A stretch of 64,000 nucleotides of DNA, taken from the IMG/VR virus record IMGVR_UViG_3300031368_000001, positions 1-64,000 of that record, one strand, 5' to 3'. How positions within the stretch are numbered: the stretch's first letter is position 1; every line of letters starts with the position of its first letter. Below the pieces are notes generated by a model, which saw only the letters and a program-made list of their open reading frames with translations, did no database searches and had not been told where the DNA came from. The translations under genes were made by a program, and so were the position numbers. Below are positions 1-64,000 of this stretch, one piece after another. The stretch is from a virus.

Positions 1-820
1 GATTCAGATGAGCTACTTGATTCTGAAGAACTACTGGAGCTTGATTCAGATGAGCTGCTTGATGATTCAGAACTTGAGCTTGATGATTCAGACGAGCTGC
101 TCGATGAAGATTCTGAAGAACTAGAGGATTCAGAACTGCTACTTGATGAAGATTCTGAAGATGAGCTGGAAGATTCTGAAGAGCTTGAACTAGATGATTC
201 AGATGAGCTGGAAGATGATTCAGATGAGCTACTTGATTCTGAAGAACTACTGGAGCTTGATTCAGATGAGCTGCTTGATGATTCAGAACTTGAGCTTGAT
301 GATTCAGACGAGCTGCTCGATGAAGATTCTGATGAACTAGAGGATTCAGAACTGCTACTTGATGAAGATTCTGATGATGAGCTGGAAGATTCTGAAGAGC
401 TTGAACTAGATGATTCAGATGAGCTGGAAGATGATTCAGATGAGCTACTTGATTCTGAAGAACTACTGGAGCTTGATTCAGATGAGCTACTTGATGATTC
501 AGAACTTGAGCTTGATGATTCAGACGAGCTGCTCGATGAAGATTCTGATGAACTAGAGGATTCAGAACTGCTACTTGATGAAGATTCTGATGATGAGCTG
601 GAAGATTCTGAAGAGCTTGAACTAGATGATTCAGATGAGCTGGAAGATGATTCAGATGAGCTACTTGATTCTGAAGAACTACTGGAGCTTGATTCAGATG
701 AGCTACTTGATGATTCAGAACTTGAGCTTGATGATTCAGACGAGCTGCTCGATGAAGATTCTGATGAACTAGAGGATTCAGAACTGCTACTTGATGAAGA
801 TTCTGATGATGAGCTGGAAG
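1..820. repeat. 216-bp higher-order tandem repeat (~3.8 copies) in Ser-rich CDS
   Basis: gattcagatgagctacttgattctgaagaactactggag starts at 1, 217, 433 and 649. Confidence 0.9.
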
Positions 821-1103
821 ATAATTCAGATGAGCTGGAAGATTCAGAACTGCTACTTGACGATTCAGATGAGCTTGATGATTCAGAGCTGCTACTTGAT
901 GATTCAGACGAACTTGAAGATTCAGAACTGCTGCTTGATGACTCAGAACTGCTGCTTGATGACTCAGAACTGGAGCTGGATTCAGATGAACTACTTGATT
1001 CTGAGCTAGAACTTTCAGAGGAAGAACTGCTAGCCCATTCATCATCTGTGGTAGATTTAAAAATATCATCTGTGGTAGATTTAAAAATATCGTCAACTGC
1101 CAC
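1..1103 (-). CDS. Ser/Glu-rich low-complexity protein, runs off the left edge
   Basis: GTG at 1103 preceded by TAAGGT; translates MAVDDIFKSTTDDIFKSTTDDEWASSSSSESSS... with no stop seen before position 1. Confidence 0.8.
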   Translation of the reverse strand, partial: MAVDDIFKSTTDDIFKSTTDDEWASSSSSESSSSESSSSSESSSSSESSSSSSESSSSSSESSSSSESSSSSSESSSSSESSSSSSESSSSSELSSSSSSESSSSSSSESSSSSESSSSSSSESSSSSSESSSSSSESSSSSSSESSSSSESSSSSSESSSSSSSESSSSSSESSSSSSSESSSSSESSSSSSSESSSSSSESSSSSSESSSSSSSESSSSSESSSSSSESSSSSSSESSSSSSESSSSSSSESSSSSESSSSSSSESSSSSSESSSSSSESSSSSSSESSSSSESSSSSSESSSSSSSESSSSSSESSSSSSSESSSSSESSSSSSSESSSSSSESSSSSSESSSSSSSESSSSSE

Positions 1104-1144
1104 TGGTTTTTACCTTATTTAAGTTATTTTTGGTACTTAAAATT

Positions 1145-1918
1145 TTAGCTTGCGCCACCATCTGTCCATACAGCCTTACCATATCCAAATGTTAGCCATC
1201 CGTCCGTACCAGCACCATCAGCATCTGTTGTTGCTACCAAAAATATGAAATCTCCTACATTTCCTGGACTATCGATTGTGTCTCCTGCATCAAGAGGAGT
1301 ACCATGAAGGTTAATTTTATCAGCATTATCGATCTCTATGATTAGTGTTTCAGTGGTATCACGCACATAAAAACCCACAGTAGCTCCATAACCAACTGTA
1401 GATGCCTTAGCCAGAGTCACGGTACATGCTGCTGATACGAGATAAAGCTTATTCCAAACTTCTGTTAGCTCATCCCCAAGAGTTATAGCTCCTGTTATTT
1501 GAGGTCCCCAAGATGTTCTAGCAATAATTTCTTCTCCATAAAGTTTACACAATTCCCAGTCTTCATTTCCGGCATCTCCAGAATCTATAATACTTGGAAC
1601 AGCTTCAGTACCCGCTGCATCTACATCCAAGACATACGGAAAAAATGCATTTCCGTAAGTGCCATCTTCTAATAAAACCACAATTCCCACATCCAAATTC
1701 TCTGTTGAAGTAATTTTATCAAGAGCACCTGCTGCACCTCCTGTGAGTAAGTGAGCAGGATAGAAATTAGCGGCAATTCCTCCTGCTCCTCCCATCAACA
1801 TTTCGTCTTCCAACTCTGCAACTTTCTTTTCTAATTGATCTAGTCTAACAGACTGGTTAGAACACCCAACGAAAGAAAGGAAAACACCAAGTACTAACAA
1901 AACAAATAATCTTTTCAT
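1145..1918 (-). CDS. Lipoprotein with fibre/adhesin-like beta domain; paralog of 5427..6221
   Basis: Lipobox LSFVGC, short coiled coil, LTGG..ALD..W block shared with 5427..6221; RBS GGAGGT. Confidence 0.7.
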   Translation of the reverse strand: MKRLFVLLVLGVFLSFVGCSNQSVRLDQLEKKVAELEDEMLMGGAGGIAANFYPAHLLTGGAAGALDKITSTENLDVGIVVLLEDGTYGNAFFPYVLDVDAAGTEAVPSIIDSGDAGNEDWELCKLYGEEIIARTSWGPQITGAITLGDELTEVWNKLYLVSAACTVTLAKASTVGYGATVGFYVRDTTETLIIEIDNADKINLHGTPLDAGDTIDSPGNVGDFIFLVATTDADGAGTDGWLTFGYGKAVWTDGGAS

Positions 1919-1943
1919 CTTACTTACCTCCTAAGTTTATTCT

Positions 1944-2375
1944 TTACATTTTAACAAAAAAGATATCATCACTTTCTGGATCTGCCTTCCAGATACGATC
2001 ATCTCTTGGTTCAATCAAATAAATTCCACCCTGAGTAACACAAATGTTTACTGCATGCAGACCTTGCATCCCTCTAAATTCCTTCCCCATGACTTCTCCG
2101 AAAGCCCACGGAAACCATTCTTCTGGCGGGATTTCCTGAAACTCTACTTTTGTAATTCTCATTTTTTTAATATCAGCATGAAGCTGTAAAGAAAAGTCAT
2201 CACAATCAGCTATTGTATTTCTATACTGCATCTGGTCCACTTTACTCTTAGCTAAAGCCTCCTTAAGTTCTTCTGGAGTCGGAATCCAATATTCAGGATC
2301 TACTAGCCATATATGACGAAGTCTTGGCCAGATTAATTTTAATTCTTGTTTAACTTCCCTGTTTGTTTTTTTCAT
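1944..2375 (-). CDS. Papain/transglutaminase-like Cys protease domain (MOA agglutinin C-terminal-like)
   Basis: DCDDF...HAVN...IEP motif order. Confidence 0.65.
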   Translation of the reverse strand: MKKTNREVKQELKLIWPRLRHIWLVDPEYWIPTPEELKEALAKSKVDQMQYRNTIADCDDFSLQLHADIKKMRITKVEFQEIPPEEWFPWAFGEVMGKEFRGMQGLHAVNICVTQGGIYLIEPRDDRIWKADPESDDIFFVKM

Positions 2376-2380
2376 AATTA

Positions 2381-4663
2381 TTACTCCACTTTTAATCCTT
2401 CTAAAGTAACTCCAAAGGTTATAGGACTTGGATTAATCGTAAATGCACTTACCGCATTTGAGGTGGTTTCGTTTGCTGCTGATTCATCTTGCCCGCCAAT
2501 GTAATATGTCTTTGCATCACTTGGATTTAATCCTGTAGAGTCATAACTGAATGATGTACCATAGCCTGCCCCACAAGCCCCTTGTGTTTCTACCGTAGCA
2601 AGGTTTGTCAAATCATCCTCATCCGCTGCGTCTGATTCTCCTATTCTACACACCGCACACTCGTCAGTATCCCATGTAACTGTAACCGTTGTGGTTGCAC
2701 TTGGATATTCTACTGTGGGAAGGGGGACAATATTGCCAATAACGGGAGGGGTTGTATCTCCTTCACCTTCTCCTTCGTATGCTCCTTGGTCTGGTGCAGA
2801 TCCGACTAAAACTATATTTCCGCTAGAGTCCTTATAGAGCCATACATACTCGCCATCAACTCTCGTAAAATCAGCAACTGTAATTGTATTGGTTGCATAA
2901 TTCACCGCTGAAATTTGCATACAGTCAGCAGCCCCGACTGTTGCTCCCACACAGATATAATCAGCAGCTATCGCAGAAAGTGATGATCCCCATGTGCCAT
3001 CTTGGAAATAAAGGGCATCAGTAACGATAAGAGAAGTTCCGCTGCTGGTATCACCAGCATGAACAGTGGTAAGATACGTTCCAGCGTCTATTGCCCCCGA
3101 ACCTGATTGCAATCTAAGATCGGGCAATGTTGTACTTGTTGGGTCAGATAGATCAGCATTAACGAATTTTGGATCACCATAAGCCGAACAATATGCTGAA
3201 GAACCGGTGCAAAAATTATTACTGAAAGTATTGTAATCTGCTATTTGTGCACCTAACGCCCAATCTCCGCCGCCAGAACCATAATCATAAAAGATATTAT
3301 TCTTAATAACATTATCTACTGTAGGCCACCCTGCTCTTGCTGTTCCGCTTGTTTCTTCGGCCCACGTTCCTGCCATACTAAATGTAAGTGTTGTATCATT
3401 AACTACCGTACAGGTATGATACCCGTTATAGTTGATAGTATTTTCAAAATACATCGCAACGCCAGTTTTGAATCTGGGTTCTGCTGCTGTAAGCACTACC
3501 GTTACAGTACCATCCACACCCTCAATAGAGGCTATCGATGCCCAGGCATAACCACCAGCAGTTCTAAAATTCTTACCTTGCCACTGAGGGCCATCATTCT
3601 CATACCGACCACTGTGATAAATTGTGTTATTGTAGAACCTATTATCATCCGAGATAGACGATGAACCACATTTAAAATAGATCCCATTGTTCTGAGCATC
3701 ATAAACTTCATTATACCTTATAATGTTTTTGGGGGCAGTAATTGTCATACCGTCCCCTCCATCATCATCAGGAGGCGGGCCAGACGGGCCGAATCTATTT
3801 CCCTCTACTAAGTTAAATTTATCCTCAGCATACCCGTCATATATCTGTATATTCCGGTTGCCGTACTTCCCGTTAGTGTCCGGGCCATAAGTGCAACCTC
3901 CAGGAGAATCCATGCTTCCTTCGTGATGAAAGTAGTTATTTCTGATAACATTGTATTTTGTAAATGTTTCGAGATTATGATGGCCTCCTGAGTAAAAAGT
4001 ACAATCCTCAATCGTATTATATCCGCTGCCGTTATCATATGAAGGAACACCTATTTGCATTCCTCCGGCATCATTACATCCATCAGTTACATAGCCAGTA
4101 TTTTTAATCGTACACCCATGTATCCAGTTATGGGTACAGGCGGTTCCGCCTTCGGTTAATCCATCCCATATTTGAATGGTTGATGAGCCAGCACCATCAA
4201 TTACACAGTTAGTTATTTCGTTATATGAACCTCCATGTGTAATCATCAATACTCTGTTCATTGTTGCTTCAGGGCCAACATCAATCCCGTCAATCTTAAT
4301 GTAGCTCCTACCAACCAGACAGATGCCGTGATAATAAGTGGTATAAGTTGTTGTAGTATTTTTTATAATAGGCTGTTCGTCTGTATGCGCCTGATAAGTA
4401 ATAACGTGACCTGCCGAACCTGAATTAGCTGGATAGATATGGGTATTGTATATCCCATCTCTCAGAATAACCACATCATCATCATCTGCATTGGCATTGG
4501 CCGTGGTAAGAGAACATGGTTTAGCAATATCCTCCGAGTCAGCCCATGAGTCTGTGCCGTCTGATGCAACATAATTAGTCGTTGCAAAAGCAGATGAGGC
4601 AAAAAATAAAACTATGCCTATAAGAAATATTAATTTATTCAGGTGAGCTACCAATTTGTTCAT
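2381..4663 (-). CDS. Secreted right-handed beta-helix (pectate-lyase-like) protein, putative depolymerase/adhesin
   Basis: Signal peptide MNKLVAHLNKLIFLIGIVLFFASSAFA; YVASDG..PCS cap; N-x-I-x-N-C/N repeats; DLRLQSGSGAIDAG motif. ORF-track start at 4897 overlaps the upstream gene, so 4663/4666 preferred. Confidence 0.8.
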   Translation of the reverse strand: MNKLVAHLNKLIFLIGIVLFFASSAFATTNYVASDGTDSWADSEDIAKPCSLTTANANADDDDVVILRDGIYNTHIYPANSGSAGHVITYQAHTDEQPIIKNTTTTYTTYYHGICLVGRSYIKIDGIDVGPEATMNRVLMITHGGSYNEITNCVIDGAGSSTIQIWDGLTEGGTACTHNWIHGCTIKNTGYVTDGCNDAGGMQIGVPSYDNGSGYNTIEDCTFYSGGHHNLETFTKYNVIRNNYFHHEGSMDSPGGCTYGPDTNGKYGNRNIQIYDGYAEDKFNLVEGNRFGPSGPPPDDDGGDGMTITAPKNIIRYNEVYDAQNNGIYFKCGSSSISDDNRFYNNTIYHSGRYENDGPQWQGKNFRTAGGYAWASIASIEGVDGTVTVVLTAAEPRFKTGVAMYFENTINYNGYHTCTVVNDTTLTFSMAGTWAEETSGTARAGWPTVDNVIKNNIFYDYGSGGGDWALGAQIADYNTFSNNFCTGSSAYCSAYGDPKFVNADLSDPTSTTLPDLRLQSGSGAIDAGTYLTTVHAGDTSSGTSLIVTDALYFQDGTWGSSLSAIAADYICVGATVGAADCMQISAVNYATNTITVADFTRVDGEYVWLYKDSSGNIVLVGSAPDQGAYEGEGEGDTTPPVIGNIVPLPTVEYPSATTTVTVTWDTDECAVCRIGESDAADEDDLTNLATVETQGACGAGYGTSFSYDSTGLNPSDAKTYYIGGQDESAANETTSNAVSAFTINPSPITFGVTLEGLKVE

Positions 4664-5390
4664 CATCAACCCGTATTTTATCATAAATTCCATCCATTTG
4701 GCCGTCAAAACTAAGAAACATAAGATAGTCTGCATCGAAAGCGCTATTTCCATCCGTGACTTCCACCGTTGGTGTTTCTGGCTTAGTTGAATTTTCCGAA
4801 ATCCATATCCTCCCGACAGCGTTACCCCCTTCGCCTGTTTGCTTGGCATATTCCCACCAGACATGATAGGTAGTAGCAGCTGATAAAGCCGTAGCATCTA
4901 CATCCTGTCCACCCCCTAATACTAGCTTAGGTGTCTCATTCCATGCACACTTAAAAGAAAGGACAATAACTCCTCCGTTGTTGCCATTAATTTGAAACAG
5001 GGTACGATCCGTTGATAGACTAAAAGTATCGTAATTTACTATAAAATATCCATAAACGGGATTTGTGTCGGTTATTGCAATATCTATCGTATCGTAATCA
5101 CTACCATTAGCATCAATATCACACCCATAAACACCATCAAGTCCTGATGCCTGAAAATTCACCGCTGTAGTATCTGCGACAACCCATGTATTTTCACAAT
5201 TTACATAAGTCTCATCACCGCTATAACAAACAGATGAACTATCAAAATCTTCACTAAGTATATATGTTGGTGAAGCAGCAGCAGGTATCCCACTCCCAAT
5301 CAAACTAATCGCTGATACAGAGCCACCTATGGCAAGACAAATCAAAACACTGAGTAATATATATAATCGTTTTATACTAATTCTTTTCAT
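4635..5390 (-). CDS. Secreted beta-sandwich (LamG/lectin-like) protein
   Basis: Signal peptide ending GGSVSA; acidic beta-rich sequence ending YDKIRVDDEQIG; RBS AGGAG. Confidence 0.6.
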   Translation of the reverse strand: MKRISIKRLYILLSVLICLAIGGSVSAISLIGSGIPAAASPTYILSEDFDSSSVCYSGDETYVNCENTWVVADTTAVNFQASGLDGVYGCDIDANGSDYDTIDIAITDTNPVYGYFIVNYDTFSLSTDRTLFQINGNNGGVIVLSFKCAWNETPKLVLGGGQDVDATALSAATTYHVWWEYAKQTGEGGNAVGRIWISENSTKPETPTVEVTDGNSAFDADYLMFLSFDGQMDGIYDKIRVDDEQIGSSPE

Positions 5391-5426
5391 GATTTCTCCT
5401 TCTATCTTAAGTTATTACCATGTATC

Positions 5427-6221
5427 TTACATCTCCTCCGTCCATGTTAGTTGTGTCAGCATAGACCACTTTCCACTCGCAACATCCTGCACAATTATAT
5501 ATGAACCTATAGTCTTTGCTTCCCAATAATGGCCAGCAGCCCCAGCACCAATCGTATCTGTCCCATCAGGCTCAACTCGGAAATCATAAGAATCATCTCC
5601 ATCTGCTATGTAAAAGCAATACTCTACTCCACTACCTGTTGCTGGGGGAAGATTACCAGATCTATCAGCAGTTAAACCAGCGATGGTACAGACAAAAGTT
5701 GTTTTCGTTTCATCTACCTCAATATCAAATCCAGCATCAGTCAAGGTCTTTGCTTCTATTCTCCATTTGCCAACTGTGAATGTTTCGTTAGTATCTATGG
5801 TAGAAGGTACAGTTAGAATGTAATAATTAGTGCCTCCTCCAGAACCTTCATAGAATGTCACCTGTCCAGGACTCGTACCTTGACTCACTACTAATACTTT
5901 TGCATAAAATTCTACAAGCATCCATCTTCCAGCTGCTGCCCCAATATCGTCTGGCGCTATTACATCAGGTGAATCTTCTGCAGGGGAACCAGTCGGAACA
6001 GAGTCATAGCGATATAGATAACCCTTATATGTACCGCCATCATCCTGAATGACTATCGCCCCATCTCCATCGGAATAACCTGTCACCGCATCCAAAGCGG
6101 TTCCGCCACCAGTAAGGCCAATTCTCCACCAGATATTATTCGCAGCACTTGCTGGAACCGCAAACACCAACAAAAATAAAACCAATAAAATACCTATTTT
6201 TTTTAATAAACTACTTTTCAT
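5427..6221 (-). CDS. Secreted fibre/adhesin-like protein; paralog of 1145..1918
   Basis: Signal peptide ending AVPASA; ATGA overlap with upstream stop; shared LTGG..ALD and LP.A..G...F blocks. Confidence 0.7.
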   Translation of the reverse strand: MKSSLLKKIGILLVLFLLVFAVPASAANNIWWRIGLTGGGTALDAVTGYSDGDGAIVIQDDGGTYKGYLYRYDSVPTGSPAEDSPDVIAPDDIGAAAGRWMLVEFYAKVLVVSQGTSPGQVTFYEGSGGGTNYYILTVPSTIDTNETFTVGKWRIEAKTLTDAGFDIEVDETKTTFVCTIAGLTADRSGNLPPATGSGVEYCFYIADGDDSYDFRVEPDGTDTIGAGAAGHYWEAKTIGSYIIVQDVASGKWSMLTQLTWTEEM

Positions 6222-9200
6222 GAATCTTTCCATGTGAAACCTCCATCATCTTTAAAGTCAAAACCACCATCATCTTTGAAAACAAAATCAGCACCTGAAG
6301 AACTCGAACTTTCTGAAGAACTTGAACTACTCTCAGAGCTTGAACTGGATTCTGAAGAACTCGAACTACTCTCAGAGCTTGAACTGGAACTCTCAGAGCT
6401 TGAACTGGAACTCTCAGAGCTTGAACTAGATTCTGAAGAACTCGAACTGCTCTCAGAGCTTGAACTAGATTCTGAAGAACTCGAACTGCTCTCAGAGCTT
6501 GAACTAGATTCTGAACTTGAACTACTTGAACTTTCCGAACTACTACTCGAACTCGTCCAAGTTAGTTTTATTTTTACCCAGCCTGTACTGGTAAAACTTA
6601 TACCATTATAAGCATGCCATGTATCTGCATCACATAATACTTCAGTAGTTCCAGTCTTATACTCTATATCAGGGGTTAATCCACTACCGGCGCTGTATTT
6701 ATCTATTATTATTCTTGCACTGCCACTTCCAAGATTCCAGGTCTCTGATTCTACATATTCCCCTGAGCCAAAAGTAATAATTTCATTGTCTCCAACTCCA
6801 GAGATTATAGCAGTACCTGACCAGTTTGTGTCAAGCATTTTGGTATAAGTCTCTGCTACACCAGTTGTATGGCCCCAGCAAATAGTTCCTGCTTGTTGAC
6901 TTGAGGAAGAAGAAGATTCAGAACTAGAACTGGAAGATGATTCAGAGCTGGAACTTGAAGATTCAGAGCTTGAACTTGAAGATTCAGAGCTTGAACTTGA
7001 AGATTCAGAGCTTGAACTTGAAGATTCAGAGCTTGAACTTGAAGATCCAGAGCTTGAACTTGAAGATCCAGAAGAACTTGAAGATCCAGAAGAACTTGAA
7101 GATCCAGAAGAACTTGAAGATCCAGAAGAACTTGAAGATTCAGAGCTTGAACTTGAACTTTCTGATGAGCTTGAGGAAGAAGATTCAGATGAGCTTAAGG
7201 AAGAAGATTCAGATGAGCTTGAGGAAGATTCAGATGAGCTTGAGGAAGATTCAGATGAGCTTGAGGAAGATTCAGATGAGCTTGAGGAAGAAGATTTAGA
7301 TGAGCTAGAGGAAGAAGATTCAGAGCTAGAACTAGATTCAAAGCTAGAACTAGATTCAGAGCTAGAACTAGATTCAAAGCTAGAACTAGATTCAGAGCTT
7401 GATGAACTTGAAGATTCTGAAGAAGAAGAAGGCTCAGAGCTGGATGAACTAGACGATTCAGAACTTGATGAAGATTCAGAGCTTGAACTTGATGATTCAG
7501 AGCTTGAACTTGATGATTCAGAGCTTGAACTTGATGATCTAGAACTGGAAGATGATTCAGAACTGGAGCTGGATGATGATCTAGAATTTGAGCTTGAAGA
7601 AGAATAAAGTGGAAAATGGGTAAACGAACTTGAACTCGAAGATCTAGAACTTGATGATGATTCAGAACTTGATGAAGATTCAGAACTTGAGCTTGAAGAT
7701 CCAGAGCTTGAACTTGATGATCCAGAACTTGATGAAGATTCAGAACTTGAGCTTGATGATTCAGAACTTGATGAAGATTCAGAACTTGAGCTTGAAGATC
7801 CAGAGCTTGAACTTGATGATCCAGAACTTGATGAAGATTCAGAACTTGAGCTTGAAGATTCAGAACTTGAGCTGGATGATTCAGAACTTGAGCTTGATGA
7901 TTCAGAACTTGAGCTTGATGATTCAGAACTTGAGCCGGATGATTCAGAACTTGATGAAGATTCAGAACTCGAGCTTGATGATTCAGAGCTTGAACTTGAT
8001 GATCCAGAACTTGATGATGACTCAGAGCTTGAGCTTGAAGATTTAGAACTTGATGAAGATTTAGAGCTCGAGCTTGAAGATTCAGAGCTTGAGCTGGATG
8101 ATTCAGAACTTGATGAAGACTCAGAGCTTGAACTTGATGATCCAGAACTTGATGATGACTCAGAGCTTGAGCTTGATGACTCAGAGCTTGAACTTGATGA
8201 TTCAGAACTTGATGATGATTCAGAACTTGAGTCAGACGAAGATACTGAAGAAAAACCTCCATAAAACTCTATGTTAGTAATTTCCATATTAGGATCTAAG
8301 TAATTCCAACCCTGAAGAAGAGCTATCGCTCTACCATGAAATGTCAATTCCAATATACTTCCAGAGCTAACCTCTCCTTCATAAACAAGAAAATACGATG
8401 AAAGAGTTTTATCATAAAGATCTATAGTAAAACTTCCTCCGCCACTCAGTGTAAATCTCATCTTGGTGGGTCGATAACAATCTGTCCAACCACCAATCGG
8501 CTCTATTTCAATTTCACCGCCTTCATCTAGCTTCCATTTAGCCCCGGTCCAAGAGCCAGGACCAAACAACTGCCATTCTGTATTGTCAAAGTGTGGTTTC
8601 CACCCAGGAAATAAATCCGGACAACTAGAAGAAGAACCCGAGCTACTACTGGCGCTAGAAGAACTACTTTCTGGGAATAAGTCTATACCAACGTCACTAC
8701 CATCACCACTCTCACCACCACTACCGAAAAAAACTTTGGCATTTTTATCAGCTAGTAAATCTGCCTTTATATAACTTGGTACATTTTCATCATTTATATA
8801 TGATTCATACTGTGCCAGACATGCATTATGTGCTCCCCCATGGGTCCAACCTGCTATAAGATATTGATCTATCATTAAGGCAGAATTAAAGAAATATTTA
8901 GATATTGAATCAGAATCAGGCTCGGCTCCTGATTCTAGCCAAAAAGTCCATACATCATTATAGGCATGAACACCATAGGCTCCATGATCTACTAACCATG
9001 AGGCAAGACTTTGTCCAAGATTACAAGACAGAAAATTAAAATGTCTGTTAGCACAGACGGCAGCCGTTTCAGAATTTTCAGAGAATACCATTTGGGTATT
9101 TTGGCCATACCAACTCGTAGAAGAACCATGGCCAAAAACGGAAATATAACGAGAATAAGGTGTTTCCGATAAAAATTTTGTTCTTGTAGCATTGGCTGCG

Positions 9201-9328
9201 TATAAATCTGCACAAAATGGTCGTGTCTCTGCGCAATAACTACCAACATTGCCCTGCCACCATGCTCCCCAGTGAGTAGCAAGATCATAATCAGGCCTGC
9301 CTACAAGAATTTGTCCGTAGTCACTCAT
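6218..9328 (-). CDS. Large virion-associated protein: N-terminal clan CD (gingipain/C25-like) peptidase domain, long Ser/Glu stalks, two small globular domains
   Basis: VFGHGS...FNFLSC His/Cys dyad pattern; about 500 residues of SSSE repeats. Confidence 0.7.
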   Translation of the reverse strand: MSDYGQILVGRPDYDLATHWGAWWQGNVGSYCAETRPFCADLYAANATRTKFLSETPYSRYISVFGHGSSTSWYGQNTQMVFSENSETAAVCANRHFNFLSCNLGQSLASWLVDHGAYGVHAYNDVWTFWLESGAEPDSDSISKYFFNSALMIDQYLIAGWTHGGAHNACLAQYESYINDENVPSYIKADLLADKNAKVFFGSGGESGDGSDVGIDLFPESSSSSASSSSGSSSSCPDLFPGWKPHFDNTEWQLFGPGSWTGAKWKLDEGGEIEIEPIGGWTDCYRPTKMRFTLSGGGSFTIDLYDKTLSSYFLVYEGEVSSGSILELTFHGRAIALLQGWNYLDPNMEITNIEFYGGFSSVSSSDSSSESSSSSESSSSSSESSSSSSESSSSSGSSSSSSESSSSSESSSSSSESSSSSSKSSSSSKSSSSSSESSSSSGSSSSSSESSSSSSESSSSSESSGSSSESSSSSSESSSSSSESSSSSSESSSSSSESSSSSGSSSSSSGSSSSSSESSSSSESSSSSSESSSSSGSSSSSSGSSSSSSESSSSSESSSSSRSSSSSSFTHFPLYSSSSSNSRSSSSSSSESSSSSRSSSSSSESSSSSSESSSSSSESSSSSESSSSSSSEPSSSSESSSSSSSESSSSFESSSSSESSSSFESSSSSESSSSSSSKSSSSSSSESSSSSSESSSSSSESSSSSSESSSLSSSESSSSSSSESSSSSSESSSSSGSSSSSGSSSSSGSSSSSGSSSSSSGSSSSSSESSSSSSESSSSSSESSSSSSESSSSSSESSSSSSSESSSSSSQQAGTICWGHTTGVAETYTKMLDTNWSGTAIISGVGDNEIITFGSGEYVESETWNLGSGSARIIIDKYSAGSGLTPDIEYKTGTTEVLCDADTWHAYNGISFTSTGWVKIKLTWTSSSSSSESSSSSSSESSSSSESSSSSSESSSSSESSSSSSESSSSSESSSSSSESSSSSSESSSSSSESSSSSESSSSSSESSSSSGADFVFKDDGGFDFKDDGGFTWKDS

Positions 9329-9372
9329 TTTAATTCTCTTGATTTGTTAGTTAGAAAAAGATTTCAACATAA

Positions 9373-9684
9373 TTACTTCATAATTCCTTTACTGATTTTA
9401 TATCGCATCCATTCTTTTTGTTTATCTAATTCTTTTTTACCTACAGAATCTATCTTTCTTGTGTTAACTGCATGTTTCTTTTTTGAACCTTTAAGTTTTT
9501 TGTCCTTTCTTATTTCTGTTATTTCTATATTAACATGTTTGAACACATCTGACATCTTTACTGGTGAATCCCCATCTAAAGTTACTCTGAGCATTTTTTC
9601 AGGATCTTTCCCATCTTTAATCATTGCATCTACAACATATTTTTTATAATGCTTATATGCTTCTTCATCAGTTATCTTTCTCAT
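9373..9684 (-). CDS. Basic hypothetical protein
   Basis: 103-aa ORF with AAGGAG RBS. Confidence 0.6.
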   Translation of the reverse strand: MRKITDEEAYKHYKKYVVDAMIKDGKDPEKMLRVTLDGDSPVKMSDVFKHVNIEITEIRKDKKLKGSKKKHAVNTRKIDSVGKKELDKQKEWMRYKISKGIMK

Positions 9685-9747
9685 ATTTCTCCTTCTTTCT
9701 AAAAAATTTCTCCTTCTTTCTAAAAAATTTCTCCTTCTTTCTAAAAA
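9685..9747. repeat. 21-bp tandem repeat x3 containing an RBS
   Basis: atttctccttctttctaaaaa x3. Confidence 0.9.
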
Positions 9748-9769
9748 ATTTTTCCTTGATACATACTCT

Positions 9770-9940
9770 TAGATTTATCTAGTTTAGTGGAATCACAAAA
9801 TAGGCATTTAGAGTTCTTGCTACTGAGTTTCTGGAAGACTCAGATGAGTTGGAAGATCCAGAATTTGAGCTGCATTATGTGTTGTTTCATAGCAATTATC
9901 TGAAAGCCCCACCAGTACATTGGTCTGGTCCCCAATTTAA
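9770..9940 (-). pseudogene. Decayed relic of a Ser-rich/tail gene
   Basis: Fragments in different frames: WGPDQCTGGAF and SSNSGSSNSSESS..LNAYFVIPLN*, the latter resembling ILSAYFVVPPDW of 10049..10615. Confidence 0.35.
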
Positions 9941-10048
9941 TTTAAACAAGCCTTTACTCCACTGTCTTCTTTACTCCACTGTCTTCTTTACTCCACTGTC
10001 TTTTTTACTTCACTGTCTTTGTTATTCCACTGTCTCCATTGTCTCTAT

Positions 10049-10615
10049 TTATTCCACCGTCTCCATTGCATCTACCGAAAATTCAACCATCTCGTCAGTC
10101 TGATACGAAAGTACCTGATCTTCTGAGATCCGTGATGCGATTACAGGATATACAAATGAACCTATTCCCCAGGTTTTCGTTAATACTCCACCAAGAGAAA
10201 TTTGAGTCAAACTTATTCCAGAAATAGTTTGCACTTCATAAGTCCTGAAATCTGTTTTATCTATTAAGATACACTCATCTCCAATCTCAAACCTTCGGTA
10301 GATAGTAGTTTTTACTGTTAGACTATTATCTCCTATAGTACCAATAGCACTTAAAATAGCCTTGTCCGGCCAGATTGGAAATCCCCATTGATAATGAAGA
10401 TATTTGAAAAACATAGCCTCAAGCCATATCAGCTCGTTTCTGTACATCGCTATGCTTGAGTAGGCAACTCGTTTTCTTTTGGATGTGAATAGGGCAGATC
10501 TCTTTTCGCGTCCGGTGATAGCCTTCTGGATATTTGTTCGCCATGTATGGGAAACTTTAGGCCGATTAGCAGCCCAGTCAGGTGGGACTACAAAATATGC
10601 GGAAAGAATGCTCAA
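10049..10615 (-). CDS. Distal tail/tail assembly protein (D3112-like siphophage type), short
   Basis: PDW...WRTNI...GREKRSAL motif; directly follows the tape measure. Confidence 0.6.
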   Translation of the reverse strand: MSILSAYFVVPPDWAANRPKVSHTWRTNIQKAITGREKRSALFTSKRKRVAYSSIAMYRNELIWLEAMFFKYLHYQWGFPIWPDKAILSAIGTIGDNSLTVKTTIYRRFEIGDECILIDKTDFRTYEVQTISGISLTQISLGGVLTKTWGIGSFVYPVIASRISEDQVLSYQTDEMVEFSVDAMETVE

Positions 10616-11709
10616 CGTATTATTCTCCGCACTGTCTGCAACCTACTGGAAAGCACATTGATTACGGCATCCTTACCAGCAGGCGTAGCTAGATATCTAT
10701 CGAGTTCTCGGGGATCTGTAATATTGACAAAAGTAAATTCTGATTTTTGTGTACCTTCGGTTAGTCCACCAGCTGATAGATTTTCGCTAAAAGCAGGTCT
10801 TTCTAAATCTTTGGCTGACGCTTCGGCTGGTAGATTTTCGCTAAAAGCAGGTCTTTCTAAATCTTTGGCTGACTCATCGGCTGGTATATTTTCTCTTGCA
10901 TCTCCAACTGGTCCACCAGCTTGTAGATTTCTTCCAGATGGACTTGGAGATAGGTTTTCAGATGCACCCGGAGCACCTGGTAGTGTTAATCCTGAAAAGA
11001 GTTCTCTTGGAATAAGTTTTTGTCGCATTGCTTCATGCACCCGTGTACCGTAATAATTTACCGAATCTACTGGCTGCATGAATTCACCCGCTGTGCCTGC
11101 AAGAGGGATATTATCAGCAGTCTTAGTTGGTGAGTAACCCTGAACCAGGCCTCCTCTTGCCAATGTCTGAGCAGAAACTGTAGCCATCTGCGCAGCACCT
11201 TCTGCTGTAATGAGTAAAGCGAGTGGCCAATTATTTTCTCCTAAAGCCAGCATTATACCCTGGGAGGTTTTTATAATTATAGTTGCTATTGCAGCAGCCT
11301 TGGATAAAAGAAATAATGTTTTATCTTGCTTTCCTCGAGCTACATAAAAGTCCTTAAAGACAGTATCTAATCTATTCGTATAATCCCTGGCGTTATTAAG
11401 TTTATACTCCCAGGCTTTTCTATCATTTTCAGCATCTAGATTTAAAGCTTCTTGACGATGTTTTTGTGTTATGTCTCTTAGTTTTTGCTCATAATTTTCT
11501 TTTCCTTTTAGATCTGCTTTCTCTGTAGCCTGAAGTTTCCGCAAAATTTTTATTCGATCGTCAGCCCATTTTTGTGTGCCTATAAGACTTTTCTTTTCAG
11601 ACTCAGCTATAATTTCTCCATATGGATCTCCCTTCATTCGTTCTATAGCTTTTTCATAAGACTTCATTCCTTCATATGGAGTTCCTACATATGGATCTTT
11701 TTCTGCCAT
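10612..11709 (-). CDS. Short tape measure protein (C-terminal-type domain)
   Basis: Helical Ala-rich region then ARGGLVQG..TADNIP...GEF, typical of lambda-like TMP C-termini; follows the chaperone genes. Confidence 0.75.
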   Translation of the reverse strand: MAEKDPYVGTPYEGMKSYEKAIERMKGDPYGEIIAESEKKSLIGTQKWADDRIKILRKLQATEKADLKGKENYEQKLRDITQKHRQEALNLDAENDRKAWEYKLNNARDYTNRLDTVFKDFYVARGKQDKTLFLLSKAAAIATIIIKTSQGIMLALGENNWPLALLITAEGAAQMATVSAQTLARGGLVQGYSPTKTADNIPLAGTAGEFMQPVDSVNYYGTRVHEAMRQKLIPRELFSGLTLPGAPGASENLSPSPSGRNLQAGGPVGDARENIPADESAKDLERPAFSENLPAEASAKDLERPAFSENLSAGGLTEGTQKSEFTFVNITDPRELDRYLATPAGKDAVINVLSSRLQTVRRIIR

Positions 11710-11725
11710 GATTTACCTGTATTGT

Positions 11726-12142
11726 TTACCCTGTATTGTTTACTTTATACTTTCTCAACAACGCTGACTTATATCTCTCAAAAATTCTATCCGCTTTTTC
11801 TGGATCAGTATTACACACCAGAAGAAATCTTTTTCCCTCATCACGCAGGATTATGAAAGGAACAATGATATCCTCAACTCCTTCAAGAAATTTAGCAAAG
11901 ACCTGAGTTAAATTAGCTCGAAACACAAAAAAATCCTTAAGGAATTGACTTTCTTTACTCATTGCTTTTTTACTAATAATTGCTTTTTTACTACTCATTG
12001 CTTTTTTACTAATAATTGCTTTTTTACTAATAATTGCTTTTTTACTGGTAATTGCTTTTTTTTTACTGGTAATTGCTTTTTTTTTACTGATTATTCTTTC
12101 TCCCGTTATTTTCTCTACTCCCATTATTTTCTCTACTCCCAT
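11726..12142 (-). CDS. Hypothetical protein with N-terminal IISKKA repeats
   Basis: TAATG coupling to the upstream frameshift product; true start may be the internal MSKESQF. Confidence 0.5.
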   Translation of the reverse strand: MGVEKIMGVEKITGERIISKKKAITSKKKAITSKKAIISKKAIISKKAMSSKKAIISKKAMSKESQFLKDFFVFRANLTQVFAKFLEGVEDIIVPFIILRDEGKRFLLVCNTDPEKADRIFERYKSALLRKYKVNNTG

Positions 12143-12423
12143 TATTTTCTCCTGGCGATGAATTTCCTGAAATCTTCTTTTTTACCCCAGATTGCAACTC
12201 GCATTGCATCGGCAAATCTTTTCGATTCATTAAGTTCAGATTTATAAGATTCCTCAAGAGCCTTTATGAAGAAACTGAATCCGTATTCCCAGACTTCTGT
12301 GTGTCCTTTTTCGATGAGTCGGCATACATCGCGCTCAAATCTTGCAAGGCTGTTTTCTTTAACTCTTGCAGCATACCGTTTAGGTAATCGCCGATCCCGA
12401 GAGACTTGAACGCGTTGAAAAAA
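12142..12423 (-). CDS. -1 frameshift extension of tail assembly chaperone (gpT-like)
   Basis: -1 frame open from T TTT TTC (12423-12417) to TAA at 12144-12142, encoding ...LIEKGHTEVWEYGFSFFIKAL... Confidence 0.75.
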   Translation of the reverse strand, partial: FFQRVQVSRDRRLPKRYAARVKENSLARFERDVCRLIEKGHTEVWEYGFSFFIKALEESYKSELNESKRFADAMRVAIWGKKEDFRKFIARRK

Positions 12424-12662
12424 TCCGAGTTAACTTCTTTGAAAACTTTATAAAGTTCAGATAGCTCACTTGGAGTCAGAGGAATAATATCAGGAAGGGT
12501 TAGGTTGGTAAATCTGGGAAGAAAATCATAAAAGAGTTTTTTAAAATCATTTAAAAAAAAACCTCCTTCGAGATTTAATAAGTCTAAGATATCTTTGACT
12601 CGAAGTTCCTCAAAGATAATTTTTTTGTCATTGAAACTAAATTCTTTTTTTTTTCTGCTCAT
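12264..12662 (-). CDS. Tail assembly chaperone (gpG-like)
   Basis: ELRVKDI...EVNSDFF; lies between tail tube and tape measure. Confidence 0.75.
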   Translation of the reverse strand: MSRKKKEFSFNDKKIIFEELRVKDILDLLNLEGGFFLNDFKKLFYDFLPRFTNLTLPDIIPLTPSELSELYKVFKEVNSDFFNAFKSLGIGDYLNGMLQELKKTALQDLSAMYADSSKKDTQKSGNTDSVSS

Positions 12663-12745
12663 GTTAGTCTCCTGATGTTAGTCTGCTCATGTTAGTCTCC
12701 TGATGTTAGTCTGCTGATGTTAATCTCCTAATATTAGTCTCCTGA
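12656..12745. repeat. 14-bp imperfect tandem repeat x~6 at the chaperone start
   Basis: atgttagtctcctg / atgttagtctgctc units. Confidence 0.85.
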
Positions 12746-12779
12746 ATAAATTATTAAGTATAGCTACTAGTCACAGCTC

Positions 12780-13799
12780 TTAGGCATAAATTCTTTGCCT
12801 GAAATAGGGATACTCAGTGCTGGAATTGGGTCCATCTGCCAGTGGCGTAAATGTCAAAGCCATCTCAGCATCATCATCACTTTCTGAAATTATTTTCTTG
12901 GTGGCATCGGCCTTAACTGCACATTTCCAAAAAGTCCACTCAATTTTTTTTCCATACTCATTTTGTGGTAGAATATGAATTTCATAGTGGTCAACGGCAG
13001 AATCACTTTCCTGGATAACAACATCTGAGATAGCAGCATAATCGTAGATAGCCTGCAAAGCAGGATCACCCACAGCGATAGTCACTCCAGAATAGATGAA
13101 TATTGTGCCAGATTTTTCGTGTATGCCATAGTCTGTATTCAGCGTATATTTCTTATCTTTTACATTATTCAGCAAGACTATATCATTGAGGATTGATTGG
13201 GTACCATTGACTACTGCAGCCCCCGCTACGCCATCAGTGATAGCTTCATCATTTACAAAGGTACCGGTCACTCCTACCAGATAAAGAGTTCCAGATTCCA
13301 CAGTCCCATCTACAAATGCAATGTGCCCCGTGGCTCCGCCAGCGCCTGTCACTGTATCACCATTCGCAAAAGCTCCGGTTCCACCATCGTAAAGAAGCTT
13401 TACACAAGTCACTCCCTTTTTGGCGAGTGCAAATGCTCTATCCAAAGCAGAAGGTACAGTAACACTTTCAGGGGCAGCAAAGGTGTAATTATCTCCAGCC
13501 TGAGTGTAGAGCGCTTTAACGCCATTAAATAAAATCGCAAAGTTATCGCCATTCTCCGAGATGATGGTTATCGGGATCGAGTAATCAGTCTGAACTATCC
13601 GTTCATAGATTTTTTTCTTAGTACCATCACGGGGCGAATATCTGTTTTTAACGGTGTCTGCAATTTTAAGCTCTGTCTCCATACAATAACCTAGATCGAT
13701 TCCTTCATTGACTACTGCGTTATTAATGATAGGATATGCTATAACAATGCCCTTCGGGACGGTGACATCGTCAATGGTTTGAATACCTTGTATTGCCAT
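12780..13799 (-). CDS. Major tail tube protein with inserted beta domain
   Basis: DLGYC...YS motif, acidic beta-rich 339 aa, position before chaperone; RBS AGGAGGAGG. Confidence 0.7.
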   Translation of the reverse strand: MAIQGIQTIDDVTVPKGIVIAYPIINNAVVNEGIDLGYCMETELKIADTVKNRYSPRDGTKKKIYERIVQTDYSIPITIISENGDNFAILFNGVKALYTQAGDNYTFAAPESVTVPSALDRAFALAKKGVTCVKLLYDGGTGAFANGDTVTGAGGATGHIAFVDGTVESGTLYLVGVTGTFVNDEAITDGVAGAAVVNGTQSILNDIVLLNNVKDKKYTLNTDYGIHEKSGTIFIYSGVTIAVGDPALQAIYDYAAISDVVIQESDSAVDHYEIHILPQNEYGKKIEWTFWKCAVKADATKKIISESDDDAEMALTFTPLADGPNSSTEYPYFRQRIYA

Positions 13800-13823
13800 G
13801 AGTTTATACCTCCTCCTAAAAAA

Positions 13824-14297
13824 TTAATACCAGCCAACATCACGATGATAAAATTCACCATAATGTCCGAGATAAGGATATCTAAAAGGACAAACTTGCT
13901 TTTCTCCAGCAATTATCTTTTCAGCATCACGAGGCCAGCCTTTTTTTATAATGTCTTTATGTCTTTTAGTAAGATCCTTTTTCGCAGCTGCTCTAACTAA
14001 AACATCTTCGATTTCAATGGCACTTGCATCATAATCTCGAATGAGTTTTCTTGCAGGTCCAAGAAATTCTTTTTCAACAGCTGATTCTGGTACTTTAGGC
14101 CACCAAGATGGAATTTGTCCTGAAGTTTTTAAGCCTAGTTCCATTTCAGCTTTTGCTACTTTTTTATTTATTAGAGTATCAGTTTCTTTTTCCATTTGTT
14201 TTTTCTGTTTTTCTGTTGGTTTCTTCATTATAGTCAATCCTGCAAATTTTTCACTCCCAGTCGTTATATCTTCGCTAAATGGTTTTATTTTATCCAT
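13824..14297 (-). CDS. Tagged-family protein (orphan copy)
   Basis: N-terminal KPFSEDITTG, C-terminal YGEFYHRDVGWY. Confidence 0.85.
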   Translation of the reverse strand: MDKIKPFSEDITTGSEKFAGLTIMKKPTEKQKKQMEKETDTLINKKVAKAEMELGLKTSGQIPSWWPKVPESAVEKEFLGPARKLIRDYDASAIEIEDVLVRAAAKKDLTKRHKDIIKKGWPRDAEKIIAGEKQVCPFRYPYLGHYGEFYHRDVGWY

Positions 14298-14318
14298 GAT
14301 TATCTCCTTGAAAAATTT

Positions 14319-14786
14319 TTACCTATTAGCTAAAAAGCTTCCCGATGTTCTCGCAGAAGCTCTTCCTACCAATGTATACTCATAATCCTGTCCATAAATA
14401 GTTAAGTTTTTATCATGATAAATCATAGTTTCGCTTAAAAGATCCAGATAATAAAAAGTTCCTGTCACGGAAAGCTTAACATGATCAAGCACACCAGGAA
14501 CATCTTCCAATAAACTATAAGCATCAATCCGTGCTGCTGTAACACTTCTAAGGTTTTTAGCACCAAGAAAAATGGTTAGTCTTCTGGTCCCGGTAAGAGC
14601 CTGATTTACGCGTGAAAAAGAACCTCCGCCATAAAGAATCAGGGCACAGGGTAGAATATATCGAAGTCCGGATAGGCCTTCTGCATCAAAATCTCCCTGA
14701 TATCTTTTAACCGTATTAATAGAAGGGAGTTCAGCTTTGATTAAAGCTATTACAGCATCTTCAAGTTCTTCTATTTTTGTAGTCAT
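14319..14786 (-). CDS. Mu gp37-like (DUF1834) tail terminator/completion protein
   Basis: IEELEDAVI...VKRYQGDF...PCALILY...AYSLLE pattern; follows gp36-like gene. Confidence 0.7.
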   Translation of the reverse strand: MTTKIEELEDAVIALIKAELPSINTVKRYQGDFDAEGLSGLRYILPCALILYGGGSFSRVNQALTGTRRLTIFLGAKNLRSVTAARIDAYSLLEDVPGVLDHVKLSVTGTFYYLDLLSETMIYHDKNLTIYGQDYEYTLVGRASARTSGSFLANR

Positions 14787-14806
14787 CTAAATTTTACTCT
14801 CCAATT

Positions 14807-15274
14807 TTACCAATCGTCAAGTGAACCCCCCTCAAGGTCCCATTGACCCATCATATCACCTAACAAATTACCATCTACGTCAACTTTTCCTCTAGTAAAT
14901 TCTGGCTTCACATCTATAGCAGCTGAATCAGGTCCAACCTCAGCAATATCAAGCTGGATGTCTCCATCACGAATAGCTTTTAATTTTTCAACGGCGGCAA
15001 GATATCGTACTAAACGATCTGCTGGGGGACTCTCTCGTCTGGAATAAAGATTATAGATAGCAATATCCACTGACATTTTTCTTACTTCATTGGTAACTGT
15101 AAGTGGAACTATATACTTTTTACGACAGTATATATCTATCTCGCTATCTGCATCTTCGATAGCTCTTGTGATTACAGTTTCGACAATGCTTCCAGTAGCT
15201 AAATCATCTGTGAGTTCAACAAGATGGGATAGCTGAATAGAATTTTCTAAATCAGCTTGTATGGAGTAGGCCAT
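14807..15274 (-). CDS. Mu gp36-like (DUF1320) head-tail adaptor
   Basis: MAYSIQADL...AIEDADSEIDIY...DIAIYNLY...RY..A...L..IRDG. Confidence 0.85.
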   Translation of the reverse strand: MAYSIQADLENSIQLSHLVELTDDLATGSIVETVITRAIEDADSEIDIYCRKKYIVPLTVTNEVRKMSVDIAIYNLYSRRESPPADRLVRYLAAVEKLKAIRDGDIQLDIAEVGPDSAAIDVKPEFTRGKVDVDGNLLGDMMGQWDLEGGSLDDW

Positions 15275-15582
15275 AGAATTCTCCTATTTATTCATATAAA
15301 GTGTGATTAGATCTCCAATATTCTTAGGTTTTTGAACTAAGATTATCTTTGATTTACTTTTATTATTTTCAGAGATCGAGGTAAGAGCTAAAGTTCTTTT
15401 TTTAAAAATTTTATGAAGAAATCTTTTGAACATTCACAAACCTCCTTAAATTATTTAACACAAAAGATAGAAGAAAAGTCAAGGTTTATTCCTGGTGAGA
15501 AATCCTCAGCTTCAAAAAAAAATCCTCAGCTTCACATAAAAACTATGTGGAAACCAAGGATTGAATTAATTTATAAAGATTG

Positions 15583-16779
15583 TTATACAGTTCCTGACGA
15601 ACTGCTTGAAGATTCAGAACTACTTGAAGATTCAGAACTTGAACTAGATTCAGATGAACTGCTTGAAGATTCAGAACTTGAACTAGACTCAGATGAGCTG
15701 CTTGATGATTCAGAACTTGAGCTTGATGAAGACTCTGAGCTGCTTGATGATTCAGAAGAGCTGCTTGATGATTCAGAAGAGCTGCTTGATGATTCAGAAC
15801 TTGAAGATGAAGATTCTGAAGATGAGCTGCTTGATGATTCAGAACTGGAGCTTGATTCAGATGAGCTGCTTGATGATTCAGAACTGGAGCTTGATTCAGA
15901 TGAGCTGCTTGATGATTCAGAACTGGAGCTTGATGATTCAGATGAGCTGCTTGATGATTCAGAACTTGAACTAGATTCAGATGAGCTGCTTGATGATTCA
16001 GAACTGGAGCTTGATGATTCAGATGAGCTGCTTGATGATTCAGAACTTGAGCTTGATTCAGACGAGCTGCTTGATGAAGACTCTGATGATGAGCTACTTG
16101 ATGATTCTGAACTGCTGCTTGATTCAGACGAACTACTTGATGATTCAGAACTGGAGCTTGATTCAGACGAACTACTTGATGATTCAGAACTGGAACTTGA
16201 TTCAGATGAGCTACTTGATGAAGATTCTGATGATGAACTGCTTGATGATTCAGATGAACTGCTTGATGATTCAGATGAGCTGCTTGATTCAGATGAGCTG
16301 CTTGATTCAGAAGAGCTACTTGATGACTCAGAACTTGATGAAGAAAGAGGTTCAGTGAAGGCCATTCTCACGAATTTTCCACTAGCAAAGAAGTATTGTA
16401 TGGCTACATCCCCTCCAGTTTCATTTTTCGCTGAAAATTTATCTACAACAAGATCGCCAAGCTCATTATTCCAGACAGTTCCAAGTTCAGCAATATTCCA
16501 TGCAATATCAGGCCCATTATTAAATTTAAGAGTAAGATTTCCATCAGACAGTATAAAACCAACAGTAGCAGGAGTATTATATCCAAGCTCGATTGAATGT
16601 CCAGCAGCAGCAGTCCATGTAGCTTCATGTTTGAGTCTTAACAATCCTCCAACATCTAAAGAGAAAGTAGTACCTGTTGATATCACTACATTTGCAGACA
16701 GATATTCTGTAGGAAAAGAATCAGAAAAGAGCTGAGCTAAAAGCTGCTCTGGGAGCAGAGTTTTCATCTTTGAGGGCAT
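15583..16779 (-). CDS. Protein with ~140-aa N-terminal domain and ~250-aa Ser/Glu tail
   Basis: RBS AGGAG; SSSE repeats to the C-terminus. Confidence 0.8.
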   Translation of the reverse strand: MPSKMKTLLPEQLLAQLFSDSFPTEYLSANVVISTGTTFSLDVGGLLRLKHEATWTAAAGHSIELGYNTPATVGFILSDGNLTLKFNNGPDIAWNIAELGTVWNNELGDLVVDKFSAKNETGGDVAIQYFFASGKFVRMAFTEPLSSSSSESSSSSSESSSSSESSSSSESSSSSSESSSSSSSESSSSSSSESSSSSESSSSSSESSSSSESSSSSSESSSSSESSSSSSSESSSSSSSESSSSSESSSSSSESSSSSSESSSSSSESSSSSESSSSSSESSSSSSESSSSSSESSSSSESSSSSSESSSSSESSSSSSSESSSSSSESSSSSSESSSSSSESSSSSESSSSSSSESSSSSSESSSSSESSSSSSESSSSSESSSSSESSSSSSGTV

Positions 16780-16830
16780 TAGTTATCGTTACTCCTGGTA
16801 AAAAAAAGACCATCACTGATTTAAATGTGC

Positions 16831-17100
16831 CTAATCTGGCGGACCATCGCTCCAAGTATCTTGAGACGAGTATGTGCCAGAAATACCTCGATTAGTATTA
16901 CGACTTACACTTCGTCCTCGACTTACACTTCGTCCTTGACCTAGTCCGCCTCTGAGAGGACCAACTCCTAAACCCCGATTATCACGACCTCTGTTAACAT
17001 TAGGATTTAGATAGCCTGGATGATCATAGCCTGCACAATAACCTGCCTGCCTGCCTGTTTTTTTGCCTGCCCCTCGCGGGCCAGTTCTATCACCTAACAT
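16831..17100 (-). CDS. DUF5320-like Gly/Arg-rich protein
   Basis: GDRTGPRGAGKKTGRQAGYCAGY motif; RBS AGGAG. Confidence 0.7.
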   Translation of the reverse strand: MLGDRTGPRGAGKKTGRQAGYCAGYDHPGYLNPNVNRGRDNRGLGVGPLRGGLGQGRSVSRGRSVSRNTNRGISGTYSSQDTWSDGPPD

Positions 17101-17113
17101 GGTTTAGTCTCCT

Positions 17114-18064
17114 TTACTTATACGCCACAAAAGCCAACCCATCGTAAGTACTATTGTCTGACATACCAACAATGAAATCATTTGTAGCTTCGTAGTGTGT
17201 AAAATAATTTGTGTGTTCAACGCCCTGGATAGCTACATTATCTGTTCCAAATGCTTCAATGGACATAATGACACTTAAAACACCATCTGATACTATATTT
17301 ACTGCAAGGGCTTCTTCGTCAGCTACAGCCCACTTGTACATTGCATCTAAGTAAATAGTAAATGCTCCATGATTTGTTGCACCGGCAGTAGATAATAGTA
17401 TATTCAGATCGCTAACATCATCCCCATTTCCAGCAGCTAATGAAGAAATATCAATTTCAACCCATGTCCATTTTTTTGCAGATACTGCCGGAAGATTAAA
17501 ATTTGTGAGAACTGGTCCAGTATCAACTGTTTGAACATATAAATCACCAGCAGCTAACCTATCGGTAGAATAAATCCAGAATCCAATACTATCATCAACT
17601 TCTAAATCATCATTAGCTCCGATGGTCCCGATAGCGCCATTACCTGCAACGGCAGCAGATGTAAAAGCAACTTTTAATGAATTAGCGCCTGCACGATAAA
17701 TATCTGTATCCGCTGTAAGCGTTACCGGAGTTCCAACATTAGTCCATTCACCAGTGGGAGAATCATCCAGGTATACTCTAGTTTCACCACTAGCATCACT
17801 CGCATCCGTCAGTGTCCCAAGAGCTACCAACTTAAGTTTTGGCAGTCCTGTAATTGATGTTGTAGTTCCTTGATTTCCGCTGGGATGATCTGCTACGTAG
17901 ATATTGCCTTTAACTAATACATTTCCAGGAAATATCTTAGAATAAACAACCTCACCTGTAGCAGTATTGAGGAAAAACACCATCGCAACAAACAAAACAG
18001 AAATTGCTGACATCGATATAAGGAGAGTTTTCCAGTGAAAAATTTTCTTAAACATTTTAAACAC
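17114..18064 (-). CDS. Signal/TM-anchored protein with carbohydrate-binding-like beta sandwich
   Basis: GTG start with GGAGG; hydrophobic N-terminus; IGFWIY...KWTWVEIDIS...IYLD. Confidence 0.6.
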   Translation of the reverse strand: MFKMFKKIFHWKTLLISMSAISVLFVAMVFFLNTATGEVVYSKIFPGNVLVKGNIYVADHPSGNQGTTTSITGLPKLKLVALGTLTDASDASGETRVYLDDSPTGEWTNVGTPVTLTADTDIYRAGANSLKVAFTSAAVAGNGAIGTIGANDDLEVDDSIGFWIYSTDRLAAGDLYVQTVDTGPVLTNFNLPAVSAKKWTWVEIDISSLAAGNGDDVSDLNILLSTAGATNHGAFTIYLDAMYKWAVADEEALAVNIVSDGVLSVIMSIEAFGTDNVAIQGVEHTNYFTHYEATNDFIVGMSDNSTYDGLAFVAYK

Positions 18065-18132
18065 CTCCAGTTAAAGAAATTACATTTCCAGTTAAAGAAA
18101 AGTTAAAAATTATCAGCTTAATCCAGTACTCA

Positions 18133-18492
18133 TTACTCAAATCCGGTAAGTTCTTTAACACGCCTTTCAATAAACTTGGTAATTGAGACTCTCGGAAATT
18201 CTTCAGCATTTGCCTGATCCAGATATTTTTCAAGCATATCTACATGAGGTTCTGCCTCAAGAAATTCCTTTGCTTCAGCTACTGTCATTTGAGAAAGATC
18301 TGCAATTACAGGAATCTCATTACCAGCCGGCTTGCTTGGTCTCTCCTTGCTTTTTTTAATAGCACCATTTTCAAGAAGAGTATTTCTATCAGCTGGCTTA
18401 AAAAAATCTTTTTCAACAATCTGTCCTACCACCAGCTGATAGCTCTTACCATTTTTTCCGTACTTTACCTGACGAACAAGTTCAAAGCTCAT
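18133..18492 (-). CDS. Small head-associated protein after the capsid gene (HeH/Rho-N-like C-terminus)
   Basis: DLSQMTVAEAKEFL...PRVSI; position; RBS GAGG. Confidence 0.55.
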   Translation of the reverse strand: MSFELVRQVKYGKNGKSYQLVVGQIVEKDFFKPADRNTLLENGAIKKSKERPSKPAGNEIPVIADLSQMTVAEAKEFLEAEPHVDMLEKYLDQANAEEFPRVSITKFIERRVKELTGFE

Positions 18493-18588
18493 ATAACCTC
18501 CTTTTTTTTAGAGACTGAGAAAACTTTTTTTTCGTAAGACTAAGAAAACTCAGTGAGCTTTGATTAATCAACGTAATTACTTGAAATA

Positions 18589-19542
18589 TTACGCTATTAC
18601 GGTTTGAAATAAATACCCGGCGGTGGAACACACGCACTTCTCATCTGAAATTTGATGCTGAATACGGATTACATCAGACTTCTTTGGTTTATCCTCGTAT
18701 GTTTCAGCCTGTAAACCTGCACTCTTTAGAGTGTAAGCAAAACTCATCGTTTTCTTAGACGGTCTTGGATTGACTATTCCAACCCATACATTCTTTCCCC
18801 AGACACGTGAAATTGCTTCTGCAACACCAGGCATAGTGGTAATTTCTCTGGCACCTGGAAACACTGCATTAAGACCAAACAGCCTTCTTGGAAAACCATC
18901 GTCGGTTAATTGCCGGGAATCTTGTTCTCTCATTAAGGCACGAATAGCAGGATGTCGTCTGACTGTTCTCCAAACGGTAACAGGAATAGCAATCGTATTT
19001 GGCTCAGCAGCATTCAGGGATACTTTTTCCCTTGCATCCTCAATATCCCCTTCAGGATCAGAGTTTACAAAATCATCCCACATATTTCCACCGGCAAGGG
19101 CATTGATGTAAGTACCATCAAAGTACACACCATTTGCTACTGCTACATTTGTAAACATGTCTGCAATTCGGACTTCATAGTTAAGCAATAAGAGCTCAAG
19201 AGTGATTTCCTGAGTAGTGACTGCAAGATCCATATACTTCTTCCACTTTTTAAACTCGCGCCAGTCAATTGCTTTTTCCAGCGTATGCTCTTCGCAGTGA
19301 TAACTATCGGTCGATGTTTTCCAATCGAACGTGGTTGCCCTTGCACCCAGTGCTCTGATATCATCATAAGAACTGTTAAGATTGGTCTTATCAAAAATAA
19401 AATAAGTTCCATCTTCTTCACCCTCAGGGACGTCTACATAAGGAGCAAGCTTTGATGCAACCAGTCCATTCTGCGGGTAAGCAATGGCCATTTTTGTTAA
19501 GACCGGGTTGATCAAAACCTGATCTGTTTTGGTAATAAACAT
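18589..19542 (-). CDS. Major capsid protein (HK97 fold, Phage_cap_E-like)
   Basis: NPVLTKMAIAY...LAPYVDV...W...SDP..DI...PN...HP...AGYLF; RBS GGAGGTG. Confidence 0.9.
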   Translation of the reverse strand: MFITKTDQVLINPVLTKMAIAYPQNGLVASKLAPYVDVPEGEEDGTYFIFDKTNLNSSYDDIRALGARATTFDWKTSTDSYHCEEHTLEKAIDWREFKKWKKYMDLAVTTQEITLELLLLNYEVRIADMFTNVAVANGVYFDGTYINALAGGNMWDDFVNSDPEGDIEDAREKVSLNAAEPNTIAIPVTVWRTVRRHPAIRALMREQDSRQLTDDGFPRRLFGLNAVFPGAREITTMPGVAEAISRVWGKNVWVGIVNPRPSKKTMSFAYTLKSAGLQAETYEDKPKKSDVIRIQHQISDEKCVCSTAGYLFQTVIA

Positions 19543-19679
19543 GATAAGTCACCTCCGTAACATTAAAACTGTTACAATTAATTAATAGGTTTCTCACAAT
19601 CAACATCATGGATGTGATTATGACACTAAACCTCATAGAGGCAACTTAAGCATTACTTAAGTTAAAGAAATTTTTAAAA

Positions 19680-19852
19680 CTGGCCTAATATAATTAAGCC
19701 AGTGTTAATAACAAGCTAATATTAATCAGCCAGTTAATTACAAGCTAATATTAATTAGCCAGTGTTAATTACAAGCTAATATTAATTAGCCAGTGTTAAT
19801 AACAAGCTAATATTAATCAGCCAGTGTTAATAACAAGCTAATATTAATCAGC
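19680..19852. repeat. ~31-bp tandem repeat x~5.5 between decoration and capsid genes
   Basis: agccagtgttaataacaagctaatattaat units with no spacers. Confidence 0.9.
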
Positions 19853-20302
19853 CTTGACTACGATAGTACGAGTCAGAAACAGCTTAAATTTTGCTTTGGC
19901 TACACATCCTTCTAAAGCGATTCCTGCGATCATTTTACCAGTATAGCTAGCGCCAGTAATTGTTTGAAACCAACCATTATCAGAATCCACAGCAGCATTG
20001 ATGGCTTCCACCAATGCATTTCTGATTATTCCAGCACCATCATAACAATATGCCCATGTAGGACCAAACAATACGACCTTGACAGTCTCACCCTCGAGAC
20101 CATCTTCTTGGGCAACGCCTTCAATGATAGCTCCAATAGTTGTATCATCACCAGCTTCCAACGCGTGTACCTGATAATCATTTGAACCAGGTTTTACGGC
20201 ATGGTACTGATAAACACGTTCATCGTTGTTATTTAATTCTACAGTATAGCTCCCATGAAATGGATTATCCAAGGGAATAGCTGGAGTTGCTCTTCTAGAC
20301 AT
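19844..20302 (-). CDS. Capsid cement/decoration protein (DUF2190-like)
   Basis: GVAQED...GETVKVVLFG...AGIALE; between scaffold and capsid genes. Confidence 0.75.
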   Translation of the reverse strand: MSRRATPAIPLDNPFHGSYTVELNNNDERVYQYHAVKPGSNDYQVHALEAGDDTTIGAIIEGVAQEDGLEGETVKVVLFGPTWAYCYDGAGIIRNALVEAINAAVDSDNGWFQTITGASYTGKMIAGIALEGCVAKAKFKLFLTRTIVVKAD

Positions 20303-20391
20303 GATTCTTCACCTCCTAGTTATAAAAATTATCAAATTACTTACAAAAATTACTTACAAAAATTACCTACAAAAAATACCTACAGAGAAAA

Positions 20392-21414
20392 CTACTTTCC
20401 TTGAGTATCCATGACAGCCTTAAAGGCTACATCATAGGAGACTTTATTCTCCTCGGCGTACTTGGTTATTTCACGATCAAGCTTAGCGCCTTCTTCGTCA
20501 ACACCAGTTGGGGTAATTTCTTCTTCCTCTTCAATTACCTTACCAAATGTATCCAGAGGAACAAGCAGCTTGCCCTCTTTATGACGATCAATGATCGCAC
20601 TAAAGAGCTCAGAGAATTTTTGCCATGGAGTCTTTTCATCCTCACCCTCAGCAAACTTGAACATGTTCGTCCAGTCAAGGGCATTGGCATAATTCAATAA
20701 TCCAAGTTCATCAACCACTGCCGGGGCTAAGCCTTTCTTTTTCAGATCCTCGGCCCATCTCTGTACATCTTTCATATGAGATGCACGTTTCTCCGCTGAT
20801 CTTTCTTTTTCAACGATCCCGATTTTGCTTTCTTGAGCGGTGAGCTTGGATGTCAGATCAGAAATCTCGGTATTTTTTGCATTTAGCTGTTCGCTGAGAG
20901 CAGTTAATTGTTCCTGAACCTGCTTTAAATCCTCAGCATCCTTCTTGGGTGGTTCAGGGTATTTATATGGTGATGGCTTTTTGCCAACATTCGCCTTAGC
21001 CTTGGAGTCCGCTCCAACGATCTCTTCTCCCTTTTTGAAGTCACCTTCAACAGCGAGAAACACAGAGATTTTTTCAGGTTCTACTTTCCTGACTGTTCCG
21101 ATGAGCTTGCTATCTGCACCCTTAACTTTCTCACCTTCTTTAAATTCACCCTCAACTGCATTTATTTCAACCATAACAGTTTTTCCGGCAAACTTATTGG
21201 GATCTTCCTCACCGACAACAGCCTTTGCCTTTGACTTTGTTCCGGTTATTTCTTCGTCGTCCTGAAAGTTCTCTCCTGAGGTAAGAACAATGACTAATTT
21301 CTTTTCATCGAACTCCTCAAGCGTACCGACAACCTTTGATGCATTGCCAGTCACTTCCTCTCCAACCTCAAAATCCCCGGAGATGGATTTGATCGGTACA
21401 GTTATTTTCTTCAT
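20392..21414 (-). CDS. Internally initiated scaffold protein (Mu gpZ-like)
   Basis: In-frame ATG at 21414 preceded by AGGAGGTG. Confidence 0.7.
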   Translation of the reverse strand: MKKITVPIKSISGDFEVGEEVTGNASKVVGTLEEFDEKKLVIVLTSGENFQDDEEITGTKSKAKAVVGEEDPNKFAGKTVMVEINAVEGEFKEGEKVKGADSKLIGTVRKVEPEKISVFLAVEGDFKKGEEIVGADSKAKANVGKKPSPYKYPEPPKKDAEDLKQVQEQLTALSEQLNAKNTEISDLTSKLTAQESKIGIVEKERSAEKRASHMKDVQRWAEDLKKKGLAPAVVDELGLLNYANALDWTNMFKFAEGEDEKTPWQKFSELFSAIIDRHKEGKLLVPLDTFGKVIEEEEEITPTGVDEEGAKLDREITKYAEENKVSYDVAFKAVMDTQGK

Positions 21415-22197
21415 ATTGTCACCTCCTAGCCAAAATGTTTCTTCCTCACTGTCTGGCCGAACAATCGGTAGACAGAAAGAATCTTCGCGGTTATCCTCGC
21501 CGTACCTTGCAACGATATCACTAAGACTCTTTATCCTTGGAATATCGGCTCCCAACAGAGCAACTCTCCGGAGAACCGGCCCAAACTCTTGATTATCAAA
21601 AACAAAATTACGATATATCTCTACTGAAGGATAACGATATGCACCATTTTTAATAATGTCAACAATTTGTTTTGGGACATCTTTGAAATCTGCATAAAGT
21701 TTTTTCCCTTTAGTCCAAACTTTGGATACCCATCCGGCAGACGGAAGTCCAGATTTTTGTAATAGATCTTGATTTTCATCATGTCCAAGTACCACCATAG
21801 GTGGTCTATGCGAATCTTTCAGTTTAGAAAAATTTGCGATGATTTTGTTAAGATCTTCTTCAGTATACTTTTTAGATTCTGCCTGGCCTATTTCAAAAAT
21901 TTGAACTCCGTTACATTCACCAAATTCTTGAAAGTTTCCACTAAGTTGTGTGAGAAGAATAGGACAACCATGCTGGTATGCGTGTATACACTGCTTGATT
22001 GGCTCGAGGTCTGAAAAGTCATCTGTCATCGGACATTCGGGCGCAAAGTGACATAAAGATTTTGGCCAGGCATATTCAGGGTAAAGCTCAGTTTCAGGAA
22101 TTGGATATGGATAAGTTTCTTGACCTGTTGAATATGTCCATGGCAGTGAAAAATCTTCCTTTGGAAAAGGGAAGGGATGTTCGTAAATTTTTTTCAT
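20392..22197 (-). CDS. Mu gpI-like head maturation protease-scaffold fusion
   Basis: LGH...AGWV...LYADF..VP...YRYPSVE...VALLG..P; C-terminal coiled coil. Confidence 0.85.
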   Translation of the reverse strand: MKKIYEHPFPFPKEDFSLPWTYSTGQETYPYPIPETELYPEYAWPKSLCHFAPECPMTDDFSDLEPIKQCIHAYQHGCPILLTQLSGNFQEFGECNGVQIFEIGQAESKKYTEEDLNKIIANFSKLKDSHRPPMVVLGHDENQDLLQKSGLPSAGWVSKVWTKGKKLYADFKDVPKQIVDIIKNGAYRYPSVEIYRNFVFDNQEFGPVLRRVALLGADIPRIKSLSDIVARYGEDNREDSFCLPIVRPDSEEETFWLGGDNMKKITVPIKSISGDFEVGEEVTGNASKVVGTLEEFDEKKLVIVLTSGENFQDDEEITGTKSKAKAVVGEEDPNKFAGKTVMVEINAVEGEFKEGEKVKGADSKLIGTVRKVEPEKISVFLAVEGDFKKGEEIVGADSKAKANVGKKPSPYKYPEPPKKDAEDLKQVQEQLTALSEQLNAKNTEISDLTSKLTAQESKIGIVEKERSAEKRASHMKDVQRWAEDLKKKGLAPAVVDELGLLNYANALDWTNMFKFAEGEDEKTPWQKFSELFSAIIDRHKEGKLLVPLDTFGKVIEEEEEITPTGVDEEGAKLDREITKYAEENKVSYDVAFKAVMDTQGK

Positions 22198-22225
22198 GAT
22201 CTAACCTCGTACTAACATTCTTAAG

Positions 22226-22804
22226 TTATTCAGCATAAGATATATCAGGATGCATAAATCCGTCTTTATCAATATCCGCAAATCCCCAGGCCTTTATTAC
22301 AACATTTGCATCTGAACCTTTGGGAGCAACCTTTGGATCTGTATATCGAGTAAATCCAGTTTCAGGTCCCTTCTTATAGAGTTTTTCCACATCGCTGATT
22401 TCTACTTTTGAGAAACCCATTTTCAGCAATGCGTCTCTTTGCTCTTTTTCATAATATCCTGCAAAACCAGGAAGCTTCTTATTCTCAGGAACACTTTCCA
22501 GAAGTTTTTTCTCTTCAGATGTTAATTCTCGATTTATCGAAATACTATCACCTGTGGTGATATCATCACTAAAAGCTTTAATCTTTGGTTGATCCAAAGG
22601 TTCCTGAGAAACTTCGTTAGGTTCATGAGAAACTTCGTTAGGTTCATGAGGAACTTCGTTAGGTTCATGAGGAACTTCGTTAGGTTCATGAGGAACTTCG
22701 TTAGGTTCATGAGGAACTTCGTTATAATTTCTATCGCCTTCACCCCCTGTTGTTTCTTCTACTCTTCCCGTCGTTATGTCTTCTGAAAAAGGTTTTATTT
22801 CCAT
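22226..22804 (-). CDS. Tagged-family protein (two N-motifs, divergent C-tag FMHPDISYAE)
   Basis: KPFSEDITTG and KAFSDDITTG; EPNEVPH repeats. Confidence 0.8.
   Translation of the reverse strand: MEIKPFSEDITTGRVEETTGGEGDRNYNEVPHEPNEVPHEPNEVPHEPNEVPHEPNEVSHEPNEVSQEPLDQPKIKAFSDDITTGDSISINRELTSEEKKLLESVPENKKLPGFAGYYEKEQRDALLKMGFSKVEISDVEKLYKKGPETGFTRYTDPKVAPKGSDANVVIKAWGFADIDKDGFMHPDISYAE
22596..22722. repeat. 21-bp in-frame tandem repeat x6 (EPNEVPH)
   Basis: ttcgttaggttcatgaggaac units. Confidence 0.9.
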
Positions 22805-22827
22805 GATCTAACCTCGTTAATTAAAAA

Positions 22828-23445
22828 CTAATACCAGCCTACATCTCTGTGATAATATTCGCCAAGCTTTATTCCCCAACTTTTCCCGGGAATCCACATT
22901 TTCTTCATTACTTCAAGTAAATTTCTCCAGTACTCCTCAAATGCCCTCTTTTCTTTATCAAGAATTCTTGGATCAATCTTGCCACGCTCGTCTCTGGGAA
23001 TAGCTTTTTCCCACTCTACCCAGTGAAATTCTTTTGCTTTTTTTGTGGTTTCTGGATCTTGGAAATCTTCGCTCTGGAAGTTTTTATTCTTGAGGTTTTC
23101 GGAATTTTTGGAGATTAAAATTTTTGGAAATATCTTTTTAAATAATTTTGGCCAGCCAACTACCAAGATTTGTTTTTGCTTTTCAACAATATCCTTACCA
23201 GCGAATAATGCTTGAGCTGCATTATCTACCTCTTTTGACTCAGTTTCAAGGGTATCTTTAACTCTCTTATATCCTGGTTCAAGACCGTCACCAGTTGCTA
23301 GTAGCATCCATTGACTATAAAGTTTTCTGCGTGTGATAGGGTTGATTTGGAAGATATCAGTGGGAGCTGAAGAATTCAAAGATTCATCGTATGTTTCGAC
23401 ATGACCCTGAATATCTGATGAGAAAGATTTTATTGTTGTTGCCAT
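22828..23445 (-). CDS. Tagged-family protein
   Basis: KSFSSDIQGHVE ... LGEYYHRDVGWY. Confidence 0.85.
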   Translation of the reverse strand: MATTIKSFSSDIQGHVETYDESLNSSAPTDIFQINPITRRKLYSQWMLLATGDGLEPGYKRVKDTLETESKEVDNAAQALFAGKDIVEKQKQILVVGWPKLFKKIFPKILISKNSENLKNKNFQSEDFQDPETTKKAKEFHWVEWEKAIPRDERGKIDPRILDKEKRAFEEYWRNLLEVMKKMWIPGKSWGIKLGEYYHRDVGWY

Positions 23446-23451
23446 AAAGTT

Positions 23452-23481
23452 ACCCTAACAGACATAAAAAATTTTTGTCAA
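23452..23481 (-). promoter_or_regulatory. Putative late promoter TTGACA-N18-TAGGGT
   Basis: Same motif and spacing as 27732..27761. Confidence 0.5.
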
Positions 23482-23588
23482 CCCTTTTTTAAACAAGAAT
23501 AGTGATATTTAAACAAGAATAGTGATATTTAAGTAAGAATAATGGAAAAAGAAAAAATTAGTCAAGGTTTTTTTAGTATACTCTTTTT

Positions 23589-24242
23589 TTAGTACCACCC
23601 AACATCTCTGTGGTAATATTCACCAGATTTCTCCAAAAACCCTTCAACAACCGGTATATATCCAGCACTTCTCAAAAATTCTCCAGCTTTGTGTCTTTTC
23701 AGGGCTGCTAAATCCTTCTTACTTAATTTTTTTGCCCATTCAGGTTTTGTGAGTCGCATTATTTTCTTGCCAGCCTCTTCTTGAGTAACACCAAGATCTC
23801 TCATCAAACCTTGCGTAACGGAACGATCGGTTATTCCCGCTTTCTGAGCTGCCTGAAATCTAAGCCATCTGTTATCCTGCTTCCTTAAAAATTCCACTAA
23901 ATCTTTATTATATTTCTGGGAGTTCCAACCCTGATACTGAGTATGTTTAACATCATCCCAAAGACGATTTTTTTCTTCATGAATCCAGGCTTCCCGAAGA
24001 TGTGTAGCGCCTACCATCTGTATGTAGAGATTAGCTTTATCTACATAAGTTTTGGCATTTTTTAGATCATCAGCGGTTACTTCAGACGGTTTTTTGATGG
24101 GACCTGTATAAATAGGGGTGTGTTTTGGCTGGGTAGGAACCTCAATTTTAGCACCAGGGAAATCTATAATATCACCTGGATCAAAGAAAGTTCCTGTGGA
24201 TATATCTTCTGAGAAGGGTTTAAGAGTATTCATATTAATCAT
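23589..24242 (-). CDS. Tagged-family protein
   Basis: KPFSEDISTG ... SGEYYHRDVGWY. Confidence 0.85.
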   Translation of the reverse strand: MINMNTLKPFSEDISTGTFFDPGDIIDFPGAKIEVPTQPKHTPIYTGPIKKPSEVTADDLKNAKTYVDKANLYIQMVGATHLREAWIHEEKNRLWDDVKHTQYQGWNSQKYNKDLVEFLRKQDNRWLRFQAAQKAGITDRSVTQGLMRDLGVTQEEAGKKIMRLTKPEWAKKLSKKDLAALKRHKAGEFLRSAGYIPVVEGFLEKSGEYYHRDVGWY

Positions 24243-24252
24243 TTCCTTATGT

Positions 24253-24945
24253 TTAATACCACCCTACATCTCTGTGGTAATACTCACCAAACGAACCTAG
24301 GTTAGCTTCACCTTTAATTTCTACACCTTTTGGTGTGTAGGCTTTTCTTCCTTTTATGATCACATCTACTTTTCTTTTCCATATTCCTTTATGTTCTTTG
24401 AGATATTTCAGTGCCTGATTCACCGACCAGCCACTCTTTTCCACTAAATTGCTCACTTCCCACCGGGTTACTCCCCAGGGTGGAATTCCTCTATGCTCCT
24501 CACCGCCTTTTATACTCTGTACTTTCAGAATATTATTTCTAGAATAACCCATATCCCGTAGAATCTTATCATGAAATGTAAAATCTCCTCCAGTCCCTAT
24601 AGCCAAAGCAGCTCCTAATTGTGCTACATACCGATTCAGTATTTTTGAATCAAGCTTAAGTTTTGGATTTTCTTTATTAAGCACTGCCGCCACTTTTTCT
24701 GCTCTTTCATCCCATATTTCCTGACGAATCCCTCCACCAGGTTGCACTGGGCTATTTCTATAAATTGGTTCTTTTCTTTCTTTTGGCTGTAGAGTAACAA
24801 GTTTTAAAATATCTTCGAGCAGACCAAACTCATCCGGGACACCGTAAGTAATATCGTCAGAGAATGGTTTAACAAACGAACCTTCTGGTATTTCTGGAAG
24901 ACTTGTTTGTTCATTTATATCGTCAGAAAATGATTTCATGTCCAT
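24253..24945 (-). CDS. Tagged-family protein (two N-motifs)
   Basis: KSFSDDI and KPFSDDITYG ... FGEYYHRDVGWY. Confidence 0.85.
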   Translation of the reverse strand: MDMKSFSDDINEQTSLPEIPEGSFVKPFSDDITYGVPDEFGLLEDILKLVTLQPKERKEPIYRNSPVQPGGGIRQEIWDERAEKVAAVLNKENPKLKLDSKILNRYVAQLGAALAIGTGGDFTFHDKILRDMGYSRNNILKVQSIKGGEEHRGIPPWGVTRWEVSNLVEKSGWSVNQALKYLKEHKGIWKRKVDVIIKGRKAYTPKGVEIKGEANLGSFGEYYHRDVGWY

Positions 24946-25034
24946 GATTTATTTAATATCACCCTTTGTCCTTATGATAGTATTTGTAACACAAGAATTT
25001 TCCGTTAATTTTTTTATTTATAGCGACCCAGATT

Positions 25035-25424
25035 TTATTCTCCTCTCTGTGCAAATGGGCTTTTACCATCATTGATTCTCTTCATTGCATGTTTTATAGC
25101 TTTATCAACTATCCGTTTAGTAGGTTTATTTCCTTTAAGAAGATAATTAATTTCATCCTTTGTTAATGTAGGCACAAGAGATGGTATTTCTATTTCTTTG
25201 CCATCTATACCTACACCGATAGATAACTCAGTAGATATATGCCCATCTGGTCTTTTTAATGTACCTAAAAATCCCGGGCCTTTAGGAGTACCATCCGTCC
25301 TTAATCCCCATCCTTTTTCTCTAACTGTTTCTTTATGATCGAAAAAATCAGCTTGAGACCTGGTAAAAGATTCATCATAATTTTCAACATGCCCCTGGAT
25401 ATTTGAGGAAAATGGCTTGAACAT
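25035..25424 (-). CDS. Tagged-family protein lacking an in-frame C-tag
   Basis: ATG at 25424 right after the upstream stop; MFKPFSSNIQGHVENYDES. Confidence 0.8.
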   Translation of the reverse strand: MFKPFSSNIQGHVENYDESFTRSQADFFDHKETVREKGWGLRTDGTPKGPGFLGTLKRPDGHISTELSIGVGIDGKEIEIPSLVPTLTKDEINYLLKGNKPTKRIVDKAIKHAMKRINDGKSPFAQRGE

Positions 25425-25425
25425 C

Positions 25426-26205
25426 TTAATACCACCCCACGTCTCTGTGATAATATTCACCATATAATCTAAATGTTTTTTCACTAACAGGATATTTACC
25501 ATCCAGAAGCTTTATGCCTCCTAAAATTCCCCATCCTCTTACAATGATTTGTGTTTCATGAGGATTGAGTATTTCACCTTTTGCTGCTTTCTCCACAGTA
25601 AGCCTAACATCTCTGGCAGATACATTTAAAGTTTTGATAGCTTTTGATGCATGATAGGTATACGTATCTTTTTTTGGATCATGCCACCACCATGTAGGAA
25701 CTACCCCAGGACTTGCATAAATTTTTTCCTGTTCTTTTGCTGAAAGTGCAATCTGTTCCTTTCCTCTTGCTTTTACAGGTTTTTTCACAAGTTCATCGAT
25801 CTGAGCCTTAAGATGTTTCTGAAGCTCCTTCGGAATGGGTTCTTTACCTTCAAGGATTCTTGATAGGCGATAGTCATTATCATGAAATTCGAGAAAGTTT
25901 AAAAGCTCTTTATTATATGCTGAAGATTTAGGGCCTTGAAGCTGTAGATATTTCTCGTCTTTCCAGAGACTATCTAATTTATACTCTATCCACTTCTTTC
26001 TATTATCCTCTATAATACCAGCCTGATCAAAATATATTTTGACTTTTTCATCTAAGTCCTTACCTTGTTGAAGCTGATTAACAGTGACATCGGAGTAAAA
26101 AATAGGAGTTGGTTCTGTAAGATTTATTCCTATAGAATCCGGTGTGGAATCTACTCCTGTGAAATCTGCTCCTGTAGATATAGTTTCTGAAAAGGATCTG
26201 AGCAT
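25426..26205 (-). CDS. Tagged-family protein
   Basis: RSFSETISTG ... YGEYYHRDVGWY. Confidence 0.85.
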   Translation of the reverse strand: MLRSFSETISTGADFTGVDSTPDSIGINLTEPTPIFYSDVTVNQLQQGKDLDEKVKIYFDQAGIIEDNRKKWIEYKLDSLWKDEKYLQLQGPKSSAYNKELLNFLEFHDNDYRLSRILEGKEPIPKELQKHLKAQIDELVKKPVKARGKEQIALSAKEQEKIYASPGVVPTWWWHDPKKDTYTYHASKAIKTLNVSARDVRLTVEKAAKGEILNPHETQIIVRGWGILGGIKLLDGKYPVSEKTFRLYGEYYHRDVGWY

Positions 26206-26206
26206 C

Positions 26207-26935
26207 TTAATACCATCCTACATCTCTGTGATAATATTCACCAAAACTTCTTATTGCCCTCATTGTCTTTTCAGGAAATTCGCGTTTTCCTTTTATAATC
26301 CTCTCTGCTTCATATGAAGGCCAGCTTAATCGTATCATCCGTTTATCTGCTTCGGTTATATTTCCTGCTGCAGCTCTCTTAATTGCTTTTTCCACATCAG
26401 CGGCTGAGGCCCCCTGACCTTCTATTACTTTTTTTATGTAATAGGTTAAACTTTTTGTGGCTGGTACGGGATCCCACCATGGAGGAACATGCCCACCAGT
26501 ATTCCATATTCGTTCCTTATCGCGCTTTGTTATTCCAGGAACTTTTTTCTTGATTAGATCTTCAATCTCTTTCTTCATTGCCGCTACTTTCTCGGTAGGC
26601 ATATGGGTTCCTACATCTTTTATGCCTCTAAAACCAAACTCTTTATCTGCTGTCTGACAAGCCTTCAAGAAATTCTTGTTATAATAATCTCCTTGAAAAC
26701 CACCTGGATCTAAATACTGCCAATCTACCCAGGTATCTTTTAGTTTTTTCAGAATGAAATTTTTGTGCTTGGTATTAATAACTCTAGCATATTTGAAATA
26801 TAATCCTAATTTCTCTTTTTGGGTTCTTCCATGTCTGATATATCCTATCGTTACATCTTCAGGAGCGAAGGAATCTATTGTACTATCTATATAATTTTTA
26901 ACACTACCCTGTACGCTATCTGAAAAAGTTTTCAT
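26207..26935 (-). CDS. Tagged-family protein
   Basis: ATG at 26935 with GAGG RBS; KTFSDSVQG ... FGEYYHRDVGWY. Confidence 0.85.
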   Translation of the reverse strand: MKTFSDSVQGSVKNYIDSTIDSFAPEDVTIGYIRHGRTQKEKLGLYFKYARVINTKHKNFILKKLKDTWVDWQYLDPGGFQGDYYNKNFLKACQTADKEFGFRGIKDVGTHMPTEKVAAMKKEIEDLIKKKVPGITKRDKERIWNTGGHVPPWWDPVPATKSLTYYIKKVIEGQGASAADVEKAIKRAAAGNITEADKRMIRLSWPSYEAERIIKGKREFPEKTMRAIRSFGEYYHRDVGWY

Positions 26936-27128
26936 TTTTGCCTCTAGTTTATAAGTAAGTAGTTTATAAGTAAGTAGTTTATAAATAATTATTTTATGAT
27001 TAATACAGGTATAAATCCATTCCAACCAAATTCATAATAGGGGTATTTTTCATTTAGATCCTCTATGATGTTCCAGCGAGTTTTCAGTGAAAGATATGAT
27101 TCAAGGTAATACCGAATAATGTTCATGG

Positions 27129-27296
27129 TCAAACGTCTGGTATTTTCTCAGGATCTTTCATTATAAATTCTTTTTTGGCTTTATCGTAAGCCTCTTCTAT
27201 TTGCTTTACACTCATCCTACTTCGTTGTGCCTCTTGTAAGGCTAACATCATGAAAAATTTAACCAGCTCTGCGCCAGCCGATGCTATTGTGCTCAT
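27129..27296 (-). CDS. Small hypothetical protein (55 aa)
   Basis: GAGGT RBS; MSTIASAGAELVKFFMMLAL...KIPDV. Confidence 0.6.
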   Translation of the reverse strand: MSTIASAGAELVKFFMMLALQEAQRSRMSVKQIEEAYDKAKKEFIMKDPEKIPDV

Positions 27297-27339
27297 TACT
27301 GTCTACCTCATTAAATAAATTTTCTCGGTACGTCTTTCC

Positions 27340-27693
27340 CTAATACGTCATCCCTGCTAATTTTTCTAACAGTCCCAGTATCTTATTTTCAAGATCCAGG
27401 TTCTGCAGTCCCCCTTCTACAACTCCCAAATATATGATCATTAATTTATTAGTCTTGATCAGTAATTCTTTTTTTGCTCTAACTATTTTTTTCCCGTCTT
27501 CGGTTAAATCTCTTCTCACTGCCAGCCTCATCGTATCGTCATATTGAGCATTATACATCTCCATAAATGCTAATCCCTTCTCCTGACTACTTCGTTCACT
27601 CCAGGGCTTTATGCCTATCCCAGCACAGCCTACGAGAAAAATGGTTAGAAGCGCTAGTAAGAAAATTCTTAAGAGACTTCTATCCTTTTGCAT
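27340..27693 (-). CDS. Lipoprotein, first gene of the late region
   Basis: Lipobox FLVGC; RBS AGGAGGAG. Confidence 0.75.
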   Translation of the reverse strand: MQKDRSLLRIFLLALLTIFLVGCAGIGIKPWSERSSQEKGLAFMEMYNAQYDDTMRLAVRRDLTEDGKKIVRAKKELLIKTNKLMIIYLGVVEGGLQNLDLENKILGLLEKLAGMTY

Positions 27694-27731
27694 GATACTC
27701 CTCCTTTTTTTTGTTTATTTCACTCTTCTTT

Positions 27732-27761
27732 ACCCTAAAGAAAAATTTCAATTATTGTCAA
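27732..27761 (-). promoter_or_regulatory. Putative late promoter TTGACA-N18-TAGGGT
   Basis: Perfect -35 upstream of the first minus-strand gene; motif repeated at 23452. Confidence 0.55.
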
Positions 27762-29224
27762 GATTTATTTCTCTCAATAAAAAAATCTCCGTAACTAATT
27801 CTCACTAGCTGCGGAGTCTCTCAATAAAACCCCTCCCCATATATCCCACATCTACCTCTTATCACTTCCTCACGGCACCTCGTACACTCGTAACACGGCA
27901 GACTCTTCCTCATACTTTTCCCTTGTTTCCGTCCTAACATATCCCTCCCCTACAAGAAATATCCTCCCCTACAAGAAAATTCAAGCTCTGCGCACCTTTA
28001 TCACAATCCAAACTTTTGCACAGCCACTACCACCATCTGGGCTGGCGCAGCGACTACCATCAGAATATGGCCACTACCACCATCTAGGCTGGCGCAGCGA
28101 CTATCAAAAAACCTACCCCCTAAGCAGCCACTACTCATGTTAACACCATAACCGTAGCAACCACTGCAAAAATCACGGTCTAATAATTTCTTTACCACTA
28201 CCTAGCGCGCACAAATTACTCTGCGTACAATATCACAAATTACTCTGCGCACACTACCCTAACCAGAAATATTACTTCCCTTGTCTATTGCACTCTCTAC
28301 CCTGTCTATCAGCATATATCTCTCCCTCTACCAGGAATACTACCTTCAGTGCACTCTGTTCCTTGTGCCTGCATTGATCTTCCTTATCCCCACCACCTGG
28401 CTACCACCCCCATCCCCACCACCACTCTCGTTATACATACCACCACTCTCGTTATACATACTTTATTACTAAAACCACGGTGTTGTCTTTGAAAATGGCT
28501 CCAGTTACTGTGCAAACATAAGCTATATATGAGCATCCTGGTTTTTAAAATTTAGGGTATGGGTATTTGGGCGTCAGACCTCTTTTCTAACTCCCGTGAG
28601 TTTTTGCCCTACCATCTATTTCTTACCACTTTACTCGGCGCACCTTCTACCCTGTTCATGCAGCCATGAAAGCCAGGGCTGGCGCGGGTTGTAGAGGGAG
28701 GCTGGTTTGAGGAAGAGGGAGAGGGGAGTCTGTTTTTTCTTTTAACTCATTTTCTCGACAATTCAACTACTTTTTAAACTAGCCTCTTAATAGAGTGATT
28801 TCACTACATTTTTCAGTCCTAAAATATTTCTGGCACTTTTCCGGCCTATAAAAGTCATTCTCAGTAGTCGGTGCCCACTTTTCACTGGCCAGTGCCCTAC
28901 TTCCGGCTGAGTTTCACCTTTTTGCAGTGTTTTAATCGTGAAGCGGCTGGTACAAAGATGAATGTTGATATTCCAAAGGACCTGTACCAGGAATAGAGGC
29001 TTGGATGCTATTGGTACATGGCTGATGTATGAATTAGAAGAGATGAAGAAGACAGGAGTAAGTATAAGCATGAAATTTGTTACATCATTTCGGTAGGTTA
29101 GATAAATAAGTTAAAGTAATCCTTTAGGTATTAAAACCAACGCCATACTCTCATCCTCTCTTTTCTCTCATATCTATGCTTCTCTCATGCCAACTCTTTG
29201 AAAGGTCTATGTATCCTTTTCCTT

Positions 29225-29297
29225 GTGCAAGTATCAGGTGCAAGTATCAGGTGCAAGTATCAGGTGCAAGTATCAGATGCAAGTATCAGATGCAAGT
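29225..29297. repeat. 13-bp tandem repeat x~5.5
   Basis: tgcaagtatcagg/a units. Confidence 0.9.
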
Positions 29298-29780
29298 TCC
29301 CAGGTGCTACAAGCCAGCGCCGAGGTAAATATATATCCTATTACTTCTGCCAGCTCCGAGGAAACAAAGCCAGCCCATAGGTGCTTGCTATTCATGTACT
29401 TCTACCAGCCCTACTTGATGCCGGAGCGAAGCTGTCGCTTCGCTTTAGTCTCAGCCCCGCTCGCTTGCGGCTCGCTGTTTAGTGGATCTTATTCAATGCT
29501 TCAGCCACGAAGGAATTAAGACGCTCCTAGGGTCGCGGTTAGTAAGCGCTACTAAGCTCGAAAGGACCCGAGCAAAGTATCGCTAACAAAGGGGGTTGTT
29601 CTGCGTCCAAATTAACCAGTCGAAGAAACATGACTGGTCAATTTTCCTTATAGAGCTGTTCTACTAAGTATTAATTATTATTCGCTAACAAAGACAACAA
29701 CGAATAATAACGAATACTAAGTATCACGAACGCTCTATCAACGCCCCTTAGATCCCTTCTGGGTGAGCAACCAAGAGGCT

Positions 29781-29965
29781 ACTCGCCTGGCCACATTATA
29801 CCTAAGTCCCGCCATGTCAAGACCCAAGCCCTTCGAAACGAAGGGTTGAGGCGGCAAGTAAATCGGTTCCTTCCAAAAAAATAAACAACGCATTTTTTCG
29901 GTTCTTTCCAATTTACTTTTGCCTCAAGATCTTGAGCATAGCGGTTTAAATTATAACAAACGAGT
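29781..29965 (+). promoter_or_regulatory. Frpo-like single-stranded-DNA hairpin promoter candidate
   Basis: Complementary arms carry ATTATA/TGTCAA and TTGAGC/TATAAC; internal branched stems. Confidence 0.6.
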
Positions 29966-30124
29966 TGCAGTTATTTGAATACTGACAAAGATGTTTGTGA
30001 GAAGTCCTCTCGGTGGATTGTTAATTAAATTTTATTTTTATTAATTCTTAACATGAATTGCCTAAGGCCCGAAGCTCAAAGCTGGACGGGAGCTACACTG
30101 AGCAGTTCACGAAAGGAGGATGTT

Positions 30125-30277
30125 ATGAGATGTAAGAAATGTGGTTCAAAAAATTTAATCATTGTTAAGTCAGGCCCTCACAATAAACTTGTTTGTGCAG
30201 ATTGCCTGGCGTATCAAAAATTCCTCAGCAAAGCTGAAACTCAAACTTTTGAGCAGCTTCAAAAGAAGGAGTCCTAA
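30125..30277 (+). CDS. Zn-ribbon microprotein
   Basis: AGGAGG RBS; CKKC...CADC. Confidence 0.7.
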   Translation: MRCKKCGSKNLIIVKSGPHNKLVCADCLAYQKFLSKAETQTFEQLQKKES

Positions 30278-30469
30278 AATGTTTATATATTTCCTTGAAC
30301 AAGTCTGGGCTTATGATCAAAGAATAGACAATGAGACTCACCTTCTTCAACGACATTTCTGGGATCTTTGGCATAACAGCCCCAAATCAATTTATCCTTT
30401 TCCTTGGATGGAAGAAGGAAATGATTGGATTGATTATTAGCCTTAAAAAATTATGAAAGGAGCTACATC

Positions 30470-31621
30470 ATGAGAAACGCAGTAGATTTTAAGTACTATG
30501 ATATCACAGCAGAAGATCATTCTGCTAAGAGAGACCTGAGACCTATAGAAAATCTTGAGGATGTAATCAATCCAGGGTTTGATGAAAACGGGACTATTCT
30601 AACTGATCCACTCCCGCCACAGATCCCAAGACTGTCCCAGTCAGACAGGCAAATTTTTGAATCCTGTGCAGTTGCAGGATCTAAGATTCTCTGGCCACAT
30701 CGAAATAATAGCGGTATTCAGAAACATCTCACTGTTCAGTACATTATGAATAAGGCCAAATGCACAGTTCAAGAGGCAAATTATATTGCCGACTCCTGCG
30801 TAGCCCTGGAAGCTACAGCCAAAATAGTTGATAAATTCTGTGAGTGGGCGGTAAAGAAAGGCGCCGATAAGCTAATACAGTACTTATGGAAATTCGTTAT
30901 TGGCATTACTGAAGCTGAAGCCCCTTCAGACAAGCATGAACCATGGGAAGACGAACCGGTCACAGCAGGCGAACCATTGTGGAAAAACTCAATCGACAAG
31001 ATCAGAGGTTACAACGGAATCTGTGAAGATATAGAGATGGAACAAATTGAGGTAAAGCCGAAAGAACCAGGGTTAGCCAAAATCATCGGCGACAAAATCA
31101 TATGGCCAAAATCAAAGCTGGATTTTCTTCCTACATCACTTCCTGTTGAGGAAGACTTAACTGTGATAGAAGAGCCTGAATCTGAAACAGTTCCCAGCGC
31201 CATAGCCTACCACGTACTTGAAGACTTCAACTCAGAAGAAGAAATTCCATGGATCGACAGACAACCTGAATGGTTTATACTCCAGCTCGAAGCTTTACAG
31301 AGTTGTAAAAACCTTGAGCATCTTTCAGAGATGGGTAAAGCAGTCCATGCTATAAACAACTTTAATAGGGACCAGGCAGGAGTTTTCTGGACAGAGTATA
31401 ACTCACGGAAGCATATACTTGAGCCCAAACATCTCGGACTCACAGCTCGCAGCTTCCTCAAAAAGATTATTCAGAGCAACGGCCATATCGGAGCTCTTGG
31501 AGTATTCCTGCATAACGTACAGAGTAACAAGATAAAGGTAACTCCCGAGCCAAGTAAGCATGAGTGGGGAGTTATCTGGAAAACTTATAAGAGAAGAAAG
31601 GAGGTACATGCAAATGCCTAA
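30470..31621 (+). CDS. Hypothetical early protein (383 aa)
   Basis: Long ORF with AGGAG RBS; no motif recognised. Confidence 0.8.
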   Translation: MRNAVDFKYYDITAEDHSAKRDLRPIENLEDVINPGFDENGTILTDPLPPQIPRLSQSDRQIFESCAVAGSKILWPHRNNSGIQKHLTVQYIMNKAKCTVQEANYIADSCVALEATAKIVDKFCEWAVKKGADKLIQYLWKFVIGITEAEAPSDKHEPWEDEPVTAGEPLWKNSIDKIRGYNGICEDIEMEQIEVKPKEPGLAKIIGDKIIWPKSKLDFLPTSLPVEEDLTVIEEPESETVPSAIAYHVLEDFNSEEEIPWIDRQPEWFILQLEALQSCKNLEHLSEMGKAVHAINNFNRDQAGVFWTEYNSRKHILEPKHLGLTARSFLKKIIQSNGHIGALGVFLHNVQSNKIKVTPEPSKHEWGVIWKTYKRRKEVHANA

Positions 31622-31769
31622 AGATGAGTTAACACCAGTAGCAGCCATCAAGAGATTCTTTGAAGCAGAACCACATGGTCGGCGAGTAGACCTTGACGAG
31701 CTTAAAGCCCTGTCCGTAGATGATAGACACGAGCTCGGCAATCTTGCCAAAGAAGAGCTTGCGGCATAA
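31614..31769 (+). CDS. Small hypothetical protein
   Basis: GGAGG RBS; followed by a terminator. Confidence 0.65.
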   Translation: MPKDELTPVAAIKRFFEAEPHGRRVDLDELKALSVDDRHELGNLAKEELAA

Positions 31770-31775
31770 GCTATA

Positions 31776-31812
31776 AGGGAGAAGGTTGGTAAAATCTTCT
31801 CCCTATTTTTTT
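31776..31812 (+). terminator. Intrinsic terminator
   Basis: agggagaagg...tcttctccct followed by a T-run. Confidence 0.8.
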
Positions 31813-31834
31813 GGGCGAGAGGAGGTAATAGTTC

Positions 31835-32038
31835 ATGAGCAAGCAACTATATAGAATTGATCTAAACTGGTATGGCGAGAATCATAGATTTTTTCGGTAT
31901 GCTGTTAGTGAAAAATCCGCCTTAGCGCTAGGCATTGTAGCCCTTGCTCAAAAATTAAGTTTTCCCTGGAGAGTAGTAAATAATTACATCCGAGACGGAT
32001 TTGATCGGTACCGGGTACAGGTTGAAAGGAAAAAATAA
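31835..32038 (+). CDS. Hypothetical protein
   Basis: GGAGG RBS; coupled to the next ORF. Confidence 0.65.
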   Translation: MSKQLYRIDLNWYGENHRFFRYAVSEKSALALGIVALAQKLSFPWRVVNNYIRDGFDRYRVQVERKK

Positions 32039-32229
32039 TGAAAATAGTAAAAGTCGATAATTTTGATAGAGAAAATACATCTGATGTATTGATAGCAAAT
32101 AACGTCCATAATTTTTATGCAGAATATATCGCTGAAGCCCTCAACAAAAAATTTAGCCCAGGAGACCACTCACCAGATTTTTTCAGAGCAGTCGAGAATG
32201 ATTATAAACCGTACAAATTTGAGCCATAA
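32038..32229 (+). CDS. Hypothetical protein
   Basis: TAATG coupling. Confidence 0.65.
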   Translation: MKIVKVDNFDRENTSDVLIANNVHNFYAEYIAEALNKKFSPGDHSPDFFRAVENDYKPYKFEP

Positions 32230-32416
32230 AGGGAGATGATATGAGTGACAACCCTGAAAAACAAAGTTCAACATCGTCTTAATCCCCTACATGTTTATTG
32301 TAGATTGACACATCTCTGCGGTAAGAAAATCGCGCGAAAGATTTGCATGTTTTATCAGAAACACTTTTGGTTTATATTGTATTAGAAAATATATTGTATT
32401 AGAAAAAAAGGTAGTT

Positions 32417-32671
32417 ATGAATAAGATAAAGAGAAAACTCAACAAGCTGGAATATACGAAAAGAACGATGACTGAAATAGAGGACAGAATAAAAATCATG
32501 GTAGCAACAGAAGTAAGAAAAACTCATCCAGATATTAAGTCCCTTGATATTCATTGTCCCTTCCAATGGGAATGTAAAAAAAGTCCTTTCGGTTATTGTG
32601 TCTATGATACCTGGAAAGATTCAGCTATGAACAACTGTATCTACTGCGGTGAACCTTATGAGAGAAAATAG
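32417..32671 (+). CDS. Cys-rich Zn-binding microprotein
   Basis: C..SP.G.C.Y...C.YCG.P.ERK. Confidence 0.65.
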   Translation: MNKIKRKLNKLEYTKRTMTEIEDRIKIMVATEVRKTHPDIKSLDIHCPFQWECKKSPFGYCVYDTWKDSAMNNCIYCGEPYERK

Positions 32672-32984
32672 TGAAAAACCTATTCTTTAAATACTATTTC
32701 ATTCCAGCTCTAAAACTCTTTTTACATCCACATTATAGAAAACACGGCTTATGGAAAGCTTGCTTGGTGTTTGAAATTAAAAGATTACTAAAAAGGAACA
32801 ACCGTGAAAAAACAAAAATCCTACCCTGTTGTAATTTATGAATGGCCCTGGTCACAGAACTGTATGGACTGTAAATACGGAGAATACATGTATTCAGAAA
32901 CTTATAGTACAAATTGCTACCTATGCCATCTATGCTGTGAAAAAAATGACGGAGAGTATTGTCCGAGAAAGGAGAAAAATAAAT

Positions 32985-33200
32985 ATGGCCATGCATACAA
33001 TCATCGAACTTAATCATGATCTTTCACACACATGGTTGAATGAAAAATTTGCTTACAATCTATACCATGCTCTTATCGGATCATTCTTTAAAGACAATGT
33101 CGTAGATCAGAATGAGCGGATACTAAGAAACTACGGTATCAAAATCCTAAGCCAGCACCACAGCAGTAGGATATTTGAACTGACAGAAAAGACACCATGA
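32985..33200 (+). CDS. Hypothetical protein
   Basis: AGGAG RBS; ATGA overlap with the next ORF. Confidence 0.55.
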   Translation: MAMHTIIELNHDLSHTWLNEKFAYNLYHALIGSFFKDNVVDQNERILRNYGIKILSQHHSSRIFELTEKTP

Positions 33201-33631
33201 GAAAATATATCTACATCGGCATATTTCTTGCGTGTGTTCTTCCTATAGCCTGGCCAACAAACTGGCCTATAATCTGGCCTGACGGATGGTGGAAATTCAC
33301 CATGCAGCTCCCATCAGGAAAACCCGCAGAAGAACTTATAAAAAGAAAGAGGCCTCTTCCAAAACTTAAACTTGGAGAGGCTATGCTTCACATAGACCCT
33401 TTCGATAGAATGACATTCGGAAAAATTATTCGGATCCAGAGATTCCCGTCGGGGGATAACACATCGAGGGGTAAAACATCGGGGGATAAACCCGAAATTT
33501 TTATCCTTGTTTATTTGAAGAGTGAAAAAAGTATTAAGAAGATCCCAGCCAATCATGGAACCTGGATCAGCATTGAAGAAATTCTAAGAAAGGAATATCT
33601 GGAAAATGAGACTAAGTTAGGTTGGGAGTAA
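33197..33631 (+). CDS. Membrane-anchored hypothetical protein
   Basis: N-terminal hydrophobic segment. Confidence 0.55.
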   Translation: MRKYIYIGIFLACVLPIAWPTNWPIIWPDGWWKFTMQLPSGKPAEELIKRKRPLPKLKLGEAMLHIDPFDRMTFGKIIRIQRFPSGDNTSRGKTSGDKPEIFILVYLKSEKSIKKIPANHGTWISIEEILRKEYLENETKLGWE

Positions 33632-33968
33632 ATATTATGAGAAAGATTAAGTACGATATTTTAGTAATTACCTTAGGATCTATTTCAATCAGTTTCGGTC
33701 TTGGTTTGTGTGTCGGTGTAGGAATCTGGCTTATCGCATTAACCATATATTCCAAATAAATAAGAAAACCCAGAAAGAAAGGGATCGTCTCTGTGCTGTC
33801 GTATCCAGAGACGATTCCAACTATGAATTAAACAATACAAAGAGAAAAGGCCATCTCCCTGTGAAGGATACAGGGAGTGATGGCCAGGAAGAGATAGTGT
33901 ATTCAGGGACCCAGCACTAACCGCCTGGTTACCTTGAAAATCCATAATGGAAAGGAGGTGAACCACCT

Positions 33969-34298
33969 ATGCGGAAGTTCTTAATCGTGCTGAGCATTAT
34001 CTGCATGCTCTTCATCGTAAGCGTCGCCCAAGCAGCTGACGTGGTTATCACGGCAAAGATCCAGAGCGTAACTACTGCCATTGATAAAAATGGCAATCCG
34101 TACGTCCGGTTCATAGTCGATGAAACTCGTAAGATGCAAGGAGTCGAGTACGAGGTAGGAGTAGCAGTAATGGCCTTCAGAGGTACAGTCAAGGAAGCAA
34201 AGACTCTTAAAGACGGAGATGTTCTTAAAGCTATCTGTAGCGAGAAAGAGTATCAAGGTCGGAAGTCTTACACTATCCTGAAGCTGTTGCCTAAGTAA
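33969..34298 (+). CDS. Secreted OB-fold-like protein
   Basis: AGGAGGTG RBS; signal peptide ending VAQA; DKNGNPYVRF strand pattern. Confidence 0.7.
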   Translation: MRKFLIVLSIICMLFIVSVAQAADVVITAKIQSVTTAIDKNGNPYVRFIVDETRKMQGVEYEVGVAVMAFRGTVKEAKTLKDGDVLKAICSEKEYQGRKSYTILKLLPK

Positions 34299-34310
34299 GG
34301 CAAACCTGGA

Positions 34311-34371
34311 AGGGGAGATTCGGTCTCAGATCTCTTGATTGAGACAAAGACTGAATCTTCCCTTTTTTTTT
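34311..34371 (+). terminator. Terminator hairpin, possibly bidirectional
   Basis: ggggagattc...gaatcttccc followed by a T-run. Confidence 0.75.
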
Positions 34372-34392
34372 ATGTATTGATAGTTTTTATTA

Positions 34393-34429
34393 GTTTCAAT
34401 CCTTGTTTTAGTAGACCCCCGCCCTTCAC
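34393..34429 (-). CRISPR. Solitary CRISPR repeat unit (not an array); Racr-like ncRNA candidate
   Basis: 37 nt GTGAAGGGCGGGGGTCTACTAAAACAAGGATTGAAAC with canonical ATTGAAAC 3' end. Confidence 0.75.
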
Positions 34430-34441
34430 AGGTTTTTTATT

Positions 34442-34470
34442 ATTATAACATAGACAAAAGGAGAAAGCAA
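34442..34470 (-). promoter_or_regulatory. Sigma70 promoter driving the solitary repeat
   Basis: TTGCTT-N17-TATAAT with extended -10 TG. Confidence 0.75.
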
Positions 34471-34472
34471 GC

Positions 34473-34832
34473 ATGCAACACACACTTGGAAAATTACGAA
34501 TCAATGATATGCCTTTACCAGCCAGAGGGCATATTGAAATCAATGGTGATAAAGTAAGATTAATTATGAAAGACCTTCGCCGAGGTAAACATTACACCAT
34601 GAGTGACTCAATGGCTTCCGATGCCCAGCGCATAGTCGATTGCGTCAACGGCTGTATAGGAATCGAAAATCCGGGAGCGATAATGGAGGCTGTGGAAGCA
34701 TTAAAGTTAGCTGATGGAATAGCCAGCACACTCATGGATGAACTCGTCGGTATCAAGGCTACAAACTGGAGCATCGTTAATGGTGGCCTTGTAAGAATAG
34801 GCAATGCTCTTAAAAATATCCAGAAGGAATAA
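34473..34832 (+). CDS. Hypothetical phage protein
   Basis: AGGAG RBS; DAQRIVDCVNGC.GI motif. Confidence 0.7.
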   Translation: MQHTLGKLRINDMPLPARGHIEINGDKVRLIMKDLRRGKHYTMSDSMASDAQRIVDCVNGCIGIENPGAIMEAVEALKLADGIASTLMDELVGIKATNWSIVNGGLVRIGNALKNIQKE

Positions 34833-34836
34833 AATC

Positions 34837-35019
34837 ATGATCGACATATACACTAAAGTAATTCTAACTATCATAGGCATAACACTTATCGGTCTTCTAT
34901 TACAGCCGATAATAATGCCTAAACCAAGTATAGCAGATGGAATCGTAGCAGTCGATCTCGTCCGCATCAATGGCTACTATGTTCAGAATCCGCTGGAAGT
35001 GAAGGTGGTGAAAAGATAA
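34837..35019 (+). CDS. Small membrane protein
   Basis: DIYTKVILTII TM segment. Confidence 0.6.
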   Translation: MIDIYTKVILTIIGITLIGLLLQPIIMPKPSIADGIVAVDLVRINGYYVQNPLEVKVVKR

Positions 35020-35120
35020 TTGTGATAGAGAAGGGTAACCATGTTCTACATAGGATTAACAGTTGGAATATTTATCGGATTTGTAATCGCAGCACTGATG
35101 GTTATGGGTAGAAAGGAATC

Positions 35121-35681
35121 ATGAAAATCCAAGACATCCTGGCTTCCCTGGAAAAAAAATCAAAGCTGAATACCTTCCTGAAGATATTCTTTGCATACGT
35201 AACTCTTTGCGGCCTAACCATGTTCCCTTGTTTCATCATGGAAGAATCAATTCAGATGACAACTTTTGGGACATGGCCAGCGAAGGATGCAAAAAATTGG
35301 AGCCTAGTATTAAAAGGCTGCGACACAATAAACAAAATTAATCTTTCTTTAAAGATCATAAATTATTCGGTTGGGTGGGTTCAACCACTTGCCTTTTTTT
35401 CATATCGATCATTTTCACATGGAACCGATTACTACGTTAAAAGTTTAAAAACCCTTGCATTCGCCAAATCCCCAGAAAGCTTCGATGGCAGAAAGATTGA
35501 ATTCACGTTTACTCCTCAGAGAATAATTCAGGAAGGCGGAAAGGTAATCTTAGTAAATAGAACCATTAGAGTAATCGTAGATAAGGTCCCCATTGAGAAG
35601 TCAGTAAAAGTGAAAGGGATTGTTAAAGTAGAAAATAATTTAGTGATAGTGGAGGATGAAGATGGACATAACAGGAATTGA
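35121..35681 (+). CDS. Membrane-anchored hypothetical protein
   Basis: RBS, TM segment. Confidence 0.6.
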   Translation: MKIQDILASLEKKSKLNTFLKIFFAYVTLCGLTMFPCFIMEESIQMTTFGTWPAKDAKNWSLVLKGCDTINKINLSLKIINYSVGWVQPLAFFSYRSFSHGTDYYVKSLKTLAFAKSPESFDGRKIEFTFTPQRIIQEGGKVILVNRTIRVIVDKVPIEKSVKVKGIVKVENNLVIVEDEDGHNRN

Positions 35682-36186
35682 GCTACATTATAAACATCCA
35701 GATTTTTTAGGAATCAAATGGATTCTGAGAGCTATAGATAAAAAGAATCGCAATCACATTCTAAGAAACATAATCTTCGATTCCGGTAAATGGGTGGGAA
35801 CAGATGAAAGCCGGATCCATATCTATGAAAGCCAAGGGAGATCTTTTAAAGAAGGCTTGTATGAATCTGTAATAAATAACAATGAAAAGCTTATTCTAAA
35901 ATTTGTTTCAAATGATCTAAACAAATATCCAGAGTGGGAAAATATCTTTCCCGATCCCTCGAAAGCTTCACTGGAACTTAAAATCAATTCTGTCTCTAAT
36001 CCCTCAGTTGAATATACTAAAATCATTCGATGCATGGAGGTATCAGTCACTTTGAATTTTCGATTCTTTAAGGATTTACTAAAAGGAACTTCCAGTCCCT
36101 GGACAGTACATATTTATGAAAAATTAGATCCTGTTTACTTTATGAATGAACGAAAGACAGGAATGATTTCGCCGATACATGTGTAA
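35656..36186 (+). CDS. Truncated beta-clamp (DnaN)-like protein
   Basis: VGTDESRIH, YPEW, LNFRFFKDLL and ISPI resemble DnaN ATDGHRL, YPDY, FNxxYLxD and MP motifs. Confidence 0.5.
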   Translation: MKMDITGIELHYKHPDFLGIKWILRAIDKKNRNHILRNIIFDSGKWVGTDESRIHIYESQGRSFKEGLYESVINNNEKLILKFVSNDLNKYPEWENIFPDPSKASLELKINSVSNPSVEYTKIIRCMEVSVTLNFRFFKDLLKGTSSPWTVHIYEKLDPVYFMNERKTGMISPIHV

Positions 36187-36211
36187 TAGTAACAAGTGAG
36201 GTGAAAAAAAA

Positions 36212-36472
36212 ATGGGGGAAGAAAGAAAAAATATTGAATGTCCCTTTGCTAATGAAATTAAAGAACTTCGGGACAAAGCCGAAAACAGAGATTACTGGAG
36301 AGAATTATACTTTGAGGAAGAAAGAAAAAATGATGAATGGTGTGAAACACAAACCGAAATCGTTAAAAATTTACTCAATACTGAATCATCGAAGAGCCTT
36401 CACGATCTTCTTCAAGAGTTATATATAGAATTTAGGTATCTTCAACAACCACTGAAAGGAGGTGATACATAA
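36212..36472 (+). CDS. Hypothetical protein
   Basis: GAGGTG RBS; coupled to ssb. Confidence 0.6.
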   Translation: MGEERKNIECPFANEIKELRDKAENRDYWRELYFEEERKNDEWCETQTEIVKNLLNTESSKSLHDLLQELYIEFRYLQQPLKGGDT

Positions 36473-36861
36473 TGTTAAACGTAGCAGCGTTAGAGGTAAG
36501 ACTAGGACGAAATCCAGAACTCAGGTACACTCCAGATGGAACTGCGGTGTGTAATTTATCCGGAGCGAACAACTTCAGATATAACGGAAAAGAGCGTACA
36601 GACTGGTTTTCATTTGTCTTCTGGAATAAGCTCGCTGAAATAGTTGCTCAGTACCTGAAGAAAGGTAGCCGCATCAACGTCAGTGGCAGACTCCAAAGCA
36701 GAACCTGGGAAGACAAGGATGGTAGCACGCGATATGTGACAGAGATCCGCGCCAATGATGTAAGCTTCCTCGATCCAAAAAGTGGAGATACGGTAGAAGC
36801 TAAAGATGAGGTTGGACCAGTCGCGGGGGAGAAGGATGATGATGGAGACATTCCTTTTTAA
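36472..36861 (+). CDS. ssb: Single-stranded DNA-binding protein
   Basis: RLGRNPELRYT...YLKKGS...GRLQSRTW...DDDGDIPF. Confidence 0.95.
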   Translation: MLNVAALEVRLGRNPELRYTPDGTAVCNLSGANNFRYNGKERTDWFSFVFWNKLAEIVAQYLKKGSRINVSGRLQSRTWEDKDGSTRYVTEIRANDVSFLDPKSGDTVEAKDEVGPVAGEKDDDGDIPF

Positions 36862-36889
36862 CGGGAAGACTTTTTTAAGGTAACTAATT

Positions 36890-36921
36890 AGAGAGGAGGT
36901 AGCTGTTATCTCCTCTCTTTA
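36890..36921 (+). terminator. Putative terminator
   Basis: gagaggag...ctcctctc followed by ttt. Confidence 0.55.
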
Positions 36922-36944
36922 AACAAAATATAAGGAAAAAAATT

Positions 36945-37442
36945 ATGGCTAAGGCTTTAGGAATAAAACAAATCGAAATGTACGAACACATGATCATCGA
37001 AGACTTTGCACCATTAATTACCATTTTAGAAAGCAGGACTGCAGGAATCCAGGATAGCGTCACAAAACAGGTTAAGAAAGATATGGGAATATATGAGCTG
37101 CTGGCAGAAAAAGCAGCGCTGAAAGAAAGAATTAAAGAGATTGAATCAAAAACTGAACGGCTCACAAAAGATACATACCATAGGGATCCTGATGGTAATA
37201 ATACCTGGATCTCTGAATTAAGTTCAGAGACAAATCGCAGACTGGAAGAACTAAATGAACCTCTCTCTACTGCCACTGAAGCGAAAAAAGAAATAGTCAG
37301 AGAAATCCGGTTATCGAGCGTTCCCACTGATATCAAAACAATTTTTGCCAGGAGCGGAAAAATTATCAAACAACTCAGCAAAGAAGTAGCGAAACTCCCG
37401 GCAATAAATATCGGGGTTGTGCCTGAGTTGGAAGATCTGTAA
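36945..37442 (+). CDS. Coiled-coil hypothetical protein
   Basis: 165-aa ORF with RBS. Confidence 0.7.
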   Translation: MAKALGIKQIEMYEHMIIEDFAPLITILESRTAGIQDSVTKQVKKDMGIYELLAEKAALKERIKEIESKTERLTKDTYHRDPDGNNTWISELSSETNRRLEELNEPLSTATEAKKEIVREIRLSSVPTDIKTIFARSGKIIKQLSKEVAKLPAINIGVVPELEDL

Positions 37443-37470
37443 AGGAATAATATCTTGTAAGGAGATAATC

Positions 37471-37863
37471 ATGAAAGAAATATTTTACTTCATTCGAGAC
37501 AAAGATCACAAGCCGGTTATCTCAGTTTGCTTATTGGCAACAACCGATGATTCACCCACAAAGATCGGAGCCCGCGGAGTTGCCATCTGCAGCGATAAGG
37601 ATACACCGTGCACCAAACTACATGCTCACCAAAGTAATGGACCTGGGATAGCTCGGAGGAGAGCATGGAAAGCGTGGAAGAGTGGTGGAGATAAACACGG
37701 AATTCATAGAGAAGAAGCATTTAAAATCCTGGATGCAGTCAGATTTAATAATTCAGAAATCTGGGAAGATATTGCATTTCCTCAGATGTTTGCGTGTAAG
37801 GCTTTTTACTCTCCCATCCCCAGTCCCAAAGAAACACGCATACTAATAAAGGTGAAACGATGA
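37471..37863 (+). CDS. Hypothetical phage protein
   Basis: AGGAG RBS; ARGVAICS.KD motif. Confidence 0.7.
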   Translation: MKEIFYFIRDKDHKPVISVCLLATTDDSPTKIGARGVAICSDKDTPCTKLHAHQSNGPGIARRRAWKAWKSGGDKHGIHREEAFKILDAVRFNNSEIWEDIAFPQMFACKAFYSPIPSPKETRILIKVKR

Positions 37864-38282
37864 ACTTATATCTACATCCAAAACATGGAGTCAATCCAAC
37901 TATGGATACTTGTTTTTATTGCGGAGAAGCAAAAGACATACTGCTTGTTGGAAGCCACACGCAGAGGTTTCAAGAAGAAAGCCTTGCCGATAGCACTGGC
38001 AAAATGAATACACAGATTGGTGTGACAAACATGGAACCCTGTAATAAATGTGCTAAGTATATGAAACAGGGTATCATCCTTATTTCAACTAAAAATGAAA
38101 TTAGTGATGAACCATATAGAACCGGCGGGTGGATCGTAATCAAAGAAGAGGCTTTAAAAAGAATGGTAAACATAGAACTCTTCGAACAGATTAGAAAGAA
38201 ACGTTTTGCCTTTGTTCCTGACGCAGTATGGGATAAATTAGGCTTACCAAGAGGAGAGGTAGAAGGAATACCATCATCATGA
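37860..38282 (+). CDS. Zn-binding hypothetical protein
   Basis: HGVNP...CFYCG...PCNKC. Confidence 0.7.
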   Translation: MNLYLHPKHGVNPTMDTCFYCGEAKDILLVGSHTQRFQEESLADSTGKMNTQIGVTNMEPCNKCAKYMKQGIILISTKNEISDEPYRTGGWIVIKEEALKRMVNIELFEQIRKKRFAFVPDAVWDKLGLPRGEVEGIPSS

Positions 38283-38644
38283 AATTTCTCTACTATGCAC
38301 ATTCAAAATTATCTTATGGGACCCGAAAAGAAAAACGGGAACTGAGGTTAATTAGAAAAGAGTTCCCTGAATATGAGATCATAAATCCGGGTACGGTTAA
38401 TTTTGTGAGCTTATACGAAAATGACATCATGGATGAATGCAAAAGTATTGTTCGACAAGTTCATATAGTAGTTGCATCAGAATATAATAAACACATAGGC
38501 CGAGGGGTATTCGAAGAACTATCAGAAAAAACCAGAGCCAGGAAATTCTTATTAAGAAATAAAGAGTTTATAAAAAACTTCTCTGTGAGAATAGTAGATA
38601 AAGAAGATTGGAGTGTGAAATATGGGAAATGTGAGGAGGTGTAA
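38279..38644 (+). CDS. Nucleoside 2-deoxyribosyltransferase-like fold protein
   Basis: YYAHS...INP...GRGVFEE. Confidence 0.5.
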   Translation: MKFLYYAHSKLSYGTRKEKRELRLIRKEFPEYEIINPGTVNFVSLYENDIMDECKSIVRQVHIVVASEYNKHIGRGVFEELSEKTRARKFLLRNKEFIKNFSVRIVDKEDWSVKYGKCEEV

Positions 38645-38886
38645 GGAGGTATGAGATGTGAGGAGGTGTGAGATGTAAGGAGGCATGAGGTGTGAAGCGT
38701 AAGGAGGTGTGAGGTATGGGAAAATATTGGAAGATAAAAATATGGATCGAGGTAGATGAAGAAATACCAGATGTATGGAATAATAAATCTGAGTGTATAA
38801 CAGAAAGCAAGCATCTACAATCTATACAACCAGAAAATAAGTATGAGTGTATAGAATGTGATGAGAACGGAGAGGAGCTATGACCT

Positions 38887-39285
38887 ATGGGCGATAAATG
38901 CTGGATACAAATGATATTCAGGAAAGAAGACCAGGGGAAGTTTGAGAAGATACTCGGAGATTGCTGGGACAACACAGACGAAGAAAATGGCGTAATGACC
39001 GGGAATGCCTATGAAGTAAACTATGGCCTCTATGAAGAAAGAGAAGAACTTGCTGAAACAGGCCTTACATTTTATGGGCATCATGGAGCTGGAGGAGACT
39101 ACAATGATTGTGTCTTTGCCTGTCATAATAAACATCACGTTGAATCCAATGCAGACTTTGATGGCAGACCGGTAGTTGCTATAAATACAAAAACCGGTGA
39201 AATATCTCAAATAGATCTCAGTATATTCTACAACTATCGAAGAGTTTACTTAGATGCTAAGGAATATATCGAGAGAGGAACATAA
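38887..39285 (+). CDS. Hypothetical protein
   Basis: 132-aa acidic ORF with RBS. Confidence 0.65.
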   Translation: MGDKCWIQMIFRKEDQGKFEKILGDCWDNTDEENGVMTGNAYEVNYGLYEEREELAETGLTFYGHHGAGGDYNDCVFACHNKHHVESNADFDGRPVVAINTKTGEISQIDLSIFYNYRRVYLDAKEYIERGT

Positions 39286-39288
39286 ACT

Positions 39289-39480
39289 ATGAAACAAGAA
39301 GACATAGATAAATATATAAATCATCGCGGACTTCACTGTCCATATTGCAATAGTCCAGAAATTGAAGGTAACTATGTAAATGTTGATGCTGGATTTGCAT
39401 GGCAAAAAATAAAATGTCTGAACTGTGATAAATCATGGATTAATATTTATAAACTAGTAAATATAGAGGAGGAATTTTGA
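39289..39480 (+). CDS. Zn-ribbon microprotein
   Basis: CPYC...CLNC. Confidence 0.7.
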   Translation: MKQEDIDKYINHRGLHCPYCNSPEIEGNYVNVDAGFAWQKIKCLNCDKSWINIYKLVNIEEEF

Positions 39481-39687
39481 AAATTAAACACATCAACGTA
39501 ATAGTCTCTAAAGCAATAGAGAAAAAAACCTGGCACGACAATCTATCCAAAGGAAGCAGGTGGGGCTTAACTTATGGCGCTGATGCTGACCTGAGCAGGC
39601 GGGATGACCCGATAGATTCCATTATAAGTTTAGATAACCAGCTGAGGGAGTTGATAGCGGAGAGGCTGGAGGGACCAGGAGGAAATA

Positions 39688-39954
39688 ATGTGGACAAAAA
39701 AGTGGCCTGAAGAAAGAGGATTTTACTGGTTTTATGGACGACCATATAATTCTAATGGAATCTCATACTCTGATAAAGAAGAACTCTTCGTTGTTGAAGT
39801 AGTGAGAATCCACAAAAATTTCGTGATATGCATTAATCTTTCTGATGATACTACTGAATATGGTGAAAGCTTAATATCTGAAGAAAAAACACAGGGAATG
39901 TGGCAAAAGATACAGCCTCCAAAACTACCTGGGGATTACTATGACACTCACTGA
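39688..39954 (+). CDS. Hypothetical protein
   Basis: WTKKWPEERGFYWFY; GGAGG RBS. Confidence 0.65.
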   Translation: MWTKKWPEERGFYWFYGRPYNSNGISYSDKEELFVVEVVRIHKNFVICINLSDDTTEYGESLISEEKTQGMWQKIQPPKLPGDYYDTH

Positions 39955-40145
39955 ATATCTCCATCAGAGAAAAATAAAGATTATATCTGACATCAAACGA
40001 GATAATAAAATCGATGCAGACAATTATCATAATGTTGGATTGCTGAAAGAAATTGAGAAGGTGATAGCTATAGCTGAGAAGTGATAATAGCTAGAAAATG
40101 GTAGTAGCTGCTGAGAAAAATGGAGAAATATGATAGGATAAAGCT

Positions 40146-40460
40146 ATGAAAAAAAAATTAGTCTGTGATGAGTGCGGTGAAACAAATGATGTAATAACCT
40201 CAACTGTTTGGTGGACTGCATGGGGAAGAAATACCTTTGATCTCGCCTGGCAAAAAAATAAAGGCAAACTCTTTCTATGTGAAAAATGTGAAGAAGAAAA
40301 CTGGACTGTTTGCTGTGATTGTCAAGCTCTTATTGAAAATGATCATTATGGTCTTGGGTATCTATTAGGTGAAGAAATATACGGCGATAGTTTATGTCCA
40401 GAATGTGCAGAAAAGCGGGGCCTTAAAAGAACTTGCAGAATTGCAAATTATACAAAATAA
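40146..40460 (+). CDS. Multi-CxxC Zn-finger protein
   Basis: Four CxxC pairs. Confidence 0.7.
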   Translation: MKKKLVCDECGETNDVITSTVWWTAWGRNTFDLAWQKNKGKLFLCEKCEEENWTVCCDCQALIENDHYGLGYLLGEEIYGDSLCPECAEKRGLKRTCRIANYTK

Positions 40461-40514
40461 CAAACAACAATTTACCAGCTGTAAACAAACAACAAATTAC
40501 CAAAGGAGGTAAAA

Positions 40515-40736
40515 ATGTTTGAAGTATTATTCTTTAACAATGGAAGTTCTGCTTGTCTGAAAGATGGAAAACAGGTACTAGAATTACAGGAATCATGGCT
40601 TTTGTTATATGTAAAATTCCTAGAAGAAAAAGGGATTGATCCTACTGATGGCATTTTCAGTATGCCAGGAGGGGAAGAAGTAAAAGTTTTCAAAACCGGT
40701 AGTGACTATAACTGGAGATTTCTATCAAAATCATGA
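40515..40736 (+). CDS. Hypothetical protein
   Basis: AGGAGG RBS. Confidence 0.65.
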   Translation: MFEVLFFNNGSSACLKDGKQVLELQESWLLLYVKFLEEKGIDPTDGIFSMPGGEEVKVFKTGSDYNWRFLSKS

Positions 40737-40939
40737 AAATACATCTCAAAGTAAACAGTTCAAACCTACGACACACACGCTTCACAGTCTTTACTAACGG
40801 CGCGAATTGTGGCACACTTATAATGACGAATGAAGAGTTTAAGAGGTTTTGTGATTTGCTGAGGAAAGGCGCTGGGAATAATGTGGACTTGACCGCATCC
40901 GGGACAATATATACTGAGGAAGACAGGAGAGGAAGATGA
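40733..40939 (+). CDS. Hypothetical protein
   Basis: ATGA coupling. Confidence 0.6.
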   Translation: MKIHLKVNSSNLRHTRFTVFTNGANCGTLIMTNEEFKRFCDLLRKGAGNNVDLTASGTIYTEEDRRGR

Positions 40940-41298
40940 TAATAGAAGGAACCTGGCCAAAAGATGATTTACGAAGAGCTTTCGTAGCTGGCGCGAAATG
41001 GTGGGAGTATCATCAAACTAACTTTACTATGTGGCCGAGTGATCGAAAACTCGCAGAGACTAAAGCGGAAAAACTGTACCCCTCTGGCGAACCTAGAACT
41101 AAGGAGCAATAACTATGTCTGACTTTACCTGTCGTAACGGTCATCTCATGAGCATCAAAGATAAATTCTGCCCAATCTGTGGTCTACCAGTTAGATATGA
41201 AGATAGAAGAATAGATTATATAACCTATGAAGAGTATGTAAGAGAGTGGAAAAAAAAAGAACAACCATGCTCTTTATTCCAGGAGCCATTTATTTTAG

Positions 41299-41574
41299 AT
41301 GAGAGATATTCGCATCAAACAAGATACCATAACAGATGAAATCAGAGTCTCAACTGCCGCAATATATAGGGAAGAAGTATTTTATGATGGCCTTCATAAA
41401 TACTGGCTTATTGAAACCTGGTGTTTTAGCAAGGACCCAAAACAAAAAAGTTTTCAGGTTATATATGGCACACCAAGTTTTCTATATGATCAGATCAGAT
41501 GGAAGGCACGAAAAGTTCATGGATATATTGTAGAAAATTTAAGGAGAAATCATGACAGAAAGAACTCTCCGTAA
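41299..41574 (+). CDS. Hypothetical protein
   Basis: ORF in the operon strand. Confidence 0.55.
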   Translation: MRDIRIKQDTITDEIRVSTAAIYREEVFYDGLHKYWLIETWCFSKDPKQKSFQVIYGTPSFLYDQIRWKARKVHGYIVENLRRNHDRKNSP

Positions 41575-41650
41575 ACTAATCATAATCTTCTTAATTTTAG
41601 GAAGCATAGTAATCTTGGTAAAGATATTATAAGGAAAGAGAGGAATAGTA

Positions 41651-41911
41651 ATGCTTGATATTAAAACAATACCAGACGATAGGCTCAAACAAGATTTAGA
41701 TGACAGCTATAAAGATATCATGGATTGCACAACAGCATTAAAAGTTGGAGTAACTCAGTATAGTGGCGGTTCAATCGAGGAACGCTTAAATAAGAATAAA
41801 CATTTTGTGAAAGTTATTACGGCTGAAATTAAACGTAGAAAAATGTTCCATGGTAAATCTATACACTCTGATCCTTGTTTAGGCGAACGGAATTTAGAGG
41901 CAGATAATTAA
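41651..41911 (+). CDS. Hypothetical protein
   Basis: RBS GAGG. Confidence 0.6.
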   Translation: MLDIKTIPDDRLKQDLDDSYKDIMDCTTALKVGVTQYSGGSIEERLNKNKHFVKVITAEIKRRKMFHGKSIHSDPCLGERNLEADN

Positions 41912-42384
41912 AATATTATGATCTCTCTCATCTCAACTATACTTACTTTAATCTGGCTTTGTCATAAGCCTGCTTTAATTAAAGTTTTTATCGGCCTCGG
42001 TATGATGTTGATAGATTTGATAATTATAGGGAAGGGATTGCCGTGAAAAACTTCGATTGGAATGTAGATAAAATTAGCGATGTAGAAGCAAGACTTAATG
42101 CTGCTCAGAAACTATGGAACATGCAAACATTCCTTAAGCCTACTCAAAAAAGACGCATAGAGATTCTCAGTTTGTTTAACCAGACTGTAACAGATCTTGA
42201 ATCTATTATAACTGAGTTAGAGGAATAAAAAGAAAGGACGCCCCTGCCAGATTACGGCCAAATCTAACAGGGACGCTTAAAGGAGGATAATGAAAAGAGA
42301 ACTGTCTTTCCTTCTATCCTACCTTTGAAATATTGTCAAGTGATTTATTTTTATAAGTGAAAAAAAATATAATGAGGTGAACCT

Positions 42385-43344
42385 ATGGCAACTAAGGGCC
42401 TAGCAAACAAAGCTATGTTGGTAAGTTTAGTTATATCACAATGGCTTACCAGAATAGTTGATAAGTCGATTACATGGCAAATTGCCAATGATCATAAAGC
42501 AAGCAAAGATGCAGGCACATACCGCAAACGTCTATTAGCAAACAAAGGCGCTGTAGCTAGAGTGCAGACTGCAGTAAGCGCGCTCAGAAGATATCATGGG
42601 CAGATGACTCTTCCTTGGACTAAGGGAATAGGAATTCTTGCGAGCTCAAAGTATACAGAGTACTCAGCTAAAATGAGAGGACTCATCAATGAATTCAAGG
42701 CAGCTGTCCTGGAGCTTCTTAATGAATATCCTATTTTAAAAGATGATGCAAAGTATGATCTTGGTGATATGTGGAAAGATGATGACTATCCAACAGAGAA
42801 ATGGCTTAAAGCAAAGTTCGATGTAAGGATTGATGTTTTTCCTGTTCCTCAAGCTGGAGACTGGAGGGTAGAGCTTACAGACAAAGAAATGGAAAAACTT
42901 AATAAAGAAATTGAGAAGCGCGAAGAAGAACGCACCAAGGAAGCCATGAATAAACTATGGGAGCGCCTGTATAAACCGGTAAAGCATATGGTTGAAGTTC
43001 TCAACAAAGATAATCCTAAGATCTTCAAGACACTTACTTCAAATATTATGAATCTCACAGAAATCCTGCCTGATCTTAACTTCACTGAAGATCCGAAGCT
43101 CGAGGATCTCAGAAAAGAGGTCCAGGATAAACTTTGTGAAATCTCAATAGACGAACTGAAAGAATCCAAATACTTTAGAGAAACTATAGCCGGAAAAGCC
43201 GAGGAGCTACGCCAGAAAATTAAGGAAGGTGGGGATATAACAGATGATGATGTTCTAGAAATGATGGATGGATATGTAGGAAATGAAATCATAGAAGAAT
43301 TTGGTCCACCTGTTGTTGGACAGAAAAAAATAAAGGGGGTGTGA
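42385..43344 (+). CDS. DUF3150-like protein of the AAA/VWA module
   Basis: MLVSLVISQW...TLPW...DYP...KF; helical; upstream of AAA and VWA genes. Confidence 0.65.
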   Translation: MATKGLANKAMLVSLVISQWLTRIVDKSITWQIANDHKASKDAGTYRKRLLANKGAVARVQTAVSALRRYHGQMTLPWTKGIGILASSKYTEYSAKMRGLINEFKAAVLELLNEYPILKDDAKYDLGDMWKDDDYPTEKWLKAKFDVRIDVFPVPQAGDWRVELTDKEMEKLNKEIEKREEERTKEAMNKLWERLYKPVKHMVEVLNKDNPKIFKTLTSNIMNLTEILPDLNFTEDPKLEDLRKEVQDKLCEISIDELKESKYFRETIAGKAEELRQKIKEGGDITDDDVLEMMDGYVGNEIIEEFGPPVVGQKKIKGV

Positions 43345-43762
43345 GTAGATGATTAGTTTATCTGCAAAAGAATATAGAATAGATTTAATCTGGCAGTGCC
43401 CAAAATGCAAAAAAACAGTAACATCCTGTATTGATGAACCTATCGAGAATGGATGGCCTTTATGTACCTGTAGCAAAGAACCGTTTCCAGAAATGAACTT
43501 AGTTACTTACCTTTTATCAAATAATAACATCGAATGAACCACACACAGACTTCCGCACTATCTTTTCTTCACAACCAAATGGATGATCTGCTCGCAGATT
43601 ACGCCAATGCCAAAATCAATGCCGCCTTTTTTATTAACCAGATCAATGACTTACTTAACAAACTTGAAGTCTTTATTAAAGAAAATAAATCTTCTGATGT
43701 TTCATATGAAAGAAGCATCCAGATACATAAATCATTTTTCAGAGTGAAGAACGGAGGATAAC

Positions 43763-44809
43763 ATGAAACCATCACAACTCTTAGATGTCCTTAAAACAGG
43801 CATACCTTTACAGCGAGCCTTCTTACTTACCGGCGGCCCGGGAGTTGGAAAAACTGATGTCAGCAAACAAGCTGCTAAATTGGCCAACTATGAATGTCAG
43901 ATATTTCATCCGGTATGGAGTGATCCAACAGATCCTAAAGGAATGCCATGGGTTTATGTTCCAAAAGAATCCGATGCGCCTAAGGCAGAATTCATTCCGT
44001 TCGGTGATCTAAGAAGATTACTCGAGGCCACTGTTCCAACTTTAGCGGTACTTGATGATTTAGGCCAGGCAGCTCCATTGGTACAAGCATCATATATGCC
44101 ATGGCTTCTGGAACGCAGAATCAACGGAAGAAAGTTTCCTGATTTTATTACATTTCTTGCATGCACCAACAGGAGAGAGGACAAAGCCGCAGTATCAGGA
44201 ATTCTTGAACCCGTAAAATCCAGATTTATGAGTATACTCAATTTTGATGTTGATGTTGAAGACTGGATACAGTGGGCAATTATAAATAACATTCATCCCG
44301 TCATGAGAGCATTCATCAGAGCAAGACCAAAATTACTCTTTGACTTTAGGCCTACTGGAGATATGACCAATTCTCCAACACCGCGGACGGTCGCTCATGT
44401 AGGAAGATTATACGCAGATAAATATTCTACAGAGACAGAGTATGAACTTTACTCAGGCGCTGCAGGCGAAGGCTTTGCCGTAGAATTCCTGGCATTTTCA
44501 AAGATCTTTAGAAAGCTTGTCAGCCCTAAGAAAGTTATTCAGGACCCTGATAGCTTTGTTATCCCTTCTGAGCCTGATGTACTCTACGCACTCTGCGGAG
44601 CAGTAGCTAATCTTTCAAGCGAAGATACTATGAAGAGTATAGTTAAATTTGCAGAGAGATTAGCGGATAGCAATAACTTTGATAATGGAACAGCCAGGTC
44701 TGAATTTGCAGTGTTGCTAATTAGAGACAGCTGTAACCATGATAATGAATGTAGGAATACACGAGAATATATAGAATGGCAGACACAGAATCCAGATATC
44801 GTGGTGTAG
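43763..44809 (+). CDS. MoxR-like AAA+ ATPase
   Basis: Walker A GGPGVGKT, Walker B VLDD, ACTN, SRF, PTPRT. Confidence 0.9.
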   Translation: MKPSQLLDVLKTGIPLQRAFLLTGGPGVGKTDVSKQAAKLANYECQIFHPVWSDPTDPKGMPWVYVPKESDAPKAEFIPFGDLRRLLEATVPTLAVLDDLGQAAPLVQASYMPWLLERRINGRKFPDFITFLACTNRREDKAAVSGILEPVKSRFMSILNFDVDVEDWIQWAIINNIHPVMRAFIRARPKLLFDFRPTGDMTNSPTPRTVAHVGRLYADKYSTETEYELYSGAAGEGFAVEFLAFSKIFRKLVSPKKVIQDPDSFVIPSEPDVLYALCGAVANLSSEDTMKSIVKFAERLADSNNFDNGTARSEFAVLLIRDSCNHDNECRNTREYIEWQTQNPDIVV

Positions 44810-44840
44810 GAAATGATGGTATAAGCCGCAGGGGAGTACT

Positions 44841-45209
44841 ATGAAAAAGAAAAAACTATATTATGCTACAAAGGATAATTTTACAGAACTAACATGGAAT
44901 CCAGAACTTTTTGATAATTTTAGAGAAGCAAGCTCTCATGAAATCACATTAGAGCAGCTAGCAGACATGTTCGACCAGCACGCGGAAAGTATTAATGCGC
45001 ATGACTTCGTTACTACTCACCGTGCATTAGCAGCATTGCTTTATAAAAACTTTGGCAGGGAAATAGCAACCAAAGTATTAATATCACTTGTAGATTTTGA
45101 AGGTCTGCATGGTCTTACCGGGGTCGGTGGCAAAACAAATCCAGATGAACATGAAAAAGAATTACATGTACCATTGAATAACTGGAAAGATTGGAGCTTA
45201 GGAATATAA
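44841..45209 (+). CDS. Hypothetical protein between AAA and VWA genes
   Basis: GGGGAG RBS. Confidence 0.65.
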   Translation: MKKKKLYYATKDNFTELTWNPELFDNFREASSHEITLEQLADMFDQHAESINAHDFVTTHRALAALLYKNFGREIATKVLISLVDFEGLHGLTGVGGKTNPDEHEKELHVPLNNWKDWSLGI

Positions 45210-45211
45210 TT

Positions 45212-46615
45212 ATGAACCAAGACATTCTTACTAAAATAACCACAGCCCAAAAAATTCTCATTCTCGATTATTCATTCTGGGGAAGTCTCGCTCTGCGTCT
45301 TACTCTAAAAGAGGACGAAACCTGTAAGACCGGTTGGACTGATGGAGTTACTCTTGGGTATAATCCACACTGGATCGAGACTCTCTCACACAAAGGAACC
45401 GTGGCCTGGTGCGCTCATGAAGTATGCCATCCAATGTGTCAGCATCATACAAGAAGAGCTGGAAGAAATCATAGGTTATGGCAAACGGCTGCTGATTATG
45501 TGGTTAACAGTATACTTGTAAAAGAAAAATTTGATTTACCCGGCCAGCCTCTCTACGATCCACGCTTCAATGGTATGAGTACAGATGAGGTATATAGTAT
45601 TTTAGAGAAAGAAATGGAGGAGGAAAGGGAAAATAGAAGGAAAGAAATCAATGAAAAAAATAAAAGTGAAAATAAAGGAGTTAAAGGAAATAACTTACCT
45701 GATAGCTCTACTGATCCTGGCAACGAGCCTATGGATGACAATTCAGATGATGGGAATGCTGGGAATGATAGAGACACCAACGATAATGGTAAAGATGATG
45801 AAAAGAATCAAAAAGACAGCGGAGGTGATTTAGGGAATAACGCCAATAAGAGCAAAGATGATCCTGATGATAACGATCCTGATAATAATGATCCTGATCC
45901 TGGCAACTGCGGAGAAGTAAGAGACTATCCAGGCAAGGATAATGACCCCTCCCCTTCTGACATGAAACAGCAAGAACAAGATTGGAAAATAGCAACTGTG
46001 CAAGCTGCAACACAAGCTAAACAACATGGCAACATGCCCGCAGGTCTCGATGCTGAAATTCAAAACATAGTAGAACCAAAAGTAGATCCGCGAGATTTAT
46101 TACAAAAATTTGTGGCCATGTCTGCTAAGAATGACTTCACGTGGTCCATGCCAAATAGAAAATATATTCCTCATGGATTATACCTACCCAGTATGAAGAG
46201 TGAAGAACTGGGAACTGTGGTTTTAGTTTTAGATACATCGATTAGTATCGGTCAGAAAGAACTGGATAATTTTTCAGCGATCGTCTCAGCTATTCTGGAA
46301 ACGTATATTATAGATGCGATTGTTCTTTACTGTGACACGAAAATATACGAACCTGAGTATTTCAAGAGAGAAGATTTACCCCTGAAACTAAAAATGAAAG
46401 GACGGGGTGGAACGAATTTTGCGCCACCTTTCTTGTTCGTAAAAGAACATGACATAGATCCGGTATGCCTGATTTATTTAACAGATCTTGAATGTAATGA
46501 CTATCCAGATTTTGAACCAAGTTATCCGGTGATGTGGATATGTACGGACCCACCGGAATATGTATATGATATACCACCATTCGGGGAAATAATATATATA
46601 GATTTAGAGAAGTGA
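45212..46615 (+). CDS. DUF2201 metallopeptidase-like plus VWA domain protein
   Basis: HEVCH zincin motif, acidic linker, DTSIS MIDAS, GRGGT, LTD. Confidence 0.9.
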   Translation: MNQDILTKITTAQKILILDYSFWGSLALRLTLKEDETCKTGWTDGVTLGYNPHWIETLSHKGTVAWCAHEVCHPMCQHHTRRAGRNHRLWQTAADYVVNSILVKEKFDLPGQPLYDPRFNGMSTDEVYSILEKEMEEERENRRKEINEKNKSENKGVKGNNLPDSSTDPGNEPMDDNSDDGNAGNDRDTNDNGKDDEKNQKDSGGDLGNNANKSKDDPDDNDPDNNDPDPGNCGEVRDYPGKDNDPSPSDMKQQEQDWKIATVQAATQAKQHGNMPAGLDAEIQNIVEPKVDPRDLLQKFVAMSAKNDFTWSMPNRKYIPHGLYLPSMKSEELGTVVLVLDTSISIGQKELDNFSAIVSAILETYIIDAIVLYCDTKIYEPEYFKREDLPLKLKMKGRGGTNFAPPFLFVKEHDIDPVCLIYLTDLECNDYPDFEPSYPVMWICTDPPEYVYDIPPFGEIIYIDLEK

Positions 46616-47200
46616 TGATGCCTAAATATAAAGTAGTTTTGTTGTCGCCAATGCTAACCTGGGAGAAAGTAGATGCTGAATCAACTGAAAAGGCTGAAGA
46701 AGAATGTTGGAATGATCCATGCCTTGATCGAATAGATTTGACAGACGGGCCATTTTATATGGCCGCAGAGGAAATTGAGGAGGATGAAATTGAGTAAACC
46801 TAATCTCCTTGTAGTTACCTTCTTATATCTTTACTTTGTTGTCCGCGCGTAACCTTTTTTTTAGAAATACTACCTAAAGAAAGAGAGAAAGAATAAATGA
46901 AAATAGCCATAGTTAGCTCAAAAGACCTTGGCCTCAACTGCTGGTCACCAAAAAGATTTCTTGGATCCTGTGATCAGTGTGATAAAGTAATGAAATGTAA
47001 ATTACCAGAAGCCCGAGCAGGGAGAATTAAGTTACTAAATGGTAAAATTACTGAAGCTCATAAAATAGTGAAAAAATTAGAAGAGCAGAGATTCCAGGAA
47101 GTGAAAGAAGGGTTGAGGGAAGAGAGTAAATTGTAATTTGTTTATATACAGATATTTTTCTGGTTAATACTGTGCGTTATACGCAAAAGGAAACTTAAAT

Positions 47201-47392
47201 ATGAAATATATATATGCTGTACTCAGGGAGACAGGTGGAGCACACAAAAGTATGGACGTAATGAGCGTGTGGACAAACAAAAAACTCGCCCAGAAAGAGG
47301 CTAATAAATTGAATGTATTAGCATCGGAGGGCTATGAATGTGAAGTGCGTAGATGGATTGTAAATGAAACTGGTGATACAATTAACTGGTAG
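47201..47392 (+). CDS. Integron-cassette-borne hypothetical protein
   Basis: Bounded by GTTATACGC (47176) and GCGTATAAC (47392). Confidence 0.7.
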   Translation: MKYIYAVLRETGGAHKSMDVMSVWTNKKLAQKEANKLNVLASEGYECEVRRWIVNETGDTINW

Positions 47393-47393
47393 C

Positions 47394-47452
47394 GTATAAC
47401 CATGCCCCTGAAGCCAACAGCAAATAGCTGCGGCTTACCGGCGGCGTTAGGA
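47394..47452 (+). mobile_element. attC site (59 bp)
   Basis: GTATAAC...imperfect palindrome...GTTAGGA. Confidence 0.75.
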
Positions 47453-47459
47453 GTCAACA

Positions 47460-47729
47460 ATGAGTGTTGTCACAGATATTATTTTGGTTACTGCTATTGA
47501 GGATGGCGCATATAGACCATCATTCGACTTAGTTAAAGTCGACCAATACGCAGGCGGAGGCAAGGCGGTACAGTGCGATGTGTTTATGTCAGCCGTTAAC
47601 TACTTGGTTTTAGAGGATTTACTTGATTGGTTCAAGTCTGTAAGATGGGAATATCCAGAACAGGTGCAACTTTTTGTTAAAGGCGAACACGACGACAAGT
47701 TTGCTGTGTACTGCCCTGAAAACTCCTAA
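47460..47729 (+). CDS. Integron-cassette-borne hypothetical protein
   Basis: Stop lies in the ACTCCTAAC inverse core, which matches upstream GTTAGGAGT. Confidence 0.75.
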   Translation: MSVVTDIILVTAIEDGAYRPSFDLVKVDQYAGGGKAVQCDVFMSAVNYLVLEDLLDWFKSVRWEYPEQVQLFVKGEHDDKFAVYCPENS

Positions 47730-47790
47730 CCAATCGTTCAACAACCGACCGCCGATACAGCCCTGTGGCGGGTTAACTCAAACGTTAGGT
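47724..47790 (+). mobile_element. attC site (67 bp)
   Basis: TCCTAAC...GTTAGGT. Confidence 0.75.
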
Positions 47791-47950
47791 GGCAAGCATG
47801 AGAAAGCCTTTGACAGGGCATAGGCCATATCCGAGTGAAAGGATAGTACAGCCCATGGATAAGGCATCACACATGCAAGTCTGGTTGGCTATAACTATTA
47901 TTGGCAATTAGCATTGCTGGTAGTTTAGGCAGTTCGATTCTGCCATTGCC

Positions 47951-48012
47951 ACCTAATAAATCCCTGAACCAGACGCCATAAAGCTCGGCGCTGGTTAGCT
48001 CAAGCGTTAAGG
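47951..48012 (+). mobile_element. attC site (62 bp)
   Basis: ACCTAAT...AACCAG-CGCC/GGCG-CTGGTT...GTTAAGG. Confidence 0.75.
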
Positions 48013-48132
48013 AGGAAAAAAATGAAAATGTCAGTAAAAGAGTTTGATTCATTGACAAAGAGAGATTTTGACAATGGAGCGGTTAGGGATGCTATTCGCA
48101 ATAGCTTAAAAGAGTGTGAAAAATTGCTTGCC

Positions 48133-48194
48133 TCCCAACAAGTCGTTGAAGCAGACCGCGCTAATCGCACGACTGATTAACTCAGGCGTTATAA
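48133..48194 (+). mobile_element. attC site (62 bp)
   Basis: TCCCAAC...GTTATAA. Confidence 0.7.
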
Positions 48195-48207
48195 TTTAAG
48201 AGGAAAA

Positions 48208-48456
48208 ATGAAAGAAGAAAAAAAAATATGCGACATGATTTTAAGTACTGTTTCACGCTTCAATGATGCTCAAAGTATTGGGATTGAGGTTCTAGAGAAA
48301 TATAAGAACATGGATAAAGGCATAGTTCCAGAGTTGCAAGAAATCGCTTTTCATGTTCAGAGTTTAGCACGAGGCTGGCGTTCTCAGCAAGATCGGGCAG
48401 ATGAGTGTTATGAGAAATATGCTGCATATAAAAAATATTGCAATGAAAATCTATAA
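48208..48456 (+). CDS. Cassette-borne hypothetical protein (attC truncated)
   Basis: Starts after GTTATAA, ends in CTATAAC. Confidence 0.65.
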   Translation: MKEEKKICDMILSTVSRFNDAQSIGIEVLEKYKNMDKGIVPELQEIAFHVQSLARGWRSQQDRADECYEKYAAYKKYCNENL

Positions 48457-48474
48457 CAATAAGGAGGAAAAACC

Positions 48475-48744
48475 ATGCCAGGAGTAATTAATTACACAAA
48501 GCTCCCAGAAAGTCTAAGAGGGGGAGCACAAAGATGGATAGAAAATGGAATAGTTCCAGGAAGTTTTCTCACAGCAGTGATCCGTAATGATCTAACAGAA
48601 AGCTTTGCACAAGCTGATTATATTAATATCACTAAATTACAAGATATTGTGCACTTCTTTTACTGGGAAGCTCCAAGCCAGTGCTGGGGCTCAAAGGAAA
48701 AGATGATTGCATGGGGGAAAAAATTTAATGAGATAAGACCATGA
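48475..48744 (+). CDS. Hypothetical phage protein
   Basis: PGSFLTAV..NDL...AD...P..CWGS; AGGAGG RBS. Confidence 0.75.
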   Translation: MPGVINYTKLPESLRGGAQRWIENGIVPGSFLTAVIRNDLTESFAQADYINITKLQDIVHFFYWEAPSQCWGSKEKMIAWGKKFNEIRP

Positions 48745-49004
48745 ATATGAGAAGCGCTATGGCCAGCGCAAGAGCGAGAACTTTAAATGAAAAATTCCAT
48801 AAAAGTGCTGAAAACACTGTAAATAGATTACTAACAAGCCCCACACATTCAGCAAGAGTCTCTACAAAGTTAGCTAAACATATTTTGATACAACATGAAA
48901 CTCTCTTATATAATGGAATAGTATATTCTACTCACGTAAGAAATATAGGCGCTGGTGTAAAGGAATTATATTTAAAGGAATTTCATGAGGAGATAAGACC
49001 ATGA
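48741..49004 (+). CDS. Hypothetical protein
   Basis: ATGA coupling on both sides. Confidence 0.6.
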   Translation: MNMRSAMASARARTLNEKFHKSAENTVNRLLTSPTHSARVSTKLAKHILIQHETLLYNGIVYSTHVRNIGAGVKELYLKEFHEEIRP

Positions 49005-49273
49005 CTGATAATGATGCCATGACCGACAATAACACCATCCGTGATGTAAACACCGTCCGTGATGTAAACACCGTCCGTGATGTAAACACCGTCCGTGATG
49101 TAATAAAATTTAAAGTACATGTGATAAGAACAGGCTGGGCAAGTTTGGATATTGCTATCGCTGCAAAAGATAAGGATAGTGCAAAAACAAAAATTATGGA
49201 TACTATTGGAGACTATGAATTCTCAGAATATGATGCTGAGTATGAAATAGAATCTATGGAGATAATACCATGA
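49001..49273 (+). CDS. Hypothetical protein with N-terminal RDVNTV repeats
   Basis: 18-bp in-frame repeat x4. Confidence 0.6.
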   Translation: MTDNDAMTDNNTIRDVNTVRDVNTVRDVNTVRDVIKFKVHVIRTGWASLDIAIAAKDKDSAKTKIMDTIGDYEFSEYDAEYEIESMEIIP

Positions 49274-49497
49274 CTGACAATACTATGACTGATAATACCA
49301 TGACCGATAATAATATGACTGATAATAACACCGTCCGTGATGTAATGAAAGATCGTATCCGGGATCTGTTGGCTGGATATTTTAGGATAGATAATTTAGA
49401 TGTAGACGCTGATCTCGTAGCCAATATAGCTGATGAAGCTTTTTCGGTGACAGGGATAAGTGAGAAAGAACAGGATGAGGAGTGGAAAATTTTATAG
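49270..49497 (+). CDS. Hypothetical protein with N-terminal MTDNT repeats
   Basis: 15-bp repeat x4. Confidence 0.6.
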   Translation: MTDNTMTDNTMTDNNMTDNNTVRDVMKDRIRDLLAGYFRIDNLDVDADLVANIADEAFSVTGISEKEQDEEWKIL

Positions 49498-49868
49498 AGG
49501 TTAGCTAATACAGGCAGTGATTATAAAGAGCCCCAAGAAGGAACCTGGTGTGGTTTTAATCATTGCCTGTATTTTTATGTCTGGGTTTTCTCTTGTTCTA
49601 AGAGATCAAAAATGAAAAATAAAAGCCGGTCCTTTAGGAAATCCTTAATGGTTGTGAGAAAAAGTAGCTGTGAGAAAAAAAAAGAAAATATCATGAATAC
49701 TTACATAGGCACTTACCAGGATATGATAGAAAGAACTGTAGAGCTGATCCTTGCCGCGGCAGAAAAAATTCATAATAAAGATGCTATAAGTCGGATTTAC
49801 ACGGCCAACAGAGAGGTTGACACAAAAATTGGCAATATTATGGAGAATATCAGAAAGAAGAAGAGATC

Positions 49869-50084
49869 ATGACTAAACAGGAAAAGCGTAAGTACTGCAT
49901 CGGCTGTAGAGACAATTTCTACAACGGCAATAATCCATATGGCATTAAGGAATGCTGGAATCTTAAAGATGCAAAATTCGTGAAAAGAAAAAAGATTCCT
50001 ATAGATTTGAGCCCACCTTATGATCATATAAAAAAACAGAAAGTTTTGAGCTGCTATGGCCAAAAGGGGTATGTATATTGGTAG
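49869..50084 (+). CDS. Cys-rich microprotein
   Basis: CIGC...ECW...SCY. Confidence 0.65.
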   Translation: MTKQEKRKYCIGCRDNFYNGNNPYGIKECWNLKDAKFVKRKKIPIDLSPPYDHIKKQKVLSCYGQKGYVYW

Positions 50085-50178
50085 TTAGGTGGTAAATGCT
50101 GCTTATAAGCAGAGGGTCAGCTTGTATCTGACGTTTGATAGTAAACAAAACTATCATGCAGGGTTAAATCTGTATACC

Positions 50179-50236
50179 ACCTAACCAACCCACTAAGCTC
50201 GATAGCTAAAATTGCTGGTTAATTCAAGCGTTAGAT
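50179..50236 (+). mobile_element. attC site (58 bp)
   Basis: TACCACCTAAC is the exact complement of GTTAGGTGGTA at 50084; ends GTTAGAT. Confidence 0.7.
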
Positions 50237-50253
50237 TCATCAAGGAGGTAAAC

Positions 50254-50451
50254 ATGGAAATAGACGAAATTATAAATAACTTGGGCAAAAAAATATCAAC
50301 TCCAAAAGGAAATCAATTATTAGCTGGTTTTCAAATTGCAGTGTTAATGGAAAACAATAAATTAAAAGCATATCCTCAATCAATATCATTAATCTGTTGG
50401 TCAGATAATGGTGGAAAATATATGCATTGGGCAATTGATTGTAAAAAATAA
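50254..50451 (+). CDS. Cassette-borne hypothetical protein
   Basis: AGGAGG RBS; stop inside AAATAAC. Confidence 0.65.
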   Translation: MEIDEIINNLGKKISTPKGNQLLAGFQIAVLMENNKLKAYPQSISLICWSDNGGKYMHWAIDCKK

Positions 50452-50506
50452 CAAGCCGGTTGAGTCTAACGCTCATAAACTCGCGTGTCTTACCTCACCA
50501 TTATAC
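50446..50506 (+). mobile_element. Degenerate attC site
   Basis: AAATAACAAGCCGGTTGAG...ATTATAC (GTT mutated). Confidence 0.5.
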
Positions 50507-50539
50507 ATCCTAATAGCGTCTTAACGAAAGGAAAATACC

Positions 50540-50689
50540 ATGAAAGTAGACCTAATAGCTATTGGCTATGAATGGATCTGTCTGAAGTGTGGACATCTTA
50601 ATAATGAGTTCGAGATATTAAAAGAAGTTACCTGCGTAGAATGCGGTGAGATTTATGAAGTAGGTGAGACAGAACATGCGTGTGGGTGA
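50540..50689 (+). CDS. Zn-ribbon microprotein (49 aa)
   Basis: WICLKCG...CVECG. Confidence 0.65.
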   Translation: MKVDLIAIGYEWICLKCGHLNNEFEILKEVTCVECGEIYEVGETEHACG

Positions 50690-50783
50690 GACAGAACATG
50701 CGTGTGGGTGAGGCAGAACATGCTTATAGGTGAGACAGAACATACTTATAGATAAAAAAGCAAAATAGAGGAGGTGAGTATAC

Positions 50784-51023
50784 ATGAATAACACAATTTT
50801 CATATCGATAAAGGGCGGAGTTATCCAGAGTATCAATGTTACGGATGACCTGGATAGTATAAAAGCTGTGGTTATTGATTTTGATGTTCAAGGAATAGAG
50901 GATTCAACGCTCAATCTTGTGGATGGTCAGTGGGCAGTAATTTTTAATTACGGAGTAGAAAAAATAGCGGACGGAGATGTGGAGCATTTTGAGGGGATAG
51001 TGAAGAAGGGGACTAAGGGATGA
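50784..51023 (+). CDS. Hypothetical protein
   Basis: GGAGGTG RBS; IKGGVIQ. Confidence 0.65.
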   Translation: MNNTIFISIKGGVIQSINVTDDLDSIKAVVIDFDVQGIEDSTLNLVDGQWAVIFNYGVEKIADGDVEHFEGIVKKGTKG

Positions 51024-51539
51024 TTTTTTAGTAATGACAGCTAGATTTACTTGGATACTGTTTTTTGAGAAACTGTTTTCTTTGAAGATTTTCTATGTCG
51101 CTTCTTTTTATAATTCTCCAGACTTCTGATAAAATCCGGGTCAAAGTAAAGTGGTTTCTTTTTAGGCAGTAAATTCTTACCAAAGTCTCCAAAGTTAGTC
51201 ATTATAATTTTTCCCTATAACTCTTCCTTCTTTTTTAGCTTAAATTATATCATATTTATCAACTAAAAGCTAATATTATTTTAGACATATAGAAAAAATG
51301 TGGAAAATAGTAAAAATAAATAAGAACTTAGGAAAACACAGCAATTTAAAGCAATTTAAAGCATTTCAAAGCAATCCATCAGATCGGATATTTGGGGCCA
51401 TCAAAAATCAACAAAAATTTTTATTAATGATTCTATATACTTATATTAAAAATGATGGGGATGATTTTTTCTGATTCTTAAAAATCTCTGCAAAATTTTT
51501 CCTGGATAATCACGGAAAATAGCAAAAAGGTTTTTTGGG

Positions 51540-51995
51540 TAGTAACACTATCTTATTTAGAGTACCCGGTAAGTACCTGAAATTACTCAAAGAGTAACGG
51601 CAGAAAACCTTGGTGTTACTGGCCTAAGGGGTTGAAATAACTAAAAAAAACCCCTATATGGTAACGGGTACACCTGTTTTGAAAACTTTTTCTTGGAATT
51701 TTTAGCGTACCAGAAAAGTTTTATTTTTTATAATTCAGCCGTTACTGTTACCGGGGACGTCTAGCATTTAGTACTCTAAGTTATTGAAATGACTGAAGAA
51801 AAAAGGTTACAAACAGCGAAAACAGCGATTTTTTGAAAAGCTGAGAGCTACGTGATTTCAGGTACTTACGTCAACTAGTTAATAGTAACGTTTAACTATT
51901 TCTGGAGTACCTGTTTCAATGATTTCAGGTACTTAGCAGTACACGGCTGATTTTCTGCCGTTACTGTGTAAGTTATACTGTAAGTGTTGTAAGTT
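51540..51995. other. Putative replication origin
   Basis: Dense GTAAC/GTTAC/GTAC motifs; tgatttcaggtactta at 51853 and 51920 with a near-identical inverted copy at 51570; AT-rich flank; downstream of primase. Confidence 0.6.
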
Positions 51996-52264
51996 AGACC
52001 AAAAAAGTACTGGTGAGGAGGTTAAAAATGGCAACTAAACGTAATGTGGGTTTTATCCCTATATTTAGAAAGAAGGATGGTGCTGTGTATTGCAGACCCT
52101 CTCCTATTTTTAGTGATAAGCGATCGGCCAGGATAGGTGTAGCAAAAAAAGGATGGTTGGACAAAGATAATTTTTTAACTATAGGCAAGGTGGTATTCAG
52201 AACGGAGGCAGAAAATAGTGCGGAGGGTTAACGTATAAAAAATGCTCGAATTATGAACTATGAA

Positions 52265-53608
52265 TTATGAACTGAACGACTCTCTCCACACTGCATCGAA
52301 AGAGCGATACCAGACGCGGAGATGCATTTGCTTGACAGTTCTAAGTTCGTTACGAAAACCAAGGGTTCTTAATATTCGGCCTACATCCTTACGAGTAATC
52401 CTTTCTTTCTCTGCATTAGCCATATTAAGAAGAGTCTCCATACGAAGATAAATAACTTCACCATTCACCACAATTCTACTACCTATCCATTTGATATCCT
52501 TCATCACACCTTCTGAATAAACTTCTGAATTAATTAATCTTAAAATTAATCCAGTTAATGTCTCATCCATGGTAAGCTGAATAATTTCAGCTTCAGCCAA
52601 AGCTTTATTAACCATGTTTTCCCATGTTAGCTGTTTTACTGGTTTTGGAATCCTACCGGCTAGCTCACAAAATTTAATTTTAAACATGGAAAAAATAACC
52701 AATTCGTTTGTATTCATCTCAACTGATTCATCACTATGATTAGCTAAAAAAACTCTATATTTTCTTGCGCTATCGGGTGGAGGATATTTCAAAATTTGAA
52801 TTTTACTAATCTTTTCACCAACAGTTTTCCCCATTGCTTCTCGACCTTCTCGATCAGCAACTGATTTTATAGTACGTTTAATTTCTTTCCAGTCTAAAGG
52901 AGGAGTATTTCTTTCATTCCAATTCTCAAGAATTATTTCAGTTTGTGTAATATCACCATTAAAAATTCGTAAATAATAACCAGCAAGCTTGGTACAAACA
53001 GCATTTCGACTACCTTCCTTTACGCCCATAAGAGCTTCCTGTACCCAACCTTCAGGATTTTTTGAAACTCCGGTTATTCCCTGATCGGCTACAAGCTTAT
53101 CCTTAACATCACTTGGCAAATCCATAAGATCATCAAGGTCCATCTCAATAGGATCAATATCCCATTTATACTGAGTGCCATTAGGATGAATAGAAGGAGC
53201 TACTACAATATATCCTCCATCAGCACGAACATCCACATCAGGGAATAAACCAACTCTATTCTGATATTTTTGGTCTCGAGGATGTTTAAATAAAAGATGA
53301 AGAGATCCTTTTTTGCCTGTGGTTTGAGTAATAGTACCGTGAAGGTCGCCAAAGGCCGCAATATAATTCTCACGACCTATTTGTGAATCTAAATCTAATA
53401 CAATAAGATCCGAAACAAAACCAGTAACAAGACCAATATTAGCATCAGGCCATTTTTTCCACCAATGTTTTATTTGATCATCTGTTGCTTTCTCTTTTTG
53501 AAATTTTTCCCATGTTTTTAGCATAGGACTTTTTTCTCCAGGCCGAATTGGAAAAACAGACCATCCCAAACGAGCATATGCTAAAGCATACTCAGCTAAA
53601 GTTTTCAC
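52265..53608 (-). CDS. Bifunctional DNA primase/polymerase with PriCT-1 domain
   Basis: GWSVFP..K.P...WPDANIGLVTG..VLDLD...H..F...DVRADGGYIVVAPS.H; EGSRN...WN.RN.PPL. Confidence 0.9.
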   Translation of the reverse strand: MKTLAEYALAYARLGWSVFPIRPGEKSPMLKTWEKFQKEKATDDQIKHWWKKWPDANIGLVTGFVSDLIVLDLDSQIGRENYIAAFGDLHGTITQTTGKKGSLHLLFKHPRDQKYQNRVGLFPDVDVRADGGYIVVAPSIHPNGTQYKWDIDPIEMDLDDLMDLPSDVKDKLVADQGITGVSKNPEGWVQEALMGVKEGSRNAVCTKLAGYYLRIFNGDITQTEIILENWNERNTPPLDWKEIKRTIKSVADREGREAMGKTVGEKISKIQILKYPPPDSARKYRVFLANHSDESVEMNTNELVIFSMFKIKFCELAGRIPKPVKQLTWENMVNKALAEAEIIQLTMDETLTGLILRLINSEVYSEGVMKDIKWIGSRIVVNGEVIYLRMETLLNMANAEKERITRKDVGRILRTLGFRNELRTVKQMHLRVWYRSFDAVWRESFSS

Positions 53609-53705
53609 AGATCCTCCTTGATTTTCCCGAACAAAAAAATGAGGTTTTAAATAATTGAATATATTGAATTATTTAGAACTATAAATTTCTTTCGAGTAGA
53701 AAAAA

Positions 53706-53888
53706 CTATTTCAGAAATTCTTTTTTAGCTTTTGCCAACTCCTCTGGATCATTAGATTTGTATAGAGCCCGTGGCATAGCTATTGAAATTAACGAATGAT
53801 TTATCTCTAAAATACTTTTGTTTTGCTTAAGAATTTCTTTTGATAATTCCATTAAATCTTGATCTGGTCTAATTTGTTCAATTTCCAT
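53706..53888 (-). CDS. Small hypothetical protein
   Basis: GGAGG RBS. Confidence 0.55.
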   Translation of the reverse strand: MEIEQIRPDQDLMELSKEILKQNKSILEINHSLISIAMPRALYKSNDPEELAKAKKEFLK

Positions 53889-54101
53889 CTAATCCTCCAA
53901 AAAAAATTGCCGCTTCTCTCAGACTACGCTCGAAGCTGGGCACTCCGCCCCGTGCCTCACGACATAGGGAATCTAAAAGAAAGCGGCAAAATGTATTTGA
54001 TTCTTACCTCACCCAGCTCTTGGCGTTTTATACTCATTTAACTTATAATCTATTTATTAAAGTCCAATTATTACATTTTTTTAATTCATTATCCATGTTT
54101 T

Positions 54102-54425
54102 TTAATTCATTATCCATGTTTTTTTTAATTCACTGTCCATATCCTTTATCAATTTTTTTGTATCATCCAAGGATCTACCAACTATAGCTTTTCCCTCAGC
54201 TATTTTGACATCACGCATAAAGATAGCCTGGAGTTTACTTGGTTTATCATATCCTACTTTAACTTCAATAGACCCAAATAAACTCCGATAACAAAAAATA
54301 ATATCTATTACTCCACGATTTCCCCAGGGACCAGGATAAACGGGAAAGGCCTTGCAGAAAGAAAGAGAGTTAAGAAACTTTAAAGTGTCTCTTACAAGAT
54401 CAGTATGTTTGGTGCTTCTAGCCAT
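54102..54425 (-). CDS. VRR-NUC / PD-(D/E)xK nuclease
   Basis: GVIDII...IEVK...PSKLQ...RS. Confidence 0.85.
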   Translation of the reverse strand: MARSTKHTDLVRDTLKFLNSLSFCKAFPVYPGPWGNRGVIDIIFCYRSLFGSIEVKVGYDKPSKLQAIFMRDVKIAEGKAIVGRSLDDTKKLIKDMDSELKKTWIMN

Positions 54426-54936
54426 GAATAATCTCCTGCGATGTACACTTCAGTGCAGTCGCTATTTTTTGAGCCGTGAAAAGAGATGTTTGTTGTTTTA
54501 TAAATAAAAAAGATATGCTCTGACGAGTAAGTCCTATTTTCTCCGCTAGCCTACTTTGATTATATTTTAAAAGAATCATTTCTTGTTTAATTTTATCAAC
54601 ATCTATCTTAGTTTTAAATTTATTAACAGATTCTTTTGCAACAGAGAGCTCGTAAATAATATCAGAAATATGGTAGAATCCTTTATTCTTAAGATTCCGA
54701 ATAAAAATTTTTATATCCCGAGTAGAGGTAAACCATCCTGTTTTTTTTACCCTTGAATTGTTGAAAAATAAATAGATTTTTTGTTTTGCTGTATGATCGT
54801 TCTCTGTGTTGATAATCTTTAGACAAAGCAGTTTCTTTGAAGAACCAGCTTGAAGCTTTTGAATTCGTGCATCAATATTTGTAGCAATCCCAATTCTGAC
54901 GGGTGTACCTCGTTGTTGTTTGATAAAATAAATCAT
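54418..54936 (-). CDS. T5orf172/GIY-YIG-like domain fused to XRE-type HTH
   Basis: MIYFI...VRIG...RIQKLQAG; QSRLAEKIGLTRQSIS. Confidence 0.75.
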   Translation of the reverse strand: MIYFIKQQRGTPVRIGIATNIDARIQKLQAGSSKKLLCLKIINTENDHTAKQKIYLFFNNSRVKKTGWFTSTRDIKIFIRNLKNKGFYHISDIIYELSVAKESVNKFKTKIDVDKIKQEMILLKYNQSRLAEKIGLTRQSISFLFIKQQTSLFTAQKIATALKCTSQEIIHG

Positions 54937-54942
54937 GAATAT

Positions 54943-54971
54943 AGAATAAACCTAAAAAAAAATGAAGTCAA
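54943..54971 (-). promoter_or_regulatory. Sigma70 promoter, probably leaderless
   Basis: TTGACT-N17-TATTCT, 6 nt from the ATG at 54936. Confidence 0.7.
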
Positions 54972-54994
54972 GTCATTTTTTATACATTTTTTTG

Positions 54995-55023
54995 TTGACA
55001 TTCATTTTCTAATAAAATATACT
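54995..55023 (+). promoter_or_regulatory. Sigma70 promoter
   Basis: TTGACA-N17-TATACT. Confidence 0.85.
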
Positions 55024-55107
55024 GTATTCGACTAAGTAAAAAACTCTGTCAAGCAAAGAAAGAGAAAATAAAACATCAAGGAATGAAACATCAAGGAAAA
55101 AGGCACT

Positions 55108-56721
55108 ATGGAAATAAGCATCAAGGAATCTAAAAAAAAGGATAGACACCTCATTCTTCAATTTGACTATGATCCAGATATAATTTCTCAAGTGAAATCC
55201 ATCGGGATGAGATGGAGCCCGGCTAAAAAAATCTGGCATAGTAAAATCACCAAGCTTTTTGTTAGTTCCTTCCTTAAATTATTTCCTGAATTTCAAGATG
55301 AGTTAGAAGGATATGCTTTACAACCAGCCATAAACACTAATTATTTACCTTCAGAATATCTCAGGAATCATCAAAGAGAATCAGCTGCTTTAGAAAATCC
55401 GAGATACGGTGTATGGCACGATATTGGCTGTGGAAAGACCGTTTTGGCCATAGAGCTAATGAAACAGAAGGATGTAAAGACTATGGTAGTTTGTCCACTA
55501 TCTATCATTGAAACAACTTGGTTAGAGCTAATAGAAAAATTTGATCCTGAACGTTTTAAGTATACAATAAATCTCTGGGCACTAAAACAAAAAAATTCAC
55601 CAGCTGGAAGACGGGCTTATGAAGAAGGCTTAAAAAATTGTAAAACCGCACTTATAAATTTTGAGTCTTTTAGGACTATTCAAAAAGATTTAGAACAAGC
55701 AGACTTTCGGATGCTGCTGATTGACGAATCAACCTACTGTAAAAACCCTCGCTCCAAAATTACCGAGGCATTACTAGATTTTGGAGAAAATATGGATTTT
55801 GCATATCCTCTTTCTGGCAACCCTGCACCTAATTCTGAAATGGAATATTGGTCACAGACTCAGTTAATAGATCCAACTTTATTCGGAACTAACTTTTACG
55901 CTTTCAGAGCTCGTTATTTCTATAGCCATGGTTATGGAAATTTTAAGTGGTCAATGAAAAAAGATAAGCGAGAGGATTTTCTGGGAAAATTAGCTGGTAT
56001 ATCTGAAGCGGTACGAAAAGAAGATGTACTTGATTTACCTGAGAAGACAGAAAATGTTAGAAAGATATATTTGAATGTCACTGAGAGAAAAGCTTATGAA
56101 GATATGAAGAAGCATCTGGTTATCGAGTTCGGCGATCAAGAAATTATTGCCGCAAATGCTGCGGTTAAACTTATGAAGTTAAGAGAAGGTACAAGTGGTT
56201 TCTACTTAGATCAAGAAAAAAACGCAATTCATGTTGGAGACTCAAAGCTAAATGAACTTGAAAAATTACTAGAAGAAGCAAGAAATAATCAGATGATTAT
56301 CTGGACACATTTTCATTATGAAGCAGATCAAATTGAAAGACTATTCCGAAAAATATTGAAACAAAGATCAATAACCTGGGGTCGGGTTGATGGAACAATC
56401 AATAAGCAAGAGACTAAAAATCAGACGATTAAAGAATTCAAGGAAGGGAGACTCCAGTATTTAGTAGCTCATCCAGGTTCCCTTGGTCGCGGACAAAACC
56501 TATACAATTGTTCTTACATGACATTTTTCAGCCTCAGTCATAGCTATGACTTATTCGATCAGTGTGGAGGACGAATATATCGAGATGGCCAAGTAAACAA
56601 ATGTTCTTACTATTTTTTAATCGCTGATCGTTCTGTGGATGAAGTAATTATGAAAGCATTATTAGAGAAAGGTAAAGTGGTTGAGGCGGTATTTGAATAT
56701 ATTAAGAAGGGAGGGAAATGA
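55108..56721 (+). CDS. SNF2-family SF2 helicase
   Basis: DIGCGKT, VVCP, LIDES, LSGNP, G.GQNL, Q..GRIYRDGQ. Confidence 0.9.
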   Translation: MEISIKESKKKDRHLILQFDYDPDIISQVKSIGMRWSPAKKIWHSKITKLFVSSFLKLFPEFQDELEGYALQPAINTNYLPSEYLRNHQRESAALENPRYGVWHDIGCGKTVLAIELMKQKDVKTMVVCPLSIIETTWLELIEKFDPERFKYTINLWALKQKNSPAGRRAYEEGLKNCKTALINFESFRTIQKDLEQADFRMLLIDESTYCKNPRSKITEALLDFGENMDFAYPLSGNPAPNSEMEYWSQTQLIDPTLFGTNFYAFRARYFYSHGYGNFKWSMKKDKREDFLGKLAGISEAVRKEDVLDLPEKTENVRKIYLNVTERKAYEDMKKHLVIEFGDQEIIAANAAVKLMKLREGTSGFYLDQEKNAIHVGDSKLNELEKLLEEARNNQMIIWTHFHYEADQIERLFRKILKQRSITWGRVDGTINKQETKNQTIKEFKEGRLQYLVAHPGSLGRGQNLYNCSYMTFFSLSHSYDLFDQCGGRIYRDGQVNKCSYYFLIADRSVDEVIMKALLEKGKVVEAVFEYIKKGGK

Positions 56722-57085
56722 ATGAAGAAAACATATTGTGATATCTGTGATAAGGAAATTCGAGGTGAAGATAATCGGAGTACTATATACATTAAGGAAA
56801 GGGATGCTTATTCAGGCGAAATTCTTTTTTCTGAAGTTTGTAGTACTTGTACAAGGAAAGTAATAGATTTTATAAACGAGATTACGGAACATCGACGGGA
56901 GAAAAAATAACAATGACAAAAATTCAGTACTTAGGTCTTTTTCTATTATTCCTTGCACATTATTTCAACCACTGGCCTTACTTTAAAAAGAATGAATTTT
57001 CTTGTAGATTGATAGCTTGGATCTGTTTTACTGGTGCTAGTTTATGCTTAGGATTTGTTTTATTTGGTTAACAAGGATTAGAACA

Positions 57086-57283
57086 ATGACTGATATTGAT
57101 ACCATCGAACTCTCAGGCGAAATAACAGCCGATACGGATCTGGCTATCCTATTCACTGACAGCATAACCGAAGCATGGATAGCGAGATCTTTGATTGAGA
57201 TTGAAACTGACTTTTACAAATTCGGAGAACCAATAACGATAATTATGCCGAGATGGGTAGCAGAAAAAGAAGGATTTATATGA
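57086..57283 (+). CDS. Small phage protein
   Basis: TDLAIL...WIARSLI...MPRWVAEKEG. Confidence 0.65.
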   Translation: MTDIDTIELSGEITADTDLAILFTDSITEAWIARSLIEIETDFYKFGEPITIIMPRWVAEKEGFI

Positions 57284-57432
57284 ATTCAAAAGAAGCTATA
57301 AAAGAAATACAGAAAGAAATGAATGAATTGGAACTTCAAACTGAATTAGTCTGGATACTTATAGCAGTTTTAACAGTTTTATATTTTATCTACCCTTTAT
57401 TTATTATCTAAAAACTTTAACAAGGAGGAATT

Positions 57433-57876
57433 ATGACCGAAGAAAAAGATCTAACCAAATTATTCACCGAAGAAAAAAAATCTACCCCGGAGCTTCAGCA
57501 GCACGTAAAAGAGTTTTATGACCTTGTTATAAAAGAACGCGCTCTCAAGAAAGACCTCGATGAATTACAGGAAAAGCGTATGGCAGCTGAGGAGACTCTC
57601 TACAGCAGTTTAGAAGATGCTAACTTTGAACTCATAAGAACCGAGAACGGAACTTTTTCCAGACGAATCGATCTCTATGCCAACTTCGAGCCTGGAAAAA
57701 AAGAAGAGGGTTTTGCATGGCTTAAAGAACAGGGTTTTGGAGATCTGATCTACGAGACCGTAAACTCGAGAACATTCTCTGCATTTATTAAAGATTTTAA
57801 GAAAGATGAAATGGCGGAGTTACCGGAGTTTGTGAATACTTCGATTAAGAAGAAAATAGGTTTTAGGAAGAAGTAA
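57433..57876 (+). CDS. Phage replication-module protein
   Basis: AGGAGG RBS; coiled coil then WL...G.GDLI.ETVN..T. Confidence 0.7.
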   Translation: MTEEKDLTKLFTEEKKSTPELQQHVKEFYDLVIKERALKKDLDELQEKRMAAEETLYSSLEDANFELIRTENGTFSRRIDLYANFEPGKKEEGFAWLKEQGFGDLIYETVNSRTFSAFIKDFKKDEMAELPEFVNTSIKKKIGFRKK

Positions 57877-57887
57877 GGAGATTAATC

Positions 57888-58163
57888 ATGCCAAAACTCT
57901 ACACACACAAAGTGCATGTTTCACCTCTCAGTGGTACTTTTACACCTTTCCCTATTGATATGTTGAGATATGATTGTCTGTGTCCGAATTCAGAGGAAGA
58001 TTCTGGAAAAATTATAGAAAATTTTAGTGTTCCATGGGATTTCATGAAAGCAAGAGAAAGTCTTATCATCACTCTCGAGCGTGAAGGCTGGAAAACCTGG
58101 GAACCAACTTATGAAAGATGGAAAAGTTTTTCGTGGACAGTTGTAGGGCATGAGGTAATTTAA
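57888..58163 (+). CDS. Hypothetical phage protein
   Basis: FPIDMLRYD...RWKSF.W. Confidence 0.7.
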   Translation: MPKLYTHKVHVSPLSGTFTPFPIDMLRYDCLCPNSEEDSGKIIENFSVPWDFMKARESLIITLEREGWKTWEPTYERWKSFSWTVVGHEVI

Positions 58164-58660
58164 TGCCCGCACCATCTCACGCAAAAACTTTATTAAGCAT
58201 TAACAAAACTTGGAGTGAATCTAAACTGAGGTTTAAATGCACAAACTGTGGTTATAAAGGTCATGTCAGTGAGCTATTATGTGTGGACGAAGAAAAAACT
58301 TTATGGTGTCCGAGATGTTCAACAGCAAATACTGTGTGGGAAAGAGATTTGATAGAAGAGGGGGGAATGAAAAATGGAGCTCAGCGAAATCATAGAAAAA
58401 GAACTTTGGGGAAAGAAAGTAAAGATAAAACCATGGCAATACTGTAAATGTCAAATCTGTACACAGAGATTTGGTTTTATAGATAGCATAGAGAGACCTT
58501 CACTTTGGAAAAGAAACCACGGACCGCAAGAAGACATAATTTATGTAAGATCTTCCTCTGAACCTAATGGAGAAATACAGGGATTTCTGACTGATCGTGT
58601 AGAGCTTTTATAACAAAAAAAAGAGTGAGATAATAATTAAAAAGAACGGGGAATGAGGTA

Positions 58661-58981
58661 ATGATGAAAACAACAAAATGGATACCAAAAGTAGAATATT
58701 CATCTCGTGAAGATATGCTTGATTTTTTTTCTTTAGATAAAAGCGAGAATGAAAATTTAGGTGAGTTTGATAAATACAACGAAGTAGAAGTAGCTGTAAT
58801 CAGAGAGGATAATAAAATAGGATTCGAGTCAGCTGGTTGGAACAGTAAAGATAAAATAATTTTATTTAGTTGCGATTTAGGTATGAAAGTTTCTAGTGAC
58901 GAAGAAGCTGATAAAGATATTGAATGGTGGAGAAAAGTTGCAAACGTAATAGCAGATGCATTAAATAAAGAAAAACTATAG
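58661..58981 (+). CDS. Hypothetical protein
   Basis: GAGG RBS. Confidence 0.6.
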   Translation: MMKTTKWIPKVEYSSREDMLDFFSLDKSENENLGEFDKYNEVEVAVIREDNKIGFESAGWNSKDKIILFSCDLGMKVSSDEEADKDIEWWRKVANVIADALNKEKL

Positions 58982-59065
58982 TTAAATGAATAAAAATAAA
59001 GGAGGTGAATATTAAGCTAGGGGATTCAAAGTAATAATAACCTTAACATACAAGGACAAAAAACA

Positions 59066-59788
59066 ATGAATACAAAAAACAAAGAATTAGCAACCAAAGA
59101 ACAAAGTGAAGAAAATCTCCCGGCAGAGCTCAAAGCTAAATTTGACCTCAAGCAAAACATGGAAGGGGTCACACCGAGACTTCCACAAATTTCCATCGTA
59201 CATCAAGCTCAATTATTCACTTTTCCAGATGAGACTCAGGTAAAAAAGTTTGAAGGGATTATTCTGGACACTAGTCGAATAAATGCCTGGTGGGAACAAA
59301 GTTATGATGAGACTGGAGGCGGAACTCCACCTGATTGTTTTTCTATGAATGGAGTTGAACCTGATCTTAACTGTAACATGCCACAAGCCAAAAGGTGTGC
59401 AGAGTGTGAGAAGAATAAATTCGGAAGCGATGGTCGTGGTAAGGCTTGTAAGAACATGAAACGGGTGCATATCATGCTCGAAGATGAAATGTTGCCCCTT
59501 AGACTTACACTTCCACCCTCAAATTTGAAAGCAATCGATATGTACATTTCTTTGCTGACTTCTAAAGGAATGCCGTACCAATTGGTTGTTACAAATTTTA
59601 AGCTTAAGAAAACTCAAAACAAGGACGGAATTGCCTTTTCAGAAATTAATCCAGAAAAGGTGAGGATCATAACAGATCCAGAAAAGGCTGAATTCTTGAG
59701 TAAAATGCTGAAAGAATTTAAACCTGTGATGAGAGGACAGGAAATTGTGATGGAGGAATATGGTAGTTCGGATACGGAAGAGATGTAG
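59066..59788 (+). CDS. Putative phage ssDNA-binding/annealing protein with Zn site
   Basis: PDCFS..G...C..C..N.FGS..GKACK...LPPSNLK; acidic tail; in replication operon. Confidence 0.6.
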   Translation: MNTKNKELATKEQSEENLPAELKAKFDLKQNMEGVTPRLPQISIVHQAQLFTFPDETQVKKFEGIILDTSRINAWWEQSYDETGGGTPPDCFSMNGVEPDLNCNMPQAKRCAECEKNKFGSDGRGKACKNMKRVHIMLEDEMLPLRLTLPPSNLKAIDMYISLLTSKGMPYQLVVTNFKLKKTQNKDGIAFSEINPEKVRIITDPEKAEFLSKMLKEFKPVMRGQEIVMEEYGSSDTEEM

Positions 59789-59941
59789 ATAGCTGGGAAG
59801 TTATCAGTGAATTCAAGCCTGCCCTGTGCATATAGCACAAGAGGAAAATTAAACTCATTCAGAACAACCTCTTAGGGCAGGCTAACTAAAAAAAATTGGC
59901 TGCTGGGGACAGTGGTAAAAAGAGGAGAAAAGGACAAATTT

Positions 59942-60238
59942 ATGCGGTGTATATTCTGCCAGCTCCCAGAATTTCAGTTTGATTATTTATCTCAACAAAT
60001 CAAAGAAGCTAAATGCGCTAATGATGTCACTGAGATAATTTGTTCAAATTGTGTACAGAAAATTTTTAGTTTAAGCAAAGAACGTTTACAGGAGTTTCAA
60101 GAATTAAACCGGAGGAAGGAAAAGGCAAAAGCAGTAGACTACATTCAAAAAATATTATCTAGTGAAAAGGAGAAAATTGATGAACCGGGAAAAAGATCAC
60201 CTCACTCGAGATTTCCTAAAAGAAAAAAAAGTGCTTGA
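59942..60238 (+). CDS. Zn-finger hypothetical protein
   Basis: CIFC...CSNC. Confidence 0.55.
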   Translation: MRCIFCQLPEFQFDYLSQQIKEAKCANDVTEIICSNCVQKIFSLSKERLQEFQELNRRKEKAKAVDYIQKILSSEKEKIDEPGKRSPHSRFPKRKKSA

Positions 60239-60395
60239 ATTACTGGGAATCGTTGAAGGAACTCTTGAGAGGCTCATAAGAGAAAAGGATTTTCCGCACA
60301 TAAAAATTGGCCAAGGAAGGCTATTTTATGAGCAGGATGTGATAAAGTGGCTGAGACTTCAAAAACGTGGGTACAATTCTAAGAAAAATGTATAA
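60180..60395 (+). CDS. Excisionase/AlpA-like HTH protein
   Basis: VLELLGI..TLERLI...FPHIKIG...F...DVIKWL. Confidence 0.75.
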   Translation: MNREKDHLTRDFLKEKKVLELLGIVEGTLERLIREKDFPHIKIGQGRLFYEQDVIKWLRLQKRGYNSKKNV

Positions 60396-60551
60396 GTTTT
60401 GTGTAAGTTTCGAAGAAGTTTGATTTGTTTTCAGTATAGTTTCGTAGGATTTTTTTTTAGCTAATGTCATCCTACCCACAAAAATTGAAAGTCGCTCCAC
60501 AGCGCTAAAAAAGGGCTTAAAGAGGAAATGGGATTTTTGAAAGGAGACAAG

Positions 60552-60803
60552 ATGAAACAAGAGCTTAAAATCGTTACTCCAACAGGCACTGGAACCGTAC
60601 AGTATGGAGAGTTTATGCTTAACGATGGACGGAAAAAGAAATTCCATTGCTGGTGGAACGGGAGTGGCATAGGTGGCGATAGTGATACCATAGAGGAGGC
60701 GAGAAAACATCTCATTGAATTTATCAAAATCAGATTAGCATCTGAACTTAATCAGCTTGAAGAACAATCAGCAAATATTCGATTGTTTTTGAGAGAAATA
60801 TAA
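60552..60803 (+). CDS. Hypothetical protein
   Basis: AGGAG RBS. Confidence 0.6.
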   Translation: MKQELKIVTPTGTGTVQYGEFMLNDGRKKKFHCWWNGSGIGGDSDTIEEARKHLIEFIKIRLASELNQLEEQSANIRLFLREI

Positions 60804-61507
60804 TAATGGCGTTGAATCCAATGCCTAAGAATTAGTGCAGCTATGGAAATAATCTTAAAACTAACCATACCGGATAAAACTATCAAGAATCTAGATGAAG
60901 CTTCGGAGAAACTGGGCTGGGGTCAAGATATATGCTGGTGGGACATAGTAGAGAGAAATGTTGATGAGGTAGTTGAGAGATTGGGAGGGACCTGGAGATT
61001 TATGAAGATAATCTCAAAGAAGAGAAGATGGAGATTTTTTAGGTGGTAAGAAGATGAAGATATTAGCAACAATCAGTGATAATCCACTAGCACAATAGAA
61101 AAAGAACCCGAATTAGTTAAAGCTTTTGATGTTACATCGTGCCTGACAATATTCTATCAACTCAAAGAAATTGCGGATCTAGTGAATTCTTCTCCAAGTA
61201 GCTACTGTGAAGCAGCAAACCATATGGCTTATCTGATAAATCAAATAGAGAAATATATAAGATAATTTTTTTCAAAAGGAGGAAAATCAATGTTAGAACT
61301 TAAAATCGAAATCAAAGATAGTGAAACCGGATACGCTGTCACAAAAATCAAAAATCTTTCACTTGGTACTGGAACAACTTTTCGATTTGATACTGTTAGG
61401 CAGACATTATTAAATATAGTGGAGATGATTGTTCCAGCTTGTGAAAATCTCAAAGAAAAGTAATTTTTTAATTTGATATTTTTTGTATGATGTAGTAAAC
61501 TTACCTC

Positions 61508-61699
61508 ATGGATAAAAAAACTATGAGCAACAAAATTACAGGCAACAAATTTCAAACTATAAAAATCTGGGAAAAAACATTCAAACTATTATACTTTGTC
61601 AGAGCATATACTGGAGAATCTATCGTAGCTCTTTTTGATAGATTAGTGAATGAAGAATTAATTAGAGTACAAAGAGGGGATAAGCCATACAAGAAATAA
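61508..61699 (+). CDS. Possible ribbon-helix-helix DNA-binding protein
   Basis: TIKIW..T...L....GESI..L.DRLV. Confidence 0.5.
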   Translation: MDKKTMSNKITGNKFQTIKIWEKTFKLLYFVRAYTGESIVALFDRLVNEELIRVQRGDKPYKK

Positions 61700-61757
61700 A
61701 TTTAAATGGATTGAGAGAGCCAATTGCTGCAACTGATTTGTAACGTTAAGCAACAAT

Positions 61758-62081
61758 ATGAGAATATCAGAACAAACAATAAAAAAGATTTTAGAAGATA
61801 ATTTAGATCTATCAGATTTTCTACAAGATTATGATGAGTTGAAATATCGAATAGGGAATATGGGACGTGGTAAGACAAAAGGAAAATCAAAATTCAAAGG
61901 AGTTGATTTTGATATCTGCAAAAAACAATGGAGGGCGCGAATCACAGAAAATTATTCTAGAAAATTTCTTGGTTATTTTGATTCTGAAGTAGAAGCAGCT
62001 AAAAAATATGATCAAGCGGCTCTATTGATATTTGGAAGATATGCTAGACTAAATCGTGAAATTTTTCCAGGTGAGTTTTAA
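61758..62081 (+). CDS. AP2-domain DNA-binding protein
   Basis: SKFKGV...WRARI...LGYF..EVEAAKKYD.AA...FG..A.LN. Confidence 0.85.
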   Translation: MRISEQTIKKILEDNLDLSDFLQDYDELKYRIGNMGRGKTKGKSKFKGVDFDICKKQWRARITENYSRKFLGYFDSEVEAAKKYDQAALLIFGRYARLNREIFPGEF

Positions 62082-62380
62082 TTGGTAAATTATCTTATAG
62101 GAAGAAACTATGAATCTCCTTCTCACACTACTTATAATTATCTTAGTCCTTGAAGGCATTAGCAGAACCGAAATCACTGTTCACTGTTGCATCACGGACT
62201 GTAACAATATAACAACATGGACACTGACTTACTGGCTTATAGCCTGTTTTTTTACCGTCAGTTGGCATCCTTATGTATGTGGAAAACATTGGGAACTTTT
62301 TGAAGAAATAGGAAAAGAGGATGAGGTGAAACTTAGAGAAAAAGTGGAGAAGAAATAATAAACAAAGCAAGGAAAATTTA

Positions 62381-62755
62381 ATGTATGGTATTTCTATAAA
62401 ACAACCTTGGGCGAGCCTAATAATTACAGGAATAAAACCTATTGAAAACAGAACTTGGTCTACATCTTATCGGGGGCCTCTCTTAATTCACGCTTCAAAA
62501 AAATGGGATAAGGATGGGGCTGAATTTATCACTGAATCACATCCAGAATTAAAAAATTTGGTTCAAACCAGCAGAAATCTTACTGGAGTATTTCTTGGAC
62601 AAGTTTTAATGATCGATTGTGTTCAGAAACATAGTTCTGAATGGTTCTTTGGACCTTATGGATTTGTATTTATGCATTCCAGAGAATTTTATAAACCTAT
62701 TCCATACAAAGGTCACCTAAGAATTTTTAGTGTGCCTGATAATGTTTTGTACTAA
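62381..62755 (+). CDS. ASCH domain protein
   Basis: SIKQPWASLI..G.K.IENRTW...RGPLLIHAS. Confidence 0.9.
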   Translation: MYGISIKQPWASLIITGIKPIENRTWSTSYRGPLLIHASKKWDKDGAEFITESHPELKNLVQTSRNLTGVFLGQVLMIDCVQKHSSEWFFGPYGFVFMHSREFYKPIPYKGHLRIFSVPDNVLY

Positions 62756-62787
62756 AAATACAGGCTAAAAATACAGGCTAAAAATAC

Positions 62788-63213
62788 ATGAATCTCCCCA
62801 ACTCTGAATCGATCAGTTACTGGAAAACAAGTCAATCTTCTCCGGATAAATGGATTGAACGAGCTAGTAGAGTTATCGAACAATATGACGGTAAGGTGCT
62901 TGCTGAAGGATTTGGTAGCAACGCTAACAGCCATGCTGCGTATATGATTGGTTTTGAGATGCATGGTGAAAAATTCAAGGCAGTCTGGCCTGTACTTCCG
63001 TCAGATACGAAAAATGAAAGAGCAGCTAGGATTCAGGCAGCTACTTTGCTTTACCACGACATAAAAGCTAAGTGTATCTCAGCTACGGTGCTAGGAGCCA
63101 GGGTAGCATTTTTTAGTTATCTTATGTTACCAGATGGAAGAACTGCTGGTGAGGCTACGGAGAAAGAATTGCTGGAAGGGATCCCGAAACAAATATTGTT
63201 GACAGAGATATGA
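62788..63213 (+). CDS. Hypothetical phage protein
   Basis: 141-aa ORF; FFSYLMLPDGRT. Confidence 0.7.
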   Translation: MNLPNSESISYWKTSQSSPDKWIERASRVIEQYDGKVLAEGFGSNANSHAAYMIGFEMHGEKFKAVWPVLPSDTKNERAARIQAATLLYHDIKAKCISATVLGARVAFFSYLMLPDGRTAGEATEKELLEGIPKQILLTEI

Positions 63214-63567
63214 GGAAAAGAGATGGAAGCTCGCATTAAAACAATTATATTTATTGGTTGGTTTTTGATTACAATAAGTTCTTCTATTTGTGTCATGATA
63301 GAAGTATGGCGATGTAGGTGGATAGAATGTTTTCTGTACCTGGCATTAATTTTTATAATTAATGCTACTCTTAGAATTATCTCTAAAAAAAAGATAAAAC
63401 AGAATGGCAAATAAAACAATCAAAACCATAGATCAATTTAGGAAGACATATTTTCCTAAAGAATATGAAAGACAGAAATTGAGTGAGATGTCATCCACAG
63501 AGCTTGGAGAGGACCTGGCAAAAAAGTTTATAATTAAGATCAGGAAAAAATATGGAAAAGAGATAAA

Positions 63568-63786
63568 ATGTTCTTCATTAAAGGTTACCACAACATAAAA
63601 TTTGGTAAAGTTATTAAACCTAAGAAGGGTTTACCATATATCAAAATCATTTTGCTAAAACCAGGCGCACCGGATAAAACCATAGAAGCAGGCTCTGTGA
63701 TCTGGGATCTCAAGAAAAAACAGTGGGAGTTGAGAACACGGAAAGAAACGGATGAATTAGTGAAAGAGATGGGGGGGGAGAGATGA
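63568..63786 (+). CDS. Hypothetical protein
   Basis: ORF in the operon strand, coupled to the next ORF. Confidence 0.5.
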   Translation: MFFIKGYHNIKFGKVIKPKKGLPYIKIILLKPGAPDKTIEAGSVIWDLKKKQWELRTRKETDELVKEMGGER

Positions 63787-64000
63787 CCTTCTTTTTTAAA
63801 CAAAAAAATATATAGGCTTCGATCAGAAGGCGAAATTATCCCCCCGTGGTATTTTAGTCTTGTTTATATAGATTATATGCACAGAAAAGATATCTGGTGT
63901 CCAATTCCTTTGAATTATATTCTCAGAGCTATGAAATTTATAGAATACTCTTGGATAAATTTCGTTCAAAGCCTACATGGATAGACAAAAGAGTCGAAAA

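Follow-up and report, generated by a model that had tools for sequence, protein, structure and literature searches.

Shared terminal peptides define a candidate family of internal head proteins encoded beside the head protease gene of an uncultured tailed phage

An uncultured phage known only from salt-marsh metagenomes encodes, directly upstream of its head maturation protease, a tandem series of proteins that begin with a common short motif and mostly end in a common tag. We propose, with a probability of roughly one half, that these are internal head proteins specific to one phage clade and addressed by short terminal peptides, much as T4 and P1 proteins are by their capsid-targeting sequences. 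The proposal draws on sequence comparison, structure prediction and analogy. The record of this phage is 108 kb long and the stretch analysed here, called the window, comprises its first 64,000 nt.

All eight genes that the initial annotation had assigned to the family are present in the window on the minus strand, and all eight carry the N-terminal motif [KR]-[PST]-F-S-[EDS]-[DTNS]-[IV] 1-8 residues from the initiator Met, so that the claim of a shared N-terminal signature was borne out in the form [KR]-x-F-S-[EDS]-x-[IV]. The C-terminal tag GE[YF]YHRDVGWY, followed immediately by the stop codon, is found on six of the eight. Member 1 (26207..26935, 242 aa) starts with MKTFSDSVQG, ends with FGEYYHRDVGWY and has a body of two helical domains; both ends are retained in its orthologues, which are 54-83% identical. 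The start codon of member 2 (25426..26205, 259 aa) lies 1 nt past the stop of member 1 (TGGTATTAAGATG). This protein begins with MLRSFSETISTG, is tagged and has a body homologous to that of member 1. Member 3 (25035..25424, 129 aa; start MFKPFSSNIQGH) carries the N motif only and is missing in the close relative L020. Downstream of it, out of frame, lies a decayed tag remnant reading YKYYHKDKG*Y* (24959..24982, minus strand) in which TGG has become TGA, and the sequence of this stretch is identical in independent assemblies (records 15 and 20). Member 3 is a family member whose tag was lost by a frameshift and the TGG to TGA change.

Member 4 (24253..24945, 230 aa) has two N motifs (MKSFSDDI and VKPFSDDITYG), a tag and a body that forms a class of its own; the double motif is also kept by its orthologues in L012, L013 and L020. 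Members 5 (23589..24242, 217 aa, LKPFSEDISTG) and 6 (22828..23445, 205 aa, IKSFSSDIQGH) are both tagged, and the N-terminal domain of member 5 is homologous to that of member 2. Member 7 (22226..22804, 192 aa), the last gene before the protease, again has a second, internal N motif, together with PNEVPHE heptad repeats. It ends in DGFMHPDISYAE, a degenerate but conserved variant of the tag that is also present at the end of its L020 orthologue; a 105-nt repeat-number variant of the gene was seen in run X5. The orphan member (13824..14297, 157 aa) has the N motif sequence IKPFSEDITTG and the terminal sequence GEFYHRDVGWY. Its gene has the neck genes to one side and the major tail gene to the other, and its orthologue in L014 is placed within an array. 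Beyond the window, at record position 89230-89592, a ninth gene (120 aa) has an N motif and no tag; the portal gene and a ligase-like gene are upstream of it.

To examine whether peptide or DNA is conserved we compared the codons of the six tags. A degenerate DNA pattern for YHRDVGWY matched 6 times in the window against 0 times in 100 shuffles, and no further match occurred across the rest of the 108-kb record. Pairwise differences between the tags amounted to 60/165 at third codon positions and 10/330 at first and second positions, the latter all being synonymous Arg CGT/AGA exchanges or the single Y-to-F change. The earlier statement that the tags vary almost solely at synonymous sites thus withstood the codon test. 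For the invariant Ser of the N motif, AGC as well as TCN codons are in use. Since the tag differences are mostly synonymous and the Ser codons are of both types, selection acts on the peptide and not on the DNA. This bears on the reading that the shared ends are recombination or gene-conversion cassettes, which would shuffle modules at gene borders and have no function as peptides. The repeats are located at gene junctions, and it is at the tags that metagenome contigs from related phages break off or begin to differ (loose ends 24253 and 24307), as such cassettes might produce. However, the tag DNA is only 86% identical between copies, with mainly synonymous differences, and both peptides stay unchanged across phages with widely diverged DNA. 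The codon analysis effectively refutes the cassette reading.

Only 46 clusters among 1.84 billion representative proteins gave a match. The 83 non-identical relatives that were gathered belong without exception to uncultured phages, and the family is restricted to phages having this head module and to one phage clade. Nearly all of the 83 members have both motifs at the extreme ends, with the N motif beginning at residue 2-13. Its F and S are invariant, as are the G and the final Y of the tag, which is C-terminal in 83/83 collected members (one extra Ser follows in 6). The motif was not found in any described phage in the literature searched, and the eight window proteins gave no PHROG match and no Pfam match above the curated cut-off, in agreement with the initial remark that it is unfamiliar. 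The standard tag is missing from several copies, namely 25035, 22226 and the 120-aa gene at record position 89230; L031 and L032 have tag-only proteins, and some distant relatives have no N motif. The dispensability of each end in part of the family implies that the two ends are separate modules. The tag probably forms a small aromatic hairpin.

The gene that follows the array (20392..22197, minus strand, 601 aa) encodes a head maturation protease with a scaffold-like C-terminal half (PHROG 976, E 1e-33). The protein consists of a Cys/His-rich N-terminal extension, the protease domain (residues 90-235), beta repeats and a coiled coil; its own C-terminus, ...AFKAVMDTQGK, differs from the tag. 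It is 84-94% identical to its counterparts in L010 and L020, and PF10123 (Mu-like_Pro) is matched by 6 of 30 homologues. Next come p152 (19844..20302, minus strand, 152 aa), located between the protease and capsid genes, and the major capsid protein (18589..19542, minus strand, 317 aa; PHROG 1005, E 1.5e-51), which is distantly Mu-gpT-like and about 25% identical to the major head proteins of Mu-like phages. A PHROG search with p152 gave no match, while its L020 homologue weakly matched the scaffolding family PHROG 673 (E 8e-4); a role for p152 as scaffold or decoration protein is possible. The same record encodes a portal (PHROG 113, E 6e-85), large terminase, head-tail adaptor and major tail protein, which identifies the shell as that of a true tailed phage and not an encapsulin.

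The PHROG 976 protease gene is directly preceded by tagged genes in the window and in L010, L020, L031, L032/L035 and L036. The linkage to the head protease reported initially, here to a Mu-gpI-like protease/scaffold gene, thus recurs in six independent contigs, along with scaffold and capsid genes. Frequently the stop codon of one gene overlaps the start codon of the next or is 1 nt away from it. Such spacing, together with the six-contig adjacency to the protease/scaffold gene, places the family in the head-assembly operon. An unlikely alternative is that the proteins are not packaged and act in the infected cell, their termini being read by some other machine that controls the family jointly, for example a protease or degradation system, chaperone or modifying enzyme. 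Motifs at extreme ends are typical of degrons and of recognition by modifying enzymes, and the invariant Ser of the N motif and the His and Asp of the tag could be chemically active. Against such a role, six contigs have the genes next to that for the protease/scaffold protein, with stop and start codons that are close-set or overlap at some junctions, one copy sits among neck and tail genes, the family is confined to phages with this head module, and its distant relatives are protamine-like basic peptides.

The bodies between the two ends fall into at least ten HMM sequence classes among the 83 members, five of which occur within the eight window genes. They had been described initially as very different, which holds for four of them (24253, 22828, 25035 and 22226), each being distinct, but not for the bodies of 26207, 25426, 23589 and 13824, which are homologous at 20-36% identity. 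One helical domain is common to about half of the 83 members. The AF2 model of member 1 has a pLDDT of 82.9, with residues 1-21 and 231-242 below 50; that of the orphan shows a helical core and two flexible termini. Both models thus predict termini that are flexible and lie apart from the folded domains, which is what linear docking motifs would be expected to show. A Pfam scan of the 83 members at E<=1e-3 revealed no domain save two isolated weak hits, and no recognisable enzymatic, toxin or anti-defence domain was present, so domain content gives no pointer to a particular activity after ejection. A MuF-domain polymorphic toxin or minor head protein was considered and rejected: PF04233 (Phage_Mu_F) has no match in the 108-kb record or in the family members, and there is no variable C-terminal toxin or enzyme domain.

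The order of the array is fixed across phages, each paralogue holding its own position, and relatives have arrays of anything from 1 gene to 7 or more. Compared with L020 the array proteins are 67-88% identical, while p152 is 56% and p316 45% identical; the array proteins evolve no faster than other accessory structural proteins. Fixed orthologue order fits structural roles better than an arms-race payload. The initial annotation had proposed that the tag brings varied proteins into the procapsid for joint ejection, as a polymorphic payload serving anti-defence or host takeover. Capsid addressing as such agrees with the conservation of the peptides, the diversity of the bodies, the predicted flexible ends and the linkage to head genes. 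The payload part fared less well: bodies have indeed diverged beyond HMM recognition, but no anti-defence domain occurs among the 83 members, half of the members share a helical domain and paralogues keep fixed places in the array. The family therefore seems to consist of diverged paralogues, each with its fixed role, and not of captured, swappable payloads.

In another reading the proteins assemble with one another. The tag hairpin of one subunit would then bind the N-terminal strand of the next, and the paralogues would chain into a heteromeric inner core or body, or a fibre; the termini would not serve to address separate passengers independently. Most members do have both ends at their extreme termini, two of them have a duplicated N motif, about half have helical, related bodies, and the constancy of orthologue order and identity across phages is what one would expect of parts of one assembly. 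Yet either end is found without the other, in N-motif-only genes (25035, 22226 and record position 89230) and in the tag-only proteins of L031 and L032, the number of genes varies from 1 to 7 or more, and the AF2 monomer models give no sign of the ends pairing. We consider head-to-tail assembly improbable.

The chemistry of the proteins is compatible with the preferred reading as internal head proteins, as is the position of the array. The family-wide median pI is 9.1. In distant relatives, whose protease is 47-49% identical, a diverged tag of the form ..P-x-G-x-N-[FY]-x-x-x-[VH]-G-W-Y occurs on proteins of 63-130 aa with a pI of 10.2-10.9 that are rich in Tyr/Pro/Arg or Gly/Lys, a composition consistent with DNA-associated internal proteins. 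These protamine-like relatives, with pI values above 10, suit contact with DNA better than surface display. They therefore argue against external decoration or cement proteins anchored by the aromatic tag, with the paralogues at different surface sites. The genes are within the head module, a short aromatic tag could fit a capsid pocket, and several paralogues could match the quasi-equivalent sites of a large capsid. Decoration genes are, however, normally located between the scaffold and capsid genes, which here is the place of p152, and the two AF2 models show no Ig-like or beta-rich fold in the bodies. Decoration appears very unlikely.

Internal proteins with terminal addresses are known from other phages. 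The T4 internal proteins are diverse and share only an N-terminal capsid-targeting sequence that is cut off by the prohead protease; they are basic and travel with the DNA (PMC3012670, PMC7411985). IPI, IPII, IPIII and Alt are small, otherwise diverse proteins whose first 10 or so residues form a common leader. Likewise, nearly all members of the present family have a [KR]-x-F-S-[ED]-x-I leader at residue 2-13, on bodies of at least ten HMM classes, and the gene linkage found here recalls the connection of the T4 proteins with the prohead protease and with prohead assembly. The leader has no sequence similarity to that of T4, the protease is Mu-gpI-like (PHROG 976, homologues PF10123) whereas that of T4 is gp21-like, the protease gene is directly preceded by tandem arrays of the family genes, and the family has in addition a C-terminal tag, conserved more strongly than the leader and without a counterpart in the T4 internal proteins. 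For the present family cleavage and packaging are putative. In phage P1 several proteins enter the head during morphogenesis and an N-terminal signal of at most 30 residues suffices; the 30 N-terminal residues of DarB send a reporter into capsids (PMC9024508). The Dar proteins have no common consensus signal (PMC9024508), whereas the peptides described here are nearly invariant at both ends, and the family includes no large DarB-like enzymatic protein.

Giant phages such as phiKZ and SPN3US possess ejection or inner-body proteins that form multigene families. Their internal head proteins are abundant and loaded by means of N-terminal propeptides removed by the prohead protease (PMC7411985). 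These propeptides are long (>100 residues) and do not constitute a common short motif, there is no C-terminal tag, and the head genes belong to a T4-like lineage different from the one found here. C-terminal addresses are represented by the HK97 gp4 protease, which has a C-terminal targeting tail into the prohead. For the SPN3US gp245 protease a C-terminal propeptide was proposed or shown to carry the protein into the prohead (PMC7411985). In both cases the tail is on the protease itself, while here the tag is on up to seven other proteins. To our knowledge, phage capsid-targeting signals are N-terminal and, protease tails excepted, a C-terminal signal on internal proteins has no direct precedent. 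Outside phages, encapsulin cargo proteins of varied nature are encoded beside the gene of the HK97-fold shell and carry a short, conserved, flexible terminal peptide that is usually C-terminal. The C-terminal position of the tag in 83/83 members and the presence of the arrays in the operon of the capsid gene are similar; differences are that this is a true tailed phage with portal, large terminase and tail genes, and that the tag, for which shell binding is a candidate property, is unlike the known cargo-loading peptide consensus.

For internal head proteins the following course can be envisaged. The family would be expressed together with the protease/scaffold and capsid proteins from one late operon, and the short flexible terminal peptides would bring its members into the assembling procapsid. 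The tag, ..[NV]-[IV]-P-x-G-E-[FY]-Y-H-[RK]-D-[VK]-G-W-Y-COOH, may be the older and more general address, docking on a head-assembly component, be it the scaffold/protease protein, the capsid protein on its inner face or the portal. The N motif, M-x(0-11)-[IL]-[KR]-[PST]-F-S-E-x-I, would be a second, separable module, most likely a leader of the T4/P1 type that serves as a core-binding signal or as a processing site for the Mu-gpI-like prohead protease. The basic bodies, helical in the two modelled cases, would remain with the packaged DNA and exit with it at infection. Packaging, docking partner, cleavage and ejection are all inferred. A bolder version, which we regard as possible though doubtful, is that the tag ..NVIP-x-GE[FY]YH[RK]D[VK]GWY is a portable capsid-loading peptide for the procapsid of a Mu-like tailed phage, acting as an encapsulin cargo-loading peptide does but in a true virus; with a protease-processed N-terminal signal it would make up a two-ended address for loading DNA-associated proteins that are ejected with the genome.

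If correct, this would be the first sequence-defined C-terminal address peptide common to a whole family of internal head proteins and the first combination of a C-terminal tag with a T4-like N-terminal leader. A compact tag of 11-17 residues would then be available for bringing foreign proteins into an HK97-fold phage capsid, as would a simple sequence signature for detecting packaged proteins in metagenomic phages, and tiny protamine-like tagged peptides in one branch of the clade would be the counterpart of folded-paralogue arrays in another. If it is wrong, a family with invariant ends that is tied to the head protease gene still has to be explained.

The IMG/VR virus record, of which the window forms the first 64 kb, is 108,285 bp long and estimated to be 77% complete. 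Near-identical DNA was found in several salt-marsh metagenomes from 2019, all of DNA, and no RNA runs were listed among the sequencing runs holding such sequence. The head-to-tail module lies on the minus strand from ca. 27 kb down to position 1. It encodes the eight family proteins (genes labelled by their lower coordinate: 26207, 25426, 25035, 24253, 23589, 22828, 22226, and 13824), the head maturation protease, a 152-aa protein, the major capsid protein, a head-tail adaptor, a neck protein, and the major tail protein. The protease (20392-22197, minus strand, 601 aa), which has a long scaffold-like C-terminal half, matched PHROG 976 with an E-value of 1e-33, and the major capsid protein (18589-19542, minus strand) matched PHROG 1005 (E 1.5e-51). 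The latter shares about 25% identity with major heads from Mu-like phages, and six of 30 protease homologues matched the Pfam family PF10123 ("Mu-like prophage I protein"); a MuF domain was sought across the record and not found. Relatives of the capsid protein and protease at 45-70% identity are carried by long contigs of up to 72 kb.

A small-terminase-like gene, the large terminase, and the portal (record 93022-94659) are located apart from the head module, at 96.5-93 kb of the record. Directly downstream of the portal, outside the window, is a 1071-aa gene (L007:4808-8023, record 89807-93022, minus strand) with an ATP-dependent DNA ligase domain (PF01068, E 8e-14). Weaker Pfam matches to Hint and LAGLIDADG suggest that it contains an intein; relatives in the contigs L031 and L032 are about 625 aa long with similar C-terminal ends and thus appear to be without the insert. 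This protein showed no relation to the family.

All eight family genes open with [KR]-[PST]-F-S-[EDS]-x-[IV] a few residues past the start codon, and six of them end in GE[YF]YHRDVGWY followed by the stop codon, as the initial annotation had described. The tag pattern gave six matches in the window and none elsewhere in the record, against 0 in 100 shuffles. When the entire record was translated in six frames and scanned with a regular expression, the N motif was confined to the eight genes and one 120-aa gene following the 1071-aa gene (L007:4231-4593, record 89230-89592, minus strand). The latter starts with MVEQIKPFSEDISTG, has no tag, and adjoins the packaging module rather than the head module. 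Two N motifs each are present in genes 24253 and 22226.

The two remaining genes have altered ends. In gene 25035-25424 the tag was lost through a frameshift and a TGG>TGA change; a remnant is still seen at 24959-24982, and the decayed sequence is identical in independent assemblies. Gene 22226-22804 ends in the degenerate variant DGFMHPDISYAE, which is kept by the orthologue in another contig.

Shared ends could in principle be spread as a DNA-level cassette by gene conversion or recombination. The codon data contradict this and rule it out. Pairwise differences among the six tags occurred at 60 of 165 third codon positions and at 10 of 330 first and second positions, the latter being either CGT/AGA exchanges, which are synonymous for Arg, or the one replacement of Tyr by Phe. 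The N-motif Ser, which is invariant, is encoded by AGC in some copies and by TCN in others. Conservation therefore acts on the peptide, and the earlier statement that tag DNA varies almost only at synonymous sites was correct.

To collect relatives we used several searches. A word-index search with the 242-aa member found only five clusters, all of which keep both ends, and a profile search of 1.84 billion representative proteins gave 46 clusters. Scanning JGI metagenome contigs for the tag yielded 22 loci, many of them tandem arrays of up to seven genes with both motifs on each. The collected set comprises 83 non-identical members of 113 to 744 residues. No variation over this set was seen at F and S in the N motif or at G and the final Y in the tag, and conservation reaches 90% or more for I, G, E, Y, H, D, and W. 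In extended form the two consensus sequences read M-[DN]-[ET]-[IL]-[KR]-[PTS]-F-S-E-[DG]-I-[SNQT]-x-G and [ES]-N-[VI]-I-P-x-G-E-[FY]-Y-H-[RK]-D-[VK]-G-W-Y. Nearly all members have their N motif beginning at residue 2-13, and the tag forms the C-terminal end in every member, with one extra Ser in six.

Described phages gave no counterpart, which bears out the initial impression of an unrecognized motif. A tblastn search of the family against 50,697 isolate phage genomes found no match, nor did a comparison with PHROG or a literature search for the family peptide strings; matches to Pfam were isolated and sub-threshold. In IMG/VR no matches were obtained with exact tag patterns, with an alignment-based family search, or with a search for close relatives using the protease. 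Looser tag patterns reached only two distant IMG/VR contigs with a tagged gene beside the protease, plus one mis-binned MAG contig in the genome collection. We conclude that the feature is real, with solid statistics, and has not been described before.

The genomic position of the family is consistent. Family genes head the protease-scaffold-capsid operon in six contigs, and at their junctions a stop codon often overlaps the next start codon or lies 1 nt from it. The protease gene again directly follows the array in L020 (protease 94% identical to that of the window) and L010 (84%); in L036 the gene directly upstream of it encodes a tagged repeat protein with a length of 383 aa or more. The two IMG/VR contigs have proteases that are only 47-49% identical to the window protease, and just upstream they encode a small protein with a diverged tag, NIVPLGDNFNPAVGWY or NNIVPVGSNYNVQVGWY. 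In one of the two the small gene overlaps the protease start; two further such genes, ending in NPRVPAGSNFLPGHGWY and NPRVPQGSNFHPSVGWY, are present in one of them. Either Tyr/Pro/Arg or Gly/Lys are abundant in these distant tagged proteins, which are 63-130 residues long and have a pI of 10.2-10.9.

Most of the distant proteins are missing the N motif, and no tagged gene lies near two proteases of even greater divergence (34-36% identical). The tag is therefore the older feature. It is tied to this head-gene lineage and originated on protamine-like peptides; in the clade of the window it was expanded into arrays of folded paralogues, and the N motif was added. The proposed linkage of the tag to this capsid/protease clade is supported by the six contigs and the restriction to one head-gene lineage. 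A role outside the virion, with the ends recognized by another machine, is made less likely by the synteny with head genes and this restriction to one clade. Similarly, decoration of the capsid exterior agrees poorly with the gene position and the protamine-like relatives.

The regions between the termini are diverse. Greedy iterative clustering gave at least ten classes, five of which occur in the window: one with genes 26207, 25426, 23589, and 13824, and one each for 24253, 22828, 25035, and 22226. AlphaFold2 models of the 242-aa member (pLDDT 82.9) and the 157-aa orphan (13824-14297; pLDDT 78.7) showed confident all-helical domains. Both termini had low confidence in both models, which suggests flexible ends outside the fold. 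With the 242-aa model, Foldseek against PDB and BFVD returned nothing at E<=1e-3, a wide VIA-align search gave only generic helical bundles (best Z 5.2), and the ESM Atlas provided no usable match. None of 83 members had a Pfam domain. By iterative HMM searches the helical domain of the orphan was present in 44 of 89 family proteins. The median pI of 9.1 shows the family to be basic.

Identities to the L020 counterparts are 67-88% for the array proteins, compared to 94% for the protease, 82% for the capsid protein, and 56% and 45% for two other accessory head proteins. The order of orthologues is shared by the window, L009, L012, L020, and partly L010. Gene content varies: L020 has no gene 25035, and L010 has three members without a window orthologue. 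The number of PNEVPHE heptad repeats in gene 22226 (window 22609-22715) also varies; five repeats (105 nt) are missing from one contig of another sample, and the L020 orthologue has 157 aa versus 192 aa.

The best-supported reading, circumstantial but consistent, is that the family comprises internal head proteins recruited by short terminal peptides. It is based on the operon position in six contigs, the strictly terminal and flexible ends, a peptide-level selection on these ends that is far stronger than on the bodies, the basic composition, which is extreme in the distant relatives, and the confinement to one head-gene lineage. The N motif would act as a leader and the C-terminal tag as a docking peptide on a head protein. 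Association of paralogues head-to-tail through complementary ends is less probable since each end also occurs alone. A split Ser/His/Asp triad or a covalent N-C link was considered and set aside; the ends are also found singly, and Lys and Arg interchange in the N motif. Complex prediction of the orphan with the capsid protein, protease residues 1-262, and scaffold residues 415-601, run without controls, gave a score of 0.01, which speaks neither for nor against binding.

Encapsulins use cargo peptides, which are comparable in principle to the docking role given to the tag, and C-terminal targeting tails occur on some prohead proteases besides that of phage SPN3US. The SPN3US tail (PMC7411985) is likewise comparable in principle. 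The closest precedents for the family are the T4 internal proteins, whose leader is the model for the N motif, and P1 DarB, whose N-terminal 30 residues carry a reporter into capsids (PMC9024508); the N motif would be a leader of this kind. Proteins are already known to be addressed into phage heads, and the family is most likely a new form of this principle, in which the C-terminal tag is unusual and for which we infer the function. The polymorphic anti-defence or host-takeover payload envisaged in the initial annotation is conceivable but found no specific support: no effector-like domain was present, one domain is common to half of the proteins, and orthologues hold their positions. A structural or charge-neutralizing role in association with DNA matches the basic composition at least as well.

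The protease itself has several distinct segments. Residues 1-90 (window 21928-22197) form a highly conserved extension rich in Pro, aromatic residues, Cys, and His (WPKSLC.HAPEC...C.HA...GCP), which could be a metal-binding module ahead of the protease domain. The window, L031, L032, and L036 all have it, and in L033 it is diverged. Since L033 has a form of the extension and no tagged gene, the extension is not exclusive to phages with tagged genes and was dropped as a candidate receptor marker. Residues 263-414 (window 20956-21411), between the protease and coiled-coil parts, contain four half-repeats G-[DE]-F-x-x-G-E-x-[VI]-x-G-x-x-S-K-A-x-A-x-V that are absent from the shorter proteases of L031 and L032; the major tail protein (12780-13799) has a similar motif, G-x-F-x-x-G-[DE]-x-[VI]-T-G. 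In the scaffold half, LDW...KF[AS]E.E.KT...KF[ST]E at residues 505-530 (window 20608-20683) is conserved in 29 homologues, and its segment K-F-[AS]-E-x-E-x-K-T-x-x-x-K-F-[ST]-E bears a faint likeness to K-x-F-S-E of the N motif.

A long low-complexity repeat lies between the capsid-side genes and the head-tail adaptor (window 15413-16779). It reads as a Ser-rich (SSSSES)n protein of 398 aa on the minus strand or as an Asp/Glu/Leu-rich protein of 440 aa on the plus strand. Two more low-complexity minus-strand ORFs occur in the structural module at 16831-17100 and 11726-12142; one of the pair is Gly/Arg-rich (89 aa) and the other, of 138 aa, has KKAI[TI]SKK repeats. An 81-aa Gly/Pro-rich ORF downstream of the capsid gene in L031 (13940-14185) has a place similar to that of the 89-aa ORF.

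Follow-up and report, generated by a model that had tools for sequence, protein, structure and literature searches.

A conserved minus-strand fold in the non-coding control region of uncultured salt-marsh phages, read tentatively as one domain of a large structured RNA

Introduction

In single-strand origins of the ssoA type, carried by rolling-circle plasmids, and in the minus-strand origin of filamentous phages, single-stranded DNA folds in an orientation-specific manner and offers a promoter-like stem on which host RNA polymerase begins a primer. Folded RNAs made by the host polymerase beside a control or origin region form another group, which includes ColE1 RNA II, the origin transcripts of T4 and T7, and the leaders of lambda nut (boxA/boxB) and HK022 put. 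Multi-domain RNAs of several hundred nucleotides, such as GOLLD and ROOL in Rfam, occur in phage non-coding regions; few RNAs of this size are known to us from phages, most of them without a known function. To our knowledge, conjugative plasmids, rolling-circle replicons and filamentous phages are the only carriers for which the single-strand promoter or ssi device has so far been established. One form of it, the Frpo/ssi single-stranded-DNA promoter, lies in the leading regions of F, ColIb-P9 and pESBL (Masai and Arai 1997, as summarized in PMC9849209, PMC11541004 and PMC12672017).

Here, we analyze a 64-kb stretch of DNA (the window), the first part of a linear IMG/VR record of 108,285 bp that is estimated to be ~77% complete; the phage DNA was recovered from salt-marsh metagenomes. 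A first-pass annotation had interpreted positions 29781-29965 as an Frpo-like promoter at the head of the early region. The fold it described is present and conserved, and it adjoins a second, larger fold on the same strand. We compare the readings that this arrangement allows.

Genomic context of the element

Judging from its portal, large terminase, major head protein and tape measure genes, the record represents an uncultured, siphovirus-like tailed dsDNA phage. Minus-strand genes from position 1 to ~27.7 kb encode the major head protein, protease-scaffold, major tail protein and tape measure, and the portal and large terminase lie on the same strand at 93-96 kb. Small plus-strand genes run from 30125 onwards. 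The phage encodes a Prim-Pol/PriCT primase (52265-53608), helicases and a ligase; no RNA polymerase gene was found in the record. Between the two gene blocks, ~27700-30124 is poor in ORFs and forms a non-coding gap of ~2.4 kb, which is the single divergence point of the genome and holds the minimum of the cumulative GC skew. Three ORFs within it were considered and rejected as genes: 28787-29071 (minus strand, 94 aa), which is not kept as a protein in locus L008, 29738-29911 (minus strand) and 29223-29519 (plus strand). A tRNA scan returned none, leaving the element without tRNA neighbours, and DnaA boxes were not enriched.

The 50-aa zinc-ribbon protein encoded by the first plus-strand gene (Table 1) is kept in L010, L011, L015, L020 and L021. 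It opens an operon of three genes, followed by a 53-aa and a 383-aa protein and closed by a strong terminator-like hairpin (31776-31804, plus strand, 12 bp and then a T-run). The 383-aa protein had no match in Foldseek or the Atlas, and its AlphaFold model reached a pLDDT of 55. In the leader of the first gene, a plus-strand hairpin at 30064-30100 covaries (AGCT/AGCT in the window, GGAC/GTCC in L015); it is not found in L007, L008, L009 or L014.

Repeats are frequent in and around the gap. A 13-bp tandem repeat, GTGCAAGTATCAG, occurs in six copies at 29225-29300 and may represent iterons or an RNA repeat; L008 is ~58 nt shorter at this spot and hence has fewer copies. The minus strand of 27700-29200 is G-rich with many local duplications of 15-40 nt, and the counterpart gap of L010 (2836-5012), 2.8 kb, carries other arrays, for example a 14-nt unit repeated six times. 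Near 27800, the minus strand shows a hairpin with a T-run and then TTGACA-18-TAGGGT ahead of the gene at 27693. Elsewhere, five to six tandem units of ~33 nt (TGATTAATATTAGCTTGTTATTAACACTGGC) lie just upstream of the major head gene (19560-19750, minus strand), and this stretch is the third most structured place in the genome.

Table 1. Positions of the element, its parts and its neighbours in the window
Feature	Position	Strand	Remarks
Domain A	29506..29800	-	Second, larger conserved fold directly downstream; nhmmer matches
GGUC(C/G)UUU hairpin module	29555-29573; also L008:1140-1184 and in P2 of L007 and L009	-	Fixed loop
Hairpin GGC-GAGUA-GCC	29777..29787	-	GCGAGTAGC invariant in 7/7
Invariant A	29788	-	Seven nt past the -10; putative start of a leftward RNA
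TATAAT	29795..29800	-	Putative -10 of a leftward promoter P2; same box as the -10 of the first-pass annotation
Domain B core	29809..29944	-	Three-way junction of helices P1, P2 and P3; ~136 nt
P1, 3' arm, GGTCTTGACATGGCGG	29809..29824	-	Contains TTGACA at 29815-29820; pairs with 29928-29944
P3, small hairpin CCCTTCG TTT CGAAGGG	29829..29845	-	Helix 5; absent from L015 and L010
P2, long arm	29846..29927	-	Helices 2-4; base TTGAGGC/GCCTCAA, helix AAGTAAATTGG/CCGATTTACTT, A/T-rich tip
Purine-rich motif, copy 2, TTGGAAGGAACCGA	29863..29876	-	P2 internal loop; direct repeat D7; relatives read TTGGGGGAACCGA
Purine-rich motif, copy 1, TTGGAAAGAACCGA	29898..29911	-	P2 internal loop; direct repeat
P1, 5' arm, CCGCTATG-C-TCAAGATC	29928..29944	-	Pairs with 29809-29824
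5' flank, P0 (ACTCG/CGAGT in the window)	29945..29965	-	Lengthens the stem towards TATAAT
Sigma-70-like site TTCAAA-18-TGtTATAAT	29950..29979	-	Passes the same test in the window only, not in homologues
Conserved block 3 (AATCCACCG..GACTTCTC..) and AT-rich block	29957..30050	.	79% identity to L010, L011, L015 and L016
First plus-strand gene	30125..30277	+	50-aa CxxC..CxxC zinc-ribbon protein; AGGAGG ribosome-binding site

Structure and strand of the fold

Folded as DNA, the minus strand of 29770-29975 is stable (-39.2 kcal/mol, z -5.6), and none of 200 shuffled sequences folded as well; the plus strand of the same interval reached -31.3 kcal/mol (z -4.1). When a 200-nt DNA fold was slid along all 108,285 bases, windows within 29551-30000 ranked first on both strands. 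The resulting structure, termed domain B, contains both of the branches that the first-pass annotation had drawn: cccttcg-aaa-cgaaggg is helix P3, and ttgaggc/gcctcaa together with aagtaaat/atttactt builds P2, whose length ranges from about 60 to 130 nt among homologues. Of the arm pairings it had proposed, tcaaga/tcttga, atg/cat and ccgc/gcgg form P1. The other two are present in the window and are not conserved as such: ttata/tataa is restricted to the window, and ACTCG/CGAGT is kept in the window, L015 and L010 only, with shifted complements in L008 and L009. Inspected by eye, all homologues show a bulge or mismatch opposite the C of TTGACA, which in the window is a bulged C.

The earlier choice of the minus strand as the folding strand holds throughout. 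It is the more stable strand in all seven homologues, the advantage of the core being 9-26 kcal/mol with RNA parameters and 2-11 kcal/mol with DNA parameters, and the element is selected as a single minus strand. The genes from 30125 lie on the plus strand and so have the folded strand as their template, and a minus-strand hairpin would, as had been argued, aim transcription rightwards into them. Frpo1 and Frpo2 of the F plasmid show a like asymmetry with DNA parameters, so strand preference does not separate an RNA from a single-stranded DNA.

Conservation and covariation of domain B

Searches of reference collections returned no relative of the element. There was no blastn match of 29100-30130 to phage GenBank records and no Rfam 15 match to 27000-32000 at E <= 1; the hairpin DNA pattern had four matches in IMG/VR, all by chance and none a homologue, and an invariant word of domain A was absent from IMG/VR and GTDB genomes. 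The 383-aa and major head proteins found none, or one distant contig, in IMG/VR. A metagenome scan with an alignment of homologues of the 383-aa protein yielded 22 loci. The non-coding DNA is kept in seven of them (L007, L008, L009, L010, L011, L014 and L015), all from one kind of habitat, and L016 keeps only the right-hand conserved block (29957-30130). L011 is a near-duplicate of L010 and was left out of most comparisons, so that counts out of seven refer to the window plus six loci. Further metagenome contigs over the stretch were strain variants of the L007/L008 type only. One low-depth contig joins 29898 to 30063, which would be a strain variant without the right half of the hairpin and conserved block 3. 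Two other loci carry large multidomain proteins: a 1071-aa protein with an ATP-dependent ligase domain and a LAGLIDADG domain (L030:5807-9022, minus strand) and a 1063-aa protein with NADAR and DprA-like domains (L029:7638-10829, minus strand).

The block at 29539-29808 retains 72-89% DNA identity, although the neighbouring 383-aa protein is only 56-87% identical. The core (29809-29956) varies in sequence and in length (109-201 nt) and keeps its helices. Because a plain MAFFT alignment misaligns the large P2 insertions, where RNAalifold fails on domain B, a covariance model (R1) was built from three sequences; it finds domain B in L007, L008, L009, L010, L014 and L015, and these six homologues were aligned to it. 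In this alignment, 27 of the 52 base pairs changed on both sides, a count reached by none of 500 shuffles (8.7 +/- 2.2 in shuffles; 4-8 in slid controls), and 95.3% of cells were paired, against 79.6% in shuffles. A model-guided alignment is fitted to structure and hence favourable to these figures; the compensatory examples picked out by eye are independent of the model.

Such examples occur in each helix. The outer part of P1 reads CCGCTATG/CATGGCGG in the window and CCGTCATG/CATGACGG in L014, and seven of the 17 pairs of this helix (helix 1) changed on both sides. At the base of P2, TTGAGGC/GCCTCAA in the window corresponds to TTGAGCC/GGCTCAA in L014 and TCGGGTC/GACCCGA in L008. In P3, all cells are paired (100%) and four of seven pairs changed on both sides: CCCTTCG/CGAAGGG in the window, TCCCTCG/CGAGGGA in L009, CTCCTCG/CGAGGAG in L008 and CCCCT/AGGGG in L007. 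All seven cores are significantly stable with DNA and RNA parameters alike (z -4 to -11). The fold, whose stability and conservation the first-pass annotation had made decisive for its proposal, is thus stable and conserved far beyond chance.

Sequence conservation within the core is highest not at the hexamers but in the P2 internal loops, where a purine-rich motif, TTGGGGGAACCGA, occurs twice (in the window as TTGGAAAGAACCGA and TTGGAAGGAACCGA); it is kept as sequence in all seven homologues and recurs in the distant L017. A promoter role offers no explanation for the two motifs.

Promoter-like hexamers

The hexamers that suggested a promoter are present in the window as reported: on the minus strand, TTGACA (29820-29815), a 14-nt spacer and TATAAT (29800-29795), or TGTCAA at 29815-29820 and ATTATA at 29795-29800 in plus-strand letters. 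TTGACA-N14-TATAAT is the sole exact match of its kind in the window. The -10 box reads TATAAT in six of the seven sequences and GATAAT in L014, with ATAAT invariant. At the -35 position, a perfect TTGACA is found in three of seven, the others having TTTACA, TTTACG, TTGTCT and TTGTTT, and the spacers measure 13, 13, 14, 14, 15, 15 and 17 nt, the standard length (16-18 nt) occurring in one sequence only. TTG or TTT is kept at this position in all seven, which would allow P1 some promoter role.

The two boxes differ in their placement. The -35 sits in duplex P1, and the pairing probability of the -10 is mostly < 0.4; only its first one to three bases are ever paired, and the last three are always open. 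In every homologue, the stem P0+P1 reaches TATAAT or stops 1-8 nt from it, with P0 built from different sequences (CCGAAACA/TGTTTCGG in L007, CTAC..GCTG/CGGCGTAG in L009, CTAA/TTAG in L014 and ATATCT/AGGTAT in L015). L007 is the most regular case, its 8-bp helix ending exactly at TATAAT and TTTACG lying 17 nt upstream. The Frpo-like interpretation is therefore borne out in its fold, strand and direction, and falls short in the constancy of the -35 and spacer, in a -10 restored as duplex and in the shape of a plain hairpin.

For comparison with plasmids, 29500-30020 was searched by blastn against 72,556 PLSDB plasmids, including F, and had no match to Frpo/ssi sequences. Applied to the F leading region, the same fold scan recovers the known hairpins at -79 to -88 kcal/mol per 300 nt, while the hexamer scan returns no boxes of 8/12 or better on F Frpo1 and Frpo2, so that hexamers say little about membership in this class. 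The early region shows no enrichment of sigma-70-like sites (43 found, 46 expected), with the reservation that the host promoter consensus may differ. Most homologues have no sigma-70-like plus-strand site between domain B and the first gene; given that no part of the early region is enriched in them, their lack here is no evidence.

Domain A and the putative leftward starts

Domain A covaries more strongly than the adjoining domain B. RNAalifold on seven sequences gave 78 pairs, of which 20 show compensatory changes and hardly any are broken, and a census of the pairs counted 482 Watson-Crick, 38 G.U, 0 A.C and 8 other. The module with the fixed GGUC(C/G)UUU loop occurs with varying stems in domain A and is reused inside P2 of L007, L008 and L009. 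Past domain A follow more covarying hairpins with GACA, GUCCA or GUUCA loops, which recur in L017. In that locus, whose 383-aa protein is 38% identical, a diverged structured region lies upstream of the first gene (L017:1-620, minus strand) and carries a UUGGGGGAGAACC motif and hairpins with GUCCA/GUUCA loops. A possible long-range contact between block 3 and the linker past TATAAT was dropped as inconsistent among homologues.

Domains B and A are linked by the near-invariant GGTATAATGCGGCCAGGCGAGTAGCC, in which TATAAT is followed by six bases, an invariant A and, at once, a hairpin. The closing pair of this GAGUA hairpin changes from G-C to C-G in L014. As a sequence pattern, TATAAT, invariant A and stem-loop fit the layout of an ordinary leftward promoter, and a leftward duplex promoter fits better than a rightward one on single-stranded DNA, because the near-invariant sequence past TATAAT opens the second covarying domain. 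At the other end, TAAAAT or TAAATT stands 7-9 nt before the AATCCACCG block in all seven homologues (by eye), and the AT-rich block beside block 3 holds a minus-strand -10-like TAAAAT at 30029-30034. Both putative minus-strand starts lack a usable -35 as well as a TGn extension. Domain A is not followed by an intrinsic terminator; a terminator-like hairpin with a T-run first appears ~2 kb downstream, near 27800.

Interpretation

Our leading reading, held tentatively, makes domain B part of a new and large structured RNA, or RNA leader, of minus sense in the 2.4-kb non-coding control region. This RNA would comprise domain B, domain A and the further hairpins, at about 29420-30020, selected on the minus strand only, with transcription running leftwards and away from the genes on the plus strand. 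Two forms are envisaged: a long one, with its start near 30020 just past the -10-like TAAAAT, would include domain B, and a short one would begin at A29788, driven by an ordinary duplex promoter that has TATAAT as its -10. TTGACA would then be a conserved piece of helix P1 and would not function as a -35 box. Both purine-rich loop motifs, like the GGUC(C/G)UUU loop, are candidate binding sites for a protein or another RNA, and the RNA might act as a regulator, a replication pre-primer or an antitermination leader.

Several features make us favour this structured RNA: it is large and multi-domain, its loops and G.U pairs are conserved, a hairpin module is reused, and conservation starts at two -10-like boxes, in both cases where an RNA would begin. 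The missing -35 and TGn elements at both putative promoters count against it, as do the unenriched sigma-70-like sites in the phage (the host consensus may differ), the missing terminator after domain A, the asymmetry shared with the DNA hairpins Frpo1 and Frpo2, and the TTG or TTT at the -35 position in 7/7. Domain B, moreover, would be RNA only if the start near 30020 is real, since P0 and P1 need sequence to the right of 29944. The public sequencing runs that contain the stretch include no RNA run.

The main rival, which we regard as possible though clearly less probable, is a replication origin at which domain B acts as a single-strand initiation signal. Melting of the AT-rich block or passage of a leftward fork would expose the minus strand, which would fold as domain B, and a rightward primer would be made by host RNA polymerase, as at Frpo/ssiD, the M13 minus origin or ssoA, or by the phage Prim-Pol primase. 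The position at the only divergence point and GC-skew minimum agrees with an origin, as do 2.4 kb of non-coding DNA with tandem repeat arrays (with different arrays in the L010 counterpart), the conserved AT-rich block adjoining domain B and the Prim-Pol/PriCT primase, for which the conserved loop motifs could serve as recognition sites. The strand-specific fold is significant with DNA parameters in 7/7 (z -4 to -11), the -35/-10-like hexamers lie on the correct arm, and the geometry at TATAAT in L007 is fork-like. Against this, the origin is itself a candidate with a deduced position, GC skew tracks gene orientation too, and there is no enrichment of DnaA boxes. Taken with domain A, the element is also far larger and more sequence-constrained than known ssi/sso signals, conserved tandem G.U pairs suit RNA better, and the near-invariant sequence of the folded strand past TATAAT would have no role. 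The fuller version of this proposal, in which a tailed dsDNA phage uses the branched minus-strand hairpin at the AT-rich block of its origin as an entry site for polymerase or primase, a single-strand promoter or ssi that fires rightwards, primes replication and possibly yields the first burst of early-gene RNA, appears to us rather unlikely.

The original idea of an Frpo-like promoter, active on single-stranded DNA only and expressing the plus-strand early genes from the folded minus strand, we consider improbable. In its favour, it has the strand and direction right, the window carries perfect hexamers with TATAAT conserved, the arms reach past the -10 via ACTCG/CGAGT in the window, L015 and L010, and most homologues lack a sigma-70-like plus-strand site ahead of the first gene, an absence that says little where none are enriched across the early region. 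It is rated low because the phage, with its portal and terminase, packages dsDNA, and we know of no stage at which 30 kb of early genes would be single-stranded in such a phage. The varying -35 hexamer and spacer, the -10 not rebuilt as duplex, the branched shape with conserved loops, the lack of similarity to plasmid Frpo/ssi sequences and a best 300-nt fold of -60 kcal/mol, against -79 to -88 kcal/mol for the F hairpins, argue in the same direction.

Least probable of all is a hairpin or cruciform extruded in supercoiled duplex, as in N4 early promoters, with the -35-like stem beside TATAAT switching on leftward promoter P2: the P0+P1 stem does end at or close to TATAAT in every homologue, the P2 tip is AT-rich and 13-17-nt spacing would be tolerable if the spacer were not B-form, but extrusion is poor for imperfect arms of 135-200 nt, selection on the minus strand only would be left unexplained by a cruciform, and no phage RNA polymerase was found.

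If the structured-RNA reading is true, the locus would define a new RNA family, at least 450 nt long, structured in several domains and more strongly conserved than the proteins beside it, which would sit at the control centre of a group of uncultured phages of about 110-140 kb from salt marshes. If the origin reading is true instead, tailed phages would join plasmids as carriers of single-strand promoters or initiation signals, and the phage origin would be marked by the element. For either, the locus offers seven aligned homologues and two candidate start sites.

Comparison with known systems

The element resembles the Frpo/ssi promoters in having a strand-specific, very stable fold in a non-coding stretch that heads a gene block, in carrying -35/-10-like hexamers on the would-be non-template arm, and in that the strand which folds also serves as template for the genes downstream. 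It differs in being branched and ~136 nt long, where Frpo/ssi elements are plain hairpins of ~300 nt, in its 13-17-nt spacer and unpaired -10, and in lacking sequence similarity to them. Its absolute energy is weaker: the best 300-nt window of the phage (GC 38%) reaches -60 kcal/mol, compared with the hairpin threshold of < -75 in PMC12672017. The carrier is a tailed dsDNA phage rather than a conjugative T-strand, and the phage element is fused to a second large conserved fold.

With ssoA-type origins and the filamentous minus-strand origin it shares an orientation-specific single-strand fold with a promoter-like stem; it differs in being larger and multi-domain, and no rolling-circle Rep gene or nick site is seen nearby. 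Compared with the ColE1, T4/T7, nut and put RNAs, it has no homology, its stem after the putative start has 3-4 bp, and no N-like protein or origin was identified; by analogy, GAGUA, a 5-nt loop of the GNRNA type on a short stem right after that start, would resemble boxB. GOLLD and ROOL differ from the element in that it has no Rfam match at E <= 1, does not lie beside tRNAs and is an RNA by prediction; like them, it spans several hundred nucleotides in several domains of a phage non-coding region, with strong covariation and conserved loops.

Follow-up and report, generated by a model that had tools for sequence, protein, structure and literature searches.

Does the single CRISPR-repeat-like sequence carried by an uncultured phage encode an RNA anti-CRISPR (Racr), or is it a relic or an accident? 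The locus that raises this question lies in the window analysed here, i.e. the first 64 kb of the 108,285-bp IMG/VR virus record IMGVR_UViG_3300031368_000001, which is 77% complete. A 174-bp gap (34299-34472) between two plus-strand ORFs (33969-34298 and 34473-34832) houses a 37-nt unit, GTGAAGGGCGGGGGTCTACTAAAACAAGGATTGAAAC, on the minus strand (34393-34429). Shuffled sequences gave zero matches to the unit, and it is single-copy in the 108,285-bp record with up to 10 mismatches allowed. In the direction of the minus strand a promoter-like site (34470-34442) comes first and is separated by 12 nt from the unit, after which a stretch of 30 A-rich nt (34392-34363) and a long hairpin follow. A sequence-only reading had interpreted this arrangement as a solitary repeat with its own promoter, pseudo-spacer and hairpin, and its coordinates proved correct when we re-located the elements in the sequence.

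The phage itself is siphovirus-like, and its DNA is present in several salt-marsh metagenomes, with no RNA run among the listed data sets that contain it. The gene upstream of the gap (33969-34298, plus strand) encodes a 109-aa protein with a signal-peptide-like N-terminus; it matches no known family and is one of a conserved group of phage proteins that comprises more than 50 clusters. The downstream gene (34473-34832, plus strand) encodes a 119-aa protein, also of no known family, and its 5' third is replaced in sibling strains. A Pfam search of ten neighbouring ORFs returned zero matches, and among the PHROGs assignments only the bacterial-type single-stranded DNA-binding protein (SSB; phrog_44, E = 3e-43) carries a name; the phage also encodes a tailed-phage head and tail module. 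Rfam at the gathering score found nothing across the whole window. A search of the 108-kb record (77% complete) with the Cas6 families PF01881 and PF10040 found none, and this absence, together with neighbours devoid of Pfam matches, corresponds to the lack of association with cas genes that SRUFinder asks of a solitary repeat unit. Likewise, no second full or partial repeat lies within 100 bp of the unit, as expected of a solitary intergenic unit in the description of SRUFinder (PMC10651486). Cultured-phage DNA gave no match around the site, and a search for close IMG/VR relatives with the downstream protein and the capsid protein returned none.

The 3' part of the unit belongs to a widespread repeat family. 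An exact scan with the last 19 nt showed that more than 120 genome contigs (a lower bound) carry a family ending in ...ATCCACTAAAACAAGGATTGAAAC, and many of the contigs listed hold arrays of up to 80 copies with a period of 72-75 nt, which share this 3' end and have a variable 5' half. Among the matches listed, the family occurs mostly in Methanosarcinales, and also in Desulfobacteraceae/Desulfobacterota, Bacteroidota, Chlorobiota, Clostridia/Halanaerobiales, Fusobacteriaceae and further groups. In a Desulfobacteraceae contig (L068) the array adjoins Cas4, Cas5/Csc1 and Cas7/Csc2, which is a type I-D arrangement, in a Delongbacteria contig (L097) it adjoins Cas7/Csh2, Cas5b, Cas3, Cas1 and Cas4 of type I-B, and in a third contig (L086) Cas4, Cas1 and Cas3 are found near the family array. 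The proposal that ...ATCCACTAAAACAAGGATTGAAAC is the 3' end of Cas6-processed class 1 repeats is borne out by these contigs with their adjacent I-B and I-D cas genes, an association that concerns the array-bearing genomes and not the phage. [quoted passage not shown] The phage unit has the corresponding 8-nt handle, ATTGAAAC, at 34400-34393 of the minus strand, with the expected Cas6 cut between 34401 and 34400, so that the crRNA handle originally claimed is indeed found at the 3' end with a cut site before it.

The recognisable repeat part (34393-34416, minus strand) comprises the 5' arm of a stem (GUCU), the loop ACUAAAACAA, the 3' arm GGAU(U) and the handle, which reads AUUGAAAC in the RNA. 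Twenty nucleotides, ACTAAAACAAGGATTGAAAC, are identical to the family, and 23 of 24 agree with the family consensus. In comparison with the 37-nt Methanosarcina-type family, which resembles CRISPR-DR7 (RF01320) and is associated with types I-B, I-D and III, the phage unit has the same last 20 nt, stem register, 10-nt loop and handle, but it differs in being a single copy with an odd 5' stretch of 14 nt and two wobble substitutions, and in scoring below the Rfam gathering score (21 bits versus 37, for model positions 13-37 only, with E = 0.57 in 2 kb). The family stem has 4-5 bp, (A)TCC/GGA(T), closing the 10-nt loop. In the phage, substitutions of A to G and C to U in the 5' arm turn an A-U and a C-G pair into G.U pairs; these two changes preserve pairing solely in the minus-strand RNA, and the handle and cut site are unaltered. 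All pairs of the resulting stem (GGUCU/GGAUU) can form, two of them Watson-Crick and two to three wobble, and RNAfold predicts no stem in the free RNA.

The 5' part of the unit is different, and the G-rich segment at 34417-34429 is of unproven repeat ancestry. On a family matrix built from 43 repeats of real arrays, the 5' 14 nt, GTGAAGGGCGGGGG, score -10.3 bits, whereas the real-array repeats all score at least -0.2. The best gapped match of this segment is no better than chance (p = 0.065 versus shuffles and 0.45 versus random genome 14-mers), the repeats compared with it being only those among the matches listed that have the 3' 19-mer; the consensus of the family 5' half is (G/A)T(T/C)..A.A... 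The best full-length matches among those listed are 30/37 to a lone copy in a metagenome contig (L133) and 29/37 to arrays. The match thus spans 23-24 of the 37 nt, i.e. 62-65% coverage, and since this falls short of the SRUFinder full-match rule, which according to PMC10651486 asks for 90% or more in both identity to and coverage of a known repeat, the unit is, judged by its sequence, a partial match and not a full solitary repeat under that rule. The "single 37-nt repeat" that had been described therefore shrinks to its 3' 23-24 nt, which match a real family, while the 5' 14 nt resemble no sampled repeat beyond chance. What remains is a genuine CRISPR-repeat-derived fragment, which is solitary and well placed behind a predicted promoter.

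The predicted promoter is of the sigma-70 type with an extended -10 (34442-34470, minus strand): TTGCTT at 34470-34465 is followed by a 17-nt spacer and by TGtTATAAT at 34450-34442, with a predicted transcription start near A34435. The -10 element is 12 nt from the unit, in the correct orientation. The site is the sole instance of TTGnnn-16..18-TGnTATAAT on both strands of the 108-kb record, in which TGnTATAAT occurs six times in total; with 6 occurrences in ~217,000 positions, the chance of finding a TGnTATAAT in the right orientation within 50 nt upstream of the unit is ~0.001. The extended -10 is perfect and the -35 agrees with the consensus in 3 of 6 positions, and because of the 3/6 agreement of the -35 the site is missing from a standard promoter scan. 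The promoter expected within 250 bp upstream of a Racr is thus present here by prediction, and it overlaps the RBS and ATG of the plus-strand ORF at 34473. One sibling strain lacks the unit and has TGCTATACT as its -10 block, and since this block lies in the part common to both phages, a slightly weaker antisense -10 was already in place when the unit arrived. The proposed TTGCTT-N17-(TG)TATAAT promoter therefore stands as the only site of its kind in the record, although with a weak -35 and a -10 that is older than the unit. Reading these signals as bacterial is reasonable because of the bacterial-type SSB, the tailed-phage module, the terminators composed of a hairpin plus T-run and, as a weak argument, the distribution of the flanking-gene family.

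The hairpin, which had been proposed as the 3' element of the unit, turned out to belong to the opposite strand. Its stem of 19 bp pairs 34308-34326 with 34348-34366, and the final stem bases form part of a T9 run (34363-34371), so that 34308-34371 as a whole constitutes a plus-strand intrinsic terminator. Folded as plus-strand RNA, the hairpin reaches -33.9 kcal/mol (z = -5.85), uses G-U wobbles and is followed by U9, whereas on the minus strand it reaches -26.4 kcal/mol, contains A.C mismatches and lacks a U tract. In four relatives (L138, L139, L141 and L142, i.e. two IMG/VR contigs and two contigs of one Desulfobacterota genome) a hairpin with a T-run comes after the homologous gene, and the next gene begins almost immediately beyond it, with no CRISPR-like unit. 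Because of the better plus-strand fold with U9 and the presence of a hairpin plus T-run in these four unit-less relatives, the hairpin is the terminator of the upstream plus-strand gene and not the unit's own; for the minus-strand RNA it is at best a poor bidirectional terminator. The A-rich "pseudo-spacer" (34363-34392, minus strand) is likewise present as described, as 21 nt, TAATAAAAACTATCAATACAT, plus A9, but 9 of its 30 bases are merely the antisense of the terminator T-run. When the region 34392-34348 was compared with the rest of the phage and with the sampled cas/array loci, nothing matched it. A candidate second degenerate repeat within the hairpin (CTCAATCAAGAGATCTGAGAC), which would have made the locus a mini-array or CreA-like, was rejected: its p value is ~0.10-0.13 and the hairpin is homologous to the terminators of the unit-less relatives. 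Between the G-rich 5' part of the unit and the far side of the hairpin (34422-34435 with 34302-34315) 79% of the positions can pair; across the variants that strains show at 34303 and 34307, this pairing is not preserved in a consistent way on either strand.

Comparison of strains shows that the unit is present in some and absent from others. In a near-identical strain 20 of 22 substitutions fall in 34087-34333, leaving at most 2 elsewhere in 33603-35004, the unit included, and a low-depth relative, ~83% identical, still covers 34392-34475. Sibling strains, on the other hand, agree with the phage up to 34370 and resume from 34626, with other sequence between (in run X4 the joint is 34370 to 34626). 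In the sibling from run X6, 30 nt past the terminator (the loose end after 34370) align to 34437-34466 with a local p of 0.02, and for this reason ~60 nt are considered extra in the present phage: relative to the sibling, whose terminator lies almost directly before a conserved RBS-proximal block, the insert occupies 34371-34436 and includes the whole unit. Its G+C content is higher than that of the flanks. The unit was sought in the four distant relatives mentioned above and is absent from all of them, and the upstream-protein family in IMG/VR yielded two distant loci, both without it. As far as these alignments tell, the unit is an accessory insertion that two or more diverged lineages have retained and others lack. 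A guide aimed at sibling phages was also considered and rejected because the 9 nt nearest to the handle are missing from the sibling strains.

Copies of the repeat family also occur on other mobile DNA. Several other IMG/VR contigs (L002 and L004-L009) have it either as a lone copy or as a mini-array of two repeats, and metagenome contigs carry copies as well, one element being seen three times (L130, L134 and L135) with a conserved start of the downstream ORF; a metagenome scan with TCTACTAAAACAAGGATTGAAAC retrieved 8 contigs, none related to this phage. These lone copies and mini-arrays suggest that mobile elements carry the repeat family recurrently, which fits the published count of 2,103 viral solitary repeat units (SRUs) given in PMC10651486. 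The enrichment of the motif in viral contigs is, however, only about two-fold, since a composition-matched reversed 19-mer occurs in 4 IMG/VR contigs compared with 8 for the real 19-mer. Lone partial copies with unrelated 5' halves are found in cellular genomes too (e.g. L019, L094 and L095), and some genomic matches, chance-like in appearance, are without even the stem (e.g. L022, L034, L066, L078 and L120).

It had been suggested that the repeat offers a route to the host. This route failed because the family is too widespread, spanning Methanosarcinales, Desulfobacterota, Bacteroidota, Clostridia and others. Relatives of the flanking gene were found in 1 of 401 Desulfobacterota genomes and in 0 of 301 genomes of the Methanolobus class, and the repeat family in 11 of the 401 Desulfobacterota genomes; the Desulfobacterota genome with phage-like contigs was searched for the repeat family and it was not found there. 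A BLAST comparison of the spacers of all sampled arrays with the phage retrieved the repeat itself and chance-level matches only. Capsid and primase searches give no clue to the host because their matches are distant (identity at most 35%).

SRUs were reportedly first noted by Faure et al. in 2019. That phage SRUs can act as Racrs, as had been stated for this locus, is published, and some are proven anti-CRISPRs (Camara-Wilpert et al. 2023, PMC10651486). The unit studied here is, like RacrIF1 and RacrIC1 of that paper, a lone repeat look-alike in a phage intergenic region. It differs in that only ~65% of the repeat length is matched, hence its partial status under SRUFinder, and in that it derives from an I-B/I-D/III family, which is outside the types (I-F, I-C, I-E and V-A) that the accessible part of the paper reports as tested. 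Moreover, it has no recognisable acr or aca gene next to it, its neighbours being of no known family, it is antisense to the surrounding operon, and it would have its terminator in common with the converging gene.

Two further kinds of virus-borne, repeat-derived elements are relevant. Viral crRNA-like regulators have been reported for types I-B, I-C, I-E, I-F and V-A (Liu et al., bioRxiv 10.1101/2024.10.29.618823). Like these Cracrs and the host CreA/CreR, the phage locus would specify a small RNA with a predicted promoter, a repeat-derived handle and a short spacer-like stretch. In Cracr and CreA, however, the spacer is flanked by two degenerate repeats and matches the promoter of a cas or toxin gene at 9 or more PAM-proximal positions, whereas the phage unit is one repeat piece with no target among the sampled cas/array loci and the phage itself. 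Virus-borne mini-CRISPR arrays reportedly serve inter-virus conflicts (Medvedeva et al. 2019, PMC6858448, as cited in PMC10651486), and the present unit resembles them in being repeat-derived, residing in a virus without cas genes and varying among sibling strains. A mini-array has at least two repeats flanking a spacer; here there is a single copy with no second repeat and no sibling-virus spacer, and what follows the handle is intergenic DNA native to the phage.

Set against these systems, the locus is a plausible candidate for a Racr-type element, a known class with thousands of members already counted. We put the probability that it acts as a Racr-like decoy RNA against host Cas6 and Cas7 at roughly 0.45, i.e. 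somewhat below even odds. The proposed course of events begins with a piece of a class 1 repeat (37-nt ...ATCCACTAAAACAAGGATTGAAAC family; I-B, I-D, III) that would have been inserted in the intergenic region of some strains and would still have its small hairpin with the loop and its 8-nt handle, if not more. Since an extended -10 promoter ends 12 nt before the unit, a short minus-strand RNA, antisense to the early genes and starting near 34435, is probably made. Host Cas6 would bind the weak hairpin and cut between 34401 and 34400, and the downstream piece beginning with AUUGAAAC would nucleate Cas5/Cas7 or Csm/Cmr assembly on a non-targeting RNA. Cas6 and the backbone subunits would thereby be titrated from real crRNAs, in the way described for RacrIF1 in PMC10651486. 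We infer the transcription, the binding and cutting by Cas6 and any inhibition; what we observe is that the unit matches the family, is solitary, lies behind a promoter-like site and is polymorphic as an insertion.

The decoy reading is supported by the match to the family, the stem kept by wobble pairs, the sole promoter-like site 12 nt upstream, the solitary intergenic state in a record where no Cas6 gene was detected, the ~60-nt insert relative to a sibling, the retention in the ~83% relative, the lone family copies on other contigs and the existence of a described class. Against it stand the odd 5' 14 nt, the weak stem, the lack of a dedicated terminator, the -10 older than the unit, the weak -35, the absence in distant relatives and the two-fold enrichment only. 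The first of these objections has a mechanistic side: where repeats are weakly structured, the first 10 nt are bound, and required, by some of the Cas6 enzymes that process them (PMC5965381), and since the 5' 14 nt of the unit are unlike the sampled repeats, binding by Cas6 may fail. A more elaborate possibility, which we consider very doubtful, is a half-repeat anti-CRISPR RNA, in which only the Cas6 hairpin, cut site and handle of an I-B/I-D/III repeat are kept and continue directly into the antisense of the terminator. The RNA released by Cas6 would then be able to pair, anti-handle included, with early phage transcripts that read through; it could soak up Cas6 and Cas7, and in a type III host the complexes loaded with it would read the phage RNA as "self".

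The alternative that survives best, though we regard it as unlikely, is that the unit is an inert scar, i.e. a fragment of a host CRISPR array or of the solitary unit of another element, which entered by illegitimate recombination and is decaying, with the antisense transcription being incidental. Such an origin would account for a unit of which ~24 of 37 nt are still recognisable, which is present in some strains and missing from siblings and all distant relatives examined, and which arrived behind an older -10 block; cellular genomes, too, contain lone partial copies whose 5' halves are unrelated. A decaying scar does not, however, readily explain why precisely those elements survive that matter for function, namely stem, loop, cut site and handle, with 20 nt unchanged, why both stem changes are wobble-compatible on the RNA strand, or why the ~83%-identical relative retains the region, and its position 12 nt behind the best promoter-like site of the genome would be a coincidence of ~0.001.

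Quite improbable in our view is a one-repeat guide, either Cracr/CreA-like or a mini-array, in which, once Cas6 has cut, the handle and the downstream sequence would be loaded into host Cascade or a type III complex and steer it to a target, for instance the promoter of a host cas gene, a toxin gene or a competing phage. The layout of handle, 30 nt and hairpin behind a promoter is what such a guide would have, viral crRNA-like regulators have precedents in the preprint cited above (bioRxiv 10.1101/2024.10.29.618823), and the 3' ends of type III and I-B crRNAs are trimmed, so that a second repeat is not strictly needed (PMC5965381). The "spacer", however, is mostly native intergenic sequence plus the antisense of the T-run, the spacer-like part matches nothing else in the phage or in the sampled cas/array loci, and a second degenerate repeat is unsupported (p ~0.1).

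Chance resemblance would mean that an A-rich string of 20-24 nt happens to equal a repeat end and that the promoter, if active, yields an ordinary antisense RNA to the 3' end of the upstream gene and its terminator. In its favour one may cite the 5' half that is not repeat-like, the modest Rfam score (21 bits only, E = 0.57 in 2 kb), the four occurrences of the reversed control 19-mer in IMG/VR, the genomic matches that lack the stem and the presence of the promoter-like block in the unit-less sibling. From base composition, however, this 20-mer is expected ~1e-6 to 1e-5 times per 108-kb genome, and the 4 reversed-control matches agree with such a rate, given that IMG/VR comprises ~2.9 million contigs; if one takes into account that repeat families are known by the thousand, the estimate rises to ~0.1-1% per genome. 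Furthermore, the match stops exactly at the 3' boundary of the repeat and extends to the TC.A of the stem. Chance, even counting the case in which the promoter has another function, is very improbable because, in addition, the unit is intergenic, oriented behind a promoter and located on a strain-specific insertion richer in G+C.

Finally, a role on the plus strand, by which the insert would give the downstream gene a -35 (TTCACA, 34425-34430) or a 5'-UTR element and the CRISPR likeness would be irrelevant, is extremely improbable: the only plus-strand promoter-like site of the gap does pair TTCACA, inside the unit, with TAACAT, and the swap in siblings also spans the 5' third of the downstream gene, but this site has a 15-nt spacer and a 4/6 match in the -10, and the plus-strand RNA of the gap is not structured beyond chance (z = +0.5).

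If the unit works as a decoy, it would add a Racr-type element directed at the Cas6-dependent I-B, I-D and III systems that use the widespread repeats with the ATTGAAAC handle, and ~24 nt of a 37-nt repeat would suffice for this activity. The siblings with and without the ~60-nt insert, which occur in the same salt-marsh samples, provide a natural comparison.

The gene that precedes the terminator on the plus strand (window 33969-34298) encodes a protein of 109 aa. Its family comprises over 50 clusters and is marked by a signal peptide-like N-terminus and invariant residues R47, G58, Y61, G83 and S100-K105 in the family alignment; the protein matched no Pfam family and no PHROG family. In every relative examined, the homologue of this gene is followed by an intrinsic terminator. 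Comparison with a sibling strain from the salt-marsh metagenome run X5 reveals a nearly identical sequence, except that 20 of the 22 substitutions fall within a 250-bp stretch (34087-34333) spanning the 5' arm of the terminator and the 3' end of the gene before it, a cluster that resembles a short patch of recombination. Two of these substitutions, at 34321 and 34322, retain the pairing of the terminator on the plus strand.

The terminator (34308-34371) and the unit, i.e. the lone partial CRISPR repeat on the minus strand (34393-34429), are both enclosed by a 14-nt inverted repeat, 34302-34315 and 34422-34435 (AAACCTGGAAGGGG and CCCTTCACAGGTTT), with 79% complementarity. In a minus-strand RNA, this inverted repeat would join the predicted 5' end to the stretch just beyond the hairpin; strains that vary at 34303 and 34307 do not clearly keep this pairing. 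The same arrangement may exist in the IMG/VR contig L006, which carries a lone copy of the repeat family on the minus strand, starting near position 6398 (in reverse-complement numbering). The 5' half of that copy, GTTGCCCTG, is not of the family type and its complement, CAGGGCAAC, follows the handle at a distance of about 45 nt, so that a long-range stem could close the unit together with its tail.

The few other extended -10 sites (TGnTATAAT) of the virus record are also located on the minus strand (window 51252 and 29958, and record position 98023), and at least the one at 51252 has an RBS-like stretch and an ATG codon after it. These sites may mark the phage's real promoters for the host polymerase.

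A full-length lone copy of the unit's repeat family, ATGGCAGAGCAACATCTACTAAAACAAGGATTGAAAC, is present on three separate metagenome contigs, L130 (894-1040), L134 (1005-1150) and L135 (around 2572-2594, minus strand), where it is followed by an identical segment of about 36 nt and then by an identical ORF start. A contig of an archaeal genome (L023) has a similar lone copy. The arrangement resembles a conserved module of repeat plus gene carried by a mobile element.

Among 401 sampled Desulfobacterota genomes, a single one (G275) contains close homologues of the 109-aa gene, on two short contigs (C187 and C529) with the same downstream gene order. These are probably phage contigs binned into the genome, and provide a weak hint that Desulfobacterota are hosts of this phage group. 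Arrays of the TCCATT variant of the repeat family also occur in several Desulfobacterota genomes. This canonical variant appears in the phage's own salt-marsh sample: a contig from run X4, whose loose end departs from the window after 34410, continues on the repeat strand as ...AGGGAATCCATTAAAACAAGGATTGAAAC. The phage thus co-occurs with hosts or elements bearing true repeats of the unit's family.

Follow-up and report, generated by a model that had tools for sequence, protein, structure and literature searches.

What are integron-type gene cassettes doing in the genome of a phage that carries no integrase? Integrons are viewed as devices of bacteria, and recent work has found anti-phage defence genes stored in their cassettes. 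The question arises from a locus in IMG/VR record IMGVR_UViG_3300031368_000001, a linear 108-kb record without end repeats and with an estimated completeness of 77% (CheckV), of which positions 1–64,000 are the window (that is, the whole 64,000-nucleotide stretch). The record represents a large uncultivated tailed phage that is apparently virulent, with no lysogeny genes shown; kinship to PH101 or to any cultured phage was looked for and none was found. A sequence-only reading of the window had described attC-like elements separating small open reading frames (ORFs) in a phage early region, and had proposed integron cassettes without intI. That the region is an early one is suggested by its gene layout.

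One of Two Cassette Platforms in a Phage Genome

A gene cassette consists of one (rarely two or zero) promoterless ORF and one attC site, the R'' of which pairs with the first bases of its own cassette. The attC site, or 59-base element, has the layout R''(RYYYAAC)–spacer–L''...L'–spacer–R'(GTTRRRY), spans about 55–140 nt, and forms a hairpin with an R box, an unpaired central spacer, an L box, and extrahelical bases, in which structure is conserved above sequence. Two integron cassette platforms, each composed of an attI followed by attC-ended cassettes, are built into the phage genome, and the stretch described here is one of them. The window contains five intact attC sites, all found where the sequence-only reading had placed them and all on the + strand, together with one decayed end. 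Another array, of 10 attC sites, is located beyond the window, at 103.0–106.4 kb of the record, which thus holds 15 intact sites in two arrays. That second array, the attI-like site at 47140–47178, and the absence of attC from 48195–50083 had not been noticed in the earlier reading. From left to right, the window features are:

47140–47178, + strand: attI-like site; crossover G47176/TT; second copy at record positions 106399–106361, minus strand
47177–47446, + strand: cassette A; 63-aa ORF at 47201–47392, of no known family
47394–47452, + strand: attC1; 59 nt, "type a" (CTGAAGCC.AC...GCGGCTTAYCGGCGGCGTTA); 55.5 bits with covariance model R1 (see next section), E 3e-12
47447–47784, + strand: cassette B; 89-aa ORF at 47460–47729
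47724–47790, + strand: attC2; 67 nt, overlapping the stop codon of ORF B; R1 55.2 bits
47785–48006, + strand: cassette C; no ORF; candidate structured RNA at 47787–47954
47951–48012, + strand: attC3; 62 nt; R1 65.3 bits, E 6e-15
48007–48188, + strand: cassette D; 52-aa ORF at 48022–48180, running through most of attC4
48133–48194, + strand: attC4; 62 nt; R1 57.1 bits; final site of sub-array 1a
48195–50083, + strand: seven small co-directional ORFs; stops and starts overlap; internal tandem repeats D1, D2, and D4
50084–50094, + strand: lone core GTTAGGTGGTA; attI and attC both absent before the core
50085–50230, + strand: cassette F; no ORF; candidate five-arm cloverleaf RNA at 50087–50182
50179–50236, + strand: attC5; 58 nt; R1 52.9 bits
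50231–50530, + strand: cassette G; 65-aa ORF at 50254–50451, then the decayed array end

Across the record, 13 cassettes contain one ORF, one contains two, and two contain none. The cassette A protein gave no Pfam or PHROG match, and the cassette B protein has seven homologues (48–55% identity) on unrelated contigs, none of them named. The candidate RNA of cassette C includes a T-arm-like hairpin (GGCAG-UUCGAUU-CUGCC) and has a minimum free energy (MFE) of −62.2 kcal/mol (z −4.0, 0/200 shuffles), while that of cassette F has an MFE of −33.5 kcal/mol (z −4.75, 0/200 shuffles); ARAGORN and Rfam matched neither. The cassettes have the same orientation as the neighboring phage genes and, therefore, phage transcription reads through them.

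The attC Sites and Cassette Boundaries Are Those of Integrons

The 15 sites of the record are 58–72 nt long, with (nearly) invariant TAAC and GTTA and with spacers of 5 nt after R'' and 4–6 nt before R'; several R'' and R' sequences differ at one position from strict RYYYAAC/GTTRRRY, like many natural sites. The named R/L/stem structure is paired at 89.6%, compared with 26–42% when the partners are slid, and covariation is 0.418, compared with 0.153 in shuffles (0/500), with compensatory changes at six pairs. The bulged A in CCG[A]C, which is T on the bottom strand, is invariant, and the L'' arm harbors an extra base, which in attC3 and attC4 would be C on the bottom strand rather than the usual G. 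In reconstituted circular bottom strands an R box of 8–11 bp is closed, the spacer is unpaired, and a single-base bulge is present; for attC1 this form, with its R box closed, reaches −18.6 kcal/mol, versus −10.7 for the array form.

Covariance model R1, built from the 15 phage attC sites only, scores these sites at 51–68 bits, and no other match in the 108-kb record falls below E = 0.7. R1 also detects, on the correct strand, intergenic attC sites that lie next to the IntI annotated in Shewanella prophage M16-3 (E 3.6e-6 to 0.36), as well as attC sites in arrays of Desulfobacterales and Desulfobacteraceae metagenome-assembled genomes (MAGs). Over 703 kb of other viral loci it gave two matches only, both beside one cassette gene. 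The phage sites are, in addition, collinear with attC_aadA7 in alignment: the attC2 layout, TAAC-CAATC-GTTCAAC...TTAACTCAAACGTTAGG, agrees with that site, and the final 18 nt of attC5, TTAATTCAAGCGTTAGAT, are identical to it at 18/18 positions (aadA7 site from Qi et al. 2023, Table S3).

The cassette boundaries carry the corresponding signature. Cassette A starts with GTTATACGC and has the R'' GCGTATAAC, reverse complements of each other at 9/9 positions, and the cores of cassette B (GTTAGGAGT/ACTCCTAAC, 9/9) and cassette C (TTAGGTGGCAA/TTGCCACCTAA, 11/11) match likewise, as does the lone core at 50084–50094, which is complementary to the attC5 R'' at 11/11 positions (I11). The four pairs of inverse core and core listed in the sequence-only reading are exact inverted repeats (I22, 9/9; I23, 9/9; I12, 11/11; I11, 11/11). 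Cassette D differs in that its R'' matches its own start at ~8/10 positions with a gap, compared with 13/15 for the start of cassette C (I4). Over the 16 cassettes of the record, the own upstream core matches the bases beyond GTT at 6.25 of 9 positions, versus 3.35/9 for non-own pairs and 3.57/9 for the contiguous downstream core, and the observed sum of own-core complementarity was reached in 0/100,000 permutations. R'' thus pairs with the start of its own cassette rather than with the next, which identifies these elements as integron-type gene cassettes, and the signature demonstrates that recombination has in the past occurred at G/TT.

We also considered that the hairpins might be phage regulatory repeats (terminators or REP-like elements) that resemble attC by chance; indeed, the stability of their MFE folds within the array is unremarkable (z −0.5 to −1.4). 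This reading has virtually no chance of being correct: it is refuted by the cassette signature (0/100,000 permutations), the reciprocal matches of R1 in true integrons, the collinearity with attC_aadA7, 18/18 identical bases included, and the homology of the attI to sites beside intI (see below). The phage attC and attI sites are true homologues of integron attC and attI. The proposal of integron-type cassettes therefore holds for attC architecture, G/TT signature, reciprocal covariance-model detection, and attC_aadA7 collinearity; the model built from the phage sites, R1, does match attC sites of true integrons, and the reconstituted bottom strands do take the expected folds, the two points on which the proposal had been said to stand or fall.

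A Bare Core and a Decayed Array End

The R1 search gave no attC in 48195–50083, a segment of backbone-like GC that we read as phage backbone separating two sub-arrays. The second sub-array begins at the lone core, the G of which, at 50084, is the final base of the TAG stop codon of ORF 49869–50084. From its sequence, this bare core is a candidate secondary (non-att) insertion point. A preprint (bioRxiv 10.1101/2022.09.11.507474) describes IntI-catalysed cassette insertion outside att sites. Insertion of the kind described there would explain the location of cassettes F and G after the bare G/TT, though a decayed right-hand junction obscures the event and the preprint deals with bacterial genomes. 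At that junction the sequence-only reading had placed a decayed sixth element at 50446. An element does exist, yet it is ambiguous and its coordinate was about 15 nt off: the inverted core TGAGTCTAACGCT (50461–50473) is complementary to AGCGTTAGATTCA (50227–50239) at 12/13 positions (I7), while L boxes and R' are unrecognisable, R1 gives no score, and the fold is weak (z −0.5).

The Arrays Begin at an attI Found Beside intI in Desulfobacterota

Both arrays begin at the same ~40-nt site, the two copies agreeing at 36/39 positions; no third copy is present in the 108-kb record, and each copy heads one array. Variants of the site, 4 in all, stand at the heads of three arrays in G005, a 49-kb fragment of an unrelated phage, and of a different array on metagenome contig L173. 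In G265 and G452, two genomes of Desulfobacterota, bacteria of the sulfate-reducer type, a full-length, divergently oriented intI (451 and 444 bits, respectively, against a cut-off of 265) lies 127 nt from the same site, which is therefore a real attI. In an 11-way alignment of the copies from phages, metagenome contig, and bacteria, similarity ends exactly at GTT, and putative GTTA-type boxes (GYTAWTATAC, TGSTTAATA, and CGTTA) can be read in the site. The attI pattern is present in 9/61 genomes of one Desulfobacterota family, in 4/401 of a sample of the phylum, and in 0/151 Pseudomonadota, and the reversed-pattern control gave 0 everywhere. This match between sequences points to a host in that one family. 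A search of the candidate family found no close prophage relative and no match to the CRISPR-like repeat of the phage. The attC sites of the bacteria bearing the matching attI score poorly with R1; thus, the phage cassette pool is not simply theirs.

Cassettes Are Shared Between Phages and Bacterial Integrons

Cassettes are common to the phage, bacterial integrons, and the second phage, with differing array positions between the phages. In G005, array B opens with a cassette that shares ~93% identity with cassette A2_4; the flanks are unrelated, and these otherwise unrelated phages have the cassette at different array positions. The gene is shared at this ~93% identity, yet the middle of the attC differs, which crossover at G/TT alone does not explain. 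An RNA-ligase cassette recurs, bounded in the same way, in integron arrays of bacteria: its protein is 79% identical to that of a cassette in a Desulfobacteraceae MAG (L007), with corresponding boundaries (L007, GTTATATGC/GCATATAAC; phage, GTTATATTC/GAATATAAC), and in L010 the stop codon of this gene is followed by an attC. Two G005 cassette genes are, in the 108-kb phage, ordinary genes (window 40506–40721; record 100536–100709). Among the cargo are about 13 tiny proteins, the RNA ligase, and two candidate structured RNAs; it presumably serves infection, with possible roles in repairing tRNA or countering defence.

Could the arrays be passive relics, an attI and cassettes from a chromosomal integron of the host that entered by illegitimate recombination and are now ordinary phage genes that no longer move, with hairpins that act at most as weak terminators? 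Pieces of host chromosomal integrons do occur in phages of Vibrio anguillarum (Qi et al. 2023, PMC9892861), the cassette ORF GC of 0.368, close to the 0.375 of the phage backbone, is consistent with long residence, and the one decayed site and the two G005 cassette genes that are ordinary genes here would also fit. However, 15/15 attC sites are intact and high-scoring, and most retain 8–11 bp of R''/R' complementarity, which is relevant only to the excised form. The five attI-headed arrays in two unrelated phages have contents that are all different and show no upstream trace of intI, one cassette is shared at ~93% identity in a different rank, and cassettes F and G are placed at a bare GTT within phage DNA. 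Relics are thus an unlikely explanation.

No Integrase Is Found in the Phage

The claim that intI is absent was borne out over the whole 108-kb record, in which neither intI nor any other tyrosine recombinase was found, as was the case for the 49 kb of G005. Profile searches of both phage records with TIGR02249 and PF00589 returned 0 candidates, and tblastn of the 108-kb record with two IntI proteins gave nothing below E = 1. An intI beside the attI is seen only in the bacterial homologues, G265 and G452, and beside none of the phage copies. A complete integron has intI in the same element, which this ~77% complete record lacks; with 5 + 10 attC sites and no intI, the arrays are CALINs as defined by Cury et al. 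(2016; at least two attC, no intI nearby).

These searches are bounded by estimated completeness (77% for the record, 53% for G005), so an integrase could sit in unsequenced DNA. The phage might, accordingly, encode its own recombinase, an IntI or a small Xer-like tyrosine recombinase, in the missing ~23% of its genome, for the record is linear and without end repeats, and 25 IMG/VR contigs harbor IntI homologues that are 44–55% identical to the G265 IntI. An integron recombinase gene normally adjoins its attI, however, and upstream of the six phage-type attI sites on three contigs there are only small co-directional ORFs and no recombinase. The lack of any tyrosine recombinase in 108 kb plus 49 kb also argues against this possibility, as does the finding that 0/25 of the IntI-bearing viral loci contain a phage-type attI, even with 5 mismatches allowed. 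We regard an own recombinase as quite improbable.

A Probable Host Integrase Acting in Trans

Taken as a whole, the data are probably best explained by a host IntI that works these integrase-less phage platforms in trans. Lacking an integrase, the phage most likely relies on the host enzyme to gain or swap small accessory genes, a reading strengthened because the arrays begin at a homologue of the intI-adjacent Desulfobacterota attI and because one cassette occupies different positions in two unrelated phages. Infection of a host with an integron of the matching class would supply IntI, which would bind the phage attI and the folded bottom strands of attC, plentiful in the single-stranded DNA of replicating phage. 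The enzyme would then excise cassette circles by attC × attC recombination at G/TT, cassettes of a shared pool would enter the phage attI by attI × attC recombination, and occasional insertion might take place at a bare GTT, as at 50084. Such recombination may still be ongoing.

In general form the host-integrase idea is already in print (Qi et al. 2023, PMC9892861). That study describes phage attC clusters without integrase, including CALINs of virulent phages with 2–4 predicted attC sites and no attI, shows that IntI1 recombines phage attC sites in vivo, and proposes cassette traffic between phages and bacterial integrons. Like those CALINs, the platforms described here are co-oriented, attC-bounded cassettes in a phage genome without intI; unlike them, they comprise 15 intact sites in two arrays, each headed by an attI of host-clade type, and the same platform recurs in the second, unrelated phage. 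Shewanella prophage vB_SspM_M16-3 (MZ568829; Qi et al.) likewise harbors two arrays, a complete integron and a CALIN, that begin at the same attI, and its attC sites are recognised by R1, but this prophage is P2-like, inactive, and 40 kb in length, and it encodes an IntI of its own. With class 1 and sedentary chromosomal integrons (G265 and G452) the phage shares an attI followed by promoterless attC-ended cassettes, the G/TT crossover, the complementarity of R'' to its own cassette start, and ORFs that often end inside attC, and its attI belongs to the same sequence family as those of G265 and G452. In contrast to classical integrons, there is no intI at the attI or elsewhere in the record, several attI platforms are present per phage genome, on opposite strands and within phage operons, and the cargo is phage-like in composition. 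Published phage attC clusters are small and have no docking site, and phage-borne attI platforms of this size are unpublished.

At slightly under even chances, we further suggest that these platforms form a class that spans phage lineages. Virulent phages of integron-bearing hosts would place several host-type attI sites before accessory operons and parasitise the host IntI, which would give them access to a phage-adapted pool exchanged among unrelated phages and bacterial integrons. That pool would contain an RNA-repair ligase as well as cassettes that lack an ORF but specify tRNA-shaped RNAs, and the system would be a counter-defence mirror of the bacterial biobanks of defence genes.

Two unrelated phages bear full platforms, with a host-type attI and up to ten cassettes, several per genome, in the absence of the enzyme. 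From these findings, a named pair of attI and IntI can go into a standard assay of recombination, the uncultivated phage gains a candidate clade of hosts that can be tested, and the tiny cassette genes and the two candidate structured RNAs can be screened for counter-defence. This arrangement would let a virus use the stress-induced integrase of its host to reshuffle accessory genes during infection, and would link the cassette pools of phages and bacteria.

Genome of the phage

The phage record is linear and 108,285 nt long, with a CheckV completeness of 77%, and the window covers its first 64 kb. Genes on the minus strand at 1–27 kb for a tape-measure protein, a major tail protein and a head protease identify a tailed phage, and a Mu-type portal is encoded at ~93–95 kb of the record. 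The phage also has Prim-Pol, SNF2 and UvrD helicases, and a DNA ligase; the plus-strand block at 30–51 kb consists mostly of tiny ORFs. Megablast and tblastn searches of cultured phages revealed no close relative (best protein identity ≤36%; unrelated to PH101), relatives sought in IMG/VR via the DUF2201 protein reached 28% identity at most, and a portal protein search for host assignment returned Mu-like homologues only (28–33% identity). The minus strand of two pieces of the record (L002 5807–9022, L001 7638–10829) encodes a 1071-aa ATP-dependent DNA ligase into which a LAGLIDADG domain is inserted, intein-like by appearance, and a 1063-aa protein that joins NADAR and DprA-like domains. The minus strand at window 34393–34429 has a single CRISPR-like repeat whose end is ATTGAAAC; a 32-nt pattern taken from it, with up to 3 mismatches allowed, had no match in 61 genomes of the family with matching attI, the candidate host family.

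The repeated elements are attC sites

Direct reading of 46.8–50.9 kb shows five elements of 58–67 nt exactly where the sequence-only reading had placed attC-like imperfect palindromes, and the inverted repeats that it quoted prove exact. All five (attC1–attC5) have the layout xxTAAC - 5 nt - CTGAAC/GTTCAAC ... GGTTAACTCARGC - GTTAxxx. Scanning all 108 kb with the consensus located ten further elements beyond the window, on the minus strand at 102.95–106.21 kb. Pairing in the R box, L box and central stem reaches 89.6% over the 15 sites, compared with 26–42% when the partners are slid, and covariation is 0.418, a value that none of 500 shuffles attained (0.153 in shuffles). Compensatory changes occur at six pairs of the alignment, and one bulged A, corresponding to T on the bottom strand, does not vary.

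R1, the covariance model built from these 15 sites alone, has no other match in the 108-kb record. In the Shewanella prophage M16-3 it recognizes six sites, all of them between genes and on the correct strand, located in the array beside an annotated integron integrase and in the prophage's second array. Further matches lie in MAGs of Desulfobacterales and Desulfobacteraceae, among them one with a full IntI (452.8 bits), and a search of 703 kb from viral loci unrelated to the phage produced two hits, both adjoining one cassette gene. The phage sites and attC_aadA7 (reference sequence from Table S3 of Qi et al. 2023, PMC9892861) can be aligned position by position, and the final 18 nt of attC5 are identical in both. 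As they stand in the array, the sites give MFE folds without significance, as expected given that R' is there part of the following cassette. When rebuilt as in an excised circle, the bottom strand closes an 8- to 11-bp R box, followed by an unpaired spacer and a bulged stem, and most sites gain 3–8 kcal/mol. Thus, from the structure, the reciprocal R1 matches, the attC_aadA7 alignment and the circle folds, the attC assignment stands: R1 finds attC sites in true integrons, and the rebuilt bottom strands have the R box and bulged stem.

Searches of the sites with Rfam (gathering; E ≤ 10) and ARAGORN yielded no RNA family and no tRNA. The exact attC pattern had no match in the viral and genome collections because it was too strict. 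In a GC-rich 4.6-kb viral contig (IMGVR_UViG_3300020577_003582, L098), an RNA-ligase gene lies between two identical elements, at 2680–2737 and 3303–3362, that are nearly identical to attC_aadA7 and inverted relative to the genes.

Cassette boundaries carry an own-core footprint

For 16 cassettes, the nine bases beyond GTT were compared with the reverse complement of the cassette's own R'' region. The match to the own core (the first bases of the cassette) averages 6.25 of 9 positions, versus 3.35 for non-own pairs and 3.57 for the physically contiguous downstream core, and the observed own-core sum was reached in none of 100,000 permutations. This footprint is what a G|TT crossover between once-circular units leaves. 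That the elements are instead chance or regulatory hairpins is extremely improbable. Terminator hairpins are unable to produce the signature. In a weakly informative sigma-70 scan, attI had no promoter and terminators were not in excess. The R'' region of attC4 (TGCTTGCCTCCCAAC, within ORF D; window 48125–48139) is complementary at 13 of 15 positions to the start of cassette C (47784–47798), and pairs better with it than with the start of its own cassette D, which may be the trace of an older cassette boundary.

Anatomy of the two arrays

Window array
47140–47178, attI
Cassette A, 63-aa ORF
Cassette B, 89-aa ORF
Cassette C, no ORF
Cassette D, 52-aa ORF
48195–50083, seven overlapping small ORFs over 1.9 kb, no attC
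50084, bare core, its G being the last base of a TAG stop
Cassette F, no ORF
Cassette G, 65-aa ORF, with a decayed site at its end
Second array, outside the window
Record 102953–106399 (L003 2953–6399), minus strand, the same attI and then ten cassettes with intact attC

We read 48195–50083 as phage backbone. The bare GTT junction at 50084 would fit IntI-mediated insertion outside att sites, a process described in 10.1101/2022.09.11.507474. In window 48990–49345 and 50660–50765, three paralogous small ORFs share their first 15 nt (GAGATAAGACCATGA) and contain in-frame tandem repeats of 18 nt (TVRDV) and 15 nt (MTDNx), and a separate 22-nt tandem repeat in four copies lies 3' of a 49-aa zinc-ribbon ORF.

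The ORF-less cassettes have very stable predicted folds, a five-arm cloverleaf with a 7-nt loop, CUUGUAU, in cassette F (z −4.75) and a structure with a canonical-looking T-arm in cassette C (z −4.0). ARAGORN made no call on either cassette, Rfam (gathering; E ≤ 10) assigned no family, and the 3.2 Mb of fetched loci contain no homologue. The bases of the "acceptor" stems in C and F coincide with those of the extended R'/R'' pairing, and thus the proposal that the two cassettes act as RNAs is kept as a hypothesis from the predicted folds.

The cargo of the second array includes a zinc-ribbon ORF, a 70-aa membrane protein, a two-ORF cassette and a 181-aa DUF5565 RNA ligase, and the array stops before a 122-aa ORF and a UvrD-type helicase. 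In Pfam and PHROGs searches of 24 cassette and neighbor ORFs, the RNA ligase alone was recognized (PF17720, phrog_14301). Directly upstream of the second attI, a 116-aa ORF (record 106425–106775, minus strand; L003 6425–6775) has a GGQ motif (SGHGGQ) and, read by eye, resembles a peptidyl-tRNA hydrolase domain of the RF-1/ArfB type. The combination of this ORF, the RNA ligase and the tRNA-shaped cassettes hints at a translation-repair theme.

Both arrays are headed by an attI homologue

Both arrays start with the same 39 nt (36 of 39 matching), present in only two copies in the record; the similarity extends neither further upstream nor past GTT. A 20-mer from this site had no match in IMG/VR and 11 hits in metagenomes, of which only that in L173, a 1.5-kb contig, is real; the other ten lack the rest of attI and have no attC. 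L173 matches the 3' 29 nt of the site exactly and continues into three different cassettes, whose attC sites belong to the same family as those of the phage. A looser pattern retrieved a second phage fragment, G005 (IMGVR_UViG_3300008516_000145; 48.9 kb, 53% complete), which contains three arrays of 4–5 cassettes, each with an attI variant at its head, and has almost no other genes in common with the phage record.

The attI consensus was found in 4 of 401 genomes from the phylum of a Desulfobacterales MAG, in 9 of 61 genomes of one family within that phylum and in 0 of 151 Pseudomonadota genomes; a reversed-pattern control gave 0 in all three samples. The pattern was not found in the four MAGs carrying the RNA-ligase cassette. 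In two Desulfobacterota genomes (G265 and G452), a divergent full-length intI (451 and 444 bits; cut-off 265) is situated 127 nt from the site, which is followed by a cassette whose start (GTTATGTA) is complementary to the R'' of its attC (TACATAAC). An 11-way attI alignment shows ~45 nt of homology that stops at GTT in 11 of 11 copies. The intI neighborhood and this alignment show that the phage site is a homologue of genuine attI, which is the main addition to the sequence-only reading. The attC sites of bacteria with matching attI score poorly under R1.

Three bacteria of the candidate host family (G441, G419 and G083; e.g. L195, L196, L201, L202) have 2–7 attI copies, mostly on contigs without intI, which could represent multi-platform integrons or resident phage-like elements; the two copies in G083 have >120 nt of upstream sequence in common.

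Cassettes are shared with other genomes

Several comparisons speak for cassette movement. Cassette 4 of the second array and the first post-attI cassette of G005 array B are ~93% identical at the DNA level, with unrelated flanks and a diverged attC middle. The RNA-ligase cassette (181 aa, PF17720/DUF5565) has thousands of homologues at 60–81% identity in distant phyla. In a Desulfobacteraceae MAG (L007), the ligase gene is likewise a cassette, and its boundary, GTTATATGC/GCATATAAC, corresponds to that in the phage, GTTATATTC/GAATATAAC; in a second locus (L010) an attC lies 3' of the ligase stop codon. Viral contigs with an RNA ligase, one of 110 kb, are unrelated to the phage and have no attC at the ligase. 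Two genes of G005 attC arrays have phage homologues outside arrays, at window 40506–40721 and record 100536–100709 (64% and 44% identity), both ordinary genes with no attC nearby, an indication that genes pass between the cassette pool and the fixed gene set of the phage. The GC content of cassette ORFs is 0.368, versus 0.375 for the phage backbone, and the pool appears phage-adapted, not fresh from a GC-richer host.

Source of the integrase

The absence of intI noted in the sequence-only reading extends to the full 108-kb record (77% complete), which encodes no IntI or PF00589 protein. G005 (53% complete) likewise encodes no IntI, PF00589 protein or tyrosine recombinase, and a recombinase adjoins none of six phage-type attI sites. 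A recombinase encoded in the unsequenced part of the phage is an unlikely source. The arrays could also be passive relics, but against this stand the intact state of all sites, the several platforms with their different contents, and a cassette common to both phages at different rank; we therefore rate this account low, though a shade above an unsequenced recombinase. The best model, which we consider probable, is that a host IntI would act in trans on the phage attI and attC sites, and it is plausible because IntI1 recombines phage attC sites (Qi et al. 2023, PMC9892861).

CALINs in virulent phages, and a proposed exchange of cassettes with bacterial integrons, have already been published (Qi et al. 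2023, PMC9892861). However, those CALINs have 2–4 attC sites and no attI, whereas the phage described here has attI-headed arrays of up to ten cassettes. New, then, are arrays of this length, ORF-less cassettes with predicted structure, the recurrence of such arrays in an unrelated phage with a common cassette, and the presence in phage genomes of several copies each of a host-clade attI.
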